Virus record (IMG/VR): IMGVR_UViG_3300024272_002111
DNA: 20,000 nucleotides
Reading direction: 5' to 3' (one strand)
Origin: an uncultured virus (IMG/VR IMGVR_UViG_3300024272_002111)
Lineage: Duplodnaviria; Heunggongvirae; Uroviricota; Caudoviricetes
Shown here: positions 1 through 20,000 of the stretch, one piece after another
Position numbering within the stretch: position 1 is the first letter of the stretch
Layout of the letters: each line of letters begins with the position of its first letter
Notes under the pieces: generated by a model
Told to the model about the DNA's origin: nothing
Database searches by the model: none
Seen by the model: the letters and a program-made list of their open reading frames with translations, nothing else
Translations under genes and position numbers: made by a program

Positions 1-2
1 TA

Positions 3-197
3 CAAGTTGATATATATGACAATAGAGGGTATCATCTTCACGGAGAAGAAAGATATTTAATGCAAGCCGAGTTAATAGATATTCAAAAAGAAAAAATAAA
101 ACTTGAAGATATCTTATTAGAAATAATGATAAAGTGTAAGGATTATGTGATAAAATCTCGGAACAATTATTGGAAAGTAATAAATAATGGAGGATAA
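3..197 (+). CDS. 3' end of a hypothetical protein, truncated by the window edge
   Basis: The frame starting at 3 is open (QVDIYDNRGYHLHGEERYLMQAELIDIQKEKIKLEDILLEIMIKCKDYVIKSRNNYWKVINNGG) to TAA 195-197, and overlaps the RBS of the next gene. Confidence 0.6.
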   Translation, partial: QVDIYDNRGYHLHGEERYLMQAELIDIQKEKIKLEDILLEIMIKCKDYVIKSRNNYWKVINNGG

Positions 198-201
198 ATT
201 A

Positions 202-3156
202 ATGGCTTACGGAGACGGAAAATCAATCATAGAAATTTTAAACATTGGCTTTGAGCCATTATTAACTCCAAAGGAGTATAAGATTCATACAGAACGTAGA
301 GAATTGTCGAATAAACAATATAAACTTAACGGCACTCTTCGATTTATTGAAAATAAATTATTATACCTTGATGAAACTGAAGCATGTTATTACTGGTTGT
401 CTCAACGAAGATCCGAAATTTTAAAGCAATTAGATAAAATTAAAAAATGGGATAATATGAAAGAGAAAGTCCTAAAAAGCATGTTAGAAAGAAACATCTC
501 TTCGACCCGGCAATTATATTCGGATAGACAGTGGGGACATGAAGATCAGTTTAGAAATATTAACATCTTTGAAAGTGATTTAACACGAGCATTTGGTTGT
601 GAGGATATGCAACATTCAGATGATATTATTAGTGTGGTTACATATTATACTGAAATTTTTGATTCTATTATGCATAATGGATTTATGTATAAAGGCAAGA
701 AATTTGTATTCTTTACTGCGGGTGCTGGCCAAACAAGAAATAAAAAAAGTACATTTACTTCTGAAGATAAATTGAATGAGCATTTTAATAGATTTTTCTG
801 TGGCTTAAGTCGAGAACGTATTAACGAGCTTGGTGGTATGAATACCAATAAGTTCTTAGCTTATACAAGTTTATGTCAATCTAATACTTCTATTTGGGAA
901 GAATTTGATATTGATAGAGCAATTGTTGTGCCGGATATTGAGTTTATTATTCCAAAGCAAAAGGTGCGACATATTTACACTGAGACACCAGAAGATAAAA
1001 CAGAAATTGAAACATTGAAACAAGAGATTAAAAATATTTCTACTCAGCTATCTGTCTTAAAAAAGCAAAAATCCGAGTTACAATCTGGCCAAAAACGTCC
1101 TAAAGAAGTTGTAGCTGCCGAAAAAGAATTAATCGCAAGAAGAAAAGAGTTAAATAAACAGATAAAATCTGTACAAGAAAAATATCATAAAACAGAAACG
1201 AAGGTAATGGATGTTGTTATTCCTTTTACAGATGGTTTTGGAGTTACGTTTAAAAAAGAGCCAAATGCAATGGTAAGAATGCCATTTATGAAAGGATTAT
1301 TATCCCATATTTCGAAGAATCGTTTTAAAACATGGTGTAGGGAAAATAATATTACAATTTATAATGTCACTGATATTTATGGTAAAGAATACAATATTGA
1401 TGACGTGGATTATCTTTTTACTGCAAGCCAGTTTAAGATGTATAAATACTATCAGAATGAATATGATGAAGATGGAAGCCTGATTAAGACTGGTTGGGAA
1501 GTTTACAAAGAACACTTTAAAAAGTATGGTTGTACCGCAAATCGTTGCAATATTGAAAAGAAGAATTTAAAATTGAATGCAAAAACAAACTACCAGGTTC
1601 TTCAGACACTTACAACTGAAATGACTAATAAACATATTTTTCAACTTGCTGAATATGATATAACCAATTTAAATAACATTGGTCGAGATCTTCAGAGTAT
1701 GTTGAATATTTTAGGAGCAGATCCGGAGCGAAATGATAAGTTAAATTATTTTCAGAAATCACTATTGCTCTATCCTGAAATGTTTAAGGATTATTATGTA
1801 AAGACACTTCTAAAAAACACCAAGAGTAGTATGTTAAAAAAGCTATATAGTGGCAAATTTAACATTAACGGCCAGTATACATTTATCGTCCCGGAACCAT
1901 TGGCATGTTTACAATGGTGGTTTACCGGCGAAAGGGATTTAAATAAACTTGGCTTAATTAAGAAAGGCCAAGTACATTGTAGTTTATTTGGAGACGGGGT
2001 TGAATTGGACTGCTTACGTTCTCCTCATTTAGACCATGCACATTGTATACGTAGAAATGTAAGTAATACTGATATTAATTTATGGTATAGAACTAAGGCA
2101 TTATATGTTGGTGTTAATGATATTATGAGCAAGCTGCTTATGTATGATAATGATGGAGATATTAGTCTTGTCCATGACAATAAAGTAATTATTGACTGTG
2201 CGAAGAGTTTCCAAAAGAAATATGGTATGATTCCGAATTATTATGATATGCCAAAAGCAAATCCGGAACAGTTAAATAATGATACCTTGTTTGATGGTAT
2301 TGTAATGGCATACCATCATGGTAACATTGGAACTCCTAGTAATGAAATTACAAAGATTTTTGACACTCTTTCGCCTGATAGTACTAGAGAAGAAATTGAG
2401 CAGGCAATTGAAATTGTAGCTCTAAGATGTTGTGATGTGAATTATGTTATTGACTATGCAAAAACGTTGTATAAACCTACAATCCCAAAGGATATTAGAG
2501 ATATTTACAAACAATACAGTAACCGAAAAGTGCCGCACTTTTTCTTATATGCTAAAGATAAGAAACATCATCAGGTGGAGAAACCTACAAATAATAATAT
2601 TAACCGCATAGAAAAACTCGTAAAGAGTAATAAAATTGTGTTTAACGATGATAAGGTTCTTGGAAAGTCAAAGTATAATTATAAAATGTTGATGACAGAT
2701 CCGGAAGTATCTTATACAAAAGAGGACGAAGAAAAGATTCTTAATTTGTATAGAGAATTAGAAACATGTAAGTTGCGCCAGTTAAAACGTATGGATTTTG
2801 ATACTTGTGATGTTAGAGATAAGCAAAAAGTTTTAATGTTTCTTGAGAAGGATGCGTTAGTGCAGCGTGAGCAGTTTTCAAAGATGCTAGGATATTCCAA
2901 GGAATATATTTGCGATGTGCTTATTAAACTTTTACAGGGCGATGCTAATAAGGATACTCTTTGGAAATTATACGGAGATGTGATTTACAAGAATCTTGAA
3001 AAACGACTTACTGGTACAAAAAGATGTAGAGTGTGTGGCGAAAGATTTACTTACAACGAAAAAGCTAGAAAAACATCTAATTATTGTAACATCTGCGCGT
3101 CAGAAATTCATAGAAAACAAAAAACATTAAGTGAACGTTTTAGAAGAAAAAAATAA
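202..3156 (+). CDS. yonO: YonO-like single-subunit DNA-dependent RNA polymerase (two-barrel family)
   Basis: Catalytic DxDGD motif (MYDNDGD, DNDGD at 2146-2160), upstream LRSPH, FTAGAGQTR and PFTDGFG motifs, and a C-terminal CxxC..CxxC ribbon. It lies upstream of HU and head genes as in SPbeta. GGAGG at 189-193 favours ATG 202 over ATG 187. Confidence 0.9.
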   Translation: MAYGDGKSIIEILNIGFEPLLTPKEYKIHTERRELSNKQYKLNGTLRFIENKLLYLDETEACYYWLSQRRSEILKQLDKIKKWDNMKEKVLKSMLERNISSTRQLYSDRQWGHEDQFRNINIFESDLTRAFGCEDMQHSDDIISVVTYYTEIFDSIMHNGFMYKGKKFVFFTAGAGQTRNKKSTFTSEDKLNEHFNRFFCGLSRERINELGGMNTNKFLAYTSLCQSNTSIWEEFDIDRAIVVPDIEFIIPKQKVRHIYTETPEDKTEIETLKQEIKNISTQLSVLKKQKSELQSGQKRPKEVVAAEKELIARRKELNKQIKSVQEKYHKTETKVMDVVIPFTDGFGVTFKKEPNAMVRMPFMKGLLSHISKNRFKTWCRENNITIYNVTDIYGKEYNIDDVDYLFTASQFKMYKYYQNEYDEDGSLIKTGWEVYKEHFKKYGCTANRCNIEKKNLKLNAKTNYQVLQTLTTEMTNKHIFQLAEYDITNLNNIGRDLQSMLNILGADPERNDKLNYFQKSLLLYPEMFKDYYVKTLLKNTKSSMLKKLYSGKFNINGQYTFIVPEPLACLQWWFTGERDLNKLGLIKKGQVHCSLFGDGVELDCLRSPHLDHAHCIRRNVSNTDINLWYRTKALYVGVNDIMSKLLMYDNDGDISLVHDNKVIIDCAKSFQKKYGMIPNYYDMPKANPEQLNNDTLFDGIVMAYHHGNIGTPSNEITKIFDTLSPDSTREEIEQAIEIVALRCCDVNYVIDYAKTLYKPTIPKDIRDIYKQYSNRKVPHFFLYAKDKKHHQVEKPTNNNINRIEKLVKSNKIVFNDDKVLGKSKYNYKMLMTDPEVSYTKEDEEKILNLYRELETCKLRQLKRMDFDTCDVRDKQKVLMFLEKDALVQREQFSKMLGYSKEYICDVLIKLLQGDANKDTLWKLYGDVIYKNLEKRLTGTKRCRVCGERFTYNEKARKTSNYCNICASEIHRKQKTLSERFRRKK

Positions 3157-3375
3157 GAAATGTCCACGGTGTATTTTTATTTATCTTTTAAAATCCCTTA
3201 TTTTCTAGGCATTTTTAAAGATTGAGAAATCCCCTTAAAAATCTTCAAAAAAACAATAAGGGGAAGCACCAAAATGTAAAGTTATTATAGGGAGAACATG
3301 ATTAATGTCTTGCCCCATTTTATTTTTAGGACATACTAGATTAAATTAAATAATCATATTAAGGAGAACAAGGAT

Positions 3376-3717
3376 ATGAAGGAATATAGAAAAGCAAAAG
3401 ACGTAAAAGAACAGTATAATTCTTTAGAAGATCTGCGTAAAAGCTGGGGTTGCAAGGAACTTGGCAAGCGTCGTACCAAAGATGAAAATAAACTTCAGGC
3501 ACAACGTGAAGCTTTTTGTAATCGTCATAAATGCGAGGCATGCGGCCAGCCTATGAGTTATGTAGGAGCCGGTGTAATGGCATGTAAAAATCCAAGTTGC
3601 AAAGGGATTAAGGTAGAAAGAACCGGTAAAGATGGCGTTACTATTACTGCTTATGAAGTATCCTACGACTTATTGGATGCACTTGGCACAGAGATTGCAG
3701 AAAATATTTTTGATTAA
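3376..3717 (+). CDS. Hypothetical zinc-ribbon protein (CEAC...CKNPSC)
   Basis: 113-aa ORF with an AAGGAG RBS and four Cys in Zn-ribbon spacing. Confidence 0.75.
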   Translation: MKEYRKAKDVKEQYNSLEDLRKSWGCKELGKRRTKDENKLQAQREAFCNRHKCEACGQPMSYVGAGVMACKNPSCKGIKVERTGKDGVTITAYEVSYDLLDALGTEIAENIFD

Positions 3718-3724
3718 TATTTTT

Positions 3725-3753
3725 TTAGCAAACTACGCATAATTAAATATAAT
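3725..3753 (+). promoter_or_regulatory. Possible sigma-A-type promoter upstream of HU
   Basis: TTAGCA (4/6 match to TTGACA), a 17-nt spacer and a perfect TATAAT at 3748-3753. The AT-rich context makes a chance match possible. Confidence 0.35.
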
Positions 3754-3823
3754 ATATGCACCAAACCCTAATTGTAGGGTTGAAATAAAAAAAATAAAGG
3801 AATTAAAAGGAGAAAAAGAAATT

Positions 3824-4105
3824 ATGAACAGAACAGAATTTGTAAAGGCAGTAGCTACAGCAACAGGTTTCACACAGAAGGATGTAAAGGCAGTTTTAGA
3901 TGCTGCTCAGACAGTAGCTTATGGCGCAATGGCAAAGGAAGAAGAAGTAGCTGTTTTCGATGGTCTTAAGCTTAGTGGTATCAGAAAGCCTGCTTGTGTA
4001 AAGAGAAATCCATTAACTGGCCAGGATGTGCAGGTAGCTGAGAAGGTAGCTCCAAAGGCTAAGTTTGGTGCGGTTGCAAAGCGTGTAGTTAACGGCGAAG
4101 AATAA
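3824..4105 (+). CDS. hup: HU family histone-like DNA-binding protein (SPbeta YonN position)
   Basis: MNRTEFVKAVA N-terminus, RNPLTG arm and PKAKFG motif; 93 aa with a strong RBS. Confidence 0.93.
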   Translation: MNRTEFVKAVATATGFTQKDVKAVLDAAQTVAYGAMAKEEEVAVFDGLKLSGIRKPACVKRNPLTGQDVQVAEKVAPKAKFGAVAKRVVNGEE

Positions 4106-4142
4106 TTAAATATAACAGCGTATAAACACATAATGGTGTTTC

Positions 4143-4170
4143 TGCCGGTTCATTACCGGCATACGTTTTT
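4143..4170 (+). terminator. Hairpin downstream of HU, probable terminator or stabiliser
   Basis: TGCCGGT-TCATT-ACCGGCA followed by TACGTTTTT. Confidence 0.45.
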
Positions 4171-4235
4171 ACCAGTAGTCTCCTACTGCTCATATATATA
4201 TAAATATGTTATTCTAATAAAAATTTATATATAGG

Positions 4236-4535
4236 GTGGGTTACGTGGACGATTTAAAAAAATTATTTAATAATAGTGGATTAACATTTCATGAGTTATC
4301 AAAATTATCTGGTGTTTCATTATCTACAACACATAGATATGTTAATAATAAAACGAAAGAAATGGATGATGAACATTACTCTTCTATTTATGAAATATTA
4401 AAAGAATATAAGAGTCATGAAATTGTTCATGATGACTATGAATTAGATTATATTGTTTTGCAAGCAGAAAGAGCTATGTATAAGACATTTCATGATCAGT
4501 TTATGGAGATGTATAAAAAATACAAAAGCGAATAA
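4236..4535 (+). CDS. XRE/Cro-type helix-turn-helix protein
   Basis: GLTFHELSKLSGVSLSTTHRYVN is an HTH signature. The GTG start is uncertain (4236 or 4245). Confidence 0.75.
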   Translation: MGYVDDLKKLFNNSGLTFHELSKLSGVSLSTTHRYVNNKTKEMDDEHYSSIYEILKEYKSHEIVHDDYELDYIVLQAERAMYKTFHDQFMEMYKKYKSE

Positions 4536-4540
4536 AATTG

Positions 4541-4676
4541 AGGTTTGGCAGTTGGTTAAGCTGACGTTTACTTGGGTGGAGTAATTACCATACTGGGTAT
4601 TCAGTGAGAAACCTATCGGGTGCACACGAGGTCTCTACGGAGCACTGCTTTAAGGCAAGGAGGAGTCCTTGTCTTA
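4541..4676 (+). ncRNA. Structured non-coding segment of unknown class
   Basis: AGGTTT 4541-4546 pairs with AAACCT 4609-4614 and encloses further stems. There is a cUACGg tetraloop at 4635-4640 and an 11-bp hairpin TAAGGCAAGGA/TCCTTGTCTTA at 4651-4676. No credible ORF. Confidence 0.5.
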
Positions 4677-4681
4677 TATAT

Positions 4682-4745
4682 GGGCTTTCATATGGATGGT
4701 AGTTGTGGCATGACAACTAGGTAGGATCATTCCCTACGGAGTCCA
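4682..4745 (+). ncRNA. Alanine-identity tRNA-like RNA without a D-stem (tmRNA tRNA-like-domain architecture, or a degenerate tRNA-Ala)
   Basis: Acceptor GGGCTTT/GGAGTCC with G3.U70 and discriminator A; 13-nt loop CATATGGATGGTA; stem GTTGT/ACAAC; 3-nt linker; T-arm GTAGG-ATCATTC-CCTAC. Confidence 0.55.
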
Positions 4746-4806
4746 CTTACCTATTGAGGGGTTAGAATACTCAAATCACGTCTATGACAAAGAAACGGAC
4801 ATAGCA

Positions 4807-4895
4807 TTTGCTCGTTAGTGAATTAGCTATCAAGATGGATAGCGTGGCTCTGTGGATAGCAGAATTCCATTGGTTATAGTATACCAGCAAACGAG
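4807..4895 (+). ncRNA. Multibranch structured RNA of unknown class
   Basis: CTCGTT 4811-4816/AACGAG 4890-4895, GAATT 4820-4824/AATTC 4863-4867, a GCTATC/GATAGC hairpin at 4826-4843 and a TGGT/ACCA hairpin. Confidence 0.45.
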
Positions 4896-4911
4896 ACCGA
4901 AATACTATTTT

Positions 4912-4984
4912 GCACATGAGGACAAACAGCAGAGTCGTCACCCTGTCACGGTGAAGATAGCGGGGTCAGCACCCGTCTTGTGCG
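4912..4984 (+). tRNA. Non-canonical tRNA-Asp(GTC)
   Basis: Acceptor GCACATG/CTTGTGC with one mismatch, D-stem GAC/GTC, anticodon arm TCACC-CTGTCAC-GGTGA, T-arm GCGGG-GTCAGCA-CCCGT and discriminator G. No encoded CCA. Confidence 0.8.
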
Positions 4985-5013
4985 TTATTAAAAACTTATA
5001 TACGCAGAGTTTA

Positions 5014-5039
5014 AGAGCAGATACTACTGCTCTATTTTT
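5014..5039 (+). terminator. Hairpin downstream of the RNA island
   Basis: AGAGCAG-ATACTA-CTGCTCT followed by ATTTTT, nested within a TACGCA/TGCGTA stem (5001-5046). Confidence 0.5.
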
Positions 5040-5074
5040 ATGCGTAAATATTATGAAAATCGAGGAAAAGGAAA

Positions 5075-5251
5075 TTGATTAACATTAGTAAGGATGTAGC
5101 ACATCGTTTAAACAAGGAGTTTGGTATTCCATTTAGTTGTTATGAAGGGATTTCACGTTCAAAATCTCGTCATGGTAAGCATTCTAAGTACTATCTTGCG
5201 GAGAGTAAGTATAATCTGAATTCTTTAAGAAAGGTTCAGAATAACAAGTAG
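5075..5251 (+). CDS. Small basic hypothetical protein (58 aa), absent from the ORF track
   Basis: TTG start after GAGGAAAAGGA; MINISKDVAHRLNKEFGIPFSCYEGISRSKSRHGKHSKYYLAESKYNLNSLRKVQNNK then TAG. It fills the gap before the next gene. Confidence 0.7.
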   Translation: MINISKDVAHRLNKEFGIPFSCYEGISRSKSRHGKHSKYYLAESKYNLNSLRKVQNNK

Positions 5252-5275
5252 ACTAAATAGGAAGGACTGAAGAAT

Positions 5276-6715
5276 TTGAGTAAGAAGAAGGATAAAATAA
5301 CGGTACGATGTGTAGGTATGTCGTCTTCTGAGGTTACTGGATCTGGATATCTTGTGGAGTGCCCTACAGGTGAAAAAATTATTTTAGATTTAGGATTATA
5401 CCAGTCTTCGAAGCCGTATGAAGATTGGAAAATTAATAAAAGAAAATTTGATTTTAAACCTTCTGAAATAAATGCAGTAATTATCTCACATTCAAATGCA
5501 GATCATTTTGCCTTATTACCAAAGGCGGTTCGAGATGGGTTGAGCTGTGATATTTTTATTGCGGCTGAAAATGTTGATTTCATGAAACCAATGCTGGAGG
5601 ATTCGGCCAGAATCATGGAGAGAGATGTCCAATCTTTTAATAGAAAGTTAAAAAAAGAACACTCTCCTGTATACGACTTGGATGATGTAGCTGCTACTCT
5701 TTCATTATTTAGAGGGTGTACAAAAAACGAAGACCATTATATTTCTGAAAATGTGTGGTTTAGACTTGTGAATGCAGGTCACATTTTTGGATCTTGTCAG
5801 ATTGAATTATTTGTAAAAATGCCTTCTGGAGTGATAAAAAAGCTTGGTTATTCAGGTGATCTCGGAAATGTGATTTTCGAACAGCCTTTTGTAGAACCAT
5901 TAGAACCAATTACAAAATGTGCAATGTATATTGGAGAAACTACATATAATGATCCTAAACGTTCTGTAAAAAAAGGACAGCGTGAAAAAGATTTAGAGAT
6001 GATGAAGAACGTTATTGAGCAGACTTGTATTGATAAAAAGGGGATTGTGCTTATCCCTACTTTTGCTTTACAGAGGACTGAAACAATGCTTTATATGCTT
6101 TGGAAGCTCTTTAAAGATGATGAAAAGTTTAATATTCCAATTGTAGTAGACTCTCCTCTTGCAGTTACTTTGCTTGATTGTTTTAGAAATAATCTTCAGG
6201 GCGAATGGCTTGATACATTTGATGAAATGATGACATGGAAGAATATTAAAGTTATTCGCACTGTTGAAGAAAGTATGGCATGTGTAGCAGATGATTCTCC
6301 GAAGATTGTATGTTCATCTTCCGGAATGCTCACACAAGGACGCAGTATTCTTTATTTAAAGAAGATTTTACCTAGAAGTAATTGTGCAATTTTAACATGT
6401 GGTTATATGGCTGAGGGTGGAATTGGCTGGAAGATAAAGAATAATCCAAGCCAAAGAACAATTACAATTGACCAGAAAGCATATCCAAATCGTTGTGATA
6501 TCAAGTGTTTGGATTCGTTCTCAAGTCACATGCAGTATGAGCAGCTTATGAATTATTATACCAATCTTGCGAACAATGGTTGTGAGGTTATCTGGTTGGT
6601 TCATGGTGATAAGGGCAAGTTAAAGTTCAAGGAAGAATTGGAAAAGCGAATTAGCAAGATTTTAAAAACAACAAAAATCGTAGCTACCAATAGAGATACG
6701 GTGGCAAGAATTTAA
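5276..6715 (+). CDS. MBL-fold beta-CASP ribonuclease (YSH1/CPSF73-like bacterial group)
   Basis: EVTGSGYL, LDLG, SHSNADH (motif 2 variant), AGHIFGS, SGDLG, ETTY, IPTFALQR, SSGML, FSSH and LVHG motifs appear in the expected order. Confidence 0.9.
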   Translation: MSKKKDKITVRCVGMSSSEVTGSGYLVECPTGEKIILDLGLYQSSKPYEDWKINKRKFDFKPSEINAVIISHSNADHFALLPKAVRDGLSCDIFIAAENVDFMKPMLEDSARIMERDVQSFNRKLKKEHSPVYDLDDVAATLSLFRGCTKNEDHYISENVWFRLVNAGHIFGSCQIELFVKMPSGVIKKLGYSGDLGNVIFEQPFVEPLEPITKCAMYIGETTYNDPKRSVKKGQREKDLEMMKNVIEQTCIDKKGIVLIPTFALQRTETMLYMLWKLFKDDEKFNIPIVVDSPLAVTLLDCFRNNLQGEWLDTFDEMMTWKNIKVIRTVEESMACVADDSPKIVCSSSGMLTQGRSILYLKKILPRSNCAILTCGYMAEGGIGWKIKNNPSQRTITIDQKAYPNRCDIKCLDSFSSHMQYEQLMNYYTNLANNGCEVIWLVHGDKGKLKFKEELEKRISKILKTTKIVATNRDTVARI

Positions 6716-6744
6716 AATATAAGGATTAAAAGGAGAACTAATAT

Positions 6745-7371
6745 ATGGAATTATTAGAATTTGAATTACCAGCTATATTAGGTAACGCCCAGAGTGATAA
6801 GTTTTTATCACCGGAAGAATATACATATTGGAAGGCTAGAGAAAATCGAACCTTTTATATTGATTATGAGATTGATGAAGATTATCGTCTTGTAGAACTT
6901 GGTAAGATTATTATTCAGATGAATATTGAGGAAAAGGATATCCCAAAGGAAGAATTAAAACCAATTTATTTATGGATTTATTCCTACGGAGGAGACCTTG
7001 ATCAGTGTAATAGCTTATTAGATATTATTGCAGCAAGTCGTATTCCAATCATTACTATTTCTATGGGTGTATGTATGTCTGCCGGATTTATGTTGTTTTT
7101 AGCAGGACATCGTCGGTATGCGTTTTGCCATGCAAATATGATGGTTCACGAGGGTTCTGCTGCTTTTTCTGGAACCGCAGAACAGATTGAAGAAGCACAG
7201 AAAAATTATAAAAAGCAGATTGCATCTATGAAAGAATATATTCTGTCAAGAACAGAAATGGACGAAAAAACTTTCAATAAAAACAAGTTAAAGGACTGGT
7301 ATCTTACTGTAGACGAACTTGAAAAGTTTAAAGTGGCTACTATCGTTGATAGTTTTGATTCTATTATTTAA
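6745..7371 (+). CDS. clpP: ClpP-family serine protease
   Basis: PIYLWIYSYGG, CMSAG (catalytic Ser), MMVHE (His) and KDWYLT (Asp). Confidence 0.88.
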   Translation: MELLEFELPAILGNAQSDKFLSPEEYTYWKARENRTFYIDYEIDEDYRLVELGKIIIQMNIEEKDIPKEELKPIYLWIYSYGGDLDQCNSLLDIIAASRIPIITISMGVCMSAGFMLFLAGHRRYAFCHANMMVHEGSAAFSGTAEQIEEAQKNYKKQIASMKEYILSRTEMDEKTFNKNKLKDWYLTVDELEKFKVATIVDSFDSII

Positions 7372-7474
7372 TTTTTAAACGCGAAATAGCGTATATTTTT
7401 ACAAATAACATATTATCACAACCACCCTGCTATGTCAAGGGTAAATATAAGGATTAAAAGGAGTATAAAGAATT

Positions 7475-7690
7475 ATGGCAAAGCAGTTAAGTTATAAGAG
7501 AACAACAAGTGAGGCACTGACAGTAAAAGGTATTATGAATGCCGAAGCAACAGAGATTACTTATTTGAACGAGGACAAAGAAGAGGTTACTGTTGCGGTT
7601 CAGACATTATTAGATAAGTTTGCATCTCAGGGCGTGTCTTTAACCATTAAGACACAGACAGATGAGGAACTTGAGTTAGACGAAGAATAA
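7475..7690 (+). CDS. yonK: YonK-like small protein
   Basis: 71 aa with a VKG...F.SQGVSLTIK pattern and an acidic tail resembling SPbeta YonK as recalled; it lies directly upstream of the YonJ-like gene. Confidence 0.6.
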   Translation: MAKQLSYKRTTSEALTVKGIMNAEATEITYLNEDKEEVTVAVQTLLDKFASQGVSLTIKTQTDEELELDEE

Positions 7691-7704
7691 AGTGCAAATA
7701 TTTA

Positions 7705-7736
7705 AGGAGGGTGCAAATTTTGCACTCTCCTATTTT
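7705..7736 (+). terminator. Intergenic hairpin (GAG-arm family)
   Basis: AGGAGGGTGCA-AATTT-TGCACTCTCCT followed by ATTTT. Confidence 0.5.
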
Positions 7737-7753
7737 ATTGGAGGAAAAGGAAT

Positions 7754-8938
7754 TTGAATTATAAAAGATTTGAAAATGAATCCGACGAAGAGCTTATCTA
7801 CCGGATTACAGGTGAAAAGGAACAAATTGGATCTTGGCAAGATGTGGCTGACATATTAAATGAATTGTTGGGTACAGAATATACAGAATCAAAATTCCGT
7901 AAGCAGAGACAAGCGTTTGATAAGATGCTTGCTGCAAACCAGTCCAAATTTGTAAGTAATGATTCCCAGTTACAAGAATTGGTAGCACAGCGTCAGGAAC
8001 TGGAAAAAGAAAAGGTAAAGCTTCGTGACGAACGCAACGAATTGCTTAGAGTCATTCGTGAAGAAGCTCGAAAAGAAAGTTATAAAGACCAGGTGCTTCG
8101 CAGTATTGAAGAATATCAGAATAAACCGTTAGATTATGATGAAAATAAACGTTTTACTGGTATTTTAAAGACTGATAATGACTTGATTATCTCTTGTACT
8201 GATATTCATGCGGGCATTGAGATTAACAGTCATTTTAATAAGTATAATACTGATATTTTAAGAGACAGATTTAATCAGTATTTAGATAAGATTTTTGAAG
8301 TTCAGCTTAGACATGGTTCTGAAAACGCACATGTAATCTTATCTGAACTCGTGTCAGGAATTATACATAACACTCTTAGAATTGAAAACAATCAGAATCT
8401 CATTGAGCAGTTTTTGACTGTTACAGATTATCTTTCTCAGTTCTTATCTGAAATGAGTTATCATTTTAACGAAGTAAATGTATATATTTGCCCAGGTAAT
8501 CATTCGAGAATTAGTGCTAAGAAGGAAGATTCGTTAAAGGGAGAAAATATTGATCATCTTGCATTACCATATTTAAAGGCAAAATTGCAGAATTTTAGAA
8601 ATATCGTATTTAATGAAAATGACATTGAGGAGTCTATTGCTATCTTTAAAGTTCGAGATAACTTAATTATGAGTTCTCATGGGGATAAGGATTCGCCATC
8701 TAATGTGGTTCAAAAATTTACACTTTTATTTGGTGTAAAACCAGCCATCGTATATCTTGGCCATAGACATACTAATGGTTTAACAACGGTATATGACACA
8801 AAGGTTATTGAGAGTGGATGTCTGTCAGGGACTGATAATTATGCATTAGATTTGAGAGTACGAAACAAACCGGAACAAACTATTTCTGTTATTACTACAA
8901 ATGGTTTAGATTGTTTGTATGATGTTAAGTTTAACTAA
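7754..8938 (+). CDS. YonJ-like protein: N-terminal helical/coiled-coil region plus calcineurin-like metallophosphoesterase domain
   Basis: TDIHAG, PGNHSR, HGD and GHRH motifs; TTG start after GGAGG; synteny with SPbeta yonK-yonJ. Confidence 0.8.
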   Translation: MNYKRFENESDEELIYRITGEKEQIGSWQDVADILNELLGTEYTESKFRKQRQAFDKMLAANQSKFVSNDSQLQELVAQRQELEKEKVKLRDERNELLRVIREEARKESYKDQVLRSIEEYQNKPLDYDENKRFTGILKTDNDLIISCTDIHAGIEINSHFNKYNTDILRDRFNQYLDKIFEVQLRHGSENAHVILSELVSGIIHNTLRIENNQNLIEQFLTVTDYLSQFLSEMSYHFNEVNVYICPGNHSRISAKKEDSLKGENIDHLALPYLKAKLQNFRNIVFNENDIEESIAIFKVRDNLIMSSHGDKDSPSNVVQKFTLLFGVKPAIVYLGHRHTNGLTTVYDTKVIESGCLSGTDNYALDLRVRNKPEQTISVITTNGLDCLYDVKFN

Positions 8939-8945
8939 ATTTCTT

Positions 8946-8970
8946 GGAGGGTATCATGCCCTCCTATTTT
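8946..8970 (+). terminator. Intergenic hairpin (GAG-arm family)
   Basis: GGAGGGTA-TCA-TGCCCTCC followed by TATTTT. Confidence 0.5.
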
Positions 8971-8987
8971 CTTAAGGAGGGTAAAAT

Positions 8988-9212
8988 ATGTATAGAATTA
9001 TGTTGGTTGTAAAAGAGGGCAAAACTATTCAGGATACGCTCTACAAGTATTTGACTGTAACTAATACTAATGGCGAGATAATTCCTTTTGAGGTAGATAA
9101 TCTTCAAGCATTAGATGCACAGATTGAGACTATGCTCAAGGGTGATTATAGAAAAAAGGATTTTATTATTGTTTCTGAGACTACTTATGACATTGATGCC
9201 AATTTAATGTAG
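8988..9212 (+). CDS. Hypothetical protein (74 aa)
   Basis: AAGGAGG RBS and ATG; in the same operon orientation as its neighbours. Confidence 0.75.
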   Translation: MYRIMLVVKEGKTIQDTLYKYLTVTNTNGEIIPFEVDNLQALDAQIETMLKGDYRKKDFIIVSETTYDIDANLM

Positions 9213-9231
9213 TAATACAAGGAGTAAAAGG

Positions 9232-9825
9232 ATGGAAAGAATTGTTATTGAAGATATTTTTGATGTAGCAGATATGATGTATGATTTGGCAATAGACGAT
9301 GGGTTACATTCAACATTTGTGGGTAAATACGAAGATGTCGTAGCTTTAATCAAGGATTTGGCAGTATTTGAGGAGATTAATTTCGAAATCATTGAAGTAA
9401 ATCCATATTGTGATTATGACAAGGAATATTATGTGACTCTTGGTGCAGAAGATATGAGCCTTGCTGTTGAAAAGGCTTATTATAATAATGCGTATTTAAT
9501 TCATGAGACAGATGTTTTACTAATTGCAGATGATTGTAATTCTAAGATTTTAGAACGTATTGATTATGATACTGTTTTCGAAATTGGCTATGAGGTTGAT
9601 GAGCCAGAATGTGATGGTGATTGTGAAAATTGTCATTTAAGTGAGCCAGATACACATGAAGTTATTACTCGTGTTGCCACTGATGATAATGGTAAGTTAA
9701 GAGGTTTTGAAAAGTCTTGGGAAACCAAGGAAGACGGAATGACTTACCACAGTACATATCAGTTTTATTCAAGTGATGAGAAGATGCTTAAGGATATGTT
9801 GGAGAATTTTAAGATTAAATATTAG
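9232..9825 (+). CDS. Acidic hypothetical protein with a CxxxCxxC motif
   Basis: 197 aa, AAGGAG/AAGGA RBS, contains ECDGDCENC. Confidence 0.8.
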   Translation: MERIVIEDIFDVADMMYDLAIDDGLHSTFVGKYEDVVALIKDLAVFEEINFEIIEVNPYCDYDKEYYVTLGAEDMSLAVEKAYYNNAYLIHETDVLLIADDCNSKILERIDYDTVFEIGYEVDEPECDGDCENCHLSEPDTHEVITRVATDDNGKLRGFEKSWETKEDGMTYHSTYQFYSSDEKMLKDMLENFKIKY

Positions 9826-9862
9826 TTATTAAGGAGAGTGGTTGCCCACTCTCCTATTATAT

Positions 9863-9936
9863 TGGGATGTAATTCAGTTTGGCAGAATGCGTGATTTGGG
9901 ATCACGATGTCGTCGGTTCGAACCCGGCCATTCCAA
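9863..9936 (+). tRNA. tRNA-Pro(TGG)
   Basis: Acceptor TGGGATG/CATTCCA, D-arm ATTC/GAAT with GG, anticodon arm CGTGA-TTTGGGA-TCACG, T-arm GTCGG-TTCGAAC-CCGGC and discriminator A. CCA is not encoded after position 73. Confidence 0.92.
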
Positions 9937-9942
9937 TTTTGG

Positions 9943-10086
9943 TCAGATGGAAAATCTGATAAGGAGTTAAAGTAGGACGGTTTATACTGTCCTATCTCCA
10001 CCTTCTATGTGTAGACGAATGTTTGGGTATGCTCCAAACGGCACAGAATATTAGAAGGGCGTGGCGAAATGCTGCGCTCTATTTTA
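9943..10086 (+). promoter_or_regulatory. Structured leader of GIY-YIG gene 1
   Basis: Consecutive hairpins TCAGAT/ATCTGA, TAGGACGG/CTGTCCTA, CCTTCTA/TAGAAGG enclosing TGTTTGG-GTATGCT-CCAAACG, and GCGTGGC/GCTGCGC. Confidence 0.55.
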
Positions 10087-10108
10087 TTGCACAAAGGAGG
10101 AAATAATT

Positions 10109-11152
10109 ATGGGTAAAAGATTTAGTCCAAAAAAATATAATATTATTTGTGGGGTTTATGCTATTACAAATAAGATTAACGGGAAAAAGTATATTGGGAA
10201 ATCGGAAAATATTTATGTTAGATGGGACGAACATAGAAAAGAATTAAATAAAAATATACATAACAATAAACATTTACAAAGAGCATGGAATAAATATAAA
10301 GAAAATAATTTTTCATTTCAAATTATTGAAATTTGTGATTCGAATGAAGCTGCGTATCAACGAGAAATATATTGGATTAAATATTACGATTCTTTTAAAA
10401 ATGGCTATAACATGAACGAAGGTGGTACTGGCGGGCTAGGATACAAGCATACTCAAGAAGATATAGAAAAAATGAGTATTATTCAAAAGGAACATGCAAA
10501 CAATCCTGGTTATAGAGAAATGTTATCTGATGCACACAATGATTATAAGAAGCCAATTGTACAAATTGATTTGATAAATAATACGGTAAATTATTGGGAT
10601 TCAAAAAATAAAGCAGGCAGACATCTAAATTTACAAGCAGCAAATATATTGTCAGCATTAAATAGAGATAATCACTTTGCACATGATAGTTTGTGGTTTT
10701 ATCAAGAAGATTATAATGAGAACATTAATATTTGGGATTATATAGCACAAACAGATATGTATTACAGATATATCAAATACTATCAATATAATTTTAAAGG
10801 ATCGTTGATCAAAATATGGGATTATGATGAATTGTGTAATTCCAAATATATAAACGATTGTGTATATAAGTGTTGTAATTTCCAAAAAGGGTTTTATGAA
10901 AACAGTATTTGGTTATTCGAGAAAGATATAAATCAACTTAGTGAATTGGTAGAAAAATATAAAAATAAAGCAAAAATTTATTGTGAGCCGATTAACGTTT
11001 TTGATTTGAACGGAGTGTATTTACGTACATCGGAGAATATTTATACTGAATCAATTTTATCCGATTGTCGTGCATATGATATTTGTTTATGTTGTGAGGG
11101 TAAAAGAAAATCTGTGAAAAGTCTTATTTTTAAATACATAAATATATTATGA
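10109..11152 (+). CDS. Free-standing GIY-YIG homing endonuclease with NUMOD-like C-terminal repeats
   Basis: GVYAITNKINGKKYIGKS, RW..H, E.YWI and GYNMNEGG motifs. AAAGGAGG precedes ATG 10109; the ORF-track start at 10061 lies in a hairpin. Confidence 0.9.
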   Translation: MGKRFSPKKYNIICGVYAITNKINGKKYIGKSENIYVRWDEHRKELNKNIHNNKHLQRAWNKYKENNFSFQIIEICDSNEAAYQREIYWIKYYDSFKNGYNMNEGGTGGLGYKHTQEDIEKMSIIQKEHANNPGYREMLSDAHNDYKKPIVQIDLINNTVNYWDSKNKAGRHLNLQAANILSALNRDNHFAHDSLWFYQEDYNENINIWDYIAQTDMYYRYIKYYQYNFKGSLIKIWDYDELCNSKYINDCVYKCCNFQKGFYENSIWLFEKDINQLSELVEKYKNKAKIYCEPINVFDLNGVYLRTSENIYTESILSDCRAYDICLCCEGKRKSVKSLIFKYINIL

Positions 11153-11213
11153 TGAAGAGTTTTAAATCAAGCTCTTCTATTGTGGATTAAAAGGATGAAG
11201 GAGTGTGAGGAAT

Positions 11214-12266
11214 ATGGCGTATTTGAAACCGCCCAAAAATGATGAAGAGGTCAAAAAGCTTACTTTGTCAGGAGTTAAGAAAGCCTATTCTGAGCTTTCT
11301 AAAGATTATTTAAGATTATTGGATGGGGATTACATTTACTGTGGTAAATGTAATTCCTTTTTAAGTAAAGATACTTTTTATTCAAGTAATGATTATGCAT
11401 CTGGTAAATTCCCGGTGTGTAAAAAATGTCTGATGTTAATGGCCACGGATTATGAAAAGAAAACAAATACATATACAGACAATAAAGAAAAGACAAAAGA
11501 GACTTTGAGGTTTTTAGATTTACCATTTATCGAGTCTGCGTATAATTCAGCTCTCTCATCTGTGCAGGCAGAGGTAAATGAAAAAAACCGAGGAACCGCT
11601 TGGCAACAATACATTACCATGGTTCAGTCTCTCCCGAACTGGCGAGGACTCCGTTGGAAAGATAGTGACTTCGGATTTGATGATATTACCGAGAACGAAG
11701 AAACAAAGATAAATGCAAAAACAATTAAAAATGGGAAAAAGCGTTTTGGCAATTATCCTCCTGAAGACTTGATGTTTTTAGAGAATGAATATCAAGACTG
11801 GATTACTAGATATGAATGTAATACAAAGGCGCAAGAATCTATTTTTGAGCGACTGAGTTTTAAAAAGTGGGAAATTAATAAGGCTACTAAAAGTGGACTT
11901 CCGACCAAAGATTTGGATAAGACCTATCAAGAGTTACTTGCAACAGCAAATATTACTCCAAGACAGGCTGGTTCTGATAATATTTCTGACGCACAAACTT
12001 TTGGAACATTAATTCAGAAATATGAAGAAACTCGTCCTCTGCCAGAAATAGATCCGGAGTTAGAAGATGTTGATAAGATAGGGTTGTATATTGACGTTTT
12101 CTTTAAAGGTCACGCCTCGAAGATGCTTGGCTTAAAAAATAATTTTACTCATATTTATGAAAGATTCATGAAAAAATTTACTGTTACCAAACCTCAGTAT
12201 GACGATGAGGAAGATAGTGAAGATATCTTTAATAGAGTGTTTGGAAGTTTGGAAGATGAAGAGTAG
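11214..12266 (+). CDS. Putative terminase small subunit (YonG-like) with N-terminal Zn finger
   Basis: CGKC...FY...CKKC finger; immediately upstream of the large terminase. Start is GTG 11205 or ATG 11214. Confidence 0.65.
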   Translation: MAYLKPPKNDEEVKKLTLSGVKKAYSELSKDYLRLLDGDYIYCGKCNSFLSKDTFYSSNDYASGKFPVCKKCLMLMATDYEKKTNTYTDNKEKTKETLRFLDLPFIESAYNSALSSVQAEVNEKNRGTAWQQYITMVQSLPNWRGLRWKDSDFGFDDITENEETKINAKTIKNGKKRFGNYPPEDLMFLENEYQDWITRYECNTKAQESIFERLSFKKWEINKATKSGLPTKDLDKTYQELLATANITPRQAGSDNISDAQTFGTLIQKYEETRPLPEIDPELEDVDKIGLYIDVFFKGHASKMLGLKNNFTHIYERFMKKFTVTKPQYDDEEDSEDIFNRVFGSLEDEE

Positions 12267-12274
12267 GTGGTATT

Positions 12275-14041
12275 ATGGTGAATAATAAAAAAACTATCTC
12301 CGAAGTCCAAAAAGAAAAATCGGAACGCTTAATGGATGGTATCGGGTATTGGGCAGCATTCTATAGAAAAAATCCACAAAGATTCGTAAAAGAATTTTTG
12401 AACATGAATTTAAAACTGTTTCAAAAGATACTTATCTATATGATGATGGTAAGTACGAATTTTCTTTACATAGCCAGCCGCGGATCTGGAAAAACTTGGT
12501 TAACTAGCCTTTATTGTGTAGTCAGATGCATTTTATATCCGGGTACAAAGATTTGTGTAGCTTCCGGTGTAAAATCGCAGGCAGTAGAAGTTATTACTAA
12601 AATAGAAACAGATTTCTTAAAGAATTATTCATGGGGGTCACAAAATTTAAGAAACGAAATTAGCTTCATATCTTCTAGTGTTAATAATGCCAGAGTGGAT
12701 TTTCATAATGGTTCTTGGATAAATATTGTAACAAGTAATGATAATGCCCGTCATAATCGTGCAAATATTATAGTTGTGGACGAGTTTAGAATGGTAGATT
12801 TAAATGTTATCAATACCGTATTACGTAAGTTTTTGACAACAACAAGAATGCCAGGATATTTATCTAAGCCAGAATATGCTCATTTACAAGAGCGAAACTC
12901 AGAAGTATATATGTCTTCTGCCTTTTATCAGAGTCATTGGGCATATGATAAAACAAAAGCTTATTTTGCAAATATGCTTGATGATAAACGTAAGTATTTT
13001 TGCTGCGGATTACCGTATCAGCTTGCAATCAAAGAAGGTTTATTGCAAAAAGAACAAGTAGAGGATGAAATGTCAGAAGACGATTTCGATGAAATTGCAT
13101 TCTCTATGGAAATGGGAGCACTTTGGTATGGAGATTCTGATGGTGCTTTCTTTAGATATGATGATATTTCAAAACATAGAAAAATTAAAAATGCTTACTA
13201 CTCTCTTGATATGTATGATAAACGAGGGGTTAATATCCCTGAGTTGGCATATGGAGAAAAACGAATTATGTCGGTGGACGTTGCTCTTATGGCAACTAAA
13301 AAACATGCAAACGATGCTACTGCCATCGTGATTAACGTAGCGATACCTACAAATAACAATTCTTATACTAGCAATATTGTTTATATAGAAACATTTGAAG
13401 GTCTTAAAACAGACGAGCTTGGCATTATTATTATGAGATATTTCTATAAGTATAAATGTACAGACTTGGTATTAGACTGTCAAGGTAATGGTTTAGGTGT
13501 TTATGATTTTATCACCAAAGAGCAATATGATACGACTACCGGTGAAACTTATACTGCTATGTGTAGCTGTAATGATGATAATATGGCAAGCCGTTGTACC
13601 GCAAAAAATGCCAACAAGGTTGTTTGGACTGTTAAGGCTAATGCAGAATTTAACTCTTCTGCCGCTACTCTTTTGAGAGCAGGTATTAAGAATGGCAATA
13701 TAAACTTTCTTGCTTCTGAATTTGACATTGAAGATAGCATTAAGAAAACAAGCGGGTATTCTAAAATGTCTGCAAGTGAGCAGGCAAGATTAAAATTGCC
13801 ATATGTGCAAACAAGTTTGTTAATTAATGAAATGATTAATCTTGAACATGAAATTGTTAATAATCGTGTTAAGTTAAAAGAACGAGCAGGAATGAGAAAG
13901 GATAGATTTTCATCTCTTGAATATAATTATTATGTTACTCAACAACTAGCATTAAAATTAAAACCAAAACAAGATTTTGGAAATCTCGTCTCTCAGCTTA
14001 CAATTCGTCCGGCGAGACGATTATCTTCATTTAATGATTAA
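12275..14041 (+). CDS. terL: Terminase large subunit (YonF-like)
   Basis: Walker A ASRGSGKT, Walker B IIVVDE, coupling motif YMSSA, nuclease SVDVA and KDRFSS. Confidence 0.92.
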   Translation: MVNNKKTISEVQKEKSERLMDGIGYWAAFYRKNPQRFVKEFLNMNLKLFQKILIYMMMVSTNFLYIASRGSGKTWLTSLYCVVRCILYPGTKICVASGVKSQAVEVITKIETDFLKNYSWGSQNLRNEISFISSSVNNARVDFHNGSWINIVTSNDNARHNRANIIVVDEFRMVDLNVINTVLRKFLTTTRMPGYLSKPEYAHLQERNSEVYMSSAFYQSHWAYDKTKAYFANMLDDKRKYFCCGLPYQLAIKEGLLQKEQVEDEMSEDDFDEIAFSMEMGALWYGDSDGAFFRYDDISKHRKIKNAYYSLDMYDKRGVNIPELAYGEKRIMSVDVALMATKKHANDATAIVINVAIPTNNNSYTSNIVYIETFEGLKTDELGIIIMRYFYKYKCTDLVLDCQGNGLGVYDFITKEQYDTTTGETYTAMCSCNDDNMASRCTAKNANKVVWTVKANAEFNSSAATLLRAGIKNGNINFLASEFDIEDSIKKTSGYSKMSASEQARLKLPYVQTSLLINEMINLEHEIVNNRVKLKERAGMRKDRFSSLEYNYYVTQQLALKLKPKQDFGNLVSQLTIRPARRLSSFND

Positions 14042-14113
14042 ATAAACAGAACCCACCACGCCTCTTAACAATGCGCAACCCGGTGGGTTAATTAATATAA
14101 AGGAGGTGTCCGA

Positions 14114-15676
14114 ATGGCACGAAAAATGGAAAAGACAGAGGTGACTACTACGACACCTTCTAACGTAAAGAAACAACCTACTGCGGTTGAAGTTAGGGAA
14201 TTTTATGAGAAGAATAAAGATGCAATTAAGACTTTTGCCATGACAGAAAGTGCAGCAAAACCATTAAAAGATGTCACTAAGACTGCAACAAAAAGTATTA
14301 GTACGTTTAATCGGGAAACGTTGCGTTCCTATATTTCTAATTTAGGATCTAATGAGAAAAATCTTAGAAGTCTTTCATGGTATTTATACTACAGATCTCA
14401 AACATATGCTAGATTAATGAATTTTTACGCAGATATGTTTTGTTTATATGCTAGACGAGTAATTCCACCATACGATTTGGTTAAAGGTGGCGATGCTACG
14501 AAGATGTTAAAGTCATATAATGATACCCTTAACGTGTTAGAAAAAATGAATTTACAACAAGAGATGCGCAATGCATATTTAAATTGTTTTATTCAAGATG
14601 TGTTTTATGGTGTTGTTATCTATGATGATACAGGTATTTTTATTTGGCAAGTTCCATCCGATTATGCAAAAATAGCCGGAAAGTATTCTACTGGTGATTA
14701 TAGTTTTGCTATTGACTGTTCTTATTTTAGATCTCATCAAGAACTTTTAGAATATATGCCAGACCCTTTGGATGCTATGTATAAAGAGTATCAGAGTTCT
14801 GGTCAAAAATGGATTGTTGTTCCGGATATTAACTGTTTATGCTTGAAGTTTAGAAGTGAAGATTGGGAAACTGTTTTACCACCAATGACTCCTATTTTTG
14901 AAGCACTTATTAATTTAAGTGATTTAGAGTCTATTCAGGCAGTAGCTAATGAGCAAGAAATTTATAAAATGATTTGGTTACAAATGGAGACTTTATCTGG
15001 AGCAGATTCCCCTGATGAATGGAAAGTAGACCCGTCCATTATGATTGAGTATTTTAATCGCATGATAAATGAGGCTCTACCAGATTATATTTCGGCAGCT
15101 ATTGTGCCAGGAAAATTAGAGACAGTATCGTTTACTGACACACAAAAGGCCAATGATACTACTAAAATTGCGAAGGCTACAGAAACTGTTTTAAATACGG
15201 CGGGCGGTGCAGAGATTTTAAATGGTAGTACTATTTCCGGCGCAGAAGCATTTAGATATGCACAGATAGTAAACACTGAATATGCAATATCTTCTCTTCT
15301 ACCGCAAACCCAGGCATGGGTGAATCGTTTCTTATCTCTTCAACTTGGAAATCCTAGCAGAGTTGAATTCTTCCCAGTAAGTGTTTATACAAAAGATACT
15401 TTTAAAAAAGATTTATTAGAGTCTTGTCAATATGGATTTAATAATAAAATTGCGTATAACACTCTTAATGGAATTTCTGAAAAAGAAACACTTGCAATGG
15501 CATTCTTTGAAGAACAGGTATTGGGATTGCATGATATTATGAAATATCCACTGTCTAGTTCTTTTACTACCGCTGGTACAGATAATCCAACCGGAGAAGA
15601 TGGCAGACCAAAGGATGATGTACAGACAACAAGTGGGGAATCGTCCGAAGAGAAAAGAGATAAGAGCAACGGATAA
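14114..15676 (+). CDS. Portal protein (YonE-like)
   Basis: 520 aa directly after terL, with LRSLSWYLY, a C-terminal PLSSSFT...GRP tail and an AAGGAGGTG RBS. Confidence 0.8.
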   Translation: MARKMEKTEVTTTTPSNVKKQPTAVEVREFYEKNKDAIKTFAMTESAAKPLKDVTKTATKSISTFNRETLRSYISNLGSNEKNLRSLSWYLYYRSQTYARLMNFYADMFCLYARRVIPPYDLVKGGDATKMLKSYNDTLNVLEKMNLQQEMRNAYLNCFIQDVFYGVVIYDDTGIFIWQVPSDYAKIAGKYSTGDYSFAIDCSYFRSHQELLEYMPDPLDAMYKEYQSSGQKWIVVPDINCLCLKFRSEDWETVLPPMTPIFEALINLSDLESIQAVANEQEIYKMIWLQMETLSGADSPDEWKVDPSIMIEYFNRMINEALPDYISAAIVPGKLETVSFTDTQKANDTTKIAKATETVLNTAGGAEILNGSTISGAEAFRYAQIVNTEYAISSLLPQTQAWVNRFLSLQLGNPSRVEFFPVSVYTKDTFKKDLLESCQYGFNNKIAYNTLNGISEKETLAMAFFEEQVLGLHDIMKYPLSSSFTTAGTDNPTGEDGRPKDDVQTTSGESSEEKRDKSNG

Positions 15677-15731
15677 TTTTGAAGAGAAGGACTTATCTCC
15701 TTCTCTTTCTTAATATAAGGAGTGATGAGAA

Positions 15732-15926
15732 ATGGATTGTGAAAAATCCAACATGAAATTTATAAAAACATCTGACCTACAAATGGTAAACCAATTACGT
15801 TTATTTGGTTTTACAGAAATTGGTGAACCTATTGATGGTTTGTATTGTTTTATTAATGATGGAAAGAGATTAAATTTTGATGCATCAAAATATGATTATG
15901 TTTATACAAATATTTTACATATGTAG
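15732..15926 (+). CDS. Hypothetical protein (64 aa)
   Basis: AAGGAG RBS; bounded by hairpins on both sides. Confidence 0.65.
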   Translation: MDCEKSNMKFIKTSDLQMVNQLRLFGFTEIGEPIDGLYCFINDGKRLNFDASKYDYVYTNILHM

Positions 15927-15963
15927 AGTGAGTTATTGAGTTGACTCACTCTATTATTGTATA

Positions 15964-16120
15964 GTCGGTAACTCATGTTAGGGTATGTTCCTAACACCGA
16001 CAAGAGAGACTTATGGGATAATTACCCACCACTCTTCTATCCATTAAGACTTGGCAAAATGCCAGGTCTTTTTGATTGGAGGAAAGCACATGTCGTGAGA
16101 CAGCAGTAAGCCTTTCCTCT
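15964..16120 (+). promoter_or_regulatory. Structured leader of GIY-YIG gene 2, including a terminator-like hairpin
   Basis: GTCGG/CCGAC enclosing TGTTAGG-GTATGTT-CCTAACA; AAGAG/CTCTT enclosing TGGG-ATAATTA-CCCA; AAGACTTGGCA/TGCCAGGTCTT plus TTT (16046-16073); GAGGAAAG/CTTTCCTC enclosing TGTC-GTGA-GACA. Confidence 0.6.
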
Positions 16121-16150
16121 TTTGTTTTTACAAAGGAGGAGAAAATAATA

Positions 16151-16954
16151 ATGAGTTACAATAAAGAAACCGGTATGTATGAAGGGTTTATATACAAGAT
16201 CTATAATGATGTGAATGATAAGATTTATATCGGACAGACGCGAAGGTTTATAGCGGAACGGTTCTCAAAGCATATAAGTGATGCATTTAATAGAGATGAT
16301 AATATGGCTTTACATGCAGCGATTAGGAAATATGGAAGAGAAAACTTTCATATTTGCGAAATAGAATGTATTAAATGTGATTCTAAAGATGAGCTTGTTC
16401 GTAGGTTAAATGAAAGAGAAGTATATAATATAGTTTTATACAACTCCAAAAGTCCTAATGGATATAATGTTTCTACTGGTGGTGTTTTAAATGATACAAA
16501 ACGAATTCCTATTGTAAGATATGACACAATTAGAGGTGCATATTATGAATATGATTCCATTGTAGACGCTGAAATAGACACAGGAATATCCTCAACTCGC
16601 ATTTGTGCTTGTTGTAATGAAAGAGTTTTTAGTTGTGATCGAAATATATTTAGATATAAATCACAGGGTATTACAGAGGAAGATATAATTAAATATACAC
16701 ATTTGCATCCAAAAGTAAAAAAATATAATTTCAATGGGGATCTTATCAATACATATATTACGCAAAAAGAGGCTGCTGAAGATTTAAAAGCAATATATCC
16801 TTTGGCAAGTATAACTAGTATTACTGCTTGTTGTAAGGGTAAATTGCAAACTGCTTATGGATTTATATGGAGATATGAATTCGATGATTTTGACAAATAT
16901 GCAATAGATAACTTGCTTGGTGAAAGCGGTATAAGGGCAAAAAAGGCAGTGTAA
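16151..16954 (+). CDS. Free-standing GIY-YIG homing endonuclease with NUMOD1-like repeats
   Basis: GFIYKIYNDVNDKIYIGQT, RF..H, ERE, PNGYNVSTGG and ACCKGKLQTAYGFIWRY motifs; AAAGGAGG precedes ATG 16151. Confidence 0.9.
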   Translation: MSYNKETGMYEGFIYKIYNDVNDKIYIGQTRRFIAERFSKHISDAFNRDDNMALHAAIRKYGRENFHICEIECIKCDSKDELVRRLNEREVYNIVLYNSKSPNGYNVSTGGVLNDTKRIPIVRYDTIRGAYYEYDSIVDAEIDTGISSTRICACCNERVFSCDRNIFRYKSQGITEEDIIKYTHLHPKVKKYNFNGDLINTYITQKEAAEDLKAIYPLASITSITACCKGKLQTAYGFIWRYEFDDFDKYAIDNLLGESGIRAKKAV

Positions 16955-16966
16955 ATATACTATTTT

Positions 16967-16991
16967 AGACATAGCAATATGTCTTTTTATT
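16967..16991 (+). terminator. Intrinsic terminator-like hairpin
   Basis: AGACATA-GCAA-TATGTCT followed by TTTTATT. Confidence 0.55.
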
Positions 16992-17018
16992 ACATATTTT
17001 TAGTAGAAAGGAGGAACA

Positions 17019-18551
17019 ATGGGAGATATTAATTTGTCAAAACAAATTATACAAACCACTTCTTTATTTAAAAAAGATGAAGAATTTAATGATGAGCGTT
17101 TTATGCGTGTCCGTGTAGCAGCGATGCACACAGGAATCAATCGTAATAATTCTCGCTTTTCTAAGGATTGCATTCTTAAAGCGAAAAATTCGTTTGCAAA
17201 TATTCCAATTCTTGCAGATGTGCAAATGTTTACTGACAAAAATGGCAAACAAGTTATTGATTATCGTGGACATTCTATGCATATTGAGGATGATTTATTT
17301 AACGAAGATGCTCAAAGAATGATTTACGATGAAAAGGTTGTCGGGCTAGTTCCAGAGACAAATAACTTTGAATTAATTTATGACGAAGATGCAAAAGAAT
17401 ATTATGTATGGGTTGATGCATTACTTTATCGTGAGTATGGTAATTACGCTTGTGATGTTTTAGAAAGTCGTGGCGGAAAGACGGATGTTTCAATGGAGAT
17501 TGCTTGTAATGATTTAGCATACTCTTCTTCTGATAAATGTCTTGATGTCGGAGAAATGCAAGCTTGTGGTTTAACCTTACTTGGAGCTGATGTTACACCG
17601 GGAATGGCGAAGGCGCACGCACAGGTATTTAGTATTGATGATAATAATCGTCAGAAACAATTATTTGCAATTATCCAAGAACTAAAAGAGTCTCTTGATA
17701 ATTATATAATGGCAAATGCCAATGAAACTATTAAGGAAGGAGGAAAAGATACAGTGGAAATCAATGAAGTTGTTGAAGAAGTTATTGAAGTAATGGAAGA
17801 AATTCCAGAAGAAGTAACCGAGGAAGTAACAGAAACCACTGAAGAGGAAGTAACTGAGACTATTGTTGAAGATACTGTTGAAGATACTCCTGAAGAAGTG
17901 GTTGAAGAAACTACAGAGGAATTTTCTGAAGAAACTGTTGAAGAAACGGCTGTAGAAAATTCAATTACTTATTCCGTAAATGGTAAGAATTTTGCAGTAA
18001 GTTTAGATGATATTCAGTTCGCTTTGAATTCATTAGTAAATGATACATATGGCGAACAGGATGGTTGTTGGTATGCAACTACTATTTATGAAGACCATTT
18101 GGTAATGATTGATTACTGGACTGGCAGAGCATATAGACAGTCTTATAAGAAACGTAAGGATGTCTACTCTCTCACTGGCGACAGAGTTCCGGTTAAGAGT
18201 TGTTGGCTGACTGCGGATGAAGAAAAGGCAATTGATGACATGAGAAGCAATTACACTGCTATCTCGGAGACACTTGCGAAGTATGAAGCGGAGCCAGCAA
18301 AGATGGAAATTATTAATTCCGACTCTTATGTAAAGATTGCTGAAACCAAGGAATTTGCAGAATTAAGAGATAATCATTTTGACTTATCCGTTGAAGAAGT
18401 AACTGTAAAGGCTGACGAAATCTTACTCGCATATGCGAAAGGTGGCAATCTCAGCTTCTCTGGAAATCCGGAGAAAAAGTCTGTAGGTATGACAAAATTA
18501 CCTATTCAGACAAAGAAACAGAACCGTTATGGTTCATTATTTTCTAAGTAA
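17019..18551 (+). CDS. Prohead protease/scaffold protein (YonD-like)
   Basis: MHTGINRNNS, IPILA, VSMEI and LLGADVTPGM motifs; Glu/Thr/Val-rich linker; located between the portal and capsid genes. Confidence 0.8.
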   Translation: MGDINLSKQIIQTTSLFKKDEEFNDERFMRVRVAAMHTGINRNNSRFSKDCILKAKNSFANIPILADVQMFTDKNGKQVIDYRGHSMHIEDDLFNEDAQRMIYDEKVVGLVPETNNFELIYDEDAKEYYVWVDALLYREYGNYACDVLESRGGKTDVSMEIACNDLAYSSSDKCLDVGEMQACGLTLLGADVTPGMAKAHAQVFSIDDNNRQKQLFAIIQELKESLDNYIMANANETIKEGGKDTVEINEVVEEVIEVMEEIPEEVTEEVTETTEEEVTETIVEDTVEDTPEEVVEETTEEFSEETVEETAVENSITYSVNGKNFAVSLDDIQFALNSLVNDTYGEQDGCWYATTIYEDHLVMIDYWTGRAYRQSYKKRKDVYSLTGDRVPVKSCWLTADEEKAIDDMRSNYTAISETLAKYEAEPAKMEIINSDSYVKIAETKEFAELRDNHFDLSVEEVTVKADEILLAYAKGGNLSFSGNPEKKSVGMTKLPIQTKKQNRYGSLFSK

Positions 18552-18647
18552 TTAAATCGAATGATTTTAATTAAATAACAAAACTAACCAAACACCCAAT
18601 TTATAGGGTGTTATTTTTATGAAATTTTTGAAAGGAGAAATGTAATT

Positions 18648-19115
18648 ATGGCTATTCATTTTGAAATTGCAAAGCATGCAGTTTGCAATCCAGCAAACGT
18701 ACTTGCACAGAATTACGGAGAGCATATGTTCTCTATTCAGCTTAACGGCGACACAGACAACGGCAGTTTAGTAGCAGTTGGTGATTATTTATCTTTAGAC
18801 CTCTTTAAAGAGGCTGCGGTAACTTCTTTTGAAGGTAAGATTGTTCAGCAGATGACAAACGGTAACTATTTAGTAATGGTAACAGATCCAGGTGACGCAG
18901 TTCTCGTTTATGAGAAGCCACTCATTGCTGAAGAGTACAGCAACAATTTTAAGAAGATTAGTAACTTTTATAACAAGGCTGGCGAAGTTGTACGTTGCTA
19001 TGGCTTACATAAGTATGACCGTTTCGAAGTATCCAAGGAAGCTTTCAGTGGAACACCAGCAGTTGGCGCAACTATCTCTTCTGTTTCTAACAAGAAGATG
19101 GTAATTGGTGCTTAA
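18648..19115 (+). CDS. Putative head decoration/structural protein (YonC position)
   Basis: 155 aa with DNG..V and D.FEVS motifs; directly upstream of the major capsid gene; strong RBS. Confidence 0.6.
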   Translation: MAIHFEIAKHAVCNPANVLAQNYGEHMFSIQLNGDTDNGSLVAVGDYLSLDLFKEAAVTSFEGKIVQQMTNGNYLVMVTDPGDAVLVYEKPLIAEEYSNNFKKISNFYNKAGEVVRCYGLHKYDRFEVSKEAFSGTPAVGATISSVSNKKMVIGA

Positions 19116-19142
19116 TTATTGAGAAAGGAGGAATAAAGAATT

Positions 19143-20000
19143 ATGATGACATTTTCTACAAATCATTTAAGAACAGTATTTGCTGAAGAAGGCAAGTATG
19201 ATGCGTTTAAGAAGTTAACATACGATTTAAATCGTGGCAATGAAATTTATGAATATGACGAGGATGGCAATAAGAAGAGAATTTCTAAGGCTGAAGCTAA
19301 CAAGGCAGTTCAGAAGGTAATTTTCGAAATCCTTGAATTAACAGAGGAAACAGCTAAGTCTAAGAAGGCTAGACGTAGAGCATATGAAAAGCATCACACC
19401 GAGCTTTTCGAAGTAATCGAGGAAGAGATCGAATTTAAGATCCAGGAGGGATTCAAGGAATCTGAATGGTTCAATGAGTTCGTTGAAATGAAGAATCTCG
19501 CACTTGGTGATGAGAATGAGTTCTGGACAGACGAAAAAGTATATCTTGAAGTTGCTCGTGTTGCCGGTGATCATCATGACTTAACAATGCAGACACTTGG
19601 TGAAGGTGAATCCTATAGAGTTCAGACTTCCAAGTTCGCTGTTAAGGTTGGTGCTGATATTGATATGGTAACAACTGGTAGACTTGACTTTACAAAGTTA
19701 ACAGACAAGATTGCTGAAGCTTTTATTACCAAGACTCAGGCTATGATGTATGATGAAGTAATTCATGCTGCTGATAAGTTACCTGCAAACAGCCAGTTCA
19801 ATAAGACTGGTAGCTTAACCAAGGATGTATTTGATACATTACTTGAAGATGTTTCTGCTGCTAATGGTGCAGAGGTTGTAATTATGGGTACTAAGGTTGC
19901 TCTTAAGAAGCTTAATGCTCTTGCAGATGTTGACTGGGCATCTGAAGATCAGAAGAGACAGATCAACACTCTTGGTAGATTAGGTAATTATGAAACTACT
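19143..20000 (+). CDS. Major capsid protein (YonB-like), truncated by the window end
   Basis: AAAGGAGG then ATG 19143; the frame is open to the window end (MMTFSTNHLRTVF...ELFEVIEE...WFNEFVEMKNLALGDENEFW); position fits the capsid gene. Missing from the ORF track because there is no stop. Confidence 0.82.
   Translation, partial: MMTFSTNHLRTVFAEEGKYDAFKKLTYDLNRGNEIYEYDEDGNKKRISKAEANKAVQKVIFEILELTEETAKSKKARRRAYEKHHTELFEVIEEEIEFKIQEGFKESEWFNEFVEMKNLALGDENEFWTDEKVYLEVARVAGDHHDLTMQTLGEGESYRVQTSKFAVKVGADIDMVTTGRLDFTKLTDKIAEAFITKTQAMMYDEVIHAADKLPANSQFNKTGSLTKDVFDTLLEDVSAANGAEVVIMGTKVALKKLNALADVDWASEDQKRQINTLGRLGNYETT

Follow-up and report, generated by a model that had tools for sequence, protein, structure and literature searches.

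A 64-nt element on the forward strand of a phage genome is best explained as descending, in remodelled form, from a phage tRNA-Ala(GGC) gene and as being one unit of an aberrant tRNA array at positions 4536–5010 of the window (the whole 20,000-nucleotide stretch of uncultured viral DNA that we analysed). We assign this reading a probability of roughly 0.45. That the element descends from a tRNA and belongs to the array is likely in our judgement, whereas that it is still a working RNA is a tentative claim, a little short of even odds. The element is odd and directly testable. Its parts are as follows.

4682–4745, + strand: candidate tRNA-Ala-like element of 64 nt without a D stem (sequence and fold)
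4682–4688, + strand: 5′ strand of the acceptor, pairing with 4738–4744 over 7 bp, with A73 at 4745
4689–4701, + strand: D region of 13 nt with two GG doublets and no D stem (sequence)
4700–4719, + strand: central hairpin, a 7-bp helix (4700–4706/4713–4719) with a 6-nt loop at 4707–4712 (GGCAUG; MFE fold)
4721–4737, + strand: T arm, a 5-bp stem (4721–4725/4733–4737) with the 7-nt loop AUCAUUC at 4726–4732 (sequence and fold)

Each of the parts that the initial annotation had described was recovered, namely the 7-bp acceptor with G1-C72, G2-C71, G3.U70 and A73, the stemless D region of 13 nt, the capped central helix, and the 5-bp T stem with loop AUCAUUC (A54/U58) behind a 3-nt linker. The MFE fold (−20.1 kcal/mol) lengthens the central stem from 5 to 7 bp and forms no more than a 3-bp mini-stem within the D region. 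The acceptor consists of G1-C72, G2-C71, G3.U70, C4-G69, U5-A68, U6.G67 and U7.G66, that is, four Watson-Crick and three G.U pairs, with G3.U70 among the latter. The T stem abuts this acceptor, has 5 bp and a 7-nt loop as in tRNA, and retains U55, C56 and the G53-C61 closing pair, with A at position 54 and U at position 58. In its minimal form the central hairpin is a 5-bp stem (4702–4706/4713–4717) around the six-base loop 4707–4712, and it is this form that leaves the three-base linker before the T stem. All stem pairs (17 of 17) are intact, no reading frame spans the element, and the bases 3′ of A73 are not CCA.

A second reading of the centre of the element is a perfect 5-bp stem (4700–4704/4715–4719) with a 10-nt loop that contains G-U-GGC-A-U. 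On its sequence, we take this loop to be the anticodon loop of a tRNA-Ala(GGC), enlarged by three bases on the 3′ side; with these bases present, two further pairs form and the loop closes to 6 nt. The closed hairpin of 7 bp and 6 nt has a predicted energy of −19.6 kcal/mol, compared with −9.1 kcal/mol when the register is shifted to give an anticodon loop of 7 nt with GGC as the anticodon, so that the standard register costs an extra 10.5 kcal/mol. A standard anticodon loop with U33 and a purine at position 37 is feasible only in the shifted register, and there it carries an A.A mismatch. Because the anticodon hairpin is closed, ordinary decoding of GCC and GCU is unlikely, and the element would decode poorly or in an unusual way at best, or else would be an alanine-carrying small RNA with another role.

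Descent from a tRNA-Ala(GGC), which the initial annotation had mentioned as an alternative, is the reading that we favour, because the alanine acceptor signals and U-GGC-A co-occur, the T arm is shared with a real tRNA and the element lies in an array. The T arm at 4721–4737 is identical at 17 of 17 positions to that of a tRNA-Ile(gat) on an unrelated viral contig (L021, 1151–1224, +), which is called by ARAGORN, scores 61.6 bits with the Rfam tRNA model and has the same T loop, AUCAUUC, with A54 and U58. The other 12 hits of the T-arm scan were chance matches. When the element was aligned globally with 125 distinct phage tRNAs, the best alignment was to a tRNA-Ala, at 45 compared with 44 for a tRNA-His. 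It seems, from the L021 tRNA-Ile and the candidate, that T arms in phage arrays can be common to different isotypes.

The bacterial alanine identity set, as given in the accessible portion of PMC9976931, comprises A73, G2-C71, G3.U70, G4-C69 and G20. The element has A73, G2-C71 and G3.U70 and carries C4-G69 in place of G4-C69; G20 is unassignable, the D arm being missing. Judged by its acceptor sequence, the element probably still accepts alanine, and we infer charging by AlaRS because the acceptor helix carries alanine identity, according to PMC9976931.

In the preferred reading, a tRNA-Ala(GGC) would have lost its D stem while its anticodon loop widened to 10 bases, across which two extra pairs could zip to leave a loop of six; the GG doublets of the D region could still build the elbow. 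The element would be co-transcribed with a neighbouring tRNA-Asp, on a transcript that would end at the terminator at 5014–5040. Host tRNA-processing enzymes would then excise it and add CCA, a step that we propose because CCA is not encoded after A73. Finally, host AlaRS would load the element with alanine; AlaRS enzymes charge helix-only substrates.

The window is from a phage. It encodes a terminase (12275–14041), a portal protein (14114–15676), a head protease and two homing endonucleases of the GIY-YIG type, and all of its family-linked ORFs are on the + strand. An 83.6-kb IMG/VR contig rated approximately 55% complete contains the window sequence, and the sequencing runs in which this sequence occurs are animal-gut metagenomes, mostly bovine. 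The nearest named relatives of the portal protein (28–30% identity) belong to Bacillota phages with genomes of approximately 125–135 kb, and the host of this gut phage is probably a member of the Bacillota. ARAGORN in its default mode calls a single tRNA in the window.

9862–9937, + strand: canonical tRNA-Pro(tgg), the sole default ARAGORN call, also matched by Rfam

One GIY-YIG homing endonuclease gene (10061–11152, +) lies directly 3′ of this tRNA-Pro(tgg) gene, and a second, a GIY-YIG/NUMOD1 gene (16076–16954, +), sits amid structural genes. An abiF RNA motif (Rfam RF03085; 14052–14088, +) lies between the terminase and portal genes and scores 54.8 bits, where the gathering score is 37. The same phage also has an odd 66-nt tRNA-like sequence (L057 424–489, −, which is G005:C1:28723–28788) just 3′ of a gene stop codon; it has a canonical T loop and a sub-threshold Rfam tRNA score of 19.5 bits.

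The element lies in a non-coding stretch (4536–5010) that has a GC content of 0.43–0.48, compared with approximately 0.30 for its surroundings and the genome, and that is bounded by the stop codon of a small HTH gene (4535) and by a terminator-like hairpin. Downstream of the terminator there is a 58-codon ORF and then a nuclease gene.

5014–5040, + strand: intrinsic-terminator-like hairpin (5014–5033) and T run that close the non-coding stretch (sequence)
5276–6715, + strand: beta-CASP/RMMBL nuclease gene, conserved in phages (family match)

We examined 11 loci around beta-CASP relatives with 59–90% identity, the window's own copy being excluded (4 viral and 8 metagenome loci were fetched). 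ARAGORN found tRNAs in six of the 11 (Pro, Pro, Ile, Gln, Gln and Ile plus Thr, seven in total) and none in the other five, and in all six tRNA-bearing loci the tRNAs were upstream of the nuclease gene. The element itself was missing from all 11. Because relatives carry differing tRNAs upstream of the nuclease, we regard this site as a place of tRNA gene gain and loss. The variation from relative to relative (Pro, Ile, Gln or Thr) can be followed in loci L003, L004 and L048–L051. An RNA-processing-family nuclease beside a tRNA hot spot may merit attention in its own right.

Besides the element, the non-coding stretch holds three further segments.

4538–4630, + strand: upstream conserved block of approximately 90 nt with some tRNA-like features (Logan contig alignment)
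4747–4908, + strand: 162-nt segment missing in one relative, in which 4746 is joined to 4909 (Logan joint and fold)
4912–4984, + strand: tRNA-Asp(GUC), missed by default ARAGORN and by Rfam (anticodon arm identity and family covariation)

In the tRNA-Asp unit the D stem has 3 bp, the 10-nt D loop lacks GG and the T loop reads GUCAGCA; the anticodon arm is that of the canonical tRNA-Asp(GUC) of 21 other viral loci. A scan with its T arm returned 15 loci: its own contig, six unrelated sequences and eight true relatives in phage tRNA arrays (L060, L063, L065, L068, L070, L072, L073 and L074). The family T arm, GCGGG-GUCAGCA-CCCGY, is common to Asp, Glu(CUC) and Met/CAU members, the anticodons among the eight relatives being GUC in six, CUC in one and CAU in one; the arm is invariant by construction, as it was the query. 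In the family alignment (A3; eight rows, seven distinct), pairing holds in 97.9% of cloverleaf cells, and compensatory change is seen at 12 of 20 pairs, a number reached by none of 500 shuffles. The Rfam tRNA model scores three family members at 45.7, 42.8 and 34.7 bits and does not list two others or the copy in the window. Because 4912–4984 belongs to this covarying family, at least one real tRNA gene in the stretch escapes the standard tools. In L073, the CAU member (1454–1526, +; 42.8 bits), which has the odd T arm, lies seven bases 5′ of a tRNA-Met(cat) at 1533–1608, so that the pair comprises a standard and a non-standard copy of one anticodon.

The other two segments are less easily classified. 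The upstream block contains a D-loop-like UUGGUUAAG together with C-U-UGG-G-U and is matched, with 4–8 differences, by records 5, 6, 7 and 15 from the X6 and X8 runs. A canonical tRNA 3′ end lies immediately upstream of it in one contig of X6. The block gives no clean cloverleaf and no Rfam match, and a search for relatives with an 18-mer from it returned only the same contig. Within the 162-nt segment, the 3′ part (approximately 4808–4897) folds as a stem enclosing three hairpins and may be another aberrant tRNA-like unit. An 11-mer is repeated at 4632–4642 and 4731–4741.

To place the element among its relatives, we aligned Logan contigs of four runs (X6, X7, X8 and X20) on positions 4300–5300. 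The stretch around the element is modular, and one block recurs.

4674–4747, + strand: block that recurs in other metagenome contigs with differing neighbours (Logan contig alignment)

In X20 record 1, a contig from an RNA library, the block is present with five differing letters and 4746 is joined directly to 4909, so that the block ends four bases 5′ of the tRNA-Asp unit. In X6 record 8, a DNA contig, it is present with seven differing letters, and 4747 is followed by 12 other letters and then by 4999, just before the terminator; here the block is kept and the tRNA-Asp unit is missing. The D region of X6 record 8 is also 3 nt shorter, having lost two letters at 4693 and one at 4696. The block borders lie eight bases 5′ of G1 and one or two bases 3′ of A73. 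Closer relatives (X7, X8 and X6 record 9) retain the whole stretch; within the element they are listed with one substitution only, 4711 T>A in the hairpin loop. Some runs left parts of the stretch uncovered, to which we attach no meaning. The X20 contig over the element is not proof of transcription, because RNA libraries can hold DNA.

The initial annotation had called for covarying homologues, and none emerged from k-mer, blastn or covariance-model searches. A 25-mer, a 16-mer and an 18-mer of the element retrieved nothing from IMG/VR beyond the same contig, some chance hits and a tRNA-Ile that is unrelated apart from sharing the T arm. Anchoring on the HTH protein led only to the same contig. 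A blastn search of the element against 50,697 phage records gave one 31-nt hit at chance level. Among 185,579 species genomes, a 20-mer from the core of the element had no hits and the T-arm 17-mer had seven, none of them tRNA-like. When a covariance model built on the element was applied to 33 phage records, it recovered the element itself and otherwise just two hits near 12 bits. No diverged homologue was thus found in IMG/VR, the phage records or the species genomes, and the relatives among the Logan contigs are close ones, with five and seven differing letters. We also considered whether the element is the 3′ half of a host tRNA kept as an attachment site and rejected this, as the core 20-mer and the T arm occur in no tRNA of the species genomes scanned; there is no integrase near the element.

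A possible but somewhat doubtful alternative is that the element is a dead relic, a tRNA-Ala(GGC) pseudogene in a decaying array with no function of its own, whose intact stems reflect a recent origin. The two gross changes, the loss of the D stem and the three-base widening that closes the anticodon loop, are the lesions expected of a dead tRNA gene. The element is accepted by neither Rfam nor default ARAGORN, and around it lie apparent tRNA fragments such as the 11-mer repeat; the blocks that are retained also vary among relatives. Divergence in X6 record 8 is compatible with decay as well, the block having 7 differences in 74 positions compared with 21 in 142 for the flank, which, as totals only, is not clearly lower. 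Against this, every stem pair is intact, the block has exact gene-like borders in two rearranged contexts, and it is kept in a relative that lacks the real tRNA-Asp unit. The sole indel seen falls in the unpaired D region, and the neighbour at 4912–4984, which detectors miss equally, is a member of a covarying family. A mere relic would be nothing more than what the fast turnover of phage tRNA arrays commonly leaves behind.

Another alternative is that the element is not a unit at all: it may be a fold that arose by chance, or 4536–5010 may form one larger structured RNA or regulatory region to which it belongs. Its shape and fold energy are indeed at chance level. The fold energy has a z of −1.6, with 14 of 200 shuffles equally stable, and the z for the whole stretch is −1.4. 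A shape descriptor (7-bp acceptor, abutting T arm of 5 bp and 7 nt, inner hairpin of at least 5 bp, 58–72 nt, both strands) matched four sites in the window compared with 3.4 per dinucleotide-shuffled window. What is unusual is not the shape but the agreement of the alanine signals: when G3.U70 and A73 are required in addition to the shape, 0.20 occurrences are expected per window (80 in 400 shuffles), and with U-NGC-R also required in the hairpin loop the expectation is 0.005 (2 in 400 shuffles). These expectations are indicative only, because the filters were picked after seeing the site. The failure of the upstream block to resolve as a tRNA would also fit a region that is not built of units. 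However, the block borders seen in other contigs coincide with the predicted ends of the acceptor stem, a real tRNA has the identical T arm, the alanine signals are mutually consistent and no Rfam family matches the stretch. We regard this explanation as improbable.

The detectors themselves count against the preferred reading of a remodelled tRNA-Ala(GGC), in that the element has no Rfam tRNA match above approximately 10 bits and no default ARAGORN call. Infernal with the tmRNA and tRNA models and ARAGORN, the tools proposed in the initial annotation, gave no match apart from ARAGORN in mitochondrial mode. At Rfam gathering thresholds, only the tRNA-Pro and the abiF motif were matched in the window, and not the element. 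At E ≤ 10, the region 4000–6500 and an 84-nt slice around the element yielded no tRNA, tmRNA or other plausible family; the weakest rows listed for the slice were at approximately 9.7 bits, and tRNA was not listed. Across the 83.6-kb record, neither the tRNA nor the tmRNA model found anything at the element region, and the element reaches neither the tRNA (RF00005) threshold of 29 bits nor the tmRNA (RF00023) threshold of 47 bits. Default ARAGORN called neither a tRNA nor a tmRNA at the element. In mitochondrial mode, with the threshold lowered to 90%, ARAGORN called an mtRNA-Ala(ggc) at 4681–4746, a call that is at noise level because the same setting made 10 calls in a 1-kb slice, on both strands. 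Group I and group II introns, RNase P RNA, Y RNA and other known families were rejected as candidates, there being no Rfam match at E ≤ 10.

It is also conceivable, if unlikely, that the element is a dedicated, non-decoding alanine carrier or decoy, a 64-nt RNA without a D arm that host AlaRS would charge but whose zipped anticodon loop would prevent decoding. Such an RNA might draw off AlaRS or EF-Tu, might feed the transfer of alanine outside normal translation, or might enter ribosomes in the manner of tmRNA. If this were true, armless tRNA-type molecules would have their first example outside animal mitochondria.

Very unlikely is the proposal of the initial annotation that the element mimics the tRNA-like domain of tmRNA, binding SmpB and being alanylated so as to act at stalled ribosomes or to titrate SmpB, AlaRS or EF-Tu. 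The tRNA-like geometry and alanine acceptor signals on which the proposal was built stand, as do the missing D stem and the helix in place of a decoding arm, and the closed loop speaks against normal decoding; a likeness to tmRNA in particular is not supported. To our knowledge, G3.U70 and A73 are common to every bacterial tRNA-Ala, and for that reason they do not indicate a tmRNA. The tmRNA model (RF00023) gave no match to the element at the gathering threshold or at E ≤ 10, whether on 2.5 kb, on the 84-nt slice or on the phage record, whereas in a Paenibacillus genome used as a control it gave 16–31 bits to sites of approximately 60–160 nt (mostly 70–80 nt), which we take to be ordinary tRNAs. 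If they are, the element is less like the tRNA-like domain of tmRNA than ordinary tRNAs are. We compared the element with three tmRNAs, one from Paenibacillus and two from Bacteroidales. All three have a canonical T loop (GGUUCGAnUCC), from which AUCAUUC differs. The GGAU of the D region, which had been likened to tmRNA, recurs within a UGGAU shared with the Paenibacillus tmRNA, but UGGAU is missing in both Bacteroidales tmRNAs, and X6 record 8 has a deletion in the D region. Between the acceptor and T halves there is only a 20-nt hairpin, with no mRNA-like domain, tag frame or pseudoknots. Neither an SmpB gene nor a gene for a CCA-adding enzyme was found in two partial phage records (55% and 30% complete), and the alanine anticodon in a tRNA context and the tRNA array setting point to descent from a tRNA.

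Apart from the element itself, phage tRNA arrays hold genes that are missed by ARAGORN and the Rfam tRNA model, and phage tRNA counts are likely to be underestimates because a tRNA-Asp of a covarying family scores below every threshold. If the RNA is made and charged, it would raise the question of what an alanine-charged RNA with a closed anticodon loop is for.

Compared with the tRNA-like domain of tmRNA (RF00023), the element has the same alanine acceptor identity, stemless D region and helix in place of the decoding arm, but it differs in having no mRNA-like domain or pseudoknots, a non-canonical T loop and no match to the model. Members of the GCGGG-GUCAGCA-CCCGY family resemble it in their location in phage arrays, their non-standard T loop, their reduced D arm and their being partly missed by ARAGORN and Rfam, and also in that one T arm serves several isotypes, as the candidate's is shared with a tRNA-Ile. 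In that family, however, a D stem of 3 bp and a standard anticodon arm are retained and covariation is strong; the candidate has no D stem, no standard anticodon arm and no known diverged relatives. The likeness to bacterial and phage tRNA-Ala (RF00005) extends over the 7-bp acceptor with G3.U70, G2-C71 and A73, the 5-bp T stem and 7-nt loop keeping U55, C56 and G53-C61, the U-GGC-A of the central loop, and the location in a phage tRNA array. Unlike tRNA-Ala, the element lacks a D stem, has a 10-nt loop that closes to 7 bp and 6 nt, is only 64 nt long with a 3-nt variable region, carries A54/U58 and C4-G69, and is not matched by the model.

Among the matches listed from the full-text literature, which were available in part, there was no D-arm-less tRNA in a phage. 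Metazoan mitochondrial tRNAs that lack the D arm have a short connector in its place and keep the acceptor and T arm, according to the accessible text of a review of non-canonical tRNAs (PMC7609411), in which a term search found neither 'phage' nor 'viral'. On that account, the element is like these tRNAs in having a connector for the D arm and in retaining the acceptor and T arm, and it is unlike them in that they keep a 7-nt anticodon loop and have co-adapted mitochondrial factors, whereas its own loop is closed. We know of no co-adapted factors of the mitochondrial type for a phage in a bacterium. Should the RNA prove to be made and charged, D-arm-less tRNAs would extend from animal mitochondria to a bacterial virus.
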